The notes below the pieces were generated by a model, which saw nothing but the letters and a program-made list of their open reading frames with translations, searched no databases and was not told where the DNA came from. Shown piece by piece: positions 1 to 64,000 of a DNA stretch of 64,000 bases (position 1 is the first letter of the stretch; each line of letters opens with the position of its first letter). The stretch lies in contig JAFYXV010000007.1 in assembly GCA_017557885.1 (NCBI GenBank), positions 148,620 through 212,619 on the forward strand, read 5' to 3'. The position numbers and the translations under genes were made by a program. Source of the stretch: a bacterium (lineage in GTDB: Bacteria; Auribacterota; UBA3054).

Positions 1-303
1 AAGAGCATACTGGGCTGCGATCTGGTCTGCTACGGCGAGGTCAAGGAACAGTGCAGCCGTTACGGCCTGGTTTTTTCCTACAACAGCGTGACGGCGAGAG
101 TGGCTTTTTACGACGCCTCCACCGGCGCCAAAGTCTGGGAAGCCGAGGATTTCCGCGATTCCCTGGTCATGGGTATCAGCTTCATATATATGTACGAGCG
201 GGAAGTCATGTGGGCCAGGGAAGTTCACAACCGCTACGACGAATTGTTCCGCGATATGATGCAGCAGTTCCCCATGTGCACCTACGGATATAAAACTAAA
301 TGA
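1..303 (+). CDS. 3' end of a hypothetical protein (possibly DUF799/GNA1162-like lipoprotein), truncated by window start
   Basis: Frame 1 is open from base 1 (KSILGCDLVCYGEVKEQ...VTARVAFYDASTGAKVWEA) to TGA 301-303, with ATGA overlap onto the next gene. Family is guessed from the D.V.YG.V and D..TG..VW pattern. Confidence 0.55.
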   Translation, partial: KSILGCDLVCYGEVKEQCSRYGLVFSYNSVTARVAFYDASTGAKVWEAEDFRDSLVMGISFIYMYEREVMWAREVHNRYDELFRDMMQQFPMCTYGYKTK

Positions 304-1025
304 GAAACGATATGAAGAGATTTTTCGGGATAACATTGTGCGCGCTTTTTGCTTTTTCCGCCCTTTCCGTTATGGCGGAGAAACCGGGTTTCAAGAAATA
401 CACGGGCTCATATAACCTGACCGCCAACGGTGCGGCCTACACCGTCATAGTCGCAAAGGACGGTTACACCACCATATTGGGCGGCCAGGACAAGGACCCA
501 GTGGCCGGCAAGGTGAAATTCTGGAAGAACCGCCAGGAGATGCGTCTCCTGTATCCGAAGTACACCTTCAAAGGCTTCGCCAATTCCTTAGACCTCATTT
601 CCGGCGAATTCATGGACATCACCCAGGGCGCCGATTACGTGGACGCCACGCTGCAAAGGTCCGACGACCCCATCTTCCACATAAAGTTCATGAAGAGCAG
701 CAAAAAGCAGGTCAAGGGCGACGTCTTCTACAACTACGGCAAGGACGTCAAACCCAGAAGCTACTACATCGCTTTCTATTACAGGACCGACGACGACAGG
801 ACTTATTATTTGCGCAAGACCCAGAAGATCTCCCGCCTCGGTTTCTTCCATCAGAATTTCCCGAAATTCTTCCAGGTGGACGCCTATATCGTCTCCGAAG
901 AAGGCTTGGCCGATCTGCCGGAGGAATACACCAGCCAACTGTCTGTTGACGGGAAAAAGATCATGGCTTACAACTACTGCGAACCCGGGTATAAGCAGCC
1001 CAGGGACGTTTATAAATCCAAATAA
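300..1025 (+). CDS. secreted hypothetical protein (Lys/Tyr-rich)
   Basis: 241 aa ORF with a Sec-type signal peptide (MKRFFGITLCALFAFSALSVMA), followed by a terminator hairpin. Confidence 0.75.
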   Translation: MRNDMKRFFGITLCALFAFSALSVMAEKPGFKKYTGSYNLTANGAAYTVIVAKDGYTTILGGQDKDPVAGKVKFWKNRQEMRLLYPKYTFKGFANSLDLISGEFMDITQGADYVDATLQRSDDPIFHIKFMKSSKKQVKGDVFYNYGKDVKPRSYYIAFYYRTDDDRTYYLRKTQKISRLGFFHQNFPKFFQVDAYIVSEEGLADLPEEYTSQLSVDGKKIMAYNYCEPGYKQPRDVYKSK

Positions 1026-1061
1026 ATTATTTTTTCAATCAAATTCTTCTCCTACATGTTT

Positions 1062-1090
1062 GGGCGGACGGGGCAACTCGTCCGCTTTTT
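1062..1090 (+). terminator. intrinsic terminator for the + strand genes
   Basis: GCGGACGGG-GCAA-CTCGTCCGC followed by TTTTT. Confidence 0.75.
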
Positions 1091-1124
1091 ATTTCCGCCT
1101 CTGCGGGCAAAGATCCCCAGGCGT

Positions 1125-1154
1125 AAAAAAAGCTCCGCCTGCGGCGGAGCTTTT
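1125..1154 (-). terminator. intrinsic terminator of the dapL...DMT operon (possibly bidirectional)
   Basis: AAAAAAAGCTCCGCC-TGC-GGCGGAGCTTTT, just downstream of the DMT gene stop. Confidence 0.75.
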
Positions 1155-1177
1155 ATCTAACTTCTTTTTCTTGTTCT

Positions 1178-1522
1178 TTATTTGAAAATGAAGTAGGCGG
1201 CGGCCACCATGCAGATGGCGGCGTAGAGGAAGTTCCAGGAGACCTTCTCCTTCATGATGAAGATCGCGAAGGGCACGAAGACCGAGAGCGTAACGATCTC
1301 CTGGGTGATCTTCATCTGCATGAGGGTGAAGGACTGGTTGCCGAAGCGATTGGCCGGGATCATGATGCTGTATTCGAAGAAGGCTATCACCCAGCTTGTC
1401 AGAATGGCGAGGATAACGGGGGAGTCGGCTCTGTTTTTCAGGTGATAGTACCAGGCGAAAGTCATGAAGATGTTCGAGAGGACGAGAAGCGACGCGTAAA
1501 TGCAAAAATTGGAGATCTTCAT
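1178..1522 (-). CDS. DMT-superfamily small membrane protein (DUF486-like)
   Basis: Motifs SNIFMTFAWYYHLK, SWVIAFFEY, IPANRFG and QMKITQEIVTL, with 4 hydrophobic helices. Start moved to 1522 for the ATGA overlap with the upstream stop. Confidence 0.85.
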   Translation of the reverse strand: MKISNFCIYASLLVLSNIFMTFAWYYHLKNRADSPVILAILTSWVIAFFEYSIMIPANRFGNQSFTLMQMKITQEIVTLSVFVPFAIFIMKEKVSWNFLYAAICMVAAAYFIFK

Positions 1523-1905
1523 ATTGAATATTTGCTCCATGCGGTGCCTGTGTTGGGGGGCGCAATTCTTACGGTTAACTGAGTTTTCAAATGTTCCAGG
1601 GCGTCTGATATTTTTTCAGACTGATTTTCCGGAAGCTCGCACAAAAGGATCGGCGCTTGCGAGGCGGCGGCCCTGGCGAGGGCGGCGAGATAAAGCTCGT
1701 CTTCCGTTAGCTCCCGGCAGGCCTTGTAAAAAATGGGGGAGAGCCAGGGCCAGCTTTCCATTTCCGCGGTTCTCGCTTTTATCTCATCGCTCGTATAGCC
1801 GCGCAGCATAAGGTCGCCCAGGACGTTCTTGAAGACCGTCATGTGCGGATAAAAGGCGTGCCGCGGGGAAACGAAAGCGGTGTCAGCTGAACCGAAAGCG
1901 AACAT
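1519..1905 (-). CDS. truncated, degenerate ABC-ATPase-like protein
   Basis: FYPHMTVFKNV, ELTEDELYLAALARA and PILLCELP resemble the ABC helical subdomain, signature and Walker B; no Walker A. Overlaps both neighbours (TAATG and ATGA). Confidence 0.6.
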   Translation of the reverse strand: MFAFGSADTAFVSPRHAFYPHMTVFKNVLGDLMLRGYTSDEIKARTAEMESWPWLSPIFYKACRELTEDELYLAALARAAASQAPILLCELPENQSEKISDALEHLKTQLTVRIAPPNTGTAWSKYSI

Positions 1906-3365
1906 TACTTTTTGTCGGCCGTCTTGGCTATGAAGCTGACGATGTCGTTTTTCAATTTCGCGCGCTCCTTGTCGATGGTGTACATCATGTGCCCGCCCTG
2001 ATAGTAGGTCTGGGTGATGTTTTTCTTCAAGTCCGGCGTCAGGGGCATGTGGTTCACCGTGTGCCAGGTGGCAAAATACGGCGTGGCAAGGTCAAAGTAG
2101 CCGTTGGCGATGAGGACCTTCAGGTCCGTATTGCGGCAGATGGCCTGGCGCAGCCTGTCGCTGACGTTGACGTATTTTCCGTCGTGGTCGGATTTCCAGG
2201 GATGGGCGCGGCCCGTCAGGACCAGGTAAAGCTTCTCGGAGGAGTAGCCCAGCTCCTGGGTGACGTAGTCGTTGAAACAGGTGGTGAAAACGCCGGCGGT
2301 GGCGGAATGAGAGGGATCGGTCTCGGGATGGTCGCCAGCACGTTCGCCGTCGCGGCCTTTTATTCTGCCGTCGAAGCGGCCCACGGAATAGCCTTCCTCT
2401 TTCAGGAGGTTTTTGGTGAAGCGCCAGATACTGGGCTTCAGGTTGCAGTCAAGCACGAACTGCTCTGTGAGTCCGGTGTAGGCGGCGAGTTTTTTCGCGA
2501 CTTCCTGCTTTTCATCTTCAGGAAGTTCGGTGCCTAAAAAGAGCGCGCGGAGGTATTCGTTGACCGCGAAGTTTTCCACTTCCGCCAGGAAATCGTCCTG
2601 CTTTTGTCCAACGCCGGCTTTCTTGTGATAGTGGGCGATGGCGGCGTAGGTGGGCAAAAAGAGGATGTAGGGGAGGTCGTTGCCGAAGTCAAATCTGGCG
2701 GTGCCGAAATCAAGGATGGAGGAAACGAGGATGATGCCGTTCAGGTACATGCCCTGCTCGTTGTTCAGGTATCCGGCAAGCCCTGCGGAGCGCGTCGTGC
2801 CGTAGCTTTCGCCTAAAAGGTACTTCGGGGACATCCAGCGGCCCTGCTGGCTGCAGAAACGCATGATGAAGTCGCCCATGGCCTCGATGTCTTTTTCAAG
2901 TCCGTGGAACTCGTCTTCGTGCTCGAGGTCTTCGGCGCGGGAGAAGCCCGTGCTGACAGGATCGACGAAGACCAGGTCGGCGACGTCAAGGAGAGTTTCC
3001 TTGTTGTCCACGATCTCAAAGGGCGGTTTGGGAGCGGAGCCGTCGGCGTTCATTTTGCAGCGCCTGGGTCCGAAGGCGCCCATGTGCAGCCAGATGGAGG
3101 AACTGCCGGGGCCGCCGTTGTAGATGAAGATAACGGGGCGCTTCTTGAGATCTTTGACGCCGCTCTTCTGGTAATAGGTGAAGAAGATGCGGGCTTTTAT
3201 TTTGCTCTCGTCCTTGTGTTCGCGAAGGAAGAGCGTTCCGGCGGTGGCGGTGTAATCAAGTTTTTGCGTTCCCAGTTTGAGGGAATGGGAAGTCGTTACG
3301 CGCTGCTCCTTTTCTTCCTTCGGAGTTTCGGCGGCTTCTTTGTTTTTCTTTTCTTCGTTTTCCAT
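1905..3365 (-). CDS. S10 family serine carboxypeptidase
   Basis: NGGPGSSS, GESYG nucleophile elbow, GYFDLAT and GGHMMY. Likely start MENEE at 3365; no signal peptide. Confidence 0.9.
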   Translation of the reverse strand: MENEEKKNKEAAETPKEEKEQRVTTSHSLKLGTQKLDYTATAGTLFLREHKDESKIKARIFFTYYQKSGVKDLKKRPVIFIYNGGPGSSSIWLHMGAFGPRRCKMNADGSAPKPPFEIVDNKETLLDVADLVFVDPVSTGFSRAEDLEHEDEFHGLEKDIEAMGDFIMRFCSQQGRWMSPKYLLGESYGTTRSAGLAGYLNNEQGMYLNGIILVSSILDFGTARFDFGNDLPYILFLPTYAAIAHYHKKAGVGQKQDDFLAEVENFAVNEYLRALFLGTELPEDEKQEVAKKLAAYTGLTEQFVLDCNLKPSIWRFTKNLLKEEGYSVGRFDGRIKGRDGERAGDHPETDPSHSATAGVFTTCFNDYVTQELGYSSEKLYLVLTGRAHPWKSDHDGKYVNVSDRLRQAICRNTDLKVLIANGYFDLATPYFATWHTVNHMPLTPDLKKNITQTYYQGGHMMYTIDKERAKLKNDIVSFIAKTADKK

Positions 3366-3381
3366 TTTTGTGCGATCAAAA

Positions 3382-4056
3382 TTATTTAACAAGTCCGGCG
3401 AAGCCCATGAAGGCTATGGCCAAAAGCGCGGCGGTCAAAAAGGCGATGGGCATTCCCCTGAAAGGCTTGGGAATGTCAACCAGCGCCAGACGCTCCCTGA
3501 TGCCCGCCATCAGCATTAGGGCGAGTAGGAAGCCGCATCCGGCGCCAAACCCCTGTAAAACGCCAAAGAGGAGGCTCATTGGGTGTCCGTAGCCCAGGGC
3601 CGTGCCGTTGATGGTCACGCCTTCGATGTTGAGGATCGTAACGCCAAGGACGGCGCAGTTCGTCGTGATAAGGGGAAGGTAGATGCCCAAGGCCGCGTAA
3701 AGGGGCGGGGCGATCTTCTGGATGACCATCTCCACGAACTGCACGAGAGCCGCGATGACAAGGATGAAGACCAGCGTCATGAGGTAGCGCAGGTCGAAAG
3801 ATTCAACGCCTTTTTCCCCGCCGAAGATCTTGTAGAAGAGATTGCTCTCGGAGGGATAGAGGAAGAAGTGATAGACGAGCCAGCAGACGACGCTGGCGAG
3901 CGTCATGACGAAGATGACGGCGAGCCCCATGCCCAGGGCCGACTTCTTTTCCGTGGATACGCCGATGTAGGGGCAGTAGCCAAGGAAGCGCGAGAAAATG
4001 AAGTTGTTGACGAGAACAACCGAAATGATGACTAAAAAGGCAGTGGCAAGGTTCAT
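3382..4056 (-). CDS. rnfA: Rnf electron transport complex subunit A
   Basis: LVNN...FLGYCPYIGVS, LGIYLPLITTNCAVLG, MAGIRERL, GMPIAF. Confidence 0.9.
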   Translation of the reverse strand: MNLATAFLVIISVVLVNNFIFSRFLGYCPYIGVSTEKKSALGMGLAVIFVMTLASVVCWLVYHFFLYPSESNLFYKIFGGEKGVESFDLRYLMTLVFILVIAALVQFVEMVIQKIAPPLYAALGIYLPLITTNCAVLGVTILNIEGVTINGTALGYGHPMSLLFGVLQGFGAGCGFLLALMLMAGIRERLALVDIPKPFRGMPIAFLTAALLAIAFMGFAGLVK

Positions 4057-4646
4057 TTGGCTCTCCTCTGGGATAAGACGTTACGCACGGCCATGACCAG
4101 TCCGAAAGTTAATAGCGCGCCGGCTGGGAGGATCATGATGCCGATGGGGTCCCAGCCGGGAATGACCGTCAGACCGAACCATTTGTTGGCGCCCAAAACT
4201 TCCCTGATGGTGGCGATGATGGAGATGGCGATAAGGAAGCCAATTCCCATGCCCAGGCCGTCCAGGGCGGCTCTCAGGGGATTGTTCTTGGCGGCGAAAG
4301 CTTCCGCACGGCCAAGGATGATGCAGTTCACCACGATCAATTTTATGAAGAGTCCGATGGCCTTGCTAAGTTCCGGCGCGAAGCCCGCGATCAGCATATC
4401 GACTACCGTCACCAAAAAAGCGATGACGATGATGTAGCAGGGGATCCTGATCTTGGAGGGCACGAAGCCCTTTATAAGGGAAATGATGATGTTGGAGAAG
4501 GTCAGGACTGCGATGACGGAAAGCCCCATGCCCACGGCGTTGCGCATGCTTCCGCTGGTTGCGAGAGTCGGGCACAAGCCCAAGGAAAGGACCAGTACAG
4601 GGTTTTTCTCCCAGATGCCTTTCAGGAATTCACGAAAAAGACTCAT
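4053..4646 (-). CDS. rnfE: Rnf electron transport complex subunit E
   Basis: NPVLV..LGLCPTLA, IRIP..I..IA, LIVVNCIILGRAEAFA, IREVLG. Confidence 0.9.
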   Translation of the reverse strand: MSLFREFLKGIWEKNPVLVLSLGLCPTLATSGSMRNAVGMGLSVIAVLTFSNIIISLIKGFVPSKIRIPCYIIVIAFLVTVVDMLIAGFAPELSKAIGLFIKLIVVNCIILGRAEAFAAKNNPLRAALDGLGMGIGFLIAISIIATIREVLGANKWFGLTVIPGWDPIGIMILPAGALLTFGLVMAVRNVLSQRRAK

Positions 4647-5288
4647 TTATTTTCCCTCCTTTTTCGCTTTCAGAAAAAGCTCGATGGGTTCTTTGACCGC
4701 CTTCGTCACGGCGGTAGATGTTATGGTCGCGCCGGAAAGCGCGGTGATGTGCTTCGGATCTTTCGTCTTCACGACAATGAGATCCTCGGGCGTCTTGCCG
4801 GAGAACTGCGCCTGGAACCAGGGGATCTGGCTCTCCTCAGATTTTTCTTCCTTCGCGGAGAAGAGTCCTTTGATGGCGCTAAATATGGTGTCGTTGGAAG
4901 GAAGCGCGTCCACTTCCGCACCTAAGCCCGGAGTTTCCGCCTGCTCGAGCACTCTGATGGCGACGACCTTGCCGTCGGGCTCGATGCCGGAGAGAACTTT
5001 GATCTGGGACTGATAGCCGCCGACCTGGTACAAAAGTTCGTAGCCGATCACGTTCTTGCTTTCGTCGAAGACTTCGTAATAAGAAATAGTCTTGCCTTCC
5101 GCTTCCAGCGTTTTCAGTTCGCCAAAAGCTGCGGCGCTGGGGAAAGCCAGTTTCTGGCCTTCCTCGAGTCTCTTCGACTGGGCGGCTTGAATAGGCTCCT
5201 TGGTGATCCTGTCAACCAGAGACAAGCCTACGCCGGCCACGCCGGCAATGATGAGAAGGACTAAGCCGTAATGCAGTATAGTTTTCAT
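4647..5288 (-). CDS. rnfG: Rnf electron transport complex subunit G
   Basis: N-terminal TM helix, GGY..I, ETPGLG, and FMNylation motif SGATITS. Confidence 0.9.
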   Translation of the reverse strand: MKTILHYGLVLLIIAGVAGVGLSLVDRITKEPIQAAQSKRLEEGQKLAFPSAAAFGELKTLEAEGKTISYYEVFDESKNVIGYELLYQVGGYQSQIKVLSGIEPDGKVVAIRVLEQAETPGLGAEVDALPSNDTIFSAIKGLFSAKEEKSEESQIPWFQAQFSGKTPEDLIVVKTKDPKHITALSGATITSTAVTKAVKEPIELFLKAKKEGK

Positions 5289-6265
5289 TTCTTGCCCGTC
5301 CCGAATACTCTGTTAGAAATAAGACCGTCGATCAAGGGCACTGTGGCGTTCATGATCAGAATGGAGTAGGAAACGCCCTCCGGATAACCGCCCCAGCGTC
5401 TTATTATGAAAGTCAAAAGTCCGCAGCCAAATCCGAAGATCAGTTGCCCTTTGTGCGTCAGCGGGGAAGTGACCATGTCGGTAGCCATGAACCAGGCTCC
5501 CAGCATCGCGCCGCCCGAGAGGATCGCGAAAAGCGGATCGCCCTTGAAGATCAGAGTGACCACGGCCAGCGTCACAAGGAAGCTTACGGGGATGTGCCAA
5601 CTTATGATGCCTCTTATGAGCAGGAAAAGGCCGCCCAGAAGCAGCAGCGCGGCGGATATCTCGCCCACGCAGCCAATGGCGCCTCTGCCGTAGCCGAAGA
5701 GGAGGTCAAGGTACATGCTGCCCTTCGAACCGAAAGCCTGCATAAGAGCCTCCTGGCCGCCTTCCTTTAAGAGTCCCAAAGGAGTCGCCTGGGAGACGGC
5801 GTCCACGGGGTTGCCGAATTGGGTGCCCAGGGTCCAGCTGGTCATGTGCTTCGGGAAAGAGGCCAAAAGGAAGGCGCGGCCGATCAACGCCGGGTTGAAA
5901 ATGTTGCAGCCCAATCCGCCGAAGCACTGCTTGACTATTATGACAGCCAGCGCCGTGCCGAGCATCGGCATCCACAAGGGAATGGTCGGCGGAACGTTGA
6001 AGGAGACTAAGAGCCCGGTCAGCGCCGCGCTGCCGTCCCAGCAGGATCTGATTGGCTGATGTCTGATCTTGAGGCAAATTGCCTCGCATACCATGGCGAA
6101 TAGAACGCAGACGATCGTTAATTTGACCGCCATGAGCCCGAAGATCACGTAGCTCCAGATCAAAGCCGGCAGCAGCGCGAAAAAGACCGTCCACATGACT
6201 TTCGGGATGGAGTCTCCCGACCTGATGTGGGGCGATGAGGAAAGACGAAGAAGTTTTGTTTCCAT
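5285..6265 (-). CDS. rnfD: Rnf electron transport complex subunit D
   Basis: SSSPHI, KQCFGGLGCNIFNPAL, DAVSQATPL (FMN-Thr), FMATDMVTSP, YPEGV. Confidence 0.9.
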   Translation of the reverse strand: METKLLRLSSSPHIRSGDSIPKVMWTVFFALLPALIWSYVIFGLMAVKLTIVCVLFAMVCEAICLKIRHQPIRSCWDGSAALTGLLVSFNVPPTIPLWMPMLGTALAVIIVKQCFGGLGCNIFNPALIGRAFLLASFPKHMTSWTLGTQFGNPVDAVSQATPLGLLKEGGQEALMQAFGSKGSMYLDLLFGYGRGAIGCVGEISAALLLLGGLFLLIRGIISWHIPVSFLVTLAVVTLIFKGDPLFAILSGGAMLGAWFMATDMVTSPLTHKGQLIFGFGCGLLTFIIRRWGGYPEGVSYSILIMNATVPLIDGLISNRVFGTGKK

Positions 6266-6274
6266 ATGTTTAAA

Positions 6275-6766
6275 TTATGCTTGTTGCAAAATAAAAGCGG
6301 GGGCGAAGAGCCTGACTTCCTGAGCGTCAAGAAGAGATGCGTATTCCTTGCCGAATTGGAAAGCATCTTTCTGCAATTCCCTCAGGGGCGCAAGCACGAA
6401 GAGCCTTTCTTTTATCCTGGGATGCGGGATCGTGAGTTCCGGTTCGTTCACGCACTCATCATTGAAAGTCAGCATGTCGATATCGCAAGTCCTGGGAGAA
6501 TTCTTTTCATGCTCATTCGGTCTGCCCAGTTCCTTTTCGATGCTCTGGGTAAAAGCGAGCAGTTCGCGCTCATTCATTTCATGTTCGCAGGAGACGACCA
6601 TGTTGAGGAAAGGAGAGCTGCCGGCGGTACAGTCTATGGGCGCGGTCTCCCAGACGGAAGACAACGAAGTGACAGCAACCTTCTCGCGCAGCTTTGCCAC
6701 TGCGCTCTTAAGATTGCCAAGTCTGTCACCCAGATTTGACCCAAGACTGAGATAGCTTAATGTCAT
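6275..6766 (-). CDS. folK: 2-amino-4-hydroxy-6-hydroxymethyldihydropteridine diphosphokinase
   Basis: LSLGSNLGDR, FLNMV, ELGR...PRTCDID, PHPRIKERLFVL. Confidence 0.92.
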   Translation of the reverse strand: MTLSYLSLGSNLGDRLGNLKSAVAKLREKVAVTSLSSVWETAPIDCTAGSSPFLNMVVSCEHEMNERELLAFTQSIEKELGRPNEHEKNSPRTCDIDMLTFNDECVNEPELTIPHPRIKERLFVLAPLRELQKDAFQFGKEYASLLDAQEVRLFAPAFILQQA

Positions 6767-7935
6767 TTGTAAATGTTGAGCTTTTTGATCCTTTCCACCG
6801 CTTCAAGGAGCCTTTCCTTGGGAGCGGTCAGAGTCATCCTGATATAGCCTTCGCCGGAGGGGCCGAAGCCGTTGCCGGGAGTGGCCACCATCGCCGCTTC
6901 CTTAAGAAGTTTCATGGCGGTCTCCTTGCTCGTCATGCCCTGAGGCACGGGCGCCCAGACGTAAAAGGCCGCCTGACTAGGCTTCACGGGACAGCCCAGG
7001 GCCTGCAGGCCATTGACTAGCGCATCCCTTCTTTCCTGGTAAGTACGAAGCAGCTCTTCGCGCCAACTTTGGTCGCCCGTCAGAGCTTCCACTGCGGCGT
7101 CCTGGACGGCGCCGAAGATGCCGGAGTCGAGGTTTCCCTTGATGCGGGAGAGCCCGGCCACCAATGACGGATTGCCCACCGCGAAAGCCACCCTCCAGCC
7201 CGTCATATTGTAGGTCTTGGAAAGCGAGTAGTACTCCACGCAGTATTCCTTGGCGCCCTCAACTTCCAGGAAGGAATGGGGCTTGATGCCGTCGTAGTAA
7301 ACGTCGGCGTAGGCCGCGTCGTGGGCGATGATGATGTTGTATTTCTTCGCGAAGTCCAGGGCTTTCTTGTAAAAGGAGAGCGGCGCGGTGACAGCTATGG
7401 GGTTGTTGGGGTAGCAGAGGAACATCATCTTCGCCCTCTGCGCAATTTCTTCCGGAATGGCGTCAAGGTCGGGAAGATAATCGTTCTCTTCCTTAAGCGG
7501 CATATAGTAAGTCTCGGCGTCAGCGAAAAGCGTACCGGAATGATAGACCGGGTATCCCGGTTCCGGAACGAGCACCACTTCGCCAGGGTTGACGAACGCA
7601 AGGTGGATATGCCCGATGCCTTCCTTGGAGCCAAGGAGCGGTATGATCTCGGTGTTGGGATCAACGGTCACGCCGAAACGGGTTTTATAATAAGCGGCGC
7701 AGGCTTCTCTCAGAGCCTGTTTGCCGTTGCCAAAGTCGTACTGATGGTTGGCGGGATTCAGGGCGGCTTTTCTTAAAGCTTCCACGATGTGCGGAGGAGT
7801 GGGGAGGTCAGGGTCGCCGATGCCCAGATTGATGACGTCCGCGCCCGATTTCTTCAGTTCGCTTTTCAGAGCGTCGATCTCTTGGAAGAGATACGGCGGC
7901 AGCATGGAAAGCCTTTTGGAAAGGGGAAAATCCAT
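6763..7935 (-). CDS. dapL: LL-diaminopimelate aminotransferase (class I/II PLP)
   Basis: LPPYLF, LGIGDPD, GSKEGI, YPNNP, DAAY, SLSKTYNMTGWR, TPGNGFG..GEGY. Confidence 0.8.
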   Translation of the reverse strand: MDFPLSKRLSMLPPYLFQEIDALKSELKKSGADVINLGIGDPDLPTPPHIVEALRKAALNPANHQYDFGNGKQALREACAAYYKTRFGVTVDPNTEIIPLLGSKEGIGHIHLAFVNPGEVVLVPEPGYPVYHSGTLFADAETYYMPLKEENDYLPDLDAIPEEIAQRAKMMFLCYPNNPIAVTAPLSFYKKALDFAKKYNIIIAHDAAYADVYYDGIKPHSFLEVEGAKEYCVEYYSLSKTYNMTGWRVAFAVGNPSLVAGLSRIKGNLDSGIFGAVQDAAVEALTGDQSWREELLRTYQERRDALVNGLQALGCPVKPSQAAFYVWAPVPQGMTSKETAMKLLKEAAMVATPGNGFGPSGEGYIRMTLTAPKERLLEAVERIKKLNIYK

Positions 7936-7973
7936 TTGGTTCCTTAATTGATTTGTAAGTTAGTTTAAATGAA

Positions 7974-7982
7974 ATTATACCA
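7974..7982 (-). promoter_or_regulatory. extended -10 promoter candidate for the dapL operon
   Basis: TGGTATAAT on the minus strand about 40 nt upstream of the dapL ATG. Confidence 0.5.
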
Positions 7983-8119
7983 TAACGCTCCCCTTTGATG
8001 TGGAAATGAGCGCCCTTCGCCTCCAACGCAGGGTGAAGCGATTGCATAAAACATTGGGAAAGGTTAAAATTATTAGGTCATATACAGTTCGTTTTAACCT
8101 TAGACAACTTTCGGCAGAA

Positions 8120-9082
8120 ATGAAGAAAACGCTTTTGGTTTCATTCCTTCTGGCAGCTTTTGGCGCGCTTTGCGCCGACGCCATGATCAATTACAATGGA
8201 AAACTTTTGATAGAAGTGCAGGACGAGGAGAGCGGATTGCCGGTCCCGGGCTACCAGTTTTCCATCAGCGAGGATTACAGCCACACCAAGATCCTTGCCA
8301 CAATAGAATCTGACATCAACGGACGCGGCTGGAGCAAAAAACTGAAACCGGGCGAATACTACATTTTCAACAGCAGGACCTCCGGCGGCTACGCTCCCTA
8401 CGAAGGCGGCGGACCTTTTGCTTTCCCGGCCGCCGGCACCGGCATGGTCTTCAAAGTCAAAGGAGGAAACAAGGGCTGCAAGATAGATCAGTCGGGATCG
8501 GAGAGCACGCTTAAGATGTCCGGCGTAGTGACGGACGAGACGCTGGGAAGGATCGACGCCGACGGTCAGCACAGATTTTTCATCAGCTGCAAAGGCAGCA
8601 TATTTTCCGACTATTTCTGCCTGATCCCCAAAGGCTCCGACGCCTATTTGAAAGCAAATGACGTAAGTTTGAATTTCAAGCGCAAAAAAACCACGCTGAC
8701 TTTCAAGATCGGCCCAACTTACGCCAACAAATATTTCAACCTGGGAACTTTTTCCGAGGGCTCCGCGTTTGTCGAGAATCTGCTTGTTGAGAACACGTTC
8801 TCCGGCAAGAATAGCAATATTTACAACCAGGACAAGGATCCCTTCAACAACAGCACCGTGTCTTTCTACCACGGCTGGATCACGCATCCGGATATGTACG
8901 GCGGTCAGAGCTTCAATTTGATCGACAAGGGCAACCAGTATTGCTGCGACAATACGTCGATCGTGGAGGGAGCCAAGGTTGCTCTTAAGTTCTCCCTCAG
9001 CAAGAAGAACCACAAGTTCAAGCTGACCTTGAAGTCTCAATACAACATAGGCTGCTATTTCAGGTTCACGAAAAACGATTAA
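8120..9082 (+). CDS. secreted hypothetical protein with an N-terminal Cna-B/prealbumin-like beta domain
   Basis: Start moved to ATG 8120 (signal peptide MKKTLLVSFLLAAFGALCADA). V.D..SG.PVPG..F, SD.NG and L.PGEY fit a transthyretin-like fold. Confidence 0.7.
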   Translation: MKKTLLVSFLLAAFGALCADAMINYNGKLLIEVQDEESGLPVPGYQFSISEDYSHTKILATIESDINGRGWSKKLKPGEYYIFNSRTSGGYAPYEGGGPFAFPAAGTGMVFKVKGGNKGCKIDQSGSESTLKMSGVVTDETLGRIDADGQHRFFISCKGSIFSDYFCLIPKGSDAYLKANDVSLNFKRKKTTLTFKIGPTYANKYFNLGTFSEGSAFVENLLVENTFSGKNSNIYNQDKDPFNNSTVSFYHGWITHPDMYGGQSFNLIDKGNQYCCDNTSIVEGAKVALKFSLSKKNHKFKLTLKSQYNIGCYFRFTKND

Positions 9083-9118
9083 AGACCATAACCTTTCCTC
9101 CATTACCAGGGATCTCAT

Positions 9119-9556
9119 ATGAATAAATACTTTCTAATCATTTTGGCGCTGGGCCTTTTTTTCCTGCAAGGCTGCTCGTCGCTCCGTTATTCGGAAAAAA
9201 TGACTTACAAAAGTTTGGAAGCAAACGGCATTACGATCGATAAGCCGGCCGGGCCCTGGGAAAAACCCGCCAGCCCCGCGGCGGCTGCTTTCCTGAATTT
9301 TCTTCCAGGCTGCGGCAACTTCTATCTGGCCTGCGGCGACGGAGCCGATTCCGACCATTACCTCTACGGATTCATAAATTGGATCACCTGGCCTGTGTCG
9401 TGGTTCTGGGGCATCCCGGAGGCGGGCATCGACGCCGGCAACATAAACAGGCGCGAGCTGGTCTATTTCTACACCTTCCATCCCGCCGGTCAGAACGCCC
9501 TCGATGAGCTGGGGCTGGAAATGAAACCGGGCGGCTACGTCGTAAAAAAGAAATGA
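9119..9556 (+). CDS. lipoprotein with TM2-like hydrophobic hairpin
   Basis: Lipobox LQGC; AAFLNFLPGCGNFYL...INWITWPVSWFWGI. Confidence 0.7.
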   Translation: MNKYFLIILALGLFFLQGCSSLRYSEKMTYKSLEANGITIDKPAGPWEKPASPAAAAFLNFLPGCGNFYLACGDGADSDHYLYGFINWITWPVSWFWGIPEAGIDAGNINRRELVYFYTFHPAGQNALDELGLEMKPGGYVVKKK

Positions 9557-9571
9557 ACCTGGCGATTTGCT

Positions 9572-9612
9572 AAAAAAAGAGCCCGCGAGAGAAATCGCGG
9601 GCTCTTTTTTTT
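9572..9612. terminator. bidirectional intrinsic terminator
   Basis: AAAAAAAGAGCCCGCGA-GAGAAA-TCGCGGGCTCTTTTTTTT between convergent genes. Confidence 0.88.
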
Positions 9613-9623
9613 GTCTTTGATTT

Positions 9624-11018
9624 TTACTTTCTGGGCGGAGCCTGGTGCACGCAGAGCTTGTGGATGGCGTGGGCCGCTTCCATGACGCCCTCCGCGAGTG
9701 AGGGGTGGGCGTGGATGACGTCGCCTAATTGTTTGGCGGTCATCTTTTGCGAGATGGCGAGCGCCAGTTCCGCTATGATGTCGGAGGCGTGCGCGCCCAT
9801 AATTTGGGCGCCCAAGAGCTCGTCGGTCTTGGCGTCCGAAATGAGTCGGAAGAAGCCTTCGATTTCGCCCATGGCGAGCGCCTTGCCCAAGGCGCCGATG
9901 GGGAACTGGGCGATCGTGACTTCGTGTCCTGCTTCAACGGCTTTCGGTTCGGAGAGGCCAACGGAGGCTATTTCCGGCACGGTGAAGATGCAAGAGGGCA
10001 CCACGCGGTAATCCATGGTTTCGTCAGCGCCGGCGCAGTTTTCCGCGGCCACGATGCCCTGGGCGGTCGCTACGTGGGCCAAAAGGATCTTGCCGGTGAT
10101 GTCGCCGATGGCGTAAATGTTGGGAACTTTCGTTTGCATCTTGTCGTTCACCGCGATGAAGCCGCGTTCCGTTTCAATGCCGATCCTGTCGAGGCCGATG
10201 TCGGCAGTGTTCATGCTTCTGCCTATGGCCACCAGCATTTTTTCCGCTTCAACGGTCGTTTCGCCAACCTTGCCGGTGACGCCGGTCTCGGTTAGCGCAA
10301 TGTCGGAGATGCCGACGCCCAGCATGACATTTATGCCGCGCTTCTTGAAGGCTCTCAGGATGTGCTTGGAGATCTCGGGATCTTCCAAGGGCAAAAGGCG
10401 GTCCAGCATTTCCACGATCGTGACTTTCGTGCCGCATTCCGCTAAGATGCCGGCGAATTCGCAGCCCACCACGCCGCCGCCGATTATTATGATGGAGGAG
10501 GGGAGGGTGGTTTGCGCGAGGAAGGTCTTGCTCTCCACTATTCTTTCATCGTCGAAGGGAATGAAGCGGGGACGCGCGGATTCGCTGCCGGTGGCGATGA
10601 TGCAGTTTTTGAATTCTACAGTTTCGATGCCGTTTTCGGTCTCCACTTCCGCGTGGTTCTGATCGACGAAGCGCGCCTTGCCCATAACGGTCGTGACGCC
10701 GTGAGCCTTCAATAGCTGGGCGATGCCGCCGGTCAGTTTCTTGACCACGCCGTCCTTTCTTTCAATGGCTTTGGCGTAATCTATGGCAGCGCCTTCAGGA
10801 TTTGAGACGCCGAAGGCGGCGGCGTTCTTGACGGTGTGGAAAGCTTCCGCGGAGGCGACCAGAGCCTTGGTGGGAATGCAGCCCCAGTTGAGGCAGGTGC
10901 CGCCCACGGCGGTCCTTTCGGCTATCACTACATTAAGACCGCGCTGGGCGGCTCTGATGGCGGCCGGATACCCGCCGGGTCCGGCGCCCATTACGAAAAC
11001 ATCGCAGGTGTAAGGCAT
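9624..11018 (-). CDS. lpdA: dihydrolipoyl dehydrogenase
   Basis: GAGPGGY, redox motif GGTCLNWGCIPTK, GGGVVGCE, IYAIGD, HAHPSLAE. Confidence 0.92.
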   Translation of the reverse strand: MPYTCDVFVMGAGPGGYPAAIRAAQRGLNVVIAERTAVGGTCLNWGCIPTKALVASAEAFHTVKNAAAFGVSNPEGAAIDYAKAIERKDGVVKKLTGGIAQLLKAHGVTTVMGKARFVDQNHAEVETENGIETVEFKNCIIATGSESARPRFIPFDDERIVESKTFLAQTTLPSSIIIIGGGVVGCEFAGILAECGTKVTIVEMLDRLLPLEDPEISKHILRAFKKRGINVMLGVGISDIALTETGVTGKVGETTVEAEKMLVAIGRSMNTADIGLDRIGIETERGFIAVNDKMQTKVPNIYAIGDITGKILLAHVATAQGIVAAENCAGADETMDYRVVPSCIFTVPEIASVGLSEPKAVEAGHEVTIAQFPIGALGKALAMGEIEGFFRLISDAKTDELLGAQIMGAHASDIIAELALAISQKMTAKQLGDVIHAHPSLAEGVMEAAHAIHKLCVHQAPPRK

Positions 11019-11041
11019 GGTTTTTAAAATTTTATTTATTG

Positions 11042-15075
<4,034 letters not shown>

Positions 15076-15106
15076 GGTGCTTCTAGGTTTTTAAATAATC
15101 TTTTGA

Positions 15107-15135
15107 ATTATACTATTATCCCAAACTTTTGCCAA
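15107..15135 (-). promoter_or_regulatory. sigma70-type promoter for the kinase-ligA-lpdA operon
   Basis: TTGGCA-N17-TATAAT on the minus strand about 30 nt upstream of ATG 15075. Confidence 0.6.
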
Positions 15136-15253
15136 CTCTCTCCGGGCTTCCCGTCGGAACGGGGAATAGTATTAACCCATTGAAATGATATTTTCACTTT
15201 GATAAAATATTTAATCAGCAAACAAAAATAAAACTATTAAAGGAGACAAAAAA

Positions 15254-16603
15254 ATGAACGCCTACGTTCAAAGCGTCATCGAAAAAGTCAAGGCAAAATA
15301 TCCGCATCAGCCGGAATTCTGCCAGACCGTGGAAGAAGTCTTAACTTCCCTTGATCCCGTCATCGCCTCTACCCCCGCTTACGAGCAGGCTGACATCTTA
15401 GGCAGGATGGTGGAGCCCGAAAGGATGTTCACTTTCCGCGTCGTCTGGACGGACGACAACGGCAAAGTCCACACCAACACCGGCTACCGCTGCCAGTTCA
15501 ACGGCGCCATCGGCCCCTACAAGGGCGGCTTGCGCTTCCATCCTTCCGTCTATCCCGGCATCATCCGTTTCCTGGGGTTTGAACAGACTTTCAAGAACGC
15601 CCTGACCGGCCAGCCCATCGGCGGCGCCAAGGGCGGCTCCGACTTCGATCCCAAGGGAAGATCCGACGCGGAAGTCATGCGTTTCTGCCAGAGCTTCATG
15701 ACGGCCCTTTACCGCTACATCGGTCCGGACGTTGACGTTCCCGCCGGCGACATCGGCGTAGGCGGCCGCGAGATCGGTTTCCTTTACGGCCAGTACCGCA
15801 GGCTGAAAGGCGTCTTTGAGAACGGCGTTCTGACGGGCAAGGGCCTCACCTACGGCGGCTCCCTCATTCGTCCGGAAGCCACCGGCTACGGCGCCATCTA
15901 TTACCTCAACGAAGTTTTGAAGCACGAGAACGACTCCCTTAAAGGCAAGACCATCGTCAGTTCCGGCTACGGCAACGTGACCTGGGGCATCTGCAAGAAG
16001 GCCGCCGAACTGGGCGCCAAGGTCATCACCATTTCCGGCAGCGCCGGCTATATCCTGGACGAAGCGGGCGTCAACACTCCCGAGAAGATCGACTACCTCC
16101 TCGAGATGCGCGCCGCCAACGACAAGAACATCAAGAAGTACGCCGACAAGTTCGGCGCCAAATATTTCCCCGGCGAGAAACCCTGGAGCGTCAAGGGCGA
16201 CATCGTCATGCCCGCCGCCACCCAGAACGAAGTGGACGTTAAGGAAGCCAAGCAGATCGTCGCCAACGGCACGAAGTACTACATCGAAGTTTCCAACATG
16301 CCCACCACCAACGAAGCCCTCAATTACCTGAGAAAAGAAGCCGGCATCATCGTCGCTCCCTCCAAGGCCGCCAACGCCGGCGGCGTGGGCGTTTCCGCCC
16401 TGGAGATGTCCCAGAACAGCGAGCGCCTCAATTGGACCGCCGAGGAGGTGGATGAGAAGCTTGCACAGATGATGAAGAACATCCACGACGCTTCCGCCGA
16501 AGCCGCGGAAGAGTACGGCTTAGGTTACGACCTGGTGGCCGGCGCCAATATCGCCGGTTTCAAAAAGGTCGCCACCGCCATGCTCGAACAGGGCCTCTTC
16601 TAA
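15254..16603 (+). CDS. gdhA: NADP-specific glutamate dehydrogenase
   Basis: GPYKGGLRFH, GGAKGGSDFDPKG, DVPAGDIGVGGRE, RPEATGYG, GANIAGF; RBS AAGGAG; strong codon bias. Confidence 0.96.
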   Translation: MNAYVQSVIEKVKAKYPHQPEFCQTVEEVLTSLDPVIASTPAYEQADILGRMVEPERMFTFRVVWTDDNGKVHTNTGYRCQFNGAIGPYKGGLRFHPSVYPGIIRFLGFEQTFKNALTGQPIGGAKGGSDFDPKGRSDAEVMRFCQSFMTALYRYIGPDVDVPAGDIGVGGREIGFLYGQYRRLKGVFENGVLTGKGLTYGGSLIRPEATGYGAIYYLNEVLKHENDSLKGKTIVSSGYGNVTWGICKKAAELGAKVITISGSAGYILDEAGVNTPEKIDYLLEMRAANDKNIKKYADKFGAKYFPGEKPWSVKGDIVMPAATQNEVDVKEAKQIVANGTKYYIEVSNMPTTNEALNYLRKEAGIIVAPSKAANAGGVGVSALEMSQNSERLNWTAEEVDEKLAQMMKNIHDASAEAAEEYGLGYDLVAGANIAGFKKVATAMLEQGLF

Positions 16604-16616
16604 ATTACTGAGCTGA

Positions 16617-16644
16617 CCTGCCCGCCCGGAATCGGGCGGGCAGG
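16617..16644 (+). terminator. 12-bp GC hairpin after gdhA (terminator or stabiliser)
   Basis: CCTGCCCGCCCG-GAAT-CGGGCGGGCAGG, with no immediately adjacent U-tract. Confidence 0.5.
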
Positions 16645-16737
16645 GGAGCGCTCTTGATTTTTGCCAACGCTTGTGATAATATAGTCGGCACATTTTGAAA
16701 TTAACCGTATCAATCTAATTTAAAACCAAGTTCATTT

Positions 16738-16998
16738 ATGCCTTCACATCAGCATCGCGTCAAAAGCCTCAAGCAGGCCGCCGTACGTCAGGAACGCAAC
16801 ACGCAGGTCAAGTCCCGCGTGAAGACCATGTCCAAGAAAGTCTCTCCCGAGAGCCAGGATCTCGAGAAAGATCTCCGCAACGCTATCTCAACGGTTGCCA
16901 AAGCTTCCCAGCTGGGCGTCATTCATCGCAAGGCCGCCAGCCGTCGCATCTCCCGTTTAGCGAAACGCGCCAACAAGATCCAGGCCGAGAAAGCCTGA
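16738..16998 (+). CDS. rpsT: 30S ribosomal protein S20
   Basis: 86 aa and basic; RN..VKSRVKT..KK, KA..LGVIHRKAASRRISRL. Confidence 0.92.
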   Translation: MPSHQHRVKSLKQAAVRQERNTQVKSRVKTMSKKVSPESQDLEKDLRNAISTVAKASQLGVIHRKAASRRISRLAKRANKIQAEKA

Positions 16999-17020
16999 TC
17001 TCCTATATAAACACTCTTAT

Positions 17021-17078
17021 GAGCCGCACAAGCTTTTGCCTGCTTTGGTGGGACAAAAACTTGTGCGGCTTTTTGTTT
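17021..17078 (+). terminator. long hairpin with U-tract after rpsT
   Basis: GAGCCGCACAAG...CTTGTGCGGCTT followed by TTTGTTT. Confidence 0.75.
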
Positions 17079-17121
17079 GCCTAATAATATACGATATAAC
17101 TTTCAACTTAAGAGGTACGCC

Positions 17122-18480
17122 ATGAACGACAATGAAAACCCCCTTCTGAATCCAAAGTTCGACATCACCTGCCTGGGCGGCGGGTACAAACATCTCTCCA
17201 ACAAGGAACACAGCCTCGCCACCATCTGCACGCAAGGCGGCTGGCAGCCCGTCAACGGCGGCCCCAGGGCTCTGCCTATTTTTCAGAGCACGACCTGGCG
17301 CTACGCCACCAGCGAAGAGATGGGCAAGCTGTTTGACCTGGAAGCCGCCGGCTACTTCTACACCAGGCTGCAGAACCCGACCGACGACGTCGTGGCCTGC
17401 AAGATCGCCGACCTTGAGGGCGGCATCGGCGGCGTTCTGACCGCTTCCGGCCAGGCCGCCAGCTTCTTCTCCATTTTCAATATCGCTTCCGCCGGCGACC
17501 ACGTCATCTCTTCCGCTTCCATCTACGGCGGAACGCTGAACCTTTTCGTGGTCACCATGAAGAAACTTGGCATCGAGGTGGAACTCGTCGATCAGGATCT
17601 TCCCGAGGAAGAGCTGGACAAATATTTCCGTCCGAATACCAAGTGCGTTTTTGGCGAAACTTTGACGAACCCCAACGTGAAAGTCCTGGATATCGAGAAA
17701 TTCGCCCGCGTAGCCCACAAGCACGGCGTGCCTTTGATCGTGGACAACACCTTCCCGACGCCCATCAACTGCCGCCCCATAGAATTCGGCTGCGACATCG
17801 TTATCCATTCCACCACGAAGTACCTTGACGGTCACGCCAGCGTGACCGGCGGCGTCATCGTCGATTCCGGCAATTTCGACTGGGACAAGCACGCGGAGAA
17901 GTTCCCCGGCCTCACTACCCCGGACGATAGTTACCACGGCCTCACTTACACAAAGGCTTTCGGCAAGAAGGCCTACCTCGTGAAACTTGTGGCTCAGCTC
18001 ATGAGAGACATCGGCGCCCAGCAGGGTCCGATGAACGCCTTCTTGCTCAACCACGGCCTCGAGACGCTGCATCTCCGTATGCCCAGGCACAGTGAGAACG
18101 GCCAGAAGGTCGCGGAATTCCTCGAATCCAGGCCGGAAGTGGAATGGATCAACTATCCCGGATTGAAGAGCAGCCCGGACTACGAACTGGCCAAGAAGTA
18201 TCTTCCAAACGGCTGCAGCGGCGTCATCGCCTTCTGTGTGAAGGGCGGACGTAAGGAAGCCGCGGAATTCATCGACCGCTTCAAATTCATCGGCGTGGAA
18301 ACGCACGTGGCCGAGAACAGGACGATCGTTCTGCATCCCGCCAGCCACACGCACCGTCAGCTGACGGACGAGCAGCTCGAGGCGGCCGGCATCCCGGTTG
18401 GTCTTATCAGACTGTCCGTCGGTCTTGAGGACGTGAACGATATCATCGCCGACCTCAAGCAGGCTTTCGAGAACAAATAA
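17122..18480 (+). CDS. metY: O-acetylhomoserine aminocarboxypropyltransferase (sulfhydrylase)
   Basis: PIFQSTT, YTRLQNPT, SGQAA, YGGT, DNTF.TP, HSTTKY (PLP Lys), HPASHTHRQL, RLSVGLE. Start moved to ATG 17122 behind AAGAGG. Confidence 0.9.
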   Translation: MNDNENPLLNPKFDITCLGGGYKHLSNKEHSLATICTQGGWQPVNGGPRALPIFQSTTWRYATSEEMGKLFDLEAAGYFYTRLQNPTDDVVACKIADLEGGIGGVLTASGQAASFFSIFNIASAGDHVISSASIYGGTLNLFVVTMKKLGIEVELVDQDLPEEELDKYFRPNTKCVFGETLTNPNVKVLDIEKFARVAHKHGVPLIVDNTFPTPINCRPIEFGCDIVIHSTTKYLDGHASVTGGVIVDSGNFDWDKHAEKFPGLTTPDDSYHGLTYTKAFGKKAYLVKLVAQLMRDIGAQQGPMNAFLLNHGLETLHLRMPRHSENGQKVAEFLESRPEVEWINYPGLKSSPDYELAKKYLPNGCSGVIAFCVKGGRKEAAEFIDRFKFIGVETHVAENRTIVLHPASHTHRQLTDEQLEAAGIPVGLIRLSVGLEDVNDIIADLKQAFENK

Positions 18481-18500
18481 GAGATCTCAAAAAGCAGCAA

Positions 18501-18534
18501 CAAAAAAGGCGCGCCGCAAGGCGCGCCTTTTTTG
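18501..18534. terminator. bidirectional intrinsic terminator (metY / dcw cluster)
   Basis: CAAAAAAGGCGCGCC-GCAA-GGCGCGCCTTTTTTG perfect inverted repeat. Confidence 0.9.
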
Positions 18535-18549
18535 ACGAAATGAAATATA

Positions 18550-19653
18550 TTATTTCTCTATCTGGACGCCGCGCCTTATAAAGGTGGGCTTGTCGTAGTT
18601 GATGCCGGCGATGTAGGTGGCGTCGGTCCCTTTGAAATAGCCTTCGTCCTGGAAGAAATCCATGTCGAACTGCTGCATGGGCCCGGCTTCCGTCGGCTCA
18701 ATGGTGGAGTGGGGGAGGCTCTTCTGGCTGTTTATGCCGGTGGCGAACAGGAGAACTTTGGCGCCTTCCTGGTTGGAGTCGACGTAAAGGCCGTTGTAAA
18801 CCTCCGTCTGGCGGCTGATCTCGTTTTGCAGCGTCATGCGGGCGTCCTTGATCTGCTTGTAGGAAACGTCCGGGGCGGTCATGGTGATAAGGGCGACCTT
18901 TTCGGCCTCCTTCAGGCTCAGGCTTGAGCTTTTCGAGGCGCGGGCGATGTTTATGGCCAGGGAGAGGCTCTGCTCGCCGGTGGCTTCGCCGATGCCTATC
19001 ATGGCGTCCCCGGAGGTGGAGGCGACTTTCATGAACTCGCTGAAGTCCAGGTTCTCATAGCCCGCCTGGTTGACCACGATGTTGATCATTTCGATAAGGC
19101 AGATGATATTCTTGTCGGTGGCCCGCAGAACTTCCAAAAAGGAAACGTTCTCGTTTTCTATGCCTTCGCCGTTGGCGACAGGCATGACCACGGGAACCTC
19201 TTCCTTGATGCCCTTTAGGGCTTGCTGGGCGGATTCCTGCTTTTTGTTGTCGTCATAGTAGAAGGGGAGAGTGACGGAGGCGATGACCACCGCGCCCTCG
19301 GAAGCGGCCATGTGGGCGATGACGCCGGTGGCGCCGGAGCCGGTGCCGCCGCTCAAGCCTGCGCTCAGGATGACGATGTCCGCGTCTTTCAATATCTCCC
19401 GGAGCTTGTCCGCGCTCTCCTGGGCGGCCTGGGCGCCCAGCATGCGGTCCTTGGCGGTGCCGATGCCGGTGGAGCCGATCTCCACTTTGTTTTGGAGGCT
19501 TTGGTTCTTCAGGCTGATGAAGTCGGTGTCCACGCCGTAAAACTCAAAGTTCTCGTTCAAGGTTCCGGCGTATTTTTTCTCGATGCTGGAGATGGTGTTG
19601 CAGCCGCAGCCGCCGACGCCGATGATTTTCACCAAAGGGGTTCTGTTTTTCAT
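18550..19653 (-). CDS. ftsZ: cell division GTPase FtsZ (divergent)
   Basis: KIIGVGGCGCN, AGLSGGTGSG, NLDF T7 loop, C-terminal DKPTFIRRG; last gene of the dcw cluster. Confidence 0.9.
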   Translation of the reverse strand: MKNRTPLVKIIGVGGCGCNTISSIEKKYAGTLNENFEFYGVDTDFISLKNQSLQNKVEIGSTGIGTAKDRMLGAQAAQESADKLREILKDADIVILSAGLSGGTGSGATGVIAHMAASEGAVVIASVTLPFYYDDNKKQESAQQALKGIKEEVPVVMPVANGEGIENENVSFLEVLRATDKNIICLIEMINIVVNQAGYENLDFSEFMKVASTSGDAMIGIGEATGEQSLSLAINIARASKSSSLSLKEAEKVALITMTAPDVSYKQIKDARMTLQNEISRQTEVYNGLYVDSNQEGAKVLLFATGINSQKSLPHSTIEPTEAGPMQQFDMDFFQDEGYFKGTDATYIAGINYDKPTFIRRGVQIEK

Positions 19654-20882
19654 AAAAGGCTGAAAAGATTGAATAATCCGTTGGATTTGCGTTTGGGGGA
19701 ATAGGCCTCTTCCTGGGCGGTGTAAACAAGCATTCCCAGGACCGTGGAGGATCCGGGATCGGTTTGGAACTTGTTGCCGTAGTGCGGGGAGAAGAGTTTT
19801 ATCTCCTTCACATCGCCGTCGGCGGCGGGCTCCTTCGGCACGATGGGGCAGGGAGTCTTGATCTCCACGGAGGTGAATTCCCGGCGAACGTAATTGTTAA
19901 AGGTGGAGCGGGCGGCGTTGCCGGTCAGGAAAACGCCGCTCTGGATCTGCACCAGGACGCCTTTCTCTTTTATCATGTCCGAGATGTACTTGACGGTCTC
20001 CTCGGTCCTGCTCTGGATTATGGTCTCCACCGAGCGGTTCTTGTAAAGCTTGCCGCAGACTCTGATCTCCGGGGCGTCCTTGCTGAAATTTTGCTTGACT
20101 TCCTCCGCAAGGTTGAAGGGAATGCCCAGGCCCAAAGCCAGGTCGTTGGTGACATGGTCGCCGCCCACGGGGAAGTTGCCCGTCTCATAAACGATGCCGT
20201 CTTTCCAGAAGGCGAAACTGGTGCTTCCGGCGCCGGCGTTTATCACAAGCGAGCCTTTCTGCCGCTGCTCCGGAGTCAGGATAGCCCAGCCGTCCGCCAC
20301 CGCGTCGAAGCAGTAGCATTCCACCGTCTGGCCGCTGGAATTAAGGACTCCCGCGATCTTGTCAAGCTCTTTTTTCTCCTGCAGTATGCCGAGCCCGCGG
20401 GCGCTGACTTTTTCGCCCTGGCTTCCCAGGACGTCTTCGATGCTGCGTTTCCTGACGCTGTCGATGAAGTAGTCTTTTATGTAAACATGGACGGGACTCT
20501 TGTCCTTGTGGGTGAAGCGCTTCTCAAATTTTTCATCGATCTCCGAGAGAAGCTTTTCCGTAACGATGCTTCCCTTGTTGTTGTTGTCCACCGTTATGGT
20601 CTCGATGTCGCTGGTTATTCCGGCGCCTCCGACGCTGACTATGACGCCCTTGATGGTGTAATCCATCCGGCTCTTAACGTCGTTTTCCGCCGCCAGGACG
20701 GCCTGCTTGATCGCTTCGGCAGCCTTGGTCTGGTCCTCTATCCGGCTTTTTATTATGCCCTGGGAGGAGGCGGTGCCGTAGCCGATGACTTCCAGGGAGC
20801 CGTTTTCGCCGAGCCGGCCGATGGCGGCCCTCACTGTCTGCGTCCCCAGATCGATAGCTGAGATTATTTTTTCTTTTGCCAT
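19650..20882 (-). CDS. ftsA: cell division protein FtsA (divergent)
   Basis: IDLGT, VIGYG....GI, PVGGDHVTNDLA, AEEVK, C-terminal amphipathic GLFNLFSLL; position before ftsZ. Confidence 0.88.
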   Translation of the reverse strand: MAKEKIISAIDLGTQTVRAAIGRLGENGSLEVIGYGTASSQGIIKSRIEDQTKAAEAIKQAVLAAENDVKSRMDYTIKGVIVSVGGAGITSDIETITVDNNNKGSIVTEKLLSEIDEKFEKRFTHKDKSPVHVYIKDYFIDSVRKRSIEDVLGSQGEKVSARGLGILQEKKELDKIAGVLNSSGQTVECYCFDAVADGWAILTPEQRQKGSLVINAGAGSTSFAFWKDGIVYETGNFPVGGDHVTNDLALGLGIPFNLAEEVKQNFSKDAPEIRVCGKLYKNRSVETIIQSRTEETVKYISDMIKEKGVLVQIQSGVFLTGNAARSTFNNYVRREFTSVEIKTPCPIVPKEPAADGDVKEIKLFSPHYGNKFQTDPGSSTVLGMLVYTAQEEAYSPKRKSNGLFNLFSLL

Positions 20883-20886
20883 GTTT

Positions 20887-21696
20887 TTAGATGTATTTGC
20901 AGATTACCGCCACGTCTTCGTAGCGGGCGTCGATCTTGACAGCGTTGCGGCCCTGCTCCCTGAGGGCTTTGATAACTTCGAACACTTTGGCCACCGCGTC
21001 CTTGGAATATTCCTGCTCCAGGAAGATCTCGTCGATGGAGGCGGTCTTGATTATTATGGCGTCTTCCTTGGTGACGTCCACGCTTTTGACGGTCAGGAAC
21101 GTCCTTTCCGGCCCGTGCTTGATGAGCTTGAGGTATTTCATCGCCGTCAGTATTTTTTCATCGGCGCACCTGGTCCTGGAGCGGAGTTCGTTGAAAGTGT
21201 ATTTTGTTATGACGACCGGAAGGTTGGAGTGGTTCTCAAGCTTCTGCTCGCTCAGGATGTGGCCGGATTCGTCTATGGGAAGGATCTTCTGGTCTTCAGT
21301 CTTCAGGATCGCTATGGGCTCCCTTTCCTTCACGGTGATGATGATCTTGTCGTTCAGGCGCTTCTCCACCACCGCCTCCCGGATGTCCTGGTGGGTCTCT
21401 ATTTTCCTTTTGATCTCCTTGAGGTCCACGGTGTAGTAGTACATGTTGGAGTGCAGGCCGCCCCTTTTGGTGATGGACATTTCGTCCACGCTGTTGTTGC
21501 CCCTGATCTCGATGCTTTTGATCCTGTAGTCCTCGGAATACATTATGCGGCGCATGAAAAGGCCTATGCCCAGGATGATGATGCAGAAGGTCACGACATA
21601 GGCGAGAGATTTCAGGAAACTCTTCGCGAAGTCGTTCAGTCTGGCCTTCGTGACTTCCGGGCGGCGGGCCGCTTTTTGGTTTTTCGGTACGTACAT
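20887..21696 (-). CDS. ftsQ: cell division protein FtsQ/DivIB
   Basis: Single TM, POTRA (IKSIEIRGN...V.KR....I.ITVKEREP), C-terminal IDARYED. Confidence 0.85.
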   Translation of the reverse strand: MYVPKNQKAARRPEVTKARLNDFAKSFLKSLAYVVTFCIIILGIGLFMRRIMYSEDYRIKSIEIRGNNSVDEMSITKRGGLHSNMYYYTVDLKEIKRKIETHQDIREAVVEKRLNDKIIITVKEREPIAILKTEDQKILPIDESGHILSEQKLENHSNLPVVITKYTFNELRSRTRCADEKILTAMKYLKLIKHGPERTFLTVKSVDVTKEDAIIIKTASIDEIFLEQEYSKDAVAKVFEVIKALREQGRNAVKIDARYEDVAVICKYI

Positions 21697-21703
21697 GTTG
21701 CCT

Positions 21704-23107
21704 CTATTGGTTTTTTAACATCTCATGAGCCAGGCCGGAGAGAGCTCCGGCGCCAGTAAAAAGCAGGGTGTGGGGGAAATTCCAGCTTGCGCTTCTCTTG
21801 AGAAGAAGCGCGGGTATCTCGGCGGGCGTGTTGACATACTCCGCCTGTCCGCCCATATTCAGGACGGCTTCGTAAAGTTCTCTGCCTCCTATCAGGTTTT
21901 TGCTTTCCCCGGCGCTGTAAACGTCCGTCAGTATAAGGTTGGGCGCTTTCGAAAGAACGCGGGCGAATTCCGGAAGCAGCTTTTCCGTGCGGGAAAAGCG
22001 GTGGGGCTGAAAGACCACCGTCAGCTCGCCCTCCAAACGGGAGGCGGAAATAAGGAGCGCCTCTATTTCCCTGGGATGGTGGGCGTAGTCGTCGATTATT
22101 TCCGCACCGTGCCATTTGCCAAGGCGCTCGAAGCGTCTGTGGGCGTTTTTGAAAACGGCGAGAGAATCCCTCAGCAATTCGGGATCGACTCCGGCGGAAG
22201 CGGCCGCAGCCAGGGAAACGACGGCGTTGAAAACGTTGTGGCGTCCCGGAAGCGGGCAGACGAAGGGCAGGCTCTTTTCCTCGCCGCCGTTTTTGCAAAG
22301 CAGCGAAAAGGCGGAGGAAAGAGAGGAGAGAAGGATGTCGGTTCCGGCGTAGTCGGCGTTTTCCTGAGCCAGCACGCCTATGCCGCACTTGATCTTTGTG
22401 ACGTCGGGCCTGGCGCCCGCCGCCAGCTCGGCGCAGACAGGATCTTCCGCATTGTATATGAGGGTCCCGTTTTTCACGATGTTTCCCACATAGACGGCGA
22501 AGGCTTCCTTGATGGCGTTCATGTCCTTGTAGTAGTCAAGATGGTCGGCGTCCACGTTCAAAAGCACCGCGATATCCGAAGAATAACGTTTGAAAGAGCC
22601 GTCGCTCTCGTCCGCCTCCAGCACCAGATAATTTCCTTTGCCCACCGTGAAATTACCCCGGAAGGCCGGAACGTATCCGCCTATGATGGCGTTCGGATCA
22701 AGGCCTCCGTCCTTCAGAAGGCAGGCGATCAGGGAGGAGACGGTGGTCTTGCCGTGGGCTCCCGCCACCGTGACGGCCTTGTAACGCCTGGCGATCTGGG
22801 CCAGCAGTTCCGAGCGGTGCAGGAAGGAAAGCCCCAGCTTTTTGGCCTGCAGAAGGTCGGGGTTGTCCTCGTGGATGGCGCTGCTGTAAACGAAGACGTC
22901 GCAGCCCTCGACCAGGGAGCCGTCCTGTCTGGCGGCGCACTCTATGCCGTCTTTTCTCAGGTCCTCAAGTTCCTCGGACTCCTTGATGTCGCTGCCGATG
23001 ACCTTGTAGCCCGCCCTGGCCATGAAGTGGGCCAGAGGGTTCATGCCGCAGCCGCCGATGCCGCAGAAATAAAATCTTAAGTTTTTAACGTCTTCTATGT
23101 TTGTCAT
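21704..23107 (-). CDS. murC: UDP-N-acetylmuramate--L-alanine ligase
   Basis: GIGGCGM, GSD, AGAHGKTT, EADESD, DHLD, DDYAHHPRE, FQPHRFSRT. Confidence 0.95.
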   Translation of the reverse strand: MTNIEDVKNLRFYFCGIGGCGMNPLAHFMARAGYKVIGSDIKESEELEDLRKDGIECAARQDGSLVEGCDVFVYSSAIHEDNPDLLQAKKLGLSFLHRSELLAQIARRYKAVTVAGAHGKTTVSSLIACLLKDGGLDPNAIIGGYVPAFRGNFTVGKGNYLVLEADESDGSFKRYSSDIAVLLNVDADHLDYYKDMNAIKEAFAVYVGNIVKNGTLIYNAEDPVCAELAAGARPDVTKIKCGIGVLAQENADYAGTDILLSSLSSAFSLLCKNGGEEKSLPFVCPLPGRHNVFNAVVSLAAAASAGVDPELLRDSLAVFKNAHRRFERLGKWHGAEIIDDYAHHPREIEALLISASRLEGELTVVFQPHRFSRTEKLLPEFARVLSKAPNLILTDVYSAGESKNLIGGRELYEAVLNMGGQAEYVNTPAEIPALLLKRSASWNFPHTLLFTGAGALSGLAHEMLKNQ

Positions 23108-24219
23108 TGCGCAATGATGAAATCAAGCAGTTCTTTGGAGGCGTTTCCTTTGGCCAGCGACCGTCCCGCCTCCGACATGGCGGAGAGGAGTATCCGGTCT
23201 TCCAAAAGTTTCGTGAGCTCCTCCCTGAGCGTTTCGGCGTTGAGGTCCGCTTCCCGGCATATCCGGGCGGCTCCCGCTTCTTCCAGGACGCGTGCGTTGG
23301 CCATCTGGTGGTCGTCCGCAGCCGTTGGCAGGGGAATGAGGATGGCCGGCAGCCCGGTGGCGCAGATCTCGGTTATGGAGAGGGCGCCGGAGCGGGCGAC
23401 GCAGAGCGTGGACGCCCGCATCAGGGAAGCCATTTCCTCGAAGAAGGGGAAGATCCAGAAACGCAGTCCGGAGACGGCGTAGATGTTCTGCAACAGCACC
23501 TGGTCGTTCCCGCCGCAGATATGGACGACCTGCAGCCTGGGGAAGCGGCTCTTCAGTTTCGGCAGCGCCTCGGAGCAGAGAAGGTTGATCCTGTGGGCGC
23601 CCTGGGAGCCTCCGAAGATCAGAAGCAGGGGTTCGTTTTCCGAAAAGCCGGGAAGCTGTTTCGAAACGTCCGCGGGAGGAAGGCGGAAGGCTTTCCTCAA
23701 GGGATTTCCCGTGACGGCGAAGGAGTCTTCTTTTTTAAGGGAGGCTTTAAGTTTTTTCATCAGGGGATGCTCGGAGGGAAGCCCGCAGGCCACCCTGACC
23801 CCCAGCTTGGCCATCGTCCTGGTGACGCGGCCCGGAATGGCGTTGGATTCGTGGATGACGGCGTTTTTCCTCAGAAGGACGGAAGAGCAGAGCAGCGCTC
23901 CGCTGGTGTATCCGCCGAAGACCGCCACGGCGTTCGGCCTCAAAAACAAAAGCAAAAGAAAACTTTTGCAAAAGCCCGCGATGTTTATGAATAGATTCCT
24001 GATCATCCTGAAGCCTCTGCCCCTGGGGGCCGAGGGCACGGAATAAAAGTCAAGGCCGTATTTTTTGGCGATCTCCTCCTCCATGGAACGCTTTCTTCCT
24101 GCGAAATAGATCTTCGCTTCGGGATAGGTCTCCCTTATCTCCTCGCACAGCGCCACCGCCGGCATGATGTGTCCGCCGGTCCCGCCTCCGCTCACCAGTA
24201 TTCTTTTCAGTTCTTTCAT
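23104..24219 (-). CDS. murG: undecaprenyl-PP-MurNAc-pentapeptide GlcNAc transferase
   Basis: GGGTGGHI, FGGY, HESNAIPG, TGNPLR, GGSQGA, RSGA, HQMANA. Start moved to 24219 (ATGA overlap with ftsW). Confidence 0.95.
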   Translation of the reverse strand: MKELKRILVSGGGTGGHIMPAVALCEEIRETYPEAKIYFAGRKRSMEEEIAKKYGLDFYSVPSAPRGRGFRMIRNLFINIAGFCKSFLLLLFLRPNAVAVFGGYTSGALLCSSVLLRKNAVIHESNAIPGRVTRTMAKLGVRVACGLPSEHPLMKKLKASLKKEDSFAVTGNPLRKAFRLPPADVSKQLPGFSENEPLLLIFGGSQGAHRINLLCSEALPKLKSRFPRLQVVHICGGNDQVLLQNIYAVSGLRFWIFPFFEEMASLMRASTLCVARSGALSITEICATGLPAILIPLPTAADDHQMANARVLEEAGAARICREADLNAETLREELTKLLEDRILLSAMSEAGRSLAKGNASKELLDFIIAQ

Positions 24220-25361
24220 CTGGCGAGGGTGCGGCTGACTACGCTGTGATGGCGGGTTTGCGGCTTCAGTCCGTTCTTGGCCATATTCAAGAACAGGCCG
24301 CAGGCTCCCAAGAGGAAGAGCAGCGAGGATCCGCCGTAGCTGATGAAGGGAAGTCCCATGCCTTTGTTGGGAAGTATATCCGCTACGACGCCGATGTTGA
24401 TGAAAGCCTGGCAGCCTATGACCAGCGTGATGCCGGCGGCGGTGAGCCGGCAGAAGTTGTCGGTCATGCCGGAGATCATCCGCCACATTAAAAGGACGAG
24501 GAGGATGAAGGCGCAGATGACTCCCGCGGTGCCGCAGAAGCCCAGCTCTTCCCCGATGACGGCGAAGATGAAGTCGGTGTGAGCCTCTGGCAGGTACTCC
24601 ATTTTCATGAGCGATTCGCCGATGCCGAGCCCGGTCAGCTTGCCGGAGCAGATGGCCATCAGGGCCTGCAGGTTCTGGTATCCCGTTCCCAGCGGATCGG
24701 CCGCGGGGTTCAGGAAGGACAGAAGCCTTTTGACGCGGTAGGCTTCATGGGAAATGTAGTAATACGCCGGGATCAGGGACAGCAGGAAGCCGACGAGCAG
24801 GTAGCGGATCTTCATGCCTGCCAGGAAGCAGACGGCTCCTCCCACCAGGGCGATCAGCGCGGGGGTTCCGAGGTCTTTGCCGGCCAATGCCAGGACAAGG
24901 CCTATCCCCATGATGACGGCGGGGCACAAGGCGCCTTTGATGAAGGTCCCGGCCTCCCTGGTCTCACGGTCATACCACCAGGCCAGCACCAATATCATGC
25001 TGAATTTCAGCGCTTCGGTGGGCTGGAAACGCATGAAGCCAAGGTTGATCCAGCGCCTGGCGCCGTTGACCGTGACGCCCAGGGGGGAGAATACCAGAAT
25101 GAGGGAAAGAAGGGCGATAAGATAAAGCAGCGGAGCGAGGCGCCTGACCCATTCCAGGCGGACGCGGTACATGACATACATCGCGACGAAGCCCAAGACG
25201 AGCCACATCACCTCTTTCTTGAAGAAATAGTACTGGTTTCCGGAGTACTTGTGCTCGGCCACGAAAACGCTGGAGGAATAGACCATCAGCGCTCCGAAGC
25301 AGCAGAGAGCTATCACAAGGCAGAGAAACAGCCAGGGAAGTATGTTGTCAAGCTTTTTCAC
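24216..25361 (-). CDS. ftsW: SEDS peptidoglycan polymerase FtsW
   Basis: MVYSSS, NGARRW, FQPTE..K, GYQ..Q, LPEAHTDFIF..IGEELG, KGMGLPFISYGGSS. Confidence 0.95.
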   Translation of the reverse strand: MKKLDNILPWLFLCLVIALCCFGALMVYSSSVFVAEHKYSGNQYYFFKKEVMWLVLGFVAMYVMYRVRLEWVRRLAPLLYLIALLSLILVFSPLGVTVNGARRWINLGFMRFQPTEALKFSMILVLAWWYDRETREAGTFIKGALCPAVIMGIGLVLALAGKDLGTPALIALVGGAVCFLAGMKIRYLLVGFLLSLIPAYYYISHEAYRVKRLLSFLNPAADPLGTGYQNLQALMAICSGKLTGLGIGESLMKMEYLPEAHTDFIFAVIGEELGFCGTAGVICAFILLVLLMWRMISGMTDNFCRLTAAGITLVIGCQAFINIGVVADILPNKGMGLPFISYGGSSLLFLLGACGLFLNMAKNGLKPQTRHHSVVSRTLAR

Positions 25362-25382
25362 TTTCGCCCTTCGGCAATGATT

Positions 25383-26405
25383 TTATCTGGCGGGGACTTT
25401 GATAACCTGGCCGATCTGCAGCTTGTCGCTGGAGGCGTTGTTCATGGACATCAGTTCCTCCACGGAGGAATTGAAACGCCTGGCAAGTTTCCAATAGCTG
25501 TCGCCGGCCTGCACGGTGTAGGACTGGACGCCGGTGGGGGCGCTTTGGGTCTGGGGGGCGCTCTCGGGCGCGGTCACTACGGAAGATATGCTGGGGGAGA
25601 CAGGGGCGGTCGCCGGAGCGCTGGTGACGGCGGAAGTTTCGGAACTGCCGGCTCCGGGGATCTTGAGGACCTGTCCGACCTTCAGCAAAGAGGTGCGGGA
25701 AATGCCGTTGGCTTCGCAGATGTCGCTGACCTTGAGGCCGTATTTTTTGGCGATCTTGATCAGGTTGTCGCCGGCCTGGACGGTGTAGGTGTTGCCGCTC
25801 GTCACAACGCTGGTCTCAGCATATCCGGAGGAAGAGGAAGTCCCGGAGTTGCCCTGGTAAAGATAGCCGGAGTTGGGGGCGGTCACCACGGTGGTCTCGG
25901 TGGCGGGCTTGGGCTGCAGAGTGCTCTTCGTTTCGGTCTGGCTTACGGGAGCGGTGCCGACGCCCGAGAAGCCGTCGCCGGAGGAAACGTTCGTATCGCC
26001 GGTGGGAGGAGGCAAAACGGAAATGGTCTCGCGGTCCGTCAAAGGTTCCAGAGTCTTGTCGGTGTTGGGGCCCCACACGGAAACGTTGCCGGAGGGCACG
26101 GTATACTGGTCGTTGATGCCCGCCTCGTCCTGATAGAGCGAATCGTCGTTCTGCACTCTCAAAGGCTTCTGCATCTCCACGCTGTCAACGTAGGTGACCT
26201 GGGCCGGAGTGGACTCGGGATAACTGTCGATGTCCTGGTAGGACGTGCCGATGGTGTTGAGGTCTTTCTCAACCAAGGCTTCGATGGTGTCCGGAGAAGT
26301 CAGCTCCAGAGTGACGTCGGTGCGGGGTTCGCTTTTGGCGCACCCGAAGAAGGCTATGCCCACGAGACTGACCGTGAACAGGAAGATAAGGAATGATTTG
26401 TTCAT
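25383..26405 (-). CDS. LysM-domain probable lipoprotein (2x LysM, Ser/Thr/Pro-rich linker)
   Basis: Lipobox-like FFGC; YTVQAGDNLIKIAKKYG and YTVQAGDSYWKLARRFN. Confidence 0.88.
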   Translation of the reverse strand: MNKSFLIFLFTVSLVGIAFFGCAKSEPRTDVTLELTSPDTIEALVEKDLNTIGTSYQDIDSYPESTPAQVTYVDSVEMQKPLRVQNDDSLYQDEAGINDQYTVPSGNVSVWGPNTDKTLEPLTDRETISVLPPPTGDTNVSSGDGFSGVGTAPVSQTETKSTLQPKPATETTVVTAPNSGYLYQGNSGTSSSSGYAETSVVTSGNTYTVQAGDNLIKIAKKYGLKVSDICEANGISRTSLLKVGQVLKIPGAGSSETSAVTSAPATAPVSPSISSVVTAPESAPQTQSAPTGVQSYTVQAGDSYWKLARRFNSSVEELMSMNNASSDKLQIGQVIKVPAR

Positions 26406-26436
26406 ATGGCTCTCCTCTCTTTTTGAGGTTGGTTAA

Positions 26437-27828
26437 TCACTTGGTTAGGTCTTGGGAAAGTTTTCGTGACAGCTCCGCAAAGTCGTCGCCCCTTTCCTCG
26501 TAATTTTTATACATGTCGAAGGAAGCGCAGGCCGGCGAGAGCAGTACGGTGCCTCCCTCCTTCATAAGTTCGTATCCTTTCTGAACGGCGTCCTTCATGG
26601 TCTTGGCCTGGACGGTGGGGAATTCGCCGCCGAAGATCATCTGGAATTTCTCTGTGGTGGCGCCCAAAAGGATGACATGGGAAACCTTGCCCTTCATGTA
26701 GGGAATGAGCATTCCGTAGTCGCTGCCTTTGTCGTAGCCTCCCAGGATCAGGGCTTCCGGGTACTCGAAGGCCATGACGGCTTCCACCGTGGCCTCCGGG
26801 TTGGTGCCCTTGGAGTCGTCCACGAAAACGGTGTCGTTGATCCTGGCCACGGTCTCTATCCTGTGGCTCAGGCCCTTGAAAGTCATGCAGGCTTCCCTGA
26901 TGGTGTTTTCATCGACGCCCAGGACTTTCGCAGCGGCCATGGCGCAAAGGAGGTTGATGTGGTTGTGCCGGCCCTTCAGGAGCATGTCCTTGGGGGCGCC
27001 GCAGGAGCATTCCTCTCCGCCCAGCGTGAGGGTGAAGCGGCCGTCCTTCAGAACGGCGCGGTCGGAAGCTTTTATCTCCTCGTCTTCGCCGGTCTCGTCC
27101 ACCCAGACGGGGCGGAGCTTGAAAGCGGAGATGAGGTTCTGCTCGTTTTTCTTTTCCTGGTGCCAGACGATGGCCGTGGAGCCCGGTTTCTGATGGCGGA
27201 AGATGTTTTCCTTGGCGGAGCGGTATGCTTCGATGTTCTGGTAACGGTCCAGATGGTCCGGCGTGAGGTTGAGCCAAACGGAAACGGCGGGGGAGAACTC
27301 CTTGATGGTCTCCAGCTGGAAGGAGCTCATCTCAAGGACCAGGATATGCTCGTCGGTGGTCTCCAGGGCGTATTCGCTCAGCGGCACGCCGATGTTGCCG
27401 GCGGTGACGTGGGGGATCTTGGCAACGTCCAGGATGTGAGACACAAGGGACGTCGTGGTGGTCTTGCCGTTGGTGCCGGTGATGGCGACGATCCTGCCCT
27501 TGCAGTATCTGACGGCGAACTCCACTTCGCCCACCGCTTCGATGCCCATTTCCTGGGCCCACTGGACAGCTTCGTTGTCCTCGGATACGCCGGGGCTCAG
27601 AACCAGTATGTCGGCTCCTTCCAGGAAAGTCCTGGAATGGCGGCCTATCTCAACATAGGCGCCCTGGGAGCGCAGCTGCTTTGCTTTTTCCAACATGGCG
27701 GAGGAGGGTTCCACCGTCCGCCCGTGGCTGAGGCAGTTGTCGCTTACGCTGACTTCAAAACCAAGCTTCAAAGCAAGGTTTGCCGCGGCCAGGCCGCTTT
27801 TCGCTAATCCCATTATCGCTACGCGCAT
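26437..27828 (-). CDS. murD: UDP-N-acetylmuramoyl-L-alanine--D-glutamate ligase
   Basis: GLAKSG, SPGV, ITGTNGKTTT, GNIG, EMSSFQL, DHLDRY, DDSKGTN, LSPACASFD. Confidence 0.95.
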   Translation of the reverse strand: MRVAIMGLAKSGLAAANLALKLGFEVSVSDNCLSHGRTVEPSSAMLEKAKQLRSQGAYVEIGRHSRTFLEGADILVLSPGVSEDNEAVQWAQEMGIEAVGEVEFAVRYCKGRIVAITGTNGKTTTTSLVSHILDVAKIPHVTAGNIGVPLSEYALETTDEHILVLEMSSFQLETIKEFSPAVSVWLNLTPDHLDRYQNIEAYRSAKENIFRHQKPGSTAIVWHQEKKNEQNLISAFKLRPVWVDETGEDEEIKASDRAVLKDGRFTLTLGGEECSCGAPKDMLLKGRHNHINLLCAMAAAKVLGVDENTIREACMTFKGLSHRIETVARINDTVFVDDSKGTNPEATVEAVMAFEYPEALILGGYDKGSDYGMLIPYMKGKVSHVILLGATTEKFQMIFGGEFPTVQAKTMKDAVQKGYELMKEGGTVLLSPACASFDMYKNYEERGDDFAELSRKLSQDLTK

Positions 27829-27832
27829 AGTG

Positions 27833-28924
27833 TCACTGAAGTTTCAAGGTTGCCAGGCCGATGATGGCGAAGATGAGGGCCAGGATCAGGAAACGCGCGG
27901 TCACCCTTGTCTCCGGCCATCCTTGTATCTCGAAATGATGGTGTATGGGGGCCATGCGGAAGATCCTTTTGTGGCGGACTTTGAAAGAGGCCACCTGAAG
28001 GATGTCCGAGAAGGCTTCCATCACGAAGATGAAACCGATTATGAGAAGCAGCACTTCCTTGCGGACCAAAAGCGCCGTGATGCCGATGGCGCCGCCCAGG
28101 GCCAGGCTGCCCGTGTCGCCCATGAAGACCATGGCGGGATGGGCGTTGTACCAGAGGAAGCCCAAACCGGCGCCGCCGATGGCGGCCAAAAAGACCGTCA
28201 GTTCCGCGGCCTCCCTGGCGTAATAGATGTTCAGATAGTTGGCGATGGTGACGTTGCCGGCGCAGTAGGCCAGGATAAGGTAGCTCATGGCGGCGATGGT
28301 CACCGTGCCGATGGCAAGCCCGTCAAGTCCGTCTGTCAGGTTGACGGCGTTGGAAGTGCCGACGATCACAAGCACGGCCAGGATGATGTAGTAATATCCG
28401 AGATTCTCAATAACGGGGTTTTTCAGGAAGGGCACGTAGAAGGGGAAAGAGTCCTTGCTGAAGAATATCAGTATCAGCGCGGCCGCGAGCGCCACCGCGG
28501 ACTGGACCACCAGCTTGGTCTTGCCGGAAATGCCGGCGGCGTTTTTCTGCTTGACCTTGGTGTAGTCGTCCGCAAAGCCCAGGAGGCCTAGCGACAGAAA
28601 GACGCCCAGCGCCAGGAAGGTGTAGAGGGAGAACTGGGCCCAGAGAAGCGTGGAGACGCAGACCGACAGAATGATCAGAAGACCGCCCATGGTGGGAACG
28701 CCTTCCTTGTTCTTGTGCAGAAGATGCAGCGGGGGACACTCGTCGCGCCTGATCTCCTGGCCGATCTTCATCATGTAGAGCCAGCGGATCATGACCGGGG
28801 CCAGAATGAGGCTGATGAGAAGCGAAGTTATGGCTGCGCCGGCGGAGCGGACAGAGATGTACTTGAAGACGTGGAAGACGGAAACGCTTTCCGAAAGCCA
28901 GCCAAAAAAGATGTAGTAAAACAT
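27833..28924 (-). CDS. mraY: phospho-N-acetylmuramoyl-pentapeptide transferase
   Basis: PTMGG, GFADDY, SNAVNLTDGLDGLA, VFMGDTGS, APIHHHFE. Start moved to ATG 28924 behind AGGGGG. Confidence 0.95.
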   Translation of the reverse strand: MFYYIFFGWLSESVSVFHVFKYISVRSAGAAITSLLISLILAPVMIRWLYMMKIGQEIRRDECPPLHLLHKNKEGVPTMGGLLIILSVCVSTLLWAQFSLYTFLALGVFLSLGLLGFADDYTKVKQKNAAGISGKTKLVVQSAVALAAALILIFFSKDSFPFYVPFLKNPVIENLGYYYIILAVLVIVGTSNAVNLTDGLDGLAIGTVTIAAMSYLILAYCAGNVTIANYLNIYYAREAAELTVFLAAIGGAGLGFLWYNAHPAMVFMGDTGSLALGGAIGITALLVRKEVLLLIIGFIFVMEAFSDILQVASFKVRHKRIFRMAPIHHHFEIQGWPETRVTARFLILALIFAIIGLATLKLQ

Positions 28925-28925
28925 T

Positions 28926-29120
28926 TTACCCCCTGTTATTTTTAAAATTTGTCGGCAGGACGTTGCGGACAGCGGTAAAGAATACCGCCGCCCGCAACCG
29001 GAATGCGGATGTAGAGACGGCGCTCTCTTTGGTGTGTGTGTTCGTGTATGGGGAAGGGAAAAGCGTTCCGCCAATCACCGCACACATTCCGTTCCTGCTT
29101 TTAATGTCTATGTTCATCAC
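28926..29120 (-). CDS. putative 64-aa small ORF/leader peptide filling the murF-mraY gap
   Basis: Starts 2 nt after the murF stop and ends 1 nt before the mraY ATG; no recognisable domain and atypical composition. Confidence 0.35.
   Translation of the reverse strand: MMNIDIKSRNGMCAVIGGTLFPSPYTNTHTKESAVSTSAFRLRAAVFFTAVRNVLPTNFKNNRG
28955..29098 (-). ncRNA. putative structured cis-regulatory RNA (three-way junction), unknown family
   Basis: On the minus strand: P1 GCAGGA/TCCTGC, P2 CGGAATGTG/CGCATTCCG, and P3 16-bp hairpin GTTGCGGGCGGCGGTA-TTCTT-TACCGCTGTCCGCAAC. The three non-Watson-Crick pairs are G-U only on the mRNA strand. Confidence 0.55.
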
Positions 29121-29122
29121 GT

Positions 29123-30481
29123 TTATTTTTCCAATGCGAAAAAGTAGTCTTCCAGTTTGTTGGCCCGGGAGCCTTTGAAAAGCACCAGGTCGTCTTTCTT
29201 TATGTATTCCGCCAGTTTTTCCGCGGCGTCGTCGATCTGGCAGACCTCAACGAAGCAGCCTTTGCCCGCGGCTTTGGCGCCCGCGAGATAATGCTCCGCG
29301 TTCTCTCCTATGACGAAGAGGGCGTCCAGGAATTCGCCGGCTTTTTCGCCGGCGGCGTAGTGGGCTTCCCTGGCTTTTTCGCCTATTTCCAGCATGTCTC
29401 CGAGGAAAGCGATCTTCCTTCCTTCGCAGGGCATATCCTTCAGCATGCCAAGGGAAGCGGAGAGAGAATCAGGATTGGCGTTGTAGCAGTCAAGGATGAA
29501 GGTCGCGCCCAGGGCCCTGTGGATCTCGTTGCGCAGCCTTTCTCCCTGCACGCTCTCCAAGCCTTTTTTCAAATTTTCCAAAGGAATATCCGGGATGAGG
29601 GCGAGGGAACCGGCGGCTGCCGCCGCAATGTTGAGGGCGTTGTAGCCGCCCAGCACCGGCACGGTCATTTCCGCTTTGCCTGCGGGAGTTGTCAATTCTC
29701 CCCTAAGGCCTTCGCCGGATTCTTTTGTGATCCTGAACTCCACGTCGCCGCCTTTTCCGAAGCTGATGACTTCCAGGCCCAAATGTTTCGCCATGCCGGA
29801 AAGCTTTTCAAAGAAATCGCACTCGAAGGGCAGGGCCACCCGGCCGCAGGGAGGCACGCCCCGGAAGATCTCGCCCTTGGCTTCCGCGATGTTTTCCCGG
29901 GAGCCAAGGAACTCTATGTGGGCGCTGCCGATGTTGGTGATGACGGCGGCTTCCGGCCTGGCCAGGCGGCTCAAGGCCAGGATCTCGCCCTTGTGGTTCA
30001 TGCCCATCTCCACCACGGCGCAGGAATATTCCTCGCCGAGGCGCAGGAGCGTCAGAGGCAGCCCGATCTCGTTGTTCAGATTTCCTTTGGTCACCAATGT
30101 CTCGCCAAGTGTCCCCAGGATGGAGCCCAGCATGTTCTTGGTGGTGGTCTTGCCGCAGGAGCCTGTCACCGCCACCATGGGTATCTGGACCCTGGCTCTC
30201 TGGTAAGCCGCCAGGTCCTGGAGGGCCTTGACGGTGTCCACAACCCTGTAGCAGGGGAGGAGGCCGCACTCGCAGCTCAGAACGCAGGCCCTGGCGCCTT
30301 TCTCCGCGGCTTTGGCGGCTATTTCCAATTTGTCGCCGCCCTTCAAGCCCACGAAGAGATCTCCTTCTTTCAGTATCCTTGTGTCAACGCACACCTCCAT
30401 GGCCTCCGTCGGCGGGATACCCTGAAATTCGAAGCCCTGGCCCAGCGCTTCCTCTATGTCCTTGTGAGTGAACTTACGCAT
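29123..30481 (-). CDS. murF: UDP-N-acetylmuramoyl-tripeptide--D-alanyl-D-alanine ligase
   Basis: DTR, VTGSCGKTTTK, GNLNNEIGLP, EMGMNH.GEI, DCYNANP, GDMLE, KGSR. Confidence 0.95.
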   Translation of the reverse strand: MRKFTHKDIEEALGQGFEFQGIPPTEAMEVCVDTRILKEGDLFVGLKGGDKLEIAAKAAEKGARACVLSCECGLLPCYRVVDTVKALQDLAAYQRARVQIPMVAVTGSCGKTTTKNMLGSILGTLGETLVTKGNLNNEIGLPLTLLRLGEEYSCAVVEMGMNHKGEILALSRLARPEAAVITNIGSAHIEFLGSRENIAEAKGEIFRGVPPCGRVALPFECDFFEKLSGMAKHLGLEVISFGKGGDVEFRITKESGEGLRGELTTPAGKAEMTVPVLGGYNALNIAAAAAGSLALIPDIPLENLKKGLESVQGERLRNEIHRALGATFILDCYNANPDSLSASLGMLKDMPCEGRKIAFLGDMLEIGEKAREAHYAAGEKAGEFLDALFVIGENAEHYLAGAKAAGKGCFVEVCQIDDAAEKLAEYIKKDDLVLFKGSRANKLEDYFFALEK

Positions 30482-31943
30482 TTTCTATCTTCGCGATGAT
30501 CTCTTTGGTGATCCTTCTTTCGTCACAGTCGTAAAACACGCGGTTGATCTCCTGGTAGGTCTCGTGGCCTTTGCCGGCTATCAGCACCACGTCCCCGGAT
30601 CTGGCGGAGCTGACGGCGTAGGCAATGGCTTCCTTGCGGTCGAGGATGACTTTGTAATTCTCGCCGCTCATGCCGGATCTGATGTCGGCCACGATGGCTT
30701 CCGGATCCTCAGTGCGGGGGTTGTCGGTGGTGATGACCACCATGTCCGCCATCTCCTCCGCGGCTTTGCCCATCCTGGGACGCTTGGTGCGGTCCCGGTC
30801 TCCGCCGCAGCCGAAGACGATCCAGAGCCTGTTCTCCGTGATTTCCCTGAGGCATTTCATGACGTTGCGCATGGCGTCGTCCGTGTGGGCGTAGTCGATG
30901 ACGATGACCAATCCCAGTTTGTTGGGCATAAATTCAAGCCTTCCCGGAACGGGAGGCAGGGCGGGGCAGAGGGAGAGGGCCTTCTCCTCCGAAAGACCGA
31001 AGGAACAGGCCACCGCCAGGGCGCCCATGACGTTGGCCACGTTGTGGCGGCCGAGGTAATTTATCTTTATGCGATGATCCTTTTCGAAGGCTCCCTTCAG
31101 GGTGAATTCCGAACCGTCGCGCATGACCGAGATATCTTCCGCTTTTATTTCCGCCTCTTTGCCGGAGGTGGTCATGGTGACCACGCGTTTTCCTTCTTCC
31201 TTAAGCTCTTTGGCGAGCCTTTCGCCCCATTCGTCGTCCACCATGACAAAGCAGGAGGCGTCTTCCTTGCAGTGCTCGAAGAAACGTCTCTTGGCCTGGT
31301 AATACTCCTCCATGGAGTGGTGGTAGTCCAGATGGTCCTGGGTGAGGTTGGTGAAGACCAGGGCGTCGAATTTCAAATCGCCTATTCTTTTCTGGACAGC
31401 CGCATGGCTGGAAACTTCCATGACCACGGCGTCCGCGCCGGCTTTGTCCATGACGGAGAGCAGTCCGTAAAGTTCGAACACGTCCGGCGTGGTGCGGGAG
31501 GCGGGTTTCTTAAGATCTTTTATTTCGTAGGAGATGGTGCCGATCAAGCCCACCGTGAGACCCATGGCGCTCAAGAAATTCCTGACGACATAGGCGGAGG
31601 TGGTCTTGCCGTTGGTGCCGGTGATGCCGACGAGTTTGCACTTCGGCTGTCCGTAGAAGCGGTGGGCCAGAAGCGAGAGAGTGTCTATGTCCTCTGATAT
31701 TTTCACCACGGCGACGTTGTCCGGGACTAATTTCGGAGGCTCGGTGACGAAAATGGCGGAGGCGCCTCTCTCCACCGCGTCGGATATATAGATGGCGCCG
31801 TCTGACAGCGCGCCTTTCTTGGCCACGAAGACAAAGCCGGGCTTGACCTGACGGCTGTTCAGGGAAAGGCCGGAGATCTCGATCTTGTCGTTCCCCTGGA
31901 GCAGAGCGTGGGGGACGTTTTCCAAAAGTTCATTCAACAGCAT
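30474..31943 (-). CDS. murE: UDP-MurNAc-L-Ala-D-Glu--meso-DAP ligase
   Basis: ITGTNGKTT, TTPD, MEVSSH, DHLDYH, DYAHT, GCGGDRD, DNPR (meso-DAP specificity), GKGHE. Start moved to 31943. Confidence 0.95.
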   Translation of the reverse strand: MLLNELLENVPHALLQGNDKIEISGLSLNSRQVKPGFVFVAKKGALSDGAIYISDAVERGASAIFVTEPPKLVPDNVAVVKISEDIDTLSLLAHRFYGQPKCKLVGITGTNGKTTSAYVVRNFLSAMGLTVGLIGTISYEIKDLKKPASRTTPDVFELYGLLSVMDKAGADAVVMEVSSHAAVQKRIGDLKFDALVFTNLTQDHLDYHHSMEEYYQAKRRFFEHCKEDASCFVMVDDEWGERLAKELKEEGKRVVTMTTSGKEAEIKAEDISVMRDGSEFTLKGAFEKDHRIKINYLGRHNVANVMGALAVACSFGLSEEKALSLCPALPPVPGRLEFMPNKLGLVIVIDYAHTDDAMRNVMKCLREITENRLWIVFGCGGDRDRTKRPRMGKAAEEMADMVVITTDNPRTEDPEAIVADIRSGMSGENYKVILDRKEAIAYAVSSARSGDVVLIAGKGHETYQEINRVFYDCDERRITKEIIAKIENA

Positions 31944-33702
31944 ATTTATCCTCCCTTTGATTTTCCTCCTCAGTCTCATAATCGGCCGGCACCTGCAGGT
32001 GCTCAAGGGCGGCTTTGCAGACTTCCCTGAATATGGGCGCCGCAACTTTTCCGCCGTAGATTGATTTTCTCGGGTTGTCAACGACGACCACGCAGACAAT
32101 TCTGGGATTGTAAGCGGGAACGAATCCGGCGAAGGAGGCCACGTAGTTCTTCTTGGAATAGGTTCCGATGGCCGGGTCGTATTTCTGGGCCGTGCCGGTC
32201 TTGCCGGCTATTTTGTATCCCGGGATCGCGACCAGTCGTCCGGTGCCGTCGTCGTCGGTGACGGCCACCATGGCGTCAGTCATGTCCAGGGCGGCTTTTT
32301 CCGAGATAACTCCGGATTGGGCCACGATGGGTTCGAAATAATTGAAATTCTTGGCTTCCGGGGAGATCGTGTCGTCCGCCATGTGGATCATTTTCACGAG
32401 CCTCGGCTTCATCCTGACGCCGCGGTTGGCGATGGTGCCGATGGCGGAGGCCATCTGAAGAGCGGTGACGGAGATCTCCTGCCCCATGGGGACGGATTGG
32501 ATGGTGTAGCCCGACCATTTCTCAACAGGCTTCAGGCTGCCGGCGGATTCGCCTTCCATGATCTTAAGGTCGCTCTTGGAGCCGAAGCCGAAAGCTCTCA
32601 GGCCTTCGTACAGTTTTTTCTTGCCAAGCATCTCGGAGACCTGGCCGATGCCGATGTTGGAGGAATACTTGATTACTTCCTTGAAGGTCACCGTGCCCAT
32701 CTTGTGATCGTCGTGCATCTTCCTGCCGTGCTCGGTTATCCAAAGCCCGTTTTTGCAGTCGATGAGGGTGGAGAGGTTCACCACGCCCTCGGTGAGGGCC
32801 AAGGAGCCGGAGATGGGCTTCATGATGGAGCCGGGCTCGAAGGGGTCGCTCAAAAGAATATTGTTGAAGATGCCTTCCTTGTAATCGCTGCGGGAATTGG
32901 GATCGAAGAAAGGCCAGGACGCCATGGCCAGGATGTCGCCGGTGGCGGGATCGAGCATGATGATGCCGGCCCTGGCGGGGGTGTATTCCTCCGCGGCTTT
33001 GGCCAGCTGTTCCTGGGCGATCTGCTGGAGCTTTTCGTCGATGGTGAGGAAGATGTTCTGGCCGTCCATGGGATCAAGGATCAGATCGACGCTCTTAAGG
33101 TCGAAGAAACGGCGCTGGCGGTTGTCCCGGAGGAAGGTGTTCCAGCCGTCGATGCCGGCCAGATAATGGTCGGCGCCTTTCTCGACGCCGAAGGCGCCTC
33201 TGCCTTCGCTGTCGCAGAAGCCTATCTGCACGCCGAAGAGCTCCTTCTTGGGATAGACGCGTTTCTCTTCATATTTGATATAGACGCCGGGAAGTTTTTT
33301 CTGGGAGGTAAGCGTCCTGATCTTGTGGCTCTCCGTGTCCATCAGGCCTTTGGCGATGACGTTGTAGCGGTTGGAGGCGGCCAGGTGATCGCGGATCTCG
33401 CTTTCGCTCATCTCCATTATTTCGCCCAGAAGCCTGGCTTCTTTCACGGGATCCTTGACCACGCCGGGGTCGCACCAGAGGGTGGGGGAGGTGGTGGAAA
33501 GCGCCAGGATGGCGCCGTGGCGGTCGCAGATCTGGCCTCTCTTGGCTTCCACTTTCACCGTGGTCCTGAGCTGGTCAAGCTTGCGGGCGTTGTATGCCGT
33601 CTGGTCCGTCATCTGAAGGAAATATACGCGTCCCAGCAGCGCCAGCAGCGCCAGCGTCAGGATTCCCATAAGAAAATGTATTTTTTTCGATCCCGGTCTC
33701 AT
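31930..33702 (-). CDS. ftsI: class B penicillin-binding protein (septal transpeptidase)
   Basis: N-terminal TM, RG.I.DR, EPGSIMK (SxxK), SSN, KTGTAQ; no PASTA domains. Confidence 0.92.
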   Translation of the reverse strand: MRPGSKKIHFLMGILTLALLALLGRVYFLQMTDQTAYNARKLDQLRTTVKVEAKRGQICDRHGAILALSTTSPTLWCDPGVVKDPVKEARLLGEIMEMSESEIRDHLAASNRYNVIAKGLMDTESHKIRTLTSQKKLPGVYIKYEEKRVYPKKELFGVQIGFCDSEGRGAFGVEKGADHYLAGIDGWNTFLRDNRQRRFFDLKSVDLILDPMDGQNIFLTIDEKLQQIAQEQLAKAAEEYTPARAGIIMLDPATGDILAMASWPFFDPNSRSDYKEGIFNNILLSDPFEPGSIMKPISGSLALTEGVVNLSTLIDCKNGLWITEHGRKMHDDHKMGTVTFKEVIKYSSNIGIGQVSEMLGKKKLYEGLRAFGFGSKSDLKIMEGESAGSLKPVEKWSGYTIQSVPMGQEISVTALQMASAIGTIANRGVRMKPRLVKMIHMADDTISPEAKNFNYFEPIVAQSGVISEKAALDMTDAMVAVTDDDGTGRLVAIPGYKIAGKTGTAQKYDPAIGTYSKKNYVASFAGFVPAYNPRIVCVVVVDNPRKSIYGGKVAAPIFREVCKAALEHLQVPADYETEEENQREDKYAVE

Positions 33703-33719
33703 TATTTATTACGTACGCT

Positions 33720-34127
33720 TTAACGTTGGGCGGACTCGCTGATATTTTCGCCGCGGGCCAGCTGCTGTTCTTCGTTCCTTTCCTGGTCGATGCCGCTGGG
33801 TTTCTGCAGATTAACGATGCGGCTCAGTTTCGTTTTGCGCAGGTGAATGCCGTATTCCTGCAGCGCTTTCTCCACATACTCCACGGCCCTGACCTTTTCC
33901 AGTTCGGATTTCGTGAAGTCCCTGTCCCGGCGCAGACTGACGATCTCGTATTCCAGGTTGGCGATCCTGAACTGGACGTCGGCTTTCTTTTTGCTCGCGT
34001 TGATTAGTCCGAGGCAGAAGACGACCACGAGAAAGAGAAGCGCGCAGAAGATCGCGCAGATCTTGAAATTCATGTTCGGTCCTTCGGACTTTTTCGCGTT
34101 TTGTTTACTGTAGATCACTCTTGGCAT
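33720..34127 (-). CDS. ftsL: FtsL-like cell division protein
   Basis: Short cytoplasmic N-terminus, TM and heptad coiled coil; lies between rsmH and ftsI. Confidence 0.7.
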   Translation of the reverse strand: MPRVIYSKQNAKKSEGPNMNFKICAIFCALLFLVVVFCLGLINASKKKADVQFRIANLEYEIVSLRRDRDFTKSELEKVRAVEYVEKALQEYGIHLRKTKLSRIVNLQKPSGIDQERNEEQQLARGENISESAQR

Positions 34128-35031
34128 TCTTGTCTCCTTGGTCGGCAGTTTTCTCGAAAACTCTTAAAAGGGCGCTGCGGGATCTTGGGTTTTCCGCTAT
34201 CTCCTTTTCTCCGGGAGTCAGGGGTTTCTTGGTTATGATCGTTCCTTTTCCTTCCTGCTTGAAATTCCGGAAAAGGTTTTTCACTATCCTGTCCTCCCCG
34301 GAATGGAAGCTGATGACCACCAGACGTCCGCCCGGCGCCAGAAGTTCCTCGGCTCCGCACAGCCCTTCTTCCAGCGATTTGAGTTCGTGGTTCACGGCTA
34401 TGCGCAGAGCCTGGAAGACCCTTGTGGCCGGGTGGACCTTGGAACGCCGGAATCCGAAGCGGTAGTAAACGCCGGAGACCAGCGAGGCAAGCTCCTCCGA
34501 AGTCGCGAAGGGGCGAGTCTTCCTTCTGGCCGCTATTGCGCGGGCGATGGGCCTGGAAAAGCGTTCGTCGCCGAAATTGAAGAAAATGTCGGCCAGCTCG
34601 TTTTCCGGGCAGGTGTTCAAAAGATCTGAAGCCTTCAGGAGTTCGTTGCGGTCGAGACGCATATCCAGGGGGCAGTCTCTCTCAAAGCCGAAGCCTCTCT
34701 CGGGATCGTCCAGCTGTTTGGAAGAGACGCCGCAGTCGCAGAGTATGGCGTTGAAGTCTTTGAGACCCAGTTCGGCGCAAACCTCTCTTACCTTGGCGTA
34801 GTCGGAATGCCTCAGGAGAAAATCGCCGCCGACTGCTTTGAGATTCTCGTATGCCAGAGGCAGAGTTTCCGTGTCGCGGTCCAGGCCCAGAAGAAAACCG
34901 GAAGGAGCGATAGCTTTCAAAATGGCTGCGGAGTGACCCGCCAATCCGACCGTCATGTCCAGGCAGCGCTGGCCGCTTTCAAGCCGCATGTAAGAGCAAA
35001 CTTCCGAAAGCATGACGGGGATGTGTTCCAT
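34105..35031 (-). CDS. rsmH: 16S rRNA m4C1402 methyltransferase
   Basis: HIPVM, D.T.G.AGHS, GVSS.QLD, LDMR, ATRVFQALRIAVN, ISFHSGEDRIVK, NPRSRSA. Confidence 0.96.
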   Translation of the reverse strand: MEHIPVMLSEVCSYMRLESGQRCLDMTVGLAGHSAAILKAIAPSGFLLGLDRDTETLPLAYENLKAVGGDFLLRHSDYAKVREVCAELGLKDFNAILCDCGVSSKQLDDPERGFGFERDCPLDMRLDRNELLKASDLLNTCPENELADIFFNFGDERFSRPIARAIAARRKTRPFATSEELASLVSGVYYRFGFRRSKVHPATRVFQALRIAVNHELKSLEEGLCGAEELLAPGGRLVVISFHSGEDRIVKNLFRNFKQEGKGTIITKKPLTPGEKEIAENPRSRSALLRVFEKTADQGDKNAKSDLQ

Positions 35032-35034
35032 TTT

Positions 35035-35484
35035 TTACCTCGGTTCTTTTCTGCTTTCTGCGATTTCCTGCATGTTCTTTCCGAGATTGGCGATGTTGGC
35101 GGCAAATTCCGCCGCGTAAGCTTCGCTGTTCCAGATCTCCATATAAGAGGAGACGCCAGCGACAACAACTTCTCCTGTCAGCCCGGCCCAGTCTCTCAGA
35201 TTCTTGGGGATCGTGAGTCTGGAATGGGAGTCCATTTCGAGTTTGCTGCCGCCCAGCAAAGCGCGCTTCATTTCCTCGGTCTTGGCGTCGTAAGGGTCAA
35301 GCTCCTCGAGCATCGTAAGGCTCTTGGAGAAGTCCTCCCAGTCGTAGAGACGCAAAAATTTCTTGCGACCGTAGGTGACGAAAAAGACCTTCGCGTCGTT
35401 CACGCGGCAGAATGCCGGAACGGCTATGCGTCCTTTCGCGTCGACCTTCAAAGAGGCGGTTCCTATGTACCTTTCTTTAGCCAT
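35035..35484 (-). CDS. mraZ: transcriptional regulator MraZ
   Basis: Two DxxxR repeats (DAKGRIAVP, DSHSRLTIP) and EIW; first gene of the dcw cluster. Confidence 0.9.
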   Translation of the reverse strand: MAKERYIGTASLKVDAKGRIAVPAFCRVNDAKVFFVTYGRKKFLRLYDWEDFSKSLTMLEELDPYDAKTEEMKRALLGGSKLEMDSHSRLTIPKNLRDWAGLTGEVVVAGVSSYMEIWNSEAYAAEFAANIANLGKNMQEIAESRKEPR

Positions 35485-35561
35485 TGGTTAATTGATTTTG
35501 GAAATGGGTTGAACACACACAATCTGTTAAAAAACACACTCCGATTTTTTGTTCGCGACAT

Positions 35562-35591
35562 ATTATATCCCACTTTGTCCCACAAAGTCAA
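35562..35591 (-). promoter_or_regulatory. dcw sigma70 promoter with MraZ boxes in the spacer
   Basis: TTGACT-N18-TATAAT; the spacer holds GTGGG-ACAAA-GTGGG (10-bp period), matching the established MraZ TGGG repeat. Confidence 0.8.
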
Positions 35592-35731
35592 GACCCCCTC
35601 CCGTACCACCCCTCACAAAGAGGGGGCTTTCTAAAATAAAATACTTAATATAAGTATGTTATATAGTAAGATGAAAGTGGGTGAGAAAAACGCTCCCGAC
35701 GATCTGGAAGGCGAAAATTTAGACTTTTGCT

Positions 35732-35751
35732 TGTGGATAAGTTGTGGGTAA
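35732..35751 (+). promoter_or_regulatory. tandem DnaA boxes
   Basis: TGTGGATAA (exact reverse complement of TTATCCACA) at 35732-35740 and TGTGGGTAA (1 mismatch) at 35743-35751. Confidence 0.55.
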
Positions 35752-35770
35752 AGATGTTTTTTCTAAAAAT

Positions 35771-35786
35771 GTGGGACTAAGTGGGA
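35771..35786 (+). promoter_or_regulatory. second MraZ-box pair, opposite orientation
   Basis: GTGGGACTAAGTGGGA, 15/16 identical to the promoter copy GTGGGACAAAGTGGGA. Confidence 0.6.
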
Positions 35787-35861
35787 AGAGGTTTCGGAAC
35801 CCGGGAAAATCCGGGCTGCGTATTGCCTGAAGGCCCTGTTTTTGTTAAGATAAATATCAAT

Positions 35862-37505
35862 ATGAATAACGTAAAAACTTTTATTCTTGGCTTGGACGGC
35901 GCAGACTGGTCGGTGCTGGAGCCTCTGATCAAAGAGGGAATATTGCCGAATTTCAGCCGCCTTTATTCCGGAGCGCACGGGCCTTTGGACAGCACCTGCC
36001 CGCCGCTTACGCCGCCGGGCTGGACTTCCTCCGTGACCGGACGCAATCCCGGCAAGCACAATATTTTCGATTTCTTCTCCTACAGCGGCAGGGATTACGA
36101 CCTTCACCTTACCAACAGGAAGGACAGGGCCTGCCGGGCTATTTGGAATTACGTTTCCGAGGAAGGGGGAAGAGTCCTGGTCATGAACGTGCCCCATACC
36201 TATCCTCCGGAAAAAGTCAACGGGTACCTGATCTCCGGCTTCGGCACGCCCGAGTGGGACTGCGCTTACACTTTTCCTCCGGAACTGAAAAAGAGGATCC
36301 TGAAAGGCCATCCCTCTTTCAAAGTGGACATGCCCTCCAGGCTTCTTCACGAGGGAAATTTCAAGGCTTTCACCGAGCAGGTGAACGCCCATTGCGAAGA
36401 GCAGTTCAAAGTCTTCACGGAGCTTTACGCGGAACTGAAGCCCCATTTCGCCATGTTCGCCTTCGTGGAGATGGACAGGCTTTTCCATTTTTTCTGGAAG
36501 GAGAACATGGTGGAGAAAAAGGGGCCCTACGCGACGCTCTTTCGGGACCACTTTGTTTTTCTGGACAAACTTTTAGGCCCCTTCCTGGATTCCCTGGACG
36601 ATCAAACGGCCGTGATGGTCATTTCCGACCACGGTTTCGGGGAAGTCAAAAAGGACATTTACGTCAACAACTGGCTCAGGGAAAAAGGCTATCTCGCCGT
36701 TAAGGAAGGCAAGGACGCCGTAAAGGAAGGCACCGTTCCCGCCTGGAAACTTAAGACCGCCGCTTTCCTCGACAAGATCGGTTTGTGGGGGGTATACCTG
36801 AAACTCAGGCGCGCCCAGCTGGAGAAAAGCAATTCCGCCGGCGCGGGAGCCGAGACTGTGCGTTCCGCCACGGCTCTGAGCGCCGTTGACTGGGCCAAAA
36901 CGAAGGCTTATTTCTCCTCCATGTCCGCCCGCTCCCTGCGGCTCAACCTGGAGGGCAGGGAATTCTGCGGCGTCGTGAAGAAAGAAGAATACGCGCAGCT
37001 GCAGGACAGGATCGCAAGAGAGCTTCTGGAACTGAAGGACGAGGACGGGACGCAGGTGATCACGAGAGTCTTCAAGCCCCAGGACGCCTATCGGGGCGAG
37101 CACGTTCTCTCGGCCTCGGACCTTTATCTGGAGCCGGCTCCCGGCTATTCCTTCAACCAGGGTTTCGCCGCCGGCGTAATCATGCCCAGCACCCAGCACG
37201 GTCAGCCCCGCTCCGGCGATCACAGGCAGTACGGCGTTTTCATGCTGCAGGGACCTCAGATCAAACAGGGCCTTTGCCTGGATGCGGAGATCATTGACGT
37301 GACGCCCACCATGCTGGCGTTGATGGGCATTCCGCTTTCCTCCGAACTGGACGGCAAGCCGCTCACGGAGGCAATGGATCCTGAATTCGTGAACGCCAAT
37401 CCTGTCAGACGCTATCAGGAGGCGCCCTACGGGGAGTGCCCCAAGGGCGAGGAAGAAAACGAGGAAAAACTTCAGGAAAGACTGAAGGATCTGGGATATC
37501 TCTGA
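35862..37505 (+). CDS. alkaline phosphatase superfamily protein (nucleotide pyrophosphatase/phosphodiesterase type)
   Basis: LGLDGA, STCPPLTPPGW, GRNPGKH, DRLFH, ISDHGF, SGDH, C-terminal ERLKDLGYL. Start moved to ATG 35862. Confidence 0.85.
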   Translation: MNNVKTFILGLDGADWSVLEPLIKEGILPNFSRLYSGAHGPLDSTCPPLTPPGWTSSVTGRNPGKHNIFDFFSYSGRDYDLHLTNRKDRACRAIWNYVSEEGGRVLVMNVPHTYPPEKVNGYLISGFGTPEWDCAYTFPPELKKRILKGHPSFKVDMPSRLLHEGNFKAFTEQVNAHCEEQFKVFTELYAELKPHFAMFAFVEMDRLFHFFWKENMVEKKGPYATLFRDHFVFLDKLLGPFLDSLDDQTAVMVISDHGFGEVKKDIYVNNWLREKGYLAVKEGKDAVKEGTVPAWKLKTAAFLDKIGLWGVYLKLRRAQLEKSNSAGAGAETVRSATALSAVDWAKTKAYFSSMSARSLRLNLEGREFCGVVKKEEYAQLQDRIARELLELKDEDGTQVITRVFKPQDAYRGEHVLSASDLYLEPAPGYSFNQGFAAGVIMPSTQHGQPRSGDHRQYGVFMLQGPQIKQGLCLDAEIIDVTPTMLALMGIPLSSELDGKPLTEAMDPEFVNANPVRRYQEAPYGECPKGEEENEEKLQERLKDLGYL

Positions 37506-37511
37506 TACGAA

Positions 37512-39548
37512 ATGAAAAGCCGGCCTGTATTTTTTCCGATCCTTTTGATCCTGCTTTCCGTTTCCTGCTTAGCCCTGAAGGCGGAGGAGGTCCTGTGGCC
37601 TGTCTATGGCAAATATTCCCTTACGGGAGTGCGGGACCTGACGGTGGCGCTTGGCAACGACCAGCGCGTCAATCTTTGGTCCGCCATCCGGCGCGTCGCC
37701 AACGGCGGAACGGAGGGCGTTGACAAGCGGGTGGAGCCGGTTCTTTTCACCGAAAAAAAGATCGCTTCGCTCTGGGCCTGCACGCTGCTCGGGCTGAAAA
37801 ACAAGGACGTTTACAAGATCAGGGAAGCCGTGACGGGCTACAGGGAGCTCAGGGGCGGCTATCCGGCCTTCATGCCCCAGCGCAGATGCTTCGCCACGCT
37901 TTCCAAAATACACGCCGCGCTGCGCTCCTCGCTGGAGCCTCTTGAAAGAAGGGAGGCGGACGATTGGCTGGTTGCCCTTTCCTCCCGCCGGGAGCCCGAC
38001 GTCGACGACAAGGCGGCGGAGGCGCTGGGCGCGGCCTACAAAGTCTTCGCCGGCGTTGCCGTCGGAAGGATGGACGTCTCCACCCAGGGCAAGCTGGGCA
38101 TGAAGAAATTTCTGCTCTCCCTCAACAAAGAAGCGGTGCCCACCGCCATGGAAGTCGGCGTCAGCCATTCCCTGCTCGAGAACTACTGCCTGGCCGCGGA
38201 AGTCTTCGCCGGAAGTTCCGACGATCTTTTCAAGATGGCGGCGAGATTTTCCAAAGGCGAGGATCTCGTCATCAAAGCCTGGGCCCTGAAGTTGGCGGAA
38301 CTGAAGGACAGCTCGGACGTTCTGCCCGGACGCGGCTGGGAAAAGGACGCCCTTTTCTCTCCCGCCGCCGCTTTCATCCTGGCCTGCCGCTGCAACGTCG
38401 CCCTGAGCGACCTTGAGAAAGCGGCCAACGTCGACCCTTGCCTGGCGGCGTTTTATTACACTAGGACCGCCCAGGCCTCGAGGATCGCCGGCGAGCCTTT
38501 GATAACTTCTCCGGCCGGCACCGGCTGGCTGGTGGCCCGCTCCCGCGTCCAGAAAGGGCCAGAGGCCCGCTACCTCCGCTTGATCAGCGTGAGCGGCGGA
38601 CGCTACGGCGATCTTCTGAGCCTTTTGTACAACGGCGGCGGCCGGACTCTGATGGGCAGAAAGAGCCAGCAGGACGGCGGCAGCCTCATAGGCCGGGAAT
38701 ATTTCACCCATACCGTCTCCTCCTCCACGGTTACTATCGATCACAAAAAGCAGAAGGCGGCGGCGGCCCGGGTGCTCTGCGCCGAAAACCGCCAGGGCCT
38801 GACTTTCCTGGATCTCGACGGCAGCCAGGCCTATGAAAAAATGGACGTTTACCGGCGCACTCTTTTCATGTGCGACGACTATTGCATAGACATTTTCTCC
38901 CTCGCCTCCAAGGAGCCTTTCATTGCGGAGTGGGTGATGGAGACTGAGAAAGACAGACCTCTCGTCCTCAAGGGGACCACCGCTCCGGAAATGAGCTATG
39001 AGATCAAAGACATCGCCAAGAGCTTCCTCGGCTCCGCCTGGCGGGAGCAGGCCTACCATACTCTGGAGGACGTTTCCTCCCAGCTGGCGGCCGCCCAATG
39101 GTCCTGCGATTTCGGCAACGGAGCGAAGACCACAATGCTCGGGCAAAGCGACACCAGGGTCATGACCGCCAACGCCGGCGGCGCGCTTTTGAAGACGGGG
39201 GATATAACCCACTACAGAAAAACCGACCAGTCCCTTCTCATAGCCAGACGCCAGAATGTCAAGGAGACCAGGTTCGCGGCGCTGCACGAGATCTATGGCG
39301 AGGCGCCTAAAACAAAAAGCTTCATGCGGCTGGAGGTGACCGGGGACGCCCTGGTCTTCGAGATCTCCTACGGCGACTATCTTGACTACGTTGTCGTTAA
39401 TTTCGGGAAAGAGCCTTTGAGCTTCAACATTTCCGAAAACAAGATCATCAAAGCGAACGCTTCGCCTTACGCGTTCTTAAGGCTGCACCGGGAGCAGGAG
39501 ATCCTATTGCAGGATCTGAACGCGGAGCTTGTTATTGAAAAAGATTAG
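37512..39548 (+). CDS. secreted protein, heparinase II/III (polysaccharide lyase)-like, divergent
   Basis: Signal peptide; helical N-terminal half; C-terminal beta half with D.LS, T....TV.ID...Q and YRRTL......DIF. The ORF is solid, the family tentative. Confidence 0.45.
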   Translation: MKSRPVFFPILLILLSVSCLALKAEEVLWPVYGKYSLTGVRDLTVALGNDQRVNLWSAIRRVANGGTEGVDKRVEPVLFTEKKIASLWACTLLGLKNKDVYKIREAVTGYRELRGGYPAFMPQRRCFATLSKIHAALRSSLEPLERREADDWLVALSSRREPDVDDKAAEALGAAYKVFAGVAVGRMDVSTQGKLGMKKFLLSLNKEAVPTAMEVGVSHSLLENYCLAAEVFAGSSDDLFKMAARFSKGEDLVIKAWALKLAELKDSSDVLPGRGWEKDALFSPAAAFILACRCNVALSDLEKAANVDPCLAAFYYTRTAQASRIAGEPLITSPAGTGWLVARSRVQKGPEARYLRLISVSGGRYGDLLSLLYNGGGRTLMGRKSQQDGGSLIGREYFTHTVSSSTVTIDHKKQKAAAARVLCAENRQGLTFLDLDGSQAYEKMDVYRRTLFMCDDYCIDIFSLASKEPFIAEWVMETEKDRPLVLKGTTAPEMSYEIKDIAKSFLGSAWREQAYHTLEDVSSQLAAAQWSCDFGNGAKTTMLGQSDTRVMTANAGGALLKTGDITHYRKTDQSLLIARRQNVKETRFAALHEIYGEAPKTKSFMRLEVTGDALVFEISYGDYLDYVVVNFGKEPLSFNISENKIIKANASPYAFLRLHREQEILLQDLNAELVIEKD

Positions 39549-39579
39549 TTGGATCAGGGGATTTTAATTCCTGATCTTT

Positions 39580-39630
39580 GAGCGGAAAGCCCGGGACTGA
39601 GAGCGGTTTTTCCGCTCTTTTTCTTTTTTT
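39580..39630 (+). terminator. intrinsic terminator with alternative pairing
   Basis: GAGCGGAAA...TTTCCGCTC followed by a long T-tract; a second GAGCGG at 39601 can pair with the same 3' arm. Confidence 0.65.
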
Positions 39631-39637
39631 GGCTTTT

Positions 39638-39646
39638 TGCTACAAT
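39638..39646 (+). promoter_or_regulatory. extended -10 candidate for the subtilase operon
   Basis: TGCTACAAT about 25 nt upstream of ATG 39672 (RBS AAGGT). Confidence 0.45.
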
Positions 39647-39671
39647 AAATCATTACATTAAAGGTAAATAT

Positions 39672-41783
39672 ATGCGTAAGATCATTGCCCTATTAGCGCT
39701 TTTCGCGGCCGGGACCCTTCTGGCCGAACCGGGCCTCATCAGGCTCAGGGGAAAAGTCATAGATCCCAAGGCGCCCGTTCTGGCCGCCCTGGGAAAGAGC
39801 GCCTCGACTCCCGATTCCAAAGGGCGCAGCCAGTATATCGTGCAGCCGAAAGCGCTTTTCAAAAACGAGGAGCGGGCTATGATCAGGGAAGCGGGGATAG
39901 TTTTCCTGGGCTTCATTCCTCCAGACGCTTATATCATTCTGGCGGGAGAGAAGGAGCTGGCGGACCTGGAAAAAATGTTCCCTCTGAACTATTGCTGCGA
40001 ATATCTTCCGGAATTCAAGATCGGCGTGTCGGGCACGAAGCTTTTCTCCCTGACCGATCCGGAAACAAAAGTCCAAATCCGTCTTACGGACATCGACGTG
40101 GCGCCGGAGATCCTGGAGTATTTGCAGAGTCTGAGCGTCAGTGACGCGTCCGTCCTGCGTGAAAATCCTCCCGCCTTAAGCGCATCCTTAAATCACGAAA
40201 CGATAATAAAACTCTCGGCCCGCTCGGAAGTCCTGGACATCAGCGAAGTCCATGAGATCATGCTGATGAACGACGCGGCCCGCTCCGCTTCGATGATGAA
40301 CGTCGCGGCGATGAACACTTCTGGATACACCGGGAAAGGCGTGAAGGTCTGCGTGGCGGACACGGGATTGGACAGCGGAGATCTGAACGATATTCACCCT
40401 GATTTCGAAGACAAAAACGTCACCGGCGTTGTCTCCAGCACCAATTCGGGAAGGACGGACTGGAGCGATCTCCACGGGCACGGTACCCATGTGGCGGGAT
40501 CCGCCGTCGGCACCGGAGCCTATTCCGGCGGACAGTATGCCGGCACCGCACCGGACGCGGATCTGTATTTCATCTGCATCGGCGGCGACGGCAGCTCCGT
40601 TTTCCCTCCGGAATTAATCGATATAAAAAACGCTTACAACAGCGGCGCCAGGGTGATGAACAACTCCTGGGGCGCGTATTCCCCCGCCATCTCCGGAGAT
40701 TACACCCAGGATTCGGAGTTTTATGACTCTGTCTGTCATGATCATCCCGACTTTACGATCCTTTTCGCGGCCGGCAACAACAACAAGAAGATCGACACGA
40801 CTGGCAATTGCACTCTGTCAACTCAAGCGGCCTGCAAGAACGTCATAACCGTGGGCGCTTCGGAAAACGACCGCCCGGAATACACGGCTACTTACGGACA
40901 ACTATTCAGCAATGTGGCTGCTCCCTTCAACACCGACCAGGCGGGAAGCCCCCAGGACGGCACGCAGCAGGGCATGGCCTTTTTCAGCAGCCGCGGCCCC
41001 GCAAAAGACGGCCGCGCCAAACCGGACATCGTGGCCCCGGGAACGTTCATCTGGTCCACGGAGTCGCTTTACGACAGCAACAACAACGGCAACCGCAGCA
41101 GCTATTACACCACCATGTTCGGCACCTCCATGGCGACGCCGCTGACTTCCGGCGCCGCGGCGGACGCCGTGCAGTTCCTCAAGGAAGAAGGTTTCAACGC
41201 TCCCTCTTCCTCGCTTGTGAAAGCGCTTCTTATTAACGGCGCCAGGACCATGGGGACGGGGCAGTATGAAGACTACACGGAGATCCCCGACGAGAGCCCG
41301 AACTGCGTCAACGGTTTCGGACACGTGAACCTTTCCGAAAGTTTTTCTCCCTCAAACGGCAATCTTTTCCTTTACGAGGGAAGCATCAGCGACACCGACG
41401 ATGAAAAGACTTACGTTTTCAGTAAGGCCGACGCCGGACCAATTTCCGCCACGCTGGTCTGGAACGATCCTCCCGGTACTGTCGGCGCGGCGCAGGCACT
41501 GGTGAACGACCTTGACATCGCCGTAAAGTGCGGAAATTACACTTTCTACTGCGACGGCTCTCCGGATCACTGCGACTCCCTTAATAATGTCGAACGTTAC
41601 CGCGAAAGCGAATTCCCGTCTGGCAGCAACATAGAGGTAACAGTCAAAGGCTACAACGTCATGGACGGCCCGCAAACGTTTTCCCTCGTTGTCTCCGGAA
41701 TGGACGCAGCCGTGGCCCCGGAACCATCCCTTGCTTTCGCATTTTTATTTTTCGTCCTTTTGCTAGCCCAAAAAAGAAAATAA
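39672..41783 (+). CDS. S8 subtilase (KP-43-like) with PEP-CTERM anchor, paralog 1
   Basis: Signal peptide, propeptide, VADTG / HGTHVAG / FAAGN / GTSMAT, LVWNDPP...LVNDLD beta domain, terminal APEPSLAFAFLFFVLLLAQKRK. Confidence 0.92.
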   Translation: MRKIIALLALFAAGTLLAEPGLIRLRGKVIDPKAPVLAALGKSASTPDSKGRSQYIVQPKALFKNEERAMIREAGIVFLGFIPPDAYIILAGEKELADLEKMFPLNYCCEYLPEFKIGVSGTKLFSLTDPETKVQIRLTDIDVAPEILEYLQSLSVSDASVLRENPPALSASLNHETIIKLSARSEVLDISEVHEIMLMNDAARSASMMNVAAMNTSGYTGKGVKVCVADTGLDSGDLNDIHPDFEDKNVTGVVSSTNSGRTDWSDLHGHGTHVAGSAVGTGAYSGGQYAGTAPDADLYFICIGGDGSSVFPPELIDIKNAYNSGARVMNNSWGAYSPAISGDYTQDSEFYDSVCHDHPDFTILFAAGNNNKKIDTTGNCTLSTQAACKNVITVGASENDRPEYTATYGQLFSNVAAPFNTDQAGSPQDGTQQGMAFFSSRGPAKDGRAKPDIVAPGTFIWSTESLYDSNNNGNRSSYYTTMFGTSMATPLTSGAAADAVQFLKEEGFNAPSSSLVKALLINGARTMGTGQYEDYTEIPDESPNCVNGFGHVNLSESFSPSNGNLFLYEGSISDTDDEKTYVFSKADAGPISATLVWNDPPGTVGAAQALVNDLDIAVKCGNYTFYCDGSPDHCDSLNNVERYRESEFPSGSNIEVTVKGYNVMDGPQTFSLVVSGMDAAVAPEPSLAFAFLFFVLLLAQKRK

Positions 41784-41787
41784 AATC

Positions 41788-43884
41788 ATGAAAAAATCAT
41801 TGTTTCTCTCGCTTTTTCTGATCTCGCTCGCCGTTGTGGCAGACCCCGGTCCCATCAGGCTCAGGGAAAACGTCATCGACGCCAGGAACGCCGGCATACT
41901 CAGCGTGTCTGAAATGAAATGCGCTCCCACAACTCAAAACGAATACCAGTTCATTGTCCAGCCCGCCAAAAACTTCAGCTTTGAGGAAATGCAGGCCGTG
42001 GAGGACATGGGCATCGTCGTAACGGACTTTTTTCCGCCCAACGCCTATCACATGCTGGCGACCATGGAGGAGCTGGAGGATCTGAAAGCGCGATTCGAGA
42101 TCCTTTACGCCGGGGAATATCTTCCGGAATACAAGACCAGCAGCGCCTCCGCCGAAGCCATGTCCATGAAAAGCGCCTCTTTTTCCGCTTTCATAATTCT
42201 CGCTTCCAGTTCAAAATACCATGAAGTGGAAAAGTTCCTCAAGGAAAACGGTGCGACCAGATGCGAGCTTTTCAGCGAGACCGCCGGAATGATCCGGGCA
42301 GACATCAAAAGAGAGCTGGTTCCGAAGCTTACCCGCCTTAGCGCCGTGGTGAACGTCGAGGAAGAGCCTGAGCTTACGATCGACAACGACGTCGCCAAGA
42401 CAGAAGGATTGATGAACGTCGAGGCGGCCAACAATATGGGCTACACCGGCAAAGGCGTGACTGTGTGCATCGCCGACACCGGGTTTGACAGCGGCGATTC
42501 CAAAACCATCCATCCGGATTTCAAGGGGAAAAAGATCACCGGCGTTGTCTGCAGTTACAACACCTCCAGGACGGATTGGAGCGATCTGAACGGGCACGGC
42601 ACCCATGTGGCCGGCTCGGTCTTGGGAAACGGAACGGTGGAGGAAGGCGTGACCGGCATGGCCCCGGACGCCGACGTTTACTTCATCTGCTGCGGCGGAG
42701 CCGGCAACGGAATAGCGGCCCCCGATGAAACGGACGTCAAGGCGGCTTATCAGGCCGGCGCCCGTATCATGAGCAATTCCTACGGAGCCGGCGCTGACGG
42801 CGAATACAACAGCAGCTCCCGCGCCTGGGACCAGATCTGCAGCAGATATCCGGAATACCTGGTGCTTTTCTCCGCCGGCAACAACAACAAAGACATCATA
42901 ACGGAGGACAACTGCACCATCGGTTCGGCCGCCATCGCCAAGAACGTCGTCACGGTGGGCGCCTCCGAGAACTATCGCCCGGACGTGGAGACGACTTATT
43001 CTATTTTTGGCGCGCAGCCCGGCAGCGTCTTCTACGACGACAAAATAGCTTACCCCGCCAACGGCGTCCAGCAGGGGATGATGATGAACTCCAGCAGGGG
43101 TCCCGCCAAGGACGGCCGCATCAAGCCCGACGTCTGCGCCCCCGGCACCCAGGTCAAATCCACGGAATCGCTTTATGACTCCAAGAACAACGGGACAAGG
43201 CTGAGCTACTACACCCACATGTCCGGCACTTCCATGTCCACGCCGCTTGCCGCCGGCGCCTGCGCCGACATCAGGCAGTATCTTATGGAGAATGGCTTTG
43301 AAAAGCCTCCCGCGTCGCTTGTGAAGGCCGTCCTCCTGAACGGAACAAGGTCTATGGGCACCGGGCAATACAGGGCCAACAATGAAATTCCTCCCTACAG
43401 CCCGAACTGCGTGAACGGCTTCGGCCACGTTGACCTGAAGGAAAGCATCGCTCCCGGCTCAGGCCAGCTTTTCGCCATCGAGGACAGCGTTAAAAACACA
43501 GGCGACGAGATCACCTTCGCCTTCGACAAGACCACCCCCGGACCTCTTTGCGTCACTCTGTGCTGGACCGACAAGCAGGGAAGCGTGGGCGCGGAGAGAG
43601 CGCTTATCAACGACCTTGACCTGGTTGTGACCGCCGGCGAGAACACCTACCTTCCCAACAACTTGAGATCCGGCACCGACACCTTGAACGTCGTGGAAAA
43701 AGTCCGCGTGGAGGATTTTCCGCTTTGCGACAATATCGAGGTGATCGTCAAGGCCGCCAACATTATGCGCGGCCCCCAGATCTTCGCCCTGGCGGTTTCC
43801 GGCGTGGACGAACTGGTGCCCGAACCCTCCTTTGCTTTGCTTGCATTTTTAACCATTCTGCTTCTGGGCAGAAAAACCAAATAA
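41788..43884 (+). CDS. S8 subtilase (KP-43-like) with PEP-CTERM anchor, paralog 2
   Basis: IADTG / HGTHVAG / FSAGN / GTSMST; terminal VPEPSFALLAFLTILLLGRKTK. Confidence 0.92.
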   Translation: MKKSLFLSLFLISLAVVADPGPIRLRENVIDARNAGILSVSEMKCAPTTQNEYQFIVQPAKNFSFEEMQAVEDMGIVVTDFFPPNAYHMLATMEELEDLKARFEILYAGEYLPEYKTSSASAEAMSMKSASFSAFIILASSSKYHEVEKFLKENGATRCELFSETAGMIRADIKRELVPKLTRLSAVVNVEEEPELTIDNDVAKTEGLMNVEAANNMGYTGKGVTVCIADTGFDSGDSKTIHPDFKGKKITGVVCSYNTSRTDWSDLNGHGTHVAGSVLGNGTVEEGVTGMAPDADVYFICCGGAGNGIAAPDETDVKAAYQAGARIMSNSYGAGADGEYNSSSRAWDQICSRYPEYLVLFSAGNNNKDIITEDNCTIGSAAIAKNVVTVGASENYRPDVETTYSIFGAQPGSVFYDDKIAYPANGVQQGMMMNSSRGPAKDGRIKPDVCAPGTQVKSTESLYDSKNNGTRLSYYTHMSGTSMSTPLAAGACADIRQYLMENGFEKPPASLVKAVLLNGTRSMGTGQYRANNEIPPYSPNCVNGFGHVDLKESIAPGSGQLFAIEDSVKNTGDEITFAFDKTTPGPLCVTLCWTDKQGSVGAERALINDLDLVVTAGENTYLPNNLRSGTDTLNVVEKVRVEDFPLCDNIEVIVKAANIMRGPQIFALAVSGVDELVPEPSFALLAFLTILLLGRKTK

Positions 43885-43890
43885 ATTACT

Positions 43891-46017
43891 ATGAAAAAAC
43901 TTTCTCTTATCTTTTTCGCAATGGCTGCCGCGGCTGTTTTCGCAAACCCGGGCGTCATTAAACTCAGCGAGTGCACGATCGATCCCTCCGCGGCGAGCGC
44001 TGCAGCCGCTTCCGTTTTTGAATGCGCACCCACGGCCCTGGGCGAATATCAGTTCATCGTGCAGCCTGAAAAGAATTTCAGCGCTCAGGAATTGAAAACG
44101 GCGGAATCGCTGGGCCTGAAAGTGATCGGGCATCTTCCGCCCAATGCTTACATCATGCTGGGAACCAAGGAGGCCTTGGGCAGACTTTGCGAGACCGAGA
44201 AGATACTTTTCTCCACGGAATACCGTCCGGAATACAAGACAGCCTCTTTTTTACGAAACAAAGTTTCCGCCCTTGGGGAAGACGCTTCGGAGATCTCTCT
44301 GCGAATCGTTTCAACGGAAGCGATCGAGAGCGTTAAAGCTTTTCTTTCCGAAAACGGCGCGACGGAGATCGTGACGCTTTCAAAGAATCCTCCCATAGTG
44401 GAAGCCAAGGTCCCATCCTCTCTTGTTGAAAGATTGGCGAAAAGAAGCGATATCCTGAGAATTGGTCCCAAACCGAAATGCCAGATCTTCAACAACGTGG
44501 CCAAGAGCGAAGATTTGATGAGCGTGGAGCCTCTCAACGACCTGGGCTATACGGGAAAAGGCGTGACGGTGGCCATAGCGGACACCGGCCTGGACAGAGG
44601 AAAAACAAGCGGCAATGACAACGAGCTGCACCCTGATTTCCAGGGCAAGCGCATCTCCGGCATCGTGTCCGAATACAACGTTACCCGCGACGCCTGGAAC
44701 GACATTCATGGACACGGCACCCACGTGGCCGGCTCAGCCACCGGCACCGGAAAATTCTACGGCGGAACTTACGCCGGCACTGCTCCTGACGCCAACCTTT
44801 ACATCGTTAACATCGGCGTCAGCAGAAGAGGCGATGTCGTAACGGTCTCGGAAAAGGACTTCCAGTCGGTTTACGATTCGGGAGCACGCGTCATGAACAA
44901 CAGCTGGGGCGGCATGAATCCCGACGAATACGGCGCCTACACCGATTATACGGAATTGCTGGACACCGTGTGCAACGAATATCCCGACATGCTCGTCCTT
45001 TTCGCCGCCGGCAACAACAACGAGAAGATAGATTACGCCAACAACTGCACCATAAGCCCCCAGGCGGTCGCCAAGAACGTTCTGACCGTGGGCGCTTCGG
45101 AAACTTACCGTCCCGCAGTCTCCGAAACCTACGGCACGACCTTCAGCGTAAAAACCAAGCCTTTCAAAGACGATCCCGTGGCTGCCCCCGCAAACGGCAC
45201 CCAGCAGGGCATGGCTTATTTCAGCAGCCGCGGACCAGCAAACGACGAGCGCTTCAAACCCGAGATCGTGGCTCCCGGAACCTATATCGTTTCCACGGAA
45301 TCCGGCGACGATGCGGAGAACGAGTTGTATCTTCAAAGGAGAAGCTATTACACAATCATGTTCGGAACTTCCATGGCCACGCCGCTGACTTCCGGCGCCG
45401 CTGCCATGACGGTCCAGTATCTGAAGGAGAAGGGCTTCGAGAAGCCCTCTTCGGCGCTTTTAAAAGCGGCGCTTATCCACGGCGCCAGGAGCATGGGGAA
45501 CGGCCAGTACGACAGCTATGTGGAGATCCCCGACGATTATCCCAACAGCGTGAACGGCTACGGCCATATCGACATGAAAAGGAGCCTGAGCAACGCCGTG
45601 ATCTTTGTGGAGGGCGTCGTCAGCAATCAGAATGAAAAAGTGACCTATGTCTTTAAGAAAAACGAGATGGGTCCGGTGAAAGTCAACCTGGTCTGGACGG
45701 ACGCTCCGGGCACTCCCGGCGCCGGCACGGAGCTTGTCAACGACCTTGACCTGCAGTTCTTCGACGGGCTTTACACTTATTTCAACGGCGGTCAGATGGT
45801 CCACAACGAATCCACCAACAACAGCGAATATTATCATGATGACGACTGCTACGCCGGCGACAACCTTGAAGTGAGCGTGCACGGCTACAACATGATGACC
45901 TTCCCGCAGACCTTCGCCCTGGCTATTTCCGGCATGGACGAGGGCCCCATACCCGAACCTTCCTTCCTTCTCACCCTCCTTATCCTGGGCGGACTTTTGT
46001 TCACCCGCAAAAAATAA
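43891..46017 (+). CDS. S8 subtilase (KP-43-like) with PEP-CTERM anchor, paralog 3
   Basis: IADTG / HGTHVAG / FAAGN / GTSMAT; terminal IPEPSFLLTLLILGGLLFTRKK. Confidence 0.92.
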   Translation: MKKLSLIFFAMAAAAVFANPGVIKLSECTIDPSAASAAAASVFECAPTALGEYQFIVQPEKNFSAQELKTAESLGLKVIGHLPPNAYIMLGTKEALGRLCETEKILFSTEYRPEYKTASFLRNKVSALGEDASEISLRIVSTEAIESVKAFLSENGATEIVTLSKNPPIVEAKVPSSLVERLAKRSDILRIGPKPKCQIFNNVAKSEDLMSVEPLNDLGYTGKGVTVAIADTGLDRGKTSGNDNELHPDFQGKRISGIVSEYNVTRDAWNDIHGHGTHVAGSATGTGKFYGGTYAGTAPDANLYIVNIGVSRRGDVVTVSEKDFQSVYDSGARVMNNSWGGMNPDEYGAYTDYTELLDTVCNEYPDMLVLFAAGNNNEKIDYANNCTISPQAVAKNVLTVGASETYRPAVSETYGTTFSVKTKPFKDDPVAAPANGTQQGMAYFSSRGPANDERFKPEIVAPGTYIVSTESGDDAENELYLQRRSYYTIMFGTSMATPLTSGAAAMTVQYLKEKGFEKPSSALLKAALIHGARSMGNGQYDSYVEIPDDYPNSVNGYGHIDMKRSLSNAVIFVEGVVSNQNEKVTYVFKKNEMGPVKVNLVWTDAPGTPGAGTELVNDLDLQFFDGLYTYFNGGQMVHNESTNNSEYYHDDDCYAGDNLEVSVHGYNMMTFPQTFALAISGMDEGPIPEPSFLLTLLILGGLLFTRKK

Positions 46018-46029
46018 AAAGCAACAATT

Positions 46030-47151
46030 ATGTGGAAAAACTTATCGATCTTTCTGATCCTTTTCTGCGGACTTGCCTTGGCTGACGCGGTTGATCCCGA
46101 GTTCAAGGTTCAAAACGTCAAGAAGGATTCCATGGATCTGATGCTTTTGGAAAAAGTTCTGAAGGACATGGACGACCCCTTCGACAAGGAGACCGTAAAT
46201 CCCAACGAATCTGAAATCGACGCCCTCATCGACAGCATGATCGGCTCCACCGGCGAAAAGCAGGACAAGATCCCCGGTCTGCCTTTCTCAGGCCCGGGCC
46301 TTCTGACCGGCAAGGTGGTCAACCACAAGGGCGAGCCCATGGCCAACGTCAAGACGCACTTTTTCCGCGCCGAGGACAGCGAGGACTTGAAGTCCATGCT
46401 GACCACCAGAAGGGGAACCTACGCTTATTACGTCACCTCCTCCAATTATTACACTCTGACCGCCCACTTCAAGAACCAGTTCTTTTTCACGAACCTTGTG
46501 CTTCAGCCCGGCTACCGCTATGACGTCAACATCCGCTTTGTGACGCCCATGACGGTTTACGGCAAACTGACGGTGGACGGGGAGGACGCCCAGAAGGGAG
46601 TCTTCCTGCGCCTTATGAGCCCCGAGGGCGCCCAGGCGGGCGGCGTGGTGGTCACCAACGGCCTCTTCCGCATCAGCGACCTCACTCCCGGCCGCTACAC
46701 CATGGTATTGGAGCGCCGCAAGCGTTTCATCGACGAAAGGATCAACGAAGGCCGCTTCTACTATTTCCCCATAACGCTGACCAACGAGGGCGTGAGGATC
46801 TCGGTGGACAGGGACAGGAGAGACCTTTACGGCTATGTTCTGATGGACGGCAATCCCTTGCGCCACCTGGACGCCAGAGTGATCCTGAGGGACGCCAGGT
46901 CCAACGGCATGCTCATCCACATGGAAGCCGACACTTACAGCAAGGAAGGCTTCTACATTTTCAAGCACGTGCAGCCCGGCGTTTATTACCTGGAAGCCTT
47001 GCACGGCGACAAGCGGCTCAGGTCCCAGCGTTCCATGGTCACCGTCAAGCCGAAAGCCAAAAAAGTCAAGACCTTCCTTAACCTGGTCTCCGATCCCTAC
47101 AAGGAAAAGCGGGACATGGAAAACTTGAAACGCCAGTTTACGGAAGACTGA
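46030..47151 (+). CDS. secreted protein with three carboxypeptidase-regulatory-like (CnaB-type) beta domains
   Basis: Signal peptide; LTGKVVN..GEP, VYGKLTVDG...G.F.I..LTPGRY, LYGYVLMDG...G.Y.F..VQPGVY. Confidence 0.7.
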   Translation: MWKNLSIFLILFCGLALADAVDPEFKVQNVKKDSMDLMLLEKVLKDMDDPFDKETVNPNESEIDALIDSMIGSTGEKQDKIPGLPFSGPGLLTGKVVNHKGEPMANVKTHFFRAEDSEDLKSMLTTRRGTYAYYVTSSNYYTLTAHFKNQFFFTNLVLQPGYRYDVNIRFVTPMTVYGKLTVDGEDAQKGVFLRLMSPEGAQAGGVVVTNGLFRISDLTPGRYTMVLERRKRFIDERINEGRFYYFPITLTNEGVRISVDRDRRDLYGYVLMDGNPLRHLDARVILRDARSNGMLIHMEADTYSKEGFYIFKHVQPGVYYLEALHGDKRLRSQRSMVTVKPKAKKVKTFLNLVSDPYKEKRDMENLKRQFTED

Positions 47152-47339
47152 TGGACTCTGAAGAAAGAGATACGGAAGAACTGGAAGTCTTCCGCCACGC
47201 CCGCCGGCGCAGCCGCTACCACGCCATGAAGGCGGAAAAGGCGGAGAAGCAAAAGCAGGCGGCGCTATCTGGGCGCCGGAAAAAAGAGCCCCGGCCGCAT
47301 CCCAAAGACCGCTTCGGCGAGGAGGAGGAACAATGGTAA
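47151..47339 (+). CDS. small highly charged hypothetical protein (62 aa)
   Basis: TGATG coupling to the upstream gene and overlap with the downstream start; fills the gap exactly. Confidence 0.45.
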   Translation: MDSEERDTEELEVFRHARRRSRYHAMKAEKAEKQKQAALSGRRKKEPRPHPKDRFGEEEEQW

Positions 47340-48346
47340 AGAAAGTTTTCTTCCTTTGCGCGGCGCTCTTGATCCTTTCCCTCCTTTCGGGCTGCGACGA
47401 CTCGGCGCTTCTTGACGACGCGTCTGAAGGCCGGACCAACCGTGTCATGGCCACCGTCAACGGCGTCCCCCTGATGTCCGACACGCTGGAGATGTACATC
47501 GCCACCTGGGGCGAAGAGTACGAGAAGAACCATGAGCCGGTCGGTTACGATCTCCTGAAAAGGATGCGGACGCAAAAACTGGAGCAGATGATCAACGAAG
47601 AGCTGGTCAGGCAGCGCCTGAAAGAATGCAGCATGACCGTCAGCGAGGAGGAGATAAAAGCCCACATCTCGAAAATGATCGACGATCTGGGCGGCAGCGA
47701 CAACTTCATCAACTACCTTCAGGAAAGAGGCTACGTGACCCTGGAGGAGCTGGAGAAGAACGTCCGGGAAGACATCCTGGCCATGAAAGTCTTCACCAAA
47801 GACATGGGAATAAAGGAGCCCACGGAGGAAGACGTGAAGAAATGCTACGAGGAGGTCAAGCAGGCCCTGGTGGTGCCTGCCAGGATCTGGCTCTCCCACA
47901 TCCAGGTCTCCTTCGACAAGAGAATGCTCCCGGACGGCTCCAAGGAAGTTTACGCGGACGAATACCTGCGCTACATAAAAGACCAGATAGACCACAAGTA
48001 CATAAGTTTCGGCAAGGCCGCCAGGGAATACTCCTCCTGCCGTTCCTCCCAGCATGACGGCGCGGTTGGCATGATAATGGAAACGGATACCGTGACGGTC
48101 CCCCAGAAGATCCATGACGCGGCTTTCAAACTGGCTGTTTCCAACGTCAGCGACGTGGTGGTCTCGCCGCTCGGCGCGCATCTTCTTTACGTTACCAGAA
48201 GGGAAGAAGCCCACACCAACACCTATGAGGAATCGAAACTTCTGCTTCTGCAGTACCTGGCCAGGGAGGCCTTGGACAAGAACCGCGACGACTGGCTGCT
48301 TTTCCTGCGCAACCGGGCTGACATCCACTACAACGAGATGCCCTGA
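47333..48346 (+). CDS. PrsA/SurA-like parvulin peptidyl-prolyl isomerase, lipoprotein
   Basis: Lipobox LSGC; ATVNG...LEQMINEELV chaperone domain; parvulin motifs SHIQV, FGKAAREYS, SDVVVSPLGAHL. Confidence 0.85.
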   Translation: MVKKVFFLCAALLILSLLSGCDDSALLDDASEGRTNRVMATVNGVPLMSDTLEMYIATWGEEYEKNHEPVGYDLLKRMRTQKLEQMINEELVRQRLKECSMTVSEEEIKAHISKMIDDLGGSDNFINYLQERGYVTLEELEKNVREDILAMKVFTKDMGIKEPTEEDVKKCYEEVKQALVVPARIWLSHIQVSFDKRMLPDGSKEVYADEYLRYIKDQIDHKYISFGKAAREYSSCRSSQHDGAVGMIMETDTVTVPQKIHDAAFKLAVSNVSDVVVSPLGAHLLYVTRREEAHTNTYEESKLLLLQYLAREALDKNRDDWLLFLRNRADIHYNEMP

Positions 48347-48351
48347 ATCTT

Positions 48352-49287
48352 ATGCCCAGCGTCACAGTTGCCGTCATAACCCACAACAGGCGGAAAATCC
48401 TGAAAGAATGCCTTGCTTCCATCTTCGGCGGAACGCTCGTCCCCGATGAAGTGAGAGTTTACGACAACGCCTCTGCGGACGGCACTCTGGAAATGCTCAA
48501 GGAAGAGTTCCCGCAGGTCAAAGTAGTAGAGAACAAAGAAAATTTCGGCCTTTCCTACTGCCACAACCAGGCGCTCAAAAATTTCACCACGGATGCTCTT
48601 CTTCTTCTCGACGACGACAACGAAGTCGCGCCCGACATGCTGGAAAAACTCATGGACAAGCTTTTTTCAGAAGAAAAGCTCGGCATCGTTCTTCCGCTCT
48701 TTATGAACGCCTACGACGATCCCAAGACCGTCTGCTTCTGCGGGGGAGAGACCTCGCTGTGGAGCGGCAGGAATATTTTAAGAAATAAAAATTTCTCCAA
48801 AGAACAGGAAACATATCCGACATACAGAGTCCCCAACGCCACGCTTATAAAAAAAGAAGCGGCCCTTGCGACAGGCCTTATGGACGACCGGCTTTTCTCC
48901 ACCATGGCGGACGAAGACTACTGCCGCCGGATGGCGCTGCATGGCTATCGCGCGGAATTTCTTCTCTCCGCCGTGACCGATCACTTGCAGGAAGTGAAAA
49001 GATCTGACGCCAGAAGGCTGGGCCTCACCAATCCCTTGCAGACTTACATCTTCGCAAGGAACCGCGCCGTTCTGGTAAAACGTTACGGAACGTTGCTGCA
49101 GCTTATCGTCTTCATGCTTTTCTTCCAGCCGCTGTTTCATGTTTACTATCTCTTCAACATGCGGCGCTACGGCGCCCCCAAAAGTTTCAGAAAAGCTTAT
49201 TGGGCGGGGATAGGGGACAGCCTGCGCTATGTTTTCGGCGGCAAGCTCCCTGAGCTTTCCGAGATCCGCCAGCGCTTCGAAGCGTAA
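48352..49287 (+). CDS. glycosyltransferase family 2
   Basis: VAVITHNR, DNASADGT, NFG....N, LLDDD, EDYCRR, C-terminal hydrophobic helix. Confidence 0.88.
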   Translation: MPSVTVAVITHNRRKILKECLASIFGGTLVPDEVRVYDNASADGTLEMLKEEFPQVKVVENKENFGLSYCHNQALKNFTTDALLLLDDDNEVAPDMLEKLMDKLFSEEKLGIVLPLFMNAYDDPKTVCFCGGETSLWSGRNILRNKNFSKEQETYPTYRVPNATLIKKEAALATGLMDDRLFSTMADEDYCRRMALHGYRAEFLLSAVTDHLQEVKRSDARRLGLTNPLQTYIFARNRAVLVKRYGTLLQLIVFMLFFQPLFHVYYLFNMRRYGAPKSFRKAYWAGIGDSLRYVFGGKLPELSEIRQRFEA

Positions 49288-49332
49288 AACGAATTTGAGA
49301 ACAAAAGTCCAGCTTTTGTCCTTAAACATTGC

Positions 49333-49364
49333 AAAAAAACCGTCGGAATAATCCGACGGTTTTT
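49333..49364. terminator. bidirectional intrinsic terminator
   Basis: AAAAAAACCGTCGGA-ATAA-TCCGACGGTTTTT between convergent operons. Confidence 0.85.
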
Positions 49365-49391
49365 ATATTGCTGCGGCGTTACATTCACGGC

Positions 49392-50165
49392 TCAGAGCAC
49401 GGACTGGATCTGGTCGTTTTCCAGCCAGCCGGAGCGATCCTGCTCGTCGCTTTGGCTGACGGAGATCTTGGTCCAGCCCCCTTCCCGGTCTTTTATTTTG
49501 ACTTCCGCGCCGCTGTGGAGTATGAAGATCTCGGTGTAGCTGGCGTCTGGTCCGGCGTGGATCCTCACGGTGTCGCTTGTCACGACGCCCTCGTGGGAGG
49601 CGATGTAGTATTTGCAGGCCGTGAAGGCGAAGAAGAGCAGGAAGAGGACAAGGAAAGTCACGCCGAGCTTTTTGCAGACCCTTCCGAAGAGCGAGGCGCG
49701 CTTAAGGATGAAAAGCGACAGGAAGATCCAGCCCGCGGCCCAGAAGACGGCGGCAAGCTTGGCCTGCTCGTAAAGGCCCAGGTAGAAATAAAGGAAGAAG
49801 AAGGAGCGCAGGGCGTCGGGCACTTCCTTTTTGGCGATGCTGTCCTCGGTCTGGCTCTGGGCTCTCAGAAGGTTGGCGGTGCAGTCCGCATCCCTGGGGT
49901 CAAGTAATTCCGCCCGGCGGTAGTTGGCGATGGCGCAGCCAAGGTTTCCGCAGCGGTAGTGGGCGTTGCCAAGATCGTAAAAGAGCTCCTGGGAGGAGAG
50001 TCCGGCAGACTGGGCTTTTGTGTAAAATTCCACGGCCTCCTGATAGTTCCTGTTGGTGTAGGAGGCGTTGCCCTGGACGAAGTTGCGGGCGGCTTCAAAA
50101 TTAAGAGCCCAGGCGGAGCAGGAGAAGGCCGCTATCATTAAGCTTAAGATGATTCTTGTTTTCAT
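49392..50165 (-). CDS. batE: BatE-like protein (TPR - 2 TM - SH3)
   Basis: GN..Y....Y.EA..Y, LGNAHYR, LDPRD....NL; C-terminal GP......F.LHSG..V...WTKI...GW. Confidence 0.82.
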   Translation of the reverse strand: MKTRIILSLMIAAFSCSAWALNFEAARNFVQGNASYTNRNYQEAVEFYTKAQSAGLSSQELFYDLGNAHYRCGNLGCAIANYRRAELLDPRDADCTANLLRAQSQTEDSIAKKEVPDALRSFFFLYFYLGLYEQAKLAAVFWAAGWIFLSLFILKRASLFGRVCKKLGVTFLVLFLLFFAFTACKYYIASHEGVVTSDTVRIHAGPDASYTEIFILHSGAEVKIKDREGGWTKISVSQSDEQDRSGWLENDQIQSVL

Positions 50166-51949
50166 TTCAATTCCCTCCTGAGATCTTTCAGGATCTTGTG
50201 GGCTTTGGCAAGCAGTCCGTCGTTGTCGCCGGTGCTTTCGGCGAGGCCGGAGAAGCGGGCCATTTCCAGTTCCTGCGTGAATTCAGAATATTCCCGGGCC
50301 AGTTTTTCGTCGCTGACATTTTCCTTTATGAAAGCGGCGTCCACGGAGGCCGCGGGAACGTTAAGGGTGTCCGCGGCGTATTCCGTCAGGGCGGAATTGA
50401 GAAGCGTCAGGAATTCTTTCTTGGCCTTGGGATCGCCTTTTAATCTGCGGGCTTTCCTGAGGGCGGCCTCCGCTTTGCCGGCGGCTTGGGCTTTTCTCTT
50501 GAAACCGGGATCTTCCGTTTTGGTTCTCCTGTAGGCTATAAAGGCGCAGAAAAAGAAGAGCAGCAAAGGAAGAACGAGGAGCGCCAGGGCTAACTTTAAG
50601 TCTATGGGAGCGGAGAGATCGTCGCCGCCGTGCTGGAGCTTGATCCCGAAGATATCCTGGGAAAGGATCTTGATGGGGGAGGAGGAGGATCTGACGGGAG
50701 CAATGGCTTCGCTGACGGTGACGGCCTGGCTCTGGGCGGATCTCTCGACTTCCAGCGGGAAGGGGCCGACAGTGAGAGTCTGGTAGTCCTTTTTGTTTAC
50801 GTCAAAGTAGCAGAAGGTCAGGGCGGGGATCTCTTTGACATCCGTGGAAAGAGGAACCCACATCTGGCTGTAATTCTTGAAGCCCTTCAGGACGCCGTCC
50901 GCCACGGAGGTCTTTTTCTCCACCACCGGGTCGTAGGTGGTGAAGCCCGCGGCGTTGGTCGTGCCCATTTCAAGGACGGCCTGGTCGATGTTGCCGATGC
51001 CGGCCAAGGTGGCCTTCAGGGTGACGGGTTCGCCTTCCTTGACTTTCTTGGGGGTTATCTCGGCTTTAAGGTCGAAAAGCCCGATGGCGCCTTTGAAGTT
51101 TTTCTGTCCGCCCTGGCTGGGTAGCTCGCTGACGTTTATGGAAAGCGGCTCAGCCACGATGTTCTTGTCCACTGTGCGGTAGCGCTGGAAAAGGCTGAAG
51201 GGATCGTCGAAGGGGTCCCTGGAGCGGCTGCGGGAGGAGATGGGCATGTTGACGCTGATCATCATGGAGGAATTCAGCGTCTGCTTCCCGGATTTCCAAG
51301 GTATCAGCAATTTTTGGAAACGGATATAGTTGTAGATCTGATTGCGGTAGCGCTGGCGGTCCTGCTGGTATGTCCCCACGTTCTGGACGTCGAAGCCGTC
51401 GACTTGCAGCACGGGCTGCTCGGCGTTGCCCAGATTGACGTCCTTGTAGTAAAGGGTGATCGTGAGGAAGATCTGCTCCCCCAGGAAAGCGTTGGTGGCG
51501 CTGGGGGATAATTCCAGGAAAATTTCGCCTCCCGCTTCCGTGGTGGAGGGGGAGTCTTTGGAACTGATCTTTGCTTCCGAAACGTCAATGCTTATCTTGC
51601 GGGTGTAGTATTTGCTGCCGTCAACGGTGATCTGGGCTTCCCCGATGGTCAGTTTCCCTGTCTTAAGGGGCTGCAGCTCGTAGATGAACTCCTGGGAGGA
51701 AGTCTTCACGCCGTTTATGATGGAGATGTTGCTGGACTGGCTGGGCCCCATCATGATCCGGAAGCCGTCCATCTCGCCTAAAACCGGGGTGGAGACGTTC
51801 TTGGCGTCCGAGACCCTGATGGAAAAACGCACAGATTCGTCCATGCTTATGGTTTTGCGGCTGACGCCGGCGGAGATGTCCGGTCCGCCCGCTGCCGCAA
51901 GGGAGAGGGCGGAAAGGCAGATGATCGTTAATATTTTTTTCAAATTCAT
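50162..51949 (-). CDS. batD: BatD-like protein
   Basis: GPSQSS..SIING, Y.L.P.K.G...I, GAIGLF, G.GNI, F.YFD.....Y; C-terminal TM. Confidence 0.82.
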   Translation of the reverse strand: MNLKKILTIICLSALSLAAAGGPDISAGVSRKTISMDESVRFSIRVSDAKNVSTPVLGEMDGFRIMMGPSQSSNISIINGVKTSSQEFIYELQPLKTGKLTIGEAQITVDGSKYYTRKISIDVSEAKISSKDSPSTTEAGGEIFLELSPSATNAFLGEQIFLTITLYYKDVNLGNAEQPVLQVDGFDVQNVGTYQQDRQRYRNQIYNYIRFQKLLIPWKSGKQTLNSSMMISVNMPISSRSRSRDPFDDPFSLFQRYRTVDKNIVAEPLSINVSELPSQGGQKNFKGAIGLFDLKAEITPKKVKEGEPVTLKATLAGIGNIDQAVLEMGTTNAAGFTTYDPVVEKKTSVADGVLKGFKNYSQMWVPLSTDVKEIPALTFCYFDVNKKDYQTLTVGPFPLEVERSAQSQAVTVSEAIAPVRSSSSPIKILSQDIFGIKLQHGGDDLSAPIDLKLALALLVLPLLLFFFCAFIAYRRTKTEDPGFKRKAQAAGKAEAALRKARRLKGDPKAKKEFLTLLNSALTEYAADTLNVPAASVDAAFIKENVSDEKLAREYSEFTQELEMARFSGLAESTGDNDGLLAKAHKILKDLRRELK

Positions 51950-51981
51950 TTTATGCCACTCCGAAAAATGGAAACGCTATT

Positions 51982-53622
51982 TTACCAGTTTTTGTCCACA
52001 GGGACAATTCCTCCGGGCGCTTTCCTGCGGTTCTTTTCGTTGTTGCTGTTGTCTTCCTCAAAACTTCTCAGCAGCTGCTCGGCCTGGTCTTTGCTCATTT
52101 CCTGATCGTCCTGGCCCTGGGGCTGCTGATCCTGGTTTTGATTCTGATTCTGGTCCTGGTCCTGGTCCTGCTGGCCGCTTTGATCCTGATTCTGCTGGCC
52201 CTGCTGATCTTTTTGGTCCTGCTGATCCTGCTGGTCCTGCTGATCTTTTTGATCCTGCTGGTCCTGATCCTGGTCCTGGTTTTGGTTCTGATTTTGCTGC
52301 TGCTGCTGATTCTGATCCTGTTTTTCGTTGTTATCCTGGTTGTCTTCCTCAAATTCCTTGCGGGCTTTGATGAAGTTGTCCAGGGCGACGAACTGGTTGG
52401 TGGGAGCTTCCGCAAGCGCCCTTCTCAGGGCCTCAGCGCCGGTTTTGGAGGCTTTTGAGCCAACCTTAAGGTATTCTACCGCGTTGGTGATCTTCATGGC
52501 CAATGTGGCGGCGGCAGTCACGTTGCTGGAGATGTTCTCGCCGCTTTCCTCCGCCTGGGCTTTTTTGCCGCTGCGGGTGTTGAGGGCGTCCACTATCTCG
52601 TTGGCCAGGGCTTGGAACTTGTCGGCGCATTCCTTCAGGGCCGGGGCGTCCAAAAGCGAGATGTCCTGGGTGAAATCGTAGAAGTTGTTGAAGACTTCCG
52701 CGCTTCTTCCGGCCAGATCGTTGATGTAGGGGCTGATGTTCTGGGAGACCATGCCCACGGCTGCGGATCTGGCTTCCGCCACAGAATTGGAGAGGGACTG
52801 GAAGACGTCCAATTGAGGAGATCCGCCGGCGAAGCACTGGTTCATGCCCTGGCTTAAAGTTGCGAAACTTTTGTAGAGTTCCAGCAGGGCCTCGTTCTCA
52901 GGCGTCTTTTCCAAGCCTTCCTGCCCGGGGCCGCCCAAGGGGGCGTTGAGCCTTTCCGGGGGAAGGTTGGTGAAGAGGGCCTGGAAGCCGGTGATGAGGA
53001 AGTCGGCTTTGGCGGAGTGGGCGTTCTGGTTGGTCACCAATCCTTCCGTGAAGAGGGGAGGAAGGTTGGTCGCGGCGGCTCCCTTGACGGTTTTTACGAG
53101 CGTGATGTTCTGCGCTCTGATGAGGGCTTCCAGCTCTCTCAAAAGTTTTTGCAGGGGGTCTTTCTCCTGCTCCTCTTTCTGCTGGCTGGCCATTTCTTTC
53201 ATGAGCCTGGTCAGGTATTCGATGTTGAGCTTGGTGTCCTCGTCGTCCCGGTCCAGTTCGTTGGCTTTCTTGTAGCTTTCCAGGGCTTCTTTCAATTTGC
53301 CCTGGCGGAAGAGGCAGTTGCCGATGTTGTAGTGGCACTTGGCTTCCAGGAGCGAGCCGGCGTAGGAGGCGGCTCTCTGGAAGGCTGCGACGGCTTCCTC
53401 GTATTTCTGGAGGCGGTAGCAGGCCAATCCGGCGTTGTAGTTCACATATGGATCGTCCGGAGCGTCCACCTGGGCGTCGGCGTATTTCTGTTCCGCTTCT
53501 TCAAAATTTCCGCTCTTGTAGCTTTTGTTGCCTTCGGAAATTTTGCGGGCCAGAACGTTTTCATCCGCCGCATAGACCTGGACTGTCAGTAAAATGGTCA
53601 AAAGGCAATAAAAAATCTTCAT
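51982..53622 (-). CDS. BatC-like TPR protein with large helical insertion and Gln-rich linker
   Basis: Signal peptide, TPRs (YNAG, YNIGNCLF, D.DTK.N.E), Q/D/N-rich tract, MSKDQAEQLL, terminal KNW. Start moved to 53622. Confidence 0.75.
   Translation of the reverse strand: MKIFYCLLTILLTVQVYAADENVLARKISEGNKSYKSGNFEEAEQKYADAQVDAPDDPYVNYNAGLACYRLQKYEEAVAAFQRAASYAGSLLEAKCHYNIGNCLFRQGKLKEALESYKKANELDRDDEDTKLNIEYLTRLMKEMASQQKEEQEKDPLQKLLRELEALIRAQNITLVKTVKGAAATNLPPLFTEGLVTNQNAHSAKADFLITGFQALFTNLPPERLNAPLGGPGQEGLEKTPENEALLELYKSFATLSQGMNQCFAGGSPQLDVFQSLSNSVAEARSAAVGMVSQNISPYINDLAGRSAEVFNNFYDFTQDISLLDAPALKECADKFQALANEIVDALNTRSGKKAQAEESGENISSNVTAAATLAMKITNAVEYLKVGSKASKTGAEALRRALAEAPTNQFVALDNFIKARKEFEEDNQDNNEKQDQNQQQQQNQNQNQDQDQDQQDQKDQQDQQDQQDQKDQQGQQNQDQSGQQDQDQDQNQNQNQDQQPQGQDDQEMSKDQAEQLLRSFEEDNSNNEKNRRKAPGGIVPVDKNW
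52105..52345 (-). repeat. low-complexity 6/9-nt coding repeats (QD/QN/QQD)
   Basis: Plus-strand runs of CTGGTC, CTGATC and CTG encoding QDQNQQQQQNQNQNQDQDQDQQDQKDQQ. Confidence 0.85.
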
Positions 53623-54641
53623 GCGTTTTCTCCTGCAAGATTGCTTCTTTTCTGGCCTTCGCTTAAAACGGATCCAAGGAAGAAGCAGAGGAAGGCGGCC
53701 GCCAGAGGCCACTGGAAGCGGTGCTCGTAGCGTTTTTTCCTGGAGCTGTCCAGCTCCTTCGTGTCCATGTTGGCGATCCTTTTGGTGTAAATGGCGTCAA
53801 GCTCCATTCCGGAGGCCACGGCCTGGGCGTAGGCGCCGCCAGTTTCCAGGGCGATCTTCCTCAAGGTCTCCTCGTCCAGTTTGGAGAGGACCTGATTGCC
53901 GGCGTTGTCGGTCACATAGCTCTTGCGGCCCTTTTCGTCGATTATCTGGATGGGGCTGCCGGATGGCGTGCCGATGCCGATGCAGAAGATCTTCACGCCT
54001 TTGTCCTTGGCCATTTTGATGGCGTTGTCCAAGTTTCCCTGGAGGTTCTCGCCGTCCGTTATGAGGATCAGGGCGCGGGTGTTCTTCTCATTGCCCTCGA
54101 AGGCTTCCACGCTTCTGGCGATGGCTTCGCCGATCTGCGTGCCGCCCTTGGGAATGAGGGAGGGATCCAGGTCGGAGACGAACATTTTGACCGTGCCGTA
54201 GTCAAGCGTCAGGGGACACTGCACGAAGGCGCTGCCGGCGAAGGCCACCAGCCCCAGTCTGTCGCCCTGTATGATCTGCATCAAATCGAGGATCGCTCTT
54301 TTGGCGCGCTCCAGCCTGGAGGGGGGGATGTCCTTGGCCAGCATGCTTCTTGAGACGTCCACCGCAACTATGATATCGCGGCCTTCTCTTTTCATTTCTT
54401 CCCAGGTGTAGCCCCACTTGGGCTCCATCAGAGCCAATACCAGGAACACCAGGCCAAGGAGAAAGAGGGTTATTTTCCAGGCTCTGCCGTTCTCGCCCCT
54501 GGTCAGCAGCTTGTCGAGCATTTCTCCGGAAGCGAAGCGCCTCAGAAGCCTTTTCCTCTTCCACTCCCTGTAGAAGAGGAAAATTCCTATCGCGATTACG
54601 ATCCAGAGAAGGTGAATATAGTAAAGTTTCTCAAAGTACAT
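53619..54641 (-). CDS. batB: BatB-like vWA domain protein
   Basis: DVSRSMLAKD..PSRL, GDRLGLVAFAG, CPLTLDY, ITDGE, IGIGT..G.PI, RFQWPL. Start moved to 54641. Confidence 0.85.
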   Translation of the reverse strand: MYFEKLYYIHLLWIVIAIGIFLFYREWKRKRLLRRFASGEMLDKLLTRGENGRAWKITLFLLGLVFLVLALMEPKWGYTWEEMKREGRDIIVAVDVSRSMLAKDIPPSRLERAKRAILDLMQIIQGDRLGLVAFAGSAFVQCPLTLDYGTVKMFVSDLDPSLIPKGGTQIGEAIARSVEAFEGNEKNTRALILITDGENLQGNLDNAIKMAKDKGVKIFCIGIGTPSGSPIQIIDEKGRKSYVTDNAGNQVLSKLDEETLRKIALETGGAYAQAVASGMELDAIYTKRIANMDTKELDSSRKKRYEHRFQWPLAAAFLCFFLGSVLSEGQKRSNLAGENA

Positions 54642-54651
54642 AAATTTATCC

Positions 54652-55641
54652 TCAAGGCAGTTTCTGGAATCTGGTGGCAAGCAGCAGCGCTTCCAGGATC
54701 AGAAGGATCCCGGCAAGAAAGACGGGGGCGGGGAAGCGCTCCGTCCATTCCATGTAGGTGAAGGATTCGGTCTTGGTCTTCTCGAGCTGATCTATCTCTT
54801 TGTAGATGTTTTCAAGGGATTCTTTTTCCGTGGCTCTGAAGTAGCGCCCGCCTGTCGTGGTGGCTATGTTTTTCAAGAGCTCCTCGTCTATCTCCACCGG
54901 CATCATGGTCAGGACTTTTTTGCCGAAGAAGTCGTAGGTGGGGACAGGGGCGTTGCCTCTGGTGCCGGCGCCGATGGTGTAAATTTTCACTCCAAGCGCC
55001 TTGGCGGTCTGGGCGGCGGTCATGGGCGCTATCTTGCCGGCGTTGTTCACGCCGTCGGTCAAAAGGATGACAACCTTGTTTGTGACGGTGGAATCCTTCA
55101 GCCTCAGGAGCGCCGTGGCCAGGGCGTCGCCGATGGCGGTGGCTCTGCCGTCCGCCATGCCGATCTTGCAGCTGTCAAGGAATTGGGAGAGGGCGCCGTA
55201 GTCAAGGGTCAGGGGACATTGGGTGTAGGCTTCCGAGCCGTACACCACCAATCCTATGCGGTCGCTCTGGCGGCGCTTGATGAAATCCTGGGTCACTTCC
55301 TTGACTACGTCAAGACGGTTCCTGCCCTTGGCCAGGTCTTCCGCCTCCATACTGCCGGAGGTGTCGATGGTCAGCATGATGTCGATGCCTTCCGTGGTGA
55401 CCTTGGTGTCTTCCTTGCCTTTCTGGGGGCGGGCCAGGGCTATGCTCAGCAAAATGATCGCAGCCACTTTCAAAACGATCAGGAAGGGGCGGAGCCTCAC
55501 CGCCAGGGTGGGCTTGATCCTTTTGAGGAGCGTGATGTCGGAATATTTTAAGCTGGCTTTGCCCCTTGAGGTGAGGGAAAAGTAGATGACGACGGGGCAA
55601 AGAAGGATCAGCAAAAGCCAATAGGGGTCGCGAAAGATCAT
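54652..55641 (-). CDS. batA: BatA-like vWA domain protein
   Basis: ALARPQ, IDTSGSMEAED (MIDAS), DRIGLV, TAIGDAL, LLTDGVNNAG, GGRYFRA, IDQLE. Confidence 0.88.
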   Translation of the reverse strand: MIFRDPYWLLLILLCPVVIYFSLTSRGKASLKYSDITLLKRIKPTLAVRLRPFLIVLKVAAIILLSIALARPQKGKEDTKVTTEGIDIMLTIDTSGSMEAEDLAKGRNRLDVVKEVTQDFIKRRQSDRIGLVVYGSEAYTQCPLTLDYGALSQFLDSCKIGMADGRATAIGDALATALLRLKDSTVTNKVVILLTDGVNNAGKIAPMTAAQTAKALGVKIYTIGAGTRGNAPVPTYDFFGKKVLTMMPVEIDEELLKNIATTTGGRYFRATEKESLENIYKEIDQLEKTKTESFTYMEWTERFPAPVFLAGILLILEALLLATRFQKLP

Positions 55642-56612
55642 ATTTGACCTCCTTCTTTTTCGGTGTTGCCGCTGTCAGGGACTTCCATGGTGGCCTCTAT
55701 GAAAGCCTCGGTCTTTTCCGTGGCTTCCTGGGCGGCCTGCAGGGAAGTTTCCTGTTTGGCGAACTTGATCATGTCGCACTCGTTGAGGAAGCCTCTCAGC
55801 ATTTCCCGCTGCTCGTAGGAGAACTGGGGATCCTGCCTCAAAATGTTGAGGAATTCCTCCGTGGTCTGCTCCGGGGCGCGGAGATCGAAGCGGTCTTCAA
55901 TGTAACGCCTCAGGATATCCGAGAGGGCGGAGAAGTATTCCTTGAAGAGATTCTTTTCCAGAAGATCGGACGCTTTGAGCTCTTCCAAAGCCGCCAGGGC
56001 TTTGACGTGGGCCGGCACGGGGGGCGGGGCGGCTTTTTCTTTTTTCTTCCTGAGGAAGAGGAGCAAGACCAGTCCAGCGGCGGCCAGGGAGCCCAGCACT
56101 ATGATGATCTTCAGCATGTCCCTGTCCTTCGTCAGGTATTCGACCACGTCCTTCACGTCCTTGACGTCCGTCATCTCGCCTTCCTTGGAAAGGGAGGCGA
56201 TCTCCACGCAGAGGGCCGAGCTGTAGATGGAGTTCGTCACGCCGTTGATGGCGAACTGGATCCTGGCGGGCGGTATCTCATAGACGCCGGTCAGGTAGGT
56301 CTCAAGCTCGTAAGTCTGTTTTTTCAATATTCGGCCGCCGGGCAGCTGTTCGTCCGGGCAGTTCTCCCAGTCGTGGATCAGAAGCTGGTTGAGCATGGAG
56401 AGATTGTCCGCGAAGGGCGGCATTATGACGCTGATGTTGGTCTGGGCGTTGACCTCGATGGTGTAGCGGATGAGGTCGCCCACCCGGACCTTGTTGGCGT
56501 TGTCAACGCTCACGCTGACCGCTACGGGGTCTTTGACGGCCGCCGGCGCGGCGGCGCTTTTTTTGTGGCAGCCCGCAAGCGCTAACAATAAAAATAAAAC
56601 TATGAAACGCAT
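55638..56612 (-). CDS. Bat-operon membrane lipoprotein (Ig-like domain - TM - helical domain)
   Basis: Lipobox LAGC at start 56612; TM; AH..AL..L, LSDILRRYIE.RF...A.EQTT.E, DMIKFA. Confidence 0.75.
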   Translation of the reverse strand: MRFIVLFLLLALAGCHKKSAAAPAAVKDPVAVSVSVDNANKVRVGDLIRYTIEVNAQTNISVIMPPFADNLSMLNQLLIHDWENCPDEQLPGGRILKKQTYELETYLTGVYEIPPARIQFAINGVTNSIYSSALCVEIASLSKEGEMTDVKDVKDVVEYLTKDRDMLKIIIVLGSLAAAGLVLLLFLRKKKEKAAPPPVPAHVKALAALEELKASDLLEKNLFKEYFSALSDILRRYIEDRFDLRAPEQTTEEFLNILRQDPQFSYEQREMLRGFLNECDMIKFAKQETSLQAAQEATEKTEAFIEATMEVPDSGNTEKEGGQI

Positions 56613-56635
56613 TTTCAATTTCCTCTCTGACTTCT

Positions 56636-57217
56636 TCACTTGCTCTCTTCGGGGGCCTCCGCGTTTCCCTTCGCTTCGGGAGCGGCTTCGCTATCCTTCG
56701 CCGATTCATCCGATCCCTTGGAAGGGGCGGCCGCCGCTTCCTTTTCGCCTGAGGGCTTCGCGGCTTTCACGCTTTTGGTTTCCTCTTTCGCCAGTTCGGG
56801 AAAGAGGGAAGTGTAGCGGCGGCGGGCCGCGGCGGCCTCCTCTTTTTTGCCAAGCTTGGCGAGGGCGTCCACGATCTTTCTCGGCGCGTCCTTGTCGCCC
56901 GCGAAGTTTTTGTCCAGCGCCTCGGCCCTGAGGTAGTAGGCCACGGCGTTGGCGAAGTCCAGCTTGTCATAGTAAATGTTTCCTATTGTCACGCACACTC
57001 CCGCCCTTTCTTTCATGGGCACGGGATAGTTGTCCAGGTATCTCTGGAACTCCCTGGCGGACTGAAGGTCCAGTCCTTTCGTCCTGAGGTTGATGGCCAG
57101 GGCTCTCTGATCCTCGGCGGTCCAGTCGGCTTTTTGGCCCCGGAAGGCTTTGACGGTCAGGATAAGCAGCAGGATGAAACTTAAGACTTGCAGCGTTTGG
57201 AAAAATTTGCTTGACAT
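56636..57217 (-). CDS. membrane-anchored TPR-like protein
   Basis: N-terminal hydrophobic helix, IGNIYYD..DF..AVAYY, low-complexity C-terminal tail. Confidence 0.65.
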   Translation of the reverse strand: MSSKFFQTLQVLSFILLLILTVKAFRGQKADWTAEDQRALAINLRTKGLDLQSAREFQRYLDNYPVPMKERAGVCVTIGNIYYDKLDFANAVAYYLRAEALDKNFAGDKDAPRKIVDALAKLGKKEEAAAARRRYTSLFPELAKEETKSVKAAKPSGEKEAAAAPSKGSDESAKDSEAAPEAKGNAEAPEESK

Positions 57218-57227
57218 TTCTTTATCC

Positions 57228-58109
57228 TTAGAAGATGGATTTTTCGCGGCGTTTGAAGAAACGCACCAGTTCGTCGCAGTAGTTGGAGGCGGTGGAGACC
57301 CGCATGGAATCCACGCCGGACTGGGTGAAGTTGTGCTCCCTTTCCTGGGATCTCAGGCTGCTGAGTTTTTCCAGGGTGGAGCGGACTTTGGAATCGTAGG
57401 TGTCCACCGTGATGCTTTCTCCGGTCTCGGCGTCCTCGAGGGTTATCAGTCCCACCGGCGGCAGGGAGTTTTCCCTGGGGTCGGAGACGGAAACGGGGAT
57501 GAGGTCGTGGCGGCGGGAAGCAAGTTTTATGGGCAGCTCGAAGTTTTCGCAGAGAAAGTCGGAGATCAAAAAGACCACGGCCTTGCGGCGGCAGACTTTC
57601 CCAAGGAAATCCAGGGCTGCGCCCACGTTGGTGGAGGACCTTTCCTCCTTCTTGAAGCCCAGCACTTCCCGGATGACTCTGAGCACGTGGGAATGGCCTT
57701 TCTTGGGGGGGATGTAGAGCTCTATTTTGTCCGTGAAGATGATGAGCCCAACCCTGTCGTTGCTTCTGATGGCGGTGTAGGCCAGCAGTCCCGCGATCTC
57801 GGCGGCGATCTCGTTCTTGCTCTTGTTTTGCGAACCGAAGGAGCCGGAGGAGCTGGCGTCCACCATCAGCATGACAGTGAGTTCTCGCTCTTCCACGAAG
57901 CGCTTGACATACGGCGTGCCGGTCCTCGCGGTGACGTTCCAGTCGATGGTCCTGATGTCGTCGCCGGGCTGGTAGAGCCTGACTTCGTCGAACTCCATGC
58001 CGCGGCCCTTGAAGGCGCTCTTGTATTCGCCGGCCATGACCTCGGTCACCTGGTGGCTGGTCCGGATCTGGATCTGGCGGACTTTCTGGAGCAGTTCTTT
58101 GCTAAGCAT
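57228..58109 (-). CDS. DUF58 (vWA-like) protein
   Basis: G.Y.S.FKGRGMEFDEVR.YQPGDDIR.IDWNVTAR, EEREL, DASSS, ISDF. Confidence 0.93.
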   Translation of the reverse strand: MLSKELLQKVRQIQIRTSHQVTEVMAGEYKSAFKGRGMEFDEVRLYQPGDDIRTIDWNVTARTGTPYVKRFVEERELTVMLMVDASSSGSFGSQNKSKNEIAAEIAGLLAYTAIRSNDRVGLIIFTDKIELYIPPKKGHSHVLRVIREVLGFKKEERSSTNVGAALDFLGKVCRRKAVVFLISDFLCENFELPIKLASRRHDLIPVSVSDPRENSLPPVGLITLEDAETGESITVDTYDSKVRSTLEKLSSLRSQEREHNFTQSGVDSMRVSTASNYCDELVRFFKRREKSIF

Positions 58110-58146
58110 TGTTTTTTCTCCTTAAAAATTTTCAAAGAGAAATCGA

Positions 58147-59133
58147 TCAGGGAACCTGGATCTCGTCGAAGATGCTTTGAACCAGATCATCCGAAGTCTT
58201 GCCGTCCGCTTCGGCTTCGTAGCTCGCTATTACGCGGTGCCTCAGGACGTCCGGGCCGATGGACTTGACGTCCTGGGGCGTGACGAACCCGCGGCCCTGC
58301 AGGAAAGCGTGGGCTTTGGCGGCTATGGTAAGGGCGATGGTGGCGCGGGGGGAGGCGCCGTACTGGATGTAATCCTTGAAGGGCAGCTTGTAGGTGTCGG
58401 GCTCCCTGGTGGCGAAGATGATGTCCAGGATGTAGTCCTTGACTTTCTCGTCGATGTAGATCTGGTCCACGATCTTCCTGGCTTCCATGATATCGCTGGG
58501 GGAGATGATGGGGGAGACTTCCGTTTTGACGTTAGTCGAGGCCATGCGGTTCTGGATCTCCTTTTCCTCTTTCTTGTTAGGATAGGTGATCTTCAGTTTC
58601 AGCATGAAGCGGTCCACCTGGGCTTCCGGCAGGGGATAGGTGCCCTCCTGCTCGATGGGGTTCTGGGTGGCCAGGACCAGGAATGGTTCGTCCAGGGCGA
58701 AGGATTGGTCGCCTATCGTCACCTGGTGTTCCTGCATGGCTTCCAATAATGCGCTCTGGACTTTGGCCGGGGCGCGGTTTATTTCATCCGCCAGGATCAG
58801 ATTCGCGAAGATGGGGCCCTTCTTGGTGGTGAAGGTGCCTTCCTTGGGATTGTAGATCATGGTGCCGATGAGGTCGGCGGGCAGAAGGTCCGGCGTGAAC
58901 TGGATCCTTTTGAAATTCGCCTGCACGGCTTTCGCCAGGGTGGTCACGCACAAAGTTTTGGCGAGCCCGGGAACGCCTTCCAAAAGAATGTGCCCGTTGG
59001 ACAAAAGTCCGATGAGCAGGCGGTCGATCATGTAGCTCTGGCCCACTATGGTGTTGGAGATCTCCTGGCGCAGCACGGAAAACTTCGAGCCTGCGTTCTG
59101 GACTTGTTCCTGAATTTGTTTGACGTCGGTCAT
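58147..59133 (-). CDS. moxR: MoxR-family AAA+ ATPase
   Basis: EGVPGLAKT, RIQFTPDLLPAD, ADEINRAPAKVQSALLEAM, ATQNPIEQEGTYPLPEAQ.DRF, GASPRA. Confidence 0.95.
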   Translation of the reverse strand: MTDVKQIQEQVQNAGSKFSVLRQEISNTIVGQSYMIDRLLIGLLSNGHILLEGVPGLAKTLCVTTLAKAVQANFKRIQFTPDLLPADLIGTMIYNPKEGTFTTKKGPIFANLILADEINRAPAKVQSALLEAMQEHQVTIGDQSFALDEPFLVLATQNPIEQEGTYPLPEAQVDRFMLKLKITYPNKKEEKEIQNRMASTNVKTEVSPIISPSDIMEARKIVDQIYIDEKVKDYILDIIFATREPDTYKLPFKDYIQYGASPRATIALTIAAKAHAFLQGRGFVTPQDVKSIGPDVLRHRVIASYEAEADGKTSDDLVQSIFDEIQVP

Positions 59134-59141
59134 AGTTGCTC

Positions 59142-60008
59142 CTAATTGATGTACAGTTCATCCTGCTCGTCGGTGCGGCAGGGACGGTTACGTAATAAAA
59201 GTTCTTTTATGAAGTCGAAGATGCGTTTCTCTTCCTGGCTGGAAGGCTGGTAGCCGGCGTAGCGGACGTTGAAGGAAACCGAGCAGAGCTCTTTGGCGGC
59301 TCTCAGCATCCTTTGGTCGAGGCTTTTTTCCAGGGCCTCTTTCTCGTCCGCGCTGTCCAGGTCGGGAAGAGCGTACTTGTACCTGAGGTATCTTCTCAGG
59401 ATATCCTCGCATTTTTCAAAATAAGCGGCGATCTCGCCTTTCATTCTCAGCGTTTTGCATTCCTCCAGCTCCCCTAACAAAGTTTCCTCCAGGCTGGCTT
59501 CTTCTTTCGCGGCGGATCTCGGCCGCGCTTTTTTCAAAATGACAAAAAGCAGGAGGATAAGGAGCGCTCCCAAACCTGCAAGGGCGAAGATCAGGAAGCG
59601 ATAAGAGCGCTTGACGTTCAGGACGACGCCGGGGACGGTGGAGGAGGAGAACTCCTGATCCTCCAATCCTCTGGTCATGACCTCGATGAGACCGGTCTCC
59701 ACGACGCTGCCGGGAGCGTTCGTGACAAGAAGGTCGATAACGTAGGTCGCGGTGTGCTGCGTTCCGCCCGGTCCGGGCTTCGACTCGTTGTAACTGACGA
59801 TGTCATTCACCAGCGCGCCCTTCAGTTCCTTCAGGCGGGGAGTGCGCACGGAGACGGTCTCGAAGCCAGTCCAGGTGGCTGTCATTTTCAGCTGCGTGCT
59901 CTTTTGGGAGACGACGTTGGTGCTTTCCGGAAGGACTTCCCATGTAACTTCCGAATAGGCGCTCAGCGCCAGCAGAAAAACTATAATTATGTAAATCGTT
60001 TTACGCAT
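59142..60008 (-). CDS. membrane protein (signal - Ig-like - TM - helical domain), first gene of the Bat operon
   Basis: Signal peptide, TM FLIFALAGLGALLILLLFVIL; C-terminal ILRRYL..KY and VRYAGY resemble the 55638 gene product. Confidence 0.7.
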   Translation of the reverse strand: MRKTIYIIIVFLLALSAYSEVTWEVLPESTNVVSQKSTQLKMTATWTGFETVSVRTPRLKELKGALVNDIVSYNESKPGPGGTQHTATYVIDLLVTNAPGSVVETGLIEVMTRGLEDQEFSSSTVPGVVLNVKRSYRFLIFALAGLGALLILLLFVILKKARPRSAAKEEASLEETLLGELEECKTLRMKGEIAAYFEKCEDILRRYLRYKYALPDLDSADEKEALEKSLDQRMLRAAKELCSVSFNVRYAGYQPSSQEEKRIFDFIKELLLRNRPCRTDEQDELYIN

Positions 60009-60019
60009 GCCAGGGATAA

Positions 60020-60036
60020 TGCAAAAAGCATGCCAA
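60020..60036 (-). promoter_or_regulatory. sigma54 (-24/-12) promoter of the MoxR-Bat operon
   Basis: TTGGCATGCTTTTTGCA on the minus strand; GG at 60034-33 and GC at 60022-21 have canonical spacing. Confidence 0.78.
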
Positions 60037-60084
60037 AAATTAAACCACGCTGTTTGCCAAACTTATAAATTTACCGGCAGGGCG

Positions 60085-60103
60085 TTTTGTCAAAATGACA
60101 AAA
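60085..60103. promoter_or_regulatory. perfect palindrome, candidate enhancer/operator
   Basis: TTTTGTCA-AAA-TGACAAAA centred about 85 bp upstream of the predicted sigma54 start site. Confidence 0.6.
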
Positions 60104-60232
60104 GGAAAAATATGTGTTCAATTTATAAATAAAAACTGTTTTTTAAGGATATTTATTTATAGGGGTCTATTTCATATCATATTAACGTAAAGAAGACTTT
60201 AACCATTAACCAAAAATCAACGAGGAATATTT

Positions 60233-62755
60233 ATGAAACGAATCCTTATAGCTTTGCTTCTCCTGGTCTGCGTTCCGGTCTTCGCCGACGCTGTTTATCA
60301 GGAAGATTTTGAAAGCTACGAAGTGGGCACCCAGATGGCCGAACAGGAAGGCTGGGAGATCTTCAACAATTACAGCGGCAACACCACGGTCGTTGACAAC
60401 GCTCCCAACATCGACTCCAAGGCCATGGAACTGAGCCAGTCCCTGAGCGGTTCCGACCAGTACGTCATGGTCCTGACTCCGACCTTCGATACCACGCCCG
60501 ACAACGTTTATAAAAAGGTCACGAAGTTCTCCACGAAAATGATCTGCGGTTCCGGCACCGATCTTATCGCGCTCTATGACAAGAACATGAACCGCTTCTT
60601 CTATCTTGCCCTCAACGGCAATGACGGCACGATGTCTTCCGCCCCGGGCGGCGTCAGCTTTGAGAACGTCAATGCGGACGGTCAGACTCCCAACGAGATC
60701 TCTTTCATTTTTGACCATCTCCACAACCAGATCACGTCTGTGACCTGCAACGGCGAGACTCAGGAATGCGCTATCATGCTGGAGACCACCTTTGAACAGC
60801 CCTGGAGATTCCGTCTTTCCACTTATCTGGGCGATCAGGTCGAAGGCGCTACCGGTTCCTACTATGACTATCTTACGGTCGAGAATGTGAACCGCGCCGA
60901 AGAGCCCACCATCTTCTGCGAAAGCGACGCGGTCATTCCCCTGGATTCCACCAGCGCGGAGTTCACGCTCTTCAACGGCGCCTCTGAAGGCGAGATCAAC
61001 TTCAGCGTTACCACCGATTCCGACTGGCTGGAAGTCACCCCCGACAGCGGCACCTTCTCCGACTCCACCGTTCTTACCCTGAAGGCCAAGGAAGACATGC
61101 CTGACGGCTTCTACCGCGGCAACATGACAATTTCCGGCGGCGCCGGCGACCCGAGAGTCGTCTCCGTCATGTGCTCCAAAGGCAACATCATCTTCGAAGA
61201 AAAATTCGACGATATGGAAGACGGCGACATCGTGGGCCAGAGAGGCTGGACGCTCGATCTGGGCAAAGTTGTTGTTTCAAACGCCTACGACTGCAGCGGC
61301 AAATGCATGTTCATTTACGCCGCGGGCGGCAACAACGCCTGCAGTATGTATCTGCCGGAACCTTGTTGGTATAAAGACCTGGTGGTGAGAGTGTCCTTCG
61401 ACGTGTACTGGCCCTCCGACGGCACGGCTACCGACGTCTGCATGCTGCAGAAAAACAGCCACGAAAAGTTTGAGAACTATGTTTCGAAAGACGAAAGCGG
61501 TGAAGGTTTCTATCTGTATAACATTCAAAAAAACAATGGCGCTAAGAGAGTCAAGAATTTCCACGTCGCCCCCTACGACAAGTGGGTCACGGTGGAATAT
61601 ACCATTGACCTCCAGGCCAACATGCTTCTCAGTTTTGGCTGGGACGGCGTTGTCACGAACTTCACCAATTGGCAGCTCAAGCAGCCCGACACCCATTTCT
61701 ACAATTCCTGGGGTTATGCCGTCTGGGATAACGCCAACGGCGTTTATGAGTGCAATCATGCCATCGACAATATCAGGGTTGAAAGAGTCGAAAAGGAAGC
61801 GGACGCTAAGATGATCGTTCCCCTGTCTGCATCTGTGGGCGTTAACGATAGCGCTGCGATCAATGTCTTGAACGGCGGCAAGGGATCCTTCGATTACACG
61901 GCTGAAGTTCTCGATCTTGCCGAAAACGTCACGGTCTCCCCAAGCAGCGGCACTGTTGAGGATAGTCAGGAAGTGACGTTCACCGTGGATAGGGAAGGCT
62001 TGGGTGACAACTACTATCGCTCCAGAGTAGTGTTCAACGCCGGCGAAGCCGGATGCACCACCACCATCGTTTCCTTCGTGGTGGGCGGCGTCTATTACTC
62101 AGCCGACTTCGAAGCACCGTTCTTCGCATTGGGCGAATTTGCCGGCCAGGACGACTGGGGCGACAACAACCCCGGCGCCAACGTTGCCTACATTCTCAGC
62201 ACCAACGACAACCAGACCGTGATGATCGAGATCGGCGGCGGCTACGGCGGCTATTACCACTCCCTGGATGTTCCTGAAAACAGCATGGTCAGGTTCGACT
62301 GCGACGTCTTCCTCCCGCCCGCCATCTTCGAAAGAGAAGACCTGATCGGCAGGGAAGTCATTTACTTCAAGCAGAACAGCATGTATCAGTCCGCCGCGGA
62401 CATCACGCTGGACATCGACTTCATGGACGGCGTTCCCATCGTTTACGGTCTCGACCATGCCAACGACTACATGTTCTGCACGACCGAATACGCGGAAGAC
62501 TGGATGCACGTTTCCTACGTCATCGACTACAAGGAAGGCCTGCTCACGGAATTCACCATCGACGACAATTCTGAATATCCGCAGGATGCCTACATAAATG
62601 AAAACTACAAGGGCGCCGGCTGCAACCTCTTCTGCCTGTGCGTGACCTACGCTGGCAACATCCAGTTCGACAACGTCAAAGTGAGCGTTGTTCCTGAACC
62701 GGCTGTTCTCGGCTTGCTCGCACTCCTTGGTCTGGCTCTTATCAGACGCAAATAA
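60233..62755 (+). CDS. acidic PEP-CTERM surface protein: three ConA/LamG-like domains separated by two BACON-like domains
   Basis: Signal peptide; repeats YQEDFE...QEGW, FEEKFD...GQRGW, YSADFE...GQDDW ending YYDYLTV / IDNIRV / FDNVKV; linkers DWLEVTPDSGT and VTVSPSSGT; terminal VPEPAVLGLLALLGLALIRRK. Confidence 0.82.
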   Translation: MKRILIALLLLVCVPVFADAVYQEDFESYEVGTQMAEQEGWEIFNNYSGNTTVVDNAPNIDSKAMELSQSLSGSDQYVMVLTPTFDTTPDNVYKKVTKFSTKMICGSGTDLIALYDKNMNRFFYLALNGNDGTMSSAPGGVSFENVNADGQTPNEISFIFDHLHNQITSVTCNGETQECAIMLETTFEQPWRFRLSTYLGDQVEGATGSYYDYLTVENVNRAEEPTIFCESDAVIPLDSTSAEFTLFNGASEGEINFSVTTDSDWLEVTPDSGTFSDSTVLTLKAKEDMPDGFYRGNMTISGGAGDPRVVSVMCSKGNIIFEEKFDDMEDGDIVGQRGWTLDLGKVVVSNAYDCSGKCMFIYAAGGNNACSMYLPEPCWYKDLVVRVSFDVYWPSDGTATDVCMLQKNSHEKFENYVSKDESGEGFYLYNIQKNNGAKRVKNFHVAPYDKWVTVEYTIDLQANMLLSFGWDGVVTNFTNWQLKQPDTHFYNSWGYAVWDNANGVYECNHAIDNIRVERVEKEADAKMIVPLSASVGVNDSAAINVLNGGKGSFDYTAEVLDLAENVTVSPSSGTVEDSQEVTFTVDREGLGDNYYRSRVVFNAGEAGCTTTIVSFVVGGVYYSADFEAPFFALGEFAGQDDWGDNNPGANVAYILSTNDNQTVMIEIGGGYGGYYHSLDVPENSMVRFDCDVFLPPAIFEREDLIGREVIYFKQNSMYQSAADITLDIDFMDGVPIVYGLDHANDYMFCTTEYAEDWMHVSYVIDYKEGLLTEFTIDDNSEYPQDAYINENYKGAGCNLFCLCVTYAGNIQFDNVKVSVVPEPAVLGLLALLGLALIRRK

Positions 62756-62764
62756 AAGAGCGCT

Positions 62765-62796
62765 AAAAAAGGCTCGGCGAAAGCCGGGCCTTTTTT
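62765..62796 (+). terminator. intrinsic terminator
   Basis: AAAAAAGGCTCGGC-GAAA-GCCGGGCCTTTTTT. Confidence 0.85.
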
Positions 62797-62840
62797 GGCA
62801 AAAGATATTTTTTCATTTAACCAAACCATCAGGAGAGTAT

Positions 62841-64000
62841 ATGAAACGGTTACTCTGTCTGTCGCTTCTTGCGGCGGTCTTCATGGCCTCGACGGCCTAC
62901 TCCTTCCAGTATTGGGGAGACGATTACTCCAGCTACGATGTTGGCGACAATCTTCTGGATCTCGGTTACACCACCTTCTCGACTTACGCCGGCGCGCCGG
63001 TCATCGTCGAGGCTTTCGGCACCAAGTGCCTGCAGCTGCAGAAAAGCGAAGGCGGATCTGAAGATTACAACATGATCCTGACGCCGGTCATCGGCCCGGA
63101 TTGGGCGACGCTTGCGGAAAGCGGCTATGTTCAGGAAAATTTCGATGTGGTCGTCAAGGGCACGGTCTGCCCCGGCAGCGGCGTTGACCTCTTCGCCCTC
63201 TACGGCCAGAGCACCAACCGCTTCTTCTTTTTCAACTGCAACACCTCCGGTTTGCTGGCCACGGATCCCGCCTCCCAGCTCTTTGAGAACGTCAAGACCG
63301 ACGCGCTGAACGAGATCTCCGCCACGCTGCGTTTTTCCGACGGCGTCTATAAGCTGGTCAAGGTGACGGTGAACGACGAGACCTGGGAAGGCGAATCGGC
63401 CTGCGCTTCCGGCGACGCCCCGCGTTTCCTGCGCCTTTCCACCCAGCTCTCCACTTTGGCGGAAGGCAATGAGGGCGCCATCTACGGCAACGCCGCCATC
63501 GACTTCGTTTCCAGAGGCGACTCCAACACCATGTATCTGGAAAATTTCGACAGTTATGAGGACGGGACCCAAATGGCAGAACAGCCGGGCTGGGCTTTCT
63601 TCAGCACTTATTCCGGCAACACCACGGTTACGAGCGGTCTGGAAGGCTTCGAAGGCAAAGGCATGGTGCTCTCCCAGTCCGAGGGCGGCTCCGACGCTTA
63701 TGTCATGGTGCTTACTCCGGCCATTGAATTAAATCCGCCGAGCCCCGGCACCCAGTATGCCAAGATCACCTGCAAGTTCACCTGCGGCAGCGCCACGGAC
63801 CTTATCGCTTTTTACGATATGGCCGGCACCCGCTGGTTCTATTTGCTTTGCAACGGCGACGCGGGAACGGCTGCTTCCAATCCTGCCGGCATTGAATTTG
63901 ACAATCTGAGCACGGACGGCAAGACGCTGAACACCATTTCCTTTACTTACGACTCCCTTGACAACAAGATAGTCGGCGCCAGCTGCAACGGCACGACCGT
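62841..64000 (+). CDS. secreted paralog of the 60233 surface protein, truncated by window end (absent from ORF track)
   Basis: AGGAG RBS and ATG 62841; manual translation is open to the edge: MKRLLCLSLLAAVFMASTAYS...YLENFDSYEDGTQMAEQPGW...YVMVLTP...CGSATDLIAFYD. Confidence 0.85.
   Translation, partial: MKRLLCLSLLAAVFMASTAYSFQYWGDDYSSYDVGDNLLDLGYTTFSTYAGAPVIVEAFGTKCLQLQKSEGGSEDYNMILTPVIGPDWATLAESGYVQENFDVVVKGTVCPGSGVDLFALYGQSTNRFFFFNCNTSGLLATDPASQLFENVKTDALNEISATLRFSDGVYKLVKVTVNDETWEGESACASGDAPRFLRLSTQLSTLAEGNEGAIYGNAAIDFVSRGDSNTMYLENFDSYEDGTQMAEQPGWAFFSTYSGNTTVTSGLEGFEGKGMVLSQSEGGSDAYVMVLTPAIELNPPSPGTQYAKITCKFTCGSATDLIAFYDMAGTRWFYLLCNGDAGTAASNPAGIEFDNLSTDGKTLNTISFTYDSLDNKIVGASCNGTT

Follow-up and report, generated by a model that had tools for sequence, protein, structure and literature searches.

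A conserved three-way-junction RNA in the murF-mraY gap of the dcw operon of one bacterial order

All 18 of the genomes that we analysed from one order of uncultured bacteria carry, once per genome and always between murF and mraY, a structured RNA of about 140 nt that sits exactly where the dcw genes for cytoplasmic steps (murE, murF) give way to those for membrane steps (from mraY on). It was followed up from a window of 64,000 nt, the whole stretch of DNA that was analysed, where its core is a three-way junction at positions 28955 to 29098 of the minus strand. We conclude that this is a real RNA structure, strand-specific and selected, on the mRNA strand of the operon. It matches no Rfam family, and we rate it as an RNA family of a known general kind, the conserved intra-operonic structured RNAs, with an unusual display architecture and location; it probably helps to set the expression strength of the cell-wall and division genes downstream. 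Few bacterial operons are as conserved and as tightly packed as the dcw cluster and, to our knowledge, very little is known about RNA-level control inside it. If the element were to control read-through, stability or translation at this point, it would represent a new way of balancing the synthesis of peptidoglycan precursors against the lipid-linked steps and division. The covariation of the family is unusually clean, and it is ready for biochemical work.

The cluster in the window runs in the order mraZ, rsmH, an ftsL-like gene, ftsI, murE, murF, mraY, murD, a gene for a LysM protein, ftsW, murG, and murC onward, and the element is placed after murF and before mraY, the sixth and seventh genes of the mraZ-to-ftsZ cluster. 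From the list of open reading frames (ORFs) and Pfam matches, the murF stop codon lies at 29123 to 29125 on the minus strand, and 198 nt separate the end of the murF ORF (29123) from the mraY ATG (28924-28922); the ribosome-binding site (RBS) and start of mraY together occupy 28922 to 28933 on the same strand, the RBS being GGGGG at 28929-28933. As the remaining junctions of the cluster are either overlaps (murE/murF) or gaps of 4-31 nt, the murF-mraY gap is the largest, in agreement with the original prediction, which had put it at about 200 nt. The gap is not free of ORFs, being filled by one of 63 codons (29117-28926).

A strong promoter-like site is found upstream of mraZ, and the long operon is apparently driven from that single site. 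It had been noted that no U tract follows the hairpin P3, and a scan of positions 28700-29400 bore this out: neither promoter-like nor terminator-like sites were found there, and no G+C-rich hairpin followed by a U tract of the kind that makes an intrinsic terminator. A terminator-like call was obtained in only one other genus. Likewise, no promoter or terminator of the element is conserved across the genera examined, and terminator-like sites number 29 in the cluster where 26.2 would be expected, which is no enrichment. Only one RNA run contained any of the region, with 5% of the sampled words; it gave a single 176-nt contig, which falls within mraY, and nothing on the element, and is uninformative.

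The minimum-free-energy fold of 28955-29098 on the minus strand gives exactly the helices that had been claimed, with P1 formed by 29098-29093 and 28960-28955, P2 by 29091-29083 and 29007-28999, and P3 by a hairpin at 28998-28962. Its energy is -66.37 kcal/mol, compared with a mean of -43.56 kcal/mol for dinucleotide shuffles (z -5.56), and none of 200 shuffles was as stable, which is the outcome that the original prediction implied; when the flanks were added to the fold the z-score was -3.87. The opposite strand folds less well, at -63.4 kcal/mol (z -4.03), and 1 of its 200 shuffles equalled it in stability. It had also been pointed out that every imperfect pair in P1-P3 is G-U on the mRNA strand; this is the case for all three of the non-Watson-Crick pairs, and it points to that strand. 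The same region is matched by covariance model R1 at 28953-29104 with 180 bits.

Taking the parts in turn, the 5' strand of P1 is GCAGGA (29093 to 29098, minus strand), in which CAGGA is kept order-wide and the outer pair is G-C, G-U or A-U within the genus; its 3' strand, UCCUGC (28955 to 28960), is supported by the fold and by the alignments. The P2 domain (28999 to 29091) is a long arm with internal loops, of which the proximal helices covary between genera, and it ends in a terminal loop of 31 nt (29028 to 29058; 15 C, 12 A, 3 U and 1 G) that is near-invariant and is the most conserved feature of the family. P3 (28962 to 28998) is a 16-bp hairpin whose distal half covaries freely, five of its pairs changing on both sides within the genus and 10 of 11 across the order. 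The small stems that had been proposed inside P2 (AGAGA/TCTCT and GGTG/CACC) are not those favoured by the alignment, which supports GGUG/CAUC, GGCG/CGUC and a CGCUU/GAGCG-type helix.

Members of the genus to which the window belongs come from ruminant fore-stomachs. A scan with exact 20-mers identified eight loci among species-representative genomes, seven of them from buffalo, yak, goat or sheep fore-stomach samples, along with five metagenome contigs. The element is present at the murF-mraY junction in 8/8 other genomes of the genus, and R1 has exactly one match in each same-genus genome. In the genus alignment (14 sequences, 12 distinct) 98.9% of cells pair and seven pairs change on both sides, giving a covariation score of 0.185 against 0.094 for shuffled alignments, a value reached by none of 500 shuffles. 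The changes are located in distal P3, the outer pair of P1 and one inner pair of P2; the two proximal P2 helices show no variation within the genus. The 5' strand of P1 and the P2 domain are 90-100% identical between species, whereas third codon positions of mraY are only 54-86% identical, which argues that the constraint is on the nucleic acid itself. The synonymous difference across the region is 0.03-0.24, compared with 0.17-0.62 in the flanking genes.

For nine other genomes of the order, covering five genera and four families, the locus was obtained by a search with MraY. The first call of the murF stop left a gap of 190-411 nt before mraY in eight of them and of only 79 nt in genome G012, because the murF frame called there ran on into and past the element; when the loci of G012 and G010 were taken with more flanking sequence, both proved to contain the complete element. 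Each of these gaps folds on its own into P1, a long P2 with a large loop, and a P3 hairpin, and all seven of the elements folded from other genera gave z-scores between -4.1 and -8.5. P1 is CAGGA/UCCUG across the order, with AAGGA/UCCUU in one genus. When filters were switched off, R1 matched all nine loci at the expected place with E-values of 7e-10 to 0.011, the next match having an E-value of 0.38. In the other direction, a second model, R2, was built only from the nine other-genus sequences (alignment A6, with a structure set by hand). In genome-wide searches with strict filters it gave one match in each of the nine and in 5/8 other same-genus genomes, and it missed G000; without filters it recovered all 11 genus loci, making 20 of 20 expected matches with no extras. 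Model searches in both directions therefore support the homology of the genus element with the elements from the rest of the order.

R2 was used to produce an order-wide alignment, A9, of 20 sequences (19 distinct), in which 30 of the 36 pairs change on both sides and the covariation score is 0.555 against 0.200 for shuffled alignments, again reached by 0/500 shuffles. Covariation among relatives had been named as a check on the original prediction, and it is evident here. A9 is fitted to the structure of the model, which favours pairing, and with that bias 89.3% of its cells pair, as against 69.7% in shuffled alignments and 40-48% when the partners were slid; the weakest helix is distal P2, with 79.9% paired. 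Alignments A5 (made with MAFFT from all genera) and A7 and A8 (fitted to the genus model) were left out of these counts, as they place P1 or P3 out of register in the divergent members or contain P3 matches from the reverse strand.

Elsewhere in the phylum, R1 and R2 with strict filters did not find the element in any of 61 genomes from other orders. Direct inspection of nine murF-mraY junctions from these orders also failed to reveal it (0/9), and R2 without filters had no match at any of the nine. In seven of them the ends of tblastn alignments lead to an estimated gap of about 14-80 nt; G069 has a poorly structured gap of 135 nt, and that of G018 is about 900 nt. In a tenth genome, G034, MraY was not matched with the query used. 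A placeholder phylum named UBA3054, with rumen, digesters and vents as its sources, appears in the table of one review (PMC11382960) and may or may not be the phylum of the window.

It can be seen from these comparisons that P1 and the base of P3 stay constant and that the terminal loop of P2 does so most of all; this loop is 26-50 nt long with 13-22 C, 11-22 A and 1-3 G in all 15 sequences examined. The core of the loop is CCACACCGAAACCAAACACAAACC, with small variants, in four of the five other genera; the fifth has a longer variant and the genus of the window has the related CCCCAUACACGAACACACACACCAAA. By comparison, the junctions (0-5 nt) are not conserved, nor are the internal loops of P2 the same from genus to genus. 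A G-poor, C/A-rich strand such as this cannot fold on itself, and the architecture looks like a scaffold that displays a single-stranded recognition site. Genomes that carry the core motif of the loop do so once, although G015 has one extra exact match. A 21/22 match to the loop motif upstream of dnaA in the window genome was considered as a second loop site and rejected; the motif of other genera has no counterpart there, and we treat the match as chance.

The original prediction had further suggested that a pyrimidine tract in P2 might pair with the mraY RBS. Around five such pairs are possible in the window genome; however, the GGGGG of the RBS is AAGGA in sister species, and in other genera the Shine-Dalgarno sequence of mraY is unrelated or missing and stands at a varying distance. 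The pairing is kept neither in sister species nor across genera, and we do not retain it.

The original prediction had not recognised the element as belonging to a known family. A search of Rfam 15 (4227 models) gave no match on the window element at E-values up to 10, and none at six loci from other genera at E-values up to 1; nor did we find titles or abstracts on murF-mraY intergenic RNA that describe such an element. It had been proposed, too, that the genome be searched for other copies. The 2.24-Mb genome of the window contains only the self-match, and there is one covariance-model match per genome across the 18 genomes. A candidate cis-regulator has been catalogued in the dcw cluster of Actinobacteria, the mraW RNA motif of Rfam, and this is likewise a conserved RNA structure tied to the division and cell-wall cluster. 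It differs in lying upstream of mraW, at the head of the cluster, and the Rfam search had no match to it here.

A strand-specific structure that belongs to no known family, is not a repeat and always stands upstream of mraY fits a cis-acting element for the part of the operon from mraY onward. Position and strand, the lack of a conserved promoter or terminator and the single promoter-like site upstream of mraZ make a cis-acting domain the most economical explanation. We tentatively propose, at a little short of an even chance, that the element is a cis-acting structured domain of the polycistronic dcw mRNA, with the loop as a docking platform that controls continuation into mraY. The element would have arisen by an insertion between murF and mraY in the ancestor of the order. 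Its three-way junction would serve as a rigid scaffold, in which P1 closes the ends, P2 is the long arm and P3 the hairpin, with the sequence free to covary, and this scaffold would hold out an almost invariant single strand of 26-50 nt in which about half of the bases are C, more than one-third are A and hardly any are G. The loop may be a docking site for a factor that recognises single-stranded RNA, and its occupancy would then govern the extent to which expression passes beyond the genes for the cytoplasmic Mur ligases to mraY and the wall and division genes downstream. Within the genus the small ORF, whose ends are coupled to the stop of murF and the start of mraY, may be translated across the element, in which case ribosome traffic would unfold or mask it and read-through would be tied to translation.

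As to what might bind the loop, the RNA-binding domain of Rho is found twice in the window genome. Hfq, CsrA, KhpA/B-type KH, Jag_N and cold-shock (CSD) domains were not found in this metagenome-assembled genome, which is 92.7% complete and does not by itself establish that they are absent. Rho is the only candidate binder that we found, and a Rho-type termination helicase as the partner, acting at a scaffolded rut-like or Rho-titrating site, is our best single guess, albeit an unlikely one. A rut site is usually described as a long unstructured C-rich tract of about 60-80 nt that is not covered by ribosomes. The element resembles rut sites and Rho-dependent attenuators in that its single strand is rich in C and poor in G and belongs to an operon segment with little or no translation, in an organism that encodes Rho; in the genus of the window this strand lies inside an open frame. 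Against this, its loop is only 26-50 nt and is set between helices stronger than those around a rut tract; it is also carried on a covarying scaffold and is conserved almost base for base, far more closely than the loose preference of Rho requires, and we know of no ordinary rut sites that are conserved in this way. Furthermore, a scan of the operon for C over G placed the loop among the top six 40-nt windows and not as an outlier, and the terminator-like sites of the cluster, as given above, are at the expected number.

The two Rho proteins differ in their form. The first has 651 aa with a long N-terminal insertion; the second has 411 aa with a basic N-terminus, and its RNA-binding fold scores 23.8 bits against a Pfam cut-off of 27, although residues 46-409 align to solved Rho structures with an E-value of 1.8e-84. 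Clear orthologues of the 411-aa paralogue (54-100% identity) are encoded in 16/18 genomes of the order, the two without it being 64% and 81% complete, and in only 1/61 genomes outside it, namely G069, from which the RNA is missing; in three more genomes a second copy is present but weaker. The RNA and the second Rho therefore nearly share a distribution, which we treat only as a lead since both traits may stem from single events in related lineages. It is conceivable, but we think quite improbable, that the element and this clade-restricted helicase together make up a dedicated checkpoint within the operon of division and cell-wall genes. The scaffold would then present a sequence-specific C/A-rich strand to be recognised by the 411-aa paralogue; on binding, the helicase would either stop transcription ahead of mraY or be kept inactive, with ribosomes that translate the bridging ORF deciding the outcome in this genus. 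The gene for the second Rho is flanked by genes for an Rce1-like protease, RuvB and HisG, and has no link to the dcw cluster.

A different role for the fold would be to punctuate the mRNA. Here an RNase would cut in or beside it and the junction would protect the 3' end of murF, the 5' end of mraY or both, which would uncouple the amounts of message for the Mur ligases and for the membrane steps. The location between two cistrons of an otherwise tightly packed operon, the very stable fold with its own 5' and 3' ends paired, and the short distance to mraY in most genera would all suit such a role, and the element has in common with intercistronic stabiliser hairpins and REP sequences a stable structure between cistrons with possible differential stability of the message. 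It differs from them in being single copy, in having a complex junction rather than a simple hairpin and in the strong selection on its loop. It is this 26-50-nt loop that is the best-conserved part, and we know of no protective hairpins for which a conserved loop sequence is required. We consider punctuation distinctly unlikely.

The paired ends and the displayed single-stranded loop also resemble those of stable non-coding RNAs, and the element could be a trans-acting small RNA, either excised from the message or transcribed separately from a promoter of its own, that works as a sponge or base-pairs through the C/A-rich loop. In one other genus the first base of P1 is also the last base of a match to TTGAAC-18-GATAAT, and eight U in a row come after P1; in another an ATGACA-16-TATCAT promoter-like match overlaps P1. 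However, the transcription starts predicted from these two matches fall inside P1, the window has neither kind of site near the element, and none is conserved across genera. In addition, the position within the operon is fixed in 18/18 genomes, the core motif of the loop has no second copy in the carrier genomes apart from the exact match in G015, and Hfq was not found in the 92.7%-complete genome. A trans-acting RNA is on this evidence improbable.

We regard it as very unlikely that the element is a processive antitermination RNA that would modify RNA polymerase and so allow it to read through the approximately 10 kb of downstream genes. The EAR element of the Bacillus eps operon lies between two genes, and full-length transcription of that operon is described as dependent on it (PMC7858274). 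The present element shares with EAR of the Bacillales the setting of a structured RNA on the mRNA strand between genes of a long operon for an envelope polymer (an envelope polysaccharide in the case of EAR) (PMC7858274). The element has the position within a long operon expected of the EAR and put types, put being the antitermination RNA of phage HK022, and the one strong promoter-like site upstream of mraZ would be compatible with this role. On the other hand, neither sequence nor structure gave an Rfam match to EAR or to any other family, the operon and the phylum are not the same, the three-way junction with a large unstructured loop sets the element apart, and the terminator-like sites of the cluster are at chance level.

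A metabolite riboswitch, for example a sensor of a peptidoglycan precursor that controls mraY, would suit a strongly conserved three-way junction that P1 closes and that stands immediately before a biosynthetic gene, and the U-rich tract that is present 3' of P1 in two genera could form a terminator-type platform. However, no expression platform is conserved, the RBS, the spacing and the U-tracts all being variable. Moreover, the junctions of 0-5 nt are not conserved, the internal loops of P2 differ between genera, and conservation is instead concentrated in a G-poor loop unable to fold on itself. The junctions are too tight and too unconserved to have the look of a ligand pocket, and we find a riboswitch very improbable.

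The ORF that bridges the gap raises the possibility that the functional unit is a small protein, of 61-64 aa in the genus, and that the RNA fold is secondary. In the window the ORF has 63 codons and a stop (28926 to 29117, minus strand), its ATG coming 5 nt after the murF stop and its TAA ending 1 nt before the mraY ATG. It is open in 14/14 sequences of the genus, with 61-64 codons and five or six versions of the flanks. Its start ranges from 17 nt before the murF stop codon (L038) to 8 nt past the first base of that stop, and the differences in length are multiples of three. Shuffled flanks stay open in only 0.46-0.79 of trials each, so it is unlikely that all would be open together by chance; the product, in which lineages are treated as independent, gives a rough chance of about 0.004 for all of the distinct flanks. 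The database of gene callers lists 11 clusters of the ORF, all from the lineage of the window, a count that is biased because only intact frames enter such a database.

Nevertheless, the pN/pS of the ORF is about 1 (0.75-2.2), compared with 0.12-0.53 for murF and 0.03-0.17 for mraY, its third codon positions vary as little as the first and second, and across P3 the encoded residues undergo radical changes with the base pairing intact. Pfam has no match to it, and no relatives occur outside the lineage in the cluster database. Among the nine sequences from other genera the ORF is intact in six and lacks a start or is broken in three, and translation across the element is thus not family-wide. 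With pN/pS not well below 1 and the frame without a start or broken in 3/9 sequences from other genera, a small protein as the functional unit is highly unlikely. The ORF serves as a worked example of a reading frame that is conserved for reasons other than the protein. Lastly, a neutral or selfish insertion, such as a dispersed REP- or MITE-like palindrome with no function of its own, is scarcely credible given one copy per genome at a fixed site in 18/18 genomes, compensatory base changes, and a loop that is near-invariant across families in which MraY is only about 64% identical.

Two other RNAs were also set aside as identities for the element. The 6S RNA is found elsewhere in the window genome, and the element has no match to signal recognition particle (SRP) RNA at E-values up to 10. 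The SRP RNA model RF00169 matches none of the 18 genomes of the order, compared with 41/61 elsewhere in the phylum; a separate, divergent SRP-like hairpin stands beside a tRNA gene at G000:C3:62945-63041 (nhmmer E-value 0.017; 18.8 bits with the full model in cmscan).

A 21/22-nt match to a piece of the element (CACACACACCAAAGAGAGC...) was found on the opposite strand upstream of dnaA, at positions 26241-26262 of contig C6 (extracted locus L002) and again at 35776-35797 of contig C4 (L003), both contigs belonging to G000, the genome from which the window comes. Over their 3 kb the two loci show 100% identity, and we therefore conclude that this region is present twice in the assembly. The match was considered as a second locus of the loop motif and was taken as chance.

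The gap between murF and mraY was also inspected in other genomes. In G011, from the same order, an additional 60-codon open reading frame lies between the element and mraY (L053:1272-1500), and in G015, also of this order, a G-rich tandem repeat with units such as GGGGA and CACGGAC separates the murF stop codon from the element (L049). It can be seen that in G010, a third member of the order, a run of N just 3' of the element has the same sequence of about 40 nt on each side (L055:1300-1500), which looks like a scaffolding artefact. The gap extends to about 900 nt in G018, which belongs to another order of the phylum (L072:578-1498), and gave no hit with the RNA models of the element.

Elsewhere in the dcw cluster of the window, the minus strand at 25383-26405 codes for a 340-aa protein that carries two LysM domains; its gene sits between murD and ftsW, an unusual place for such a protein. 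Upstream of mraZ, again on the minus strand, is a near-consensus promoter-like site, TTGACT-18-TATAAT (35562-35591; 11/12 match to the consensus), which is likely to be the operon promoter. The window additionally contains a tandem array of three paralogous units, each about 2.1 kb long (39982-45941; families D1, D3, D4, D6, D8 and D9), with a mutual identity of 62-75%, and these are probably three related genes in succession.

Using the Rfam small-SRP model, SRP RNA was found in none of the 18 genomes of the order and, likewise, not in four further families; it was present in 41 of the 61 genomes from other orders of the phylum. In G000, a divergent SRP-like hairpin (minus strand, C3:62945-63041, equivalent to L083:246-342) adjoins a tRNA gene and scores only 18.8 bits. 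It seems that the SRP RNA of this clade has drifted to below the Rfam threshold.

Finally, G000 encodes a second Rho-type helicase of 411 aa (C8:78556-79791, locus L084) along with the canonical Rho copy (C1:14413-16368). The N-terminus of the 411-aa protein is basic, with a weak score for the RNA-binding domain, and clear orthologues are present in 16/18 genomes of the order and in 1/61 genomes outside it.
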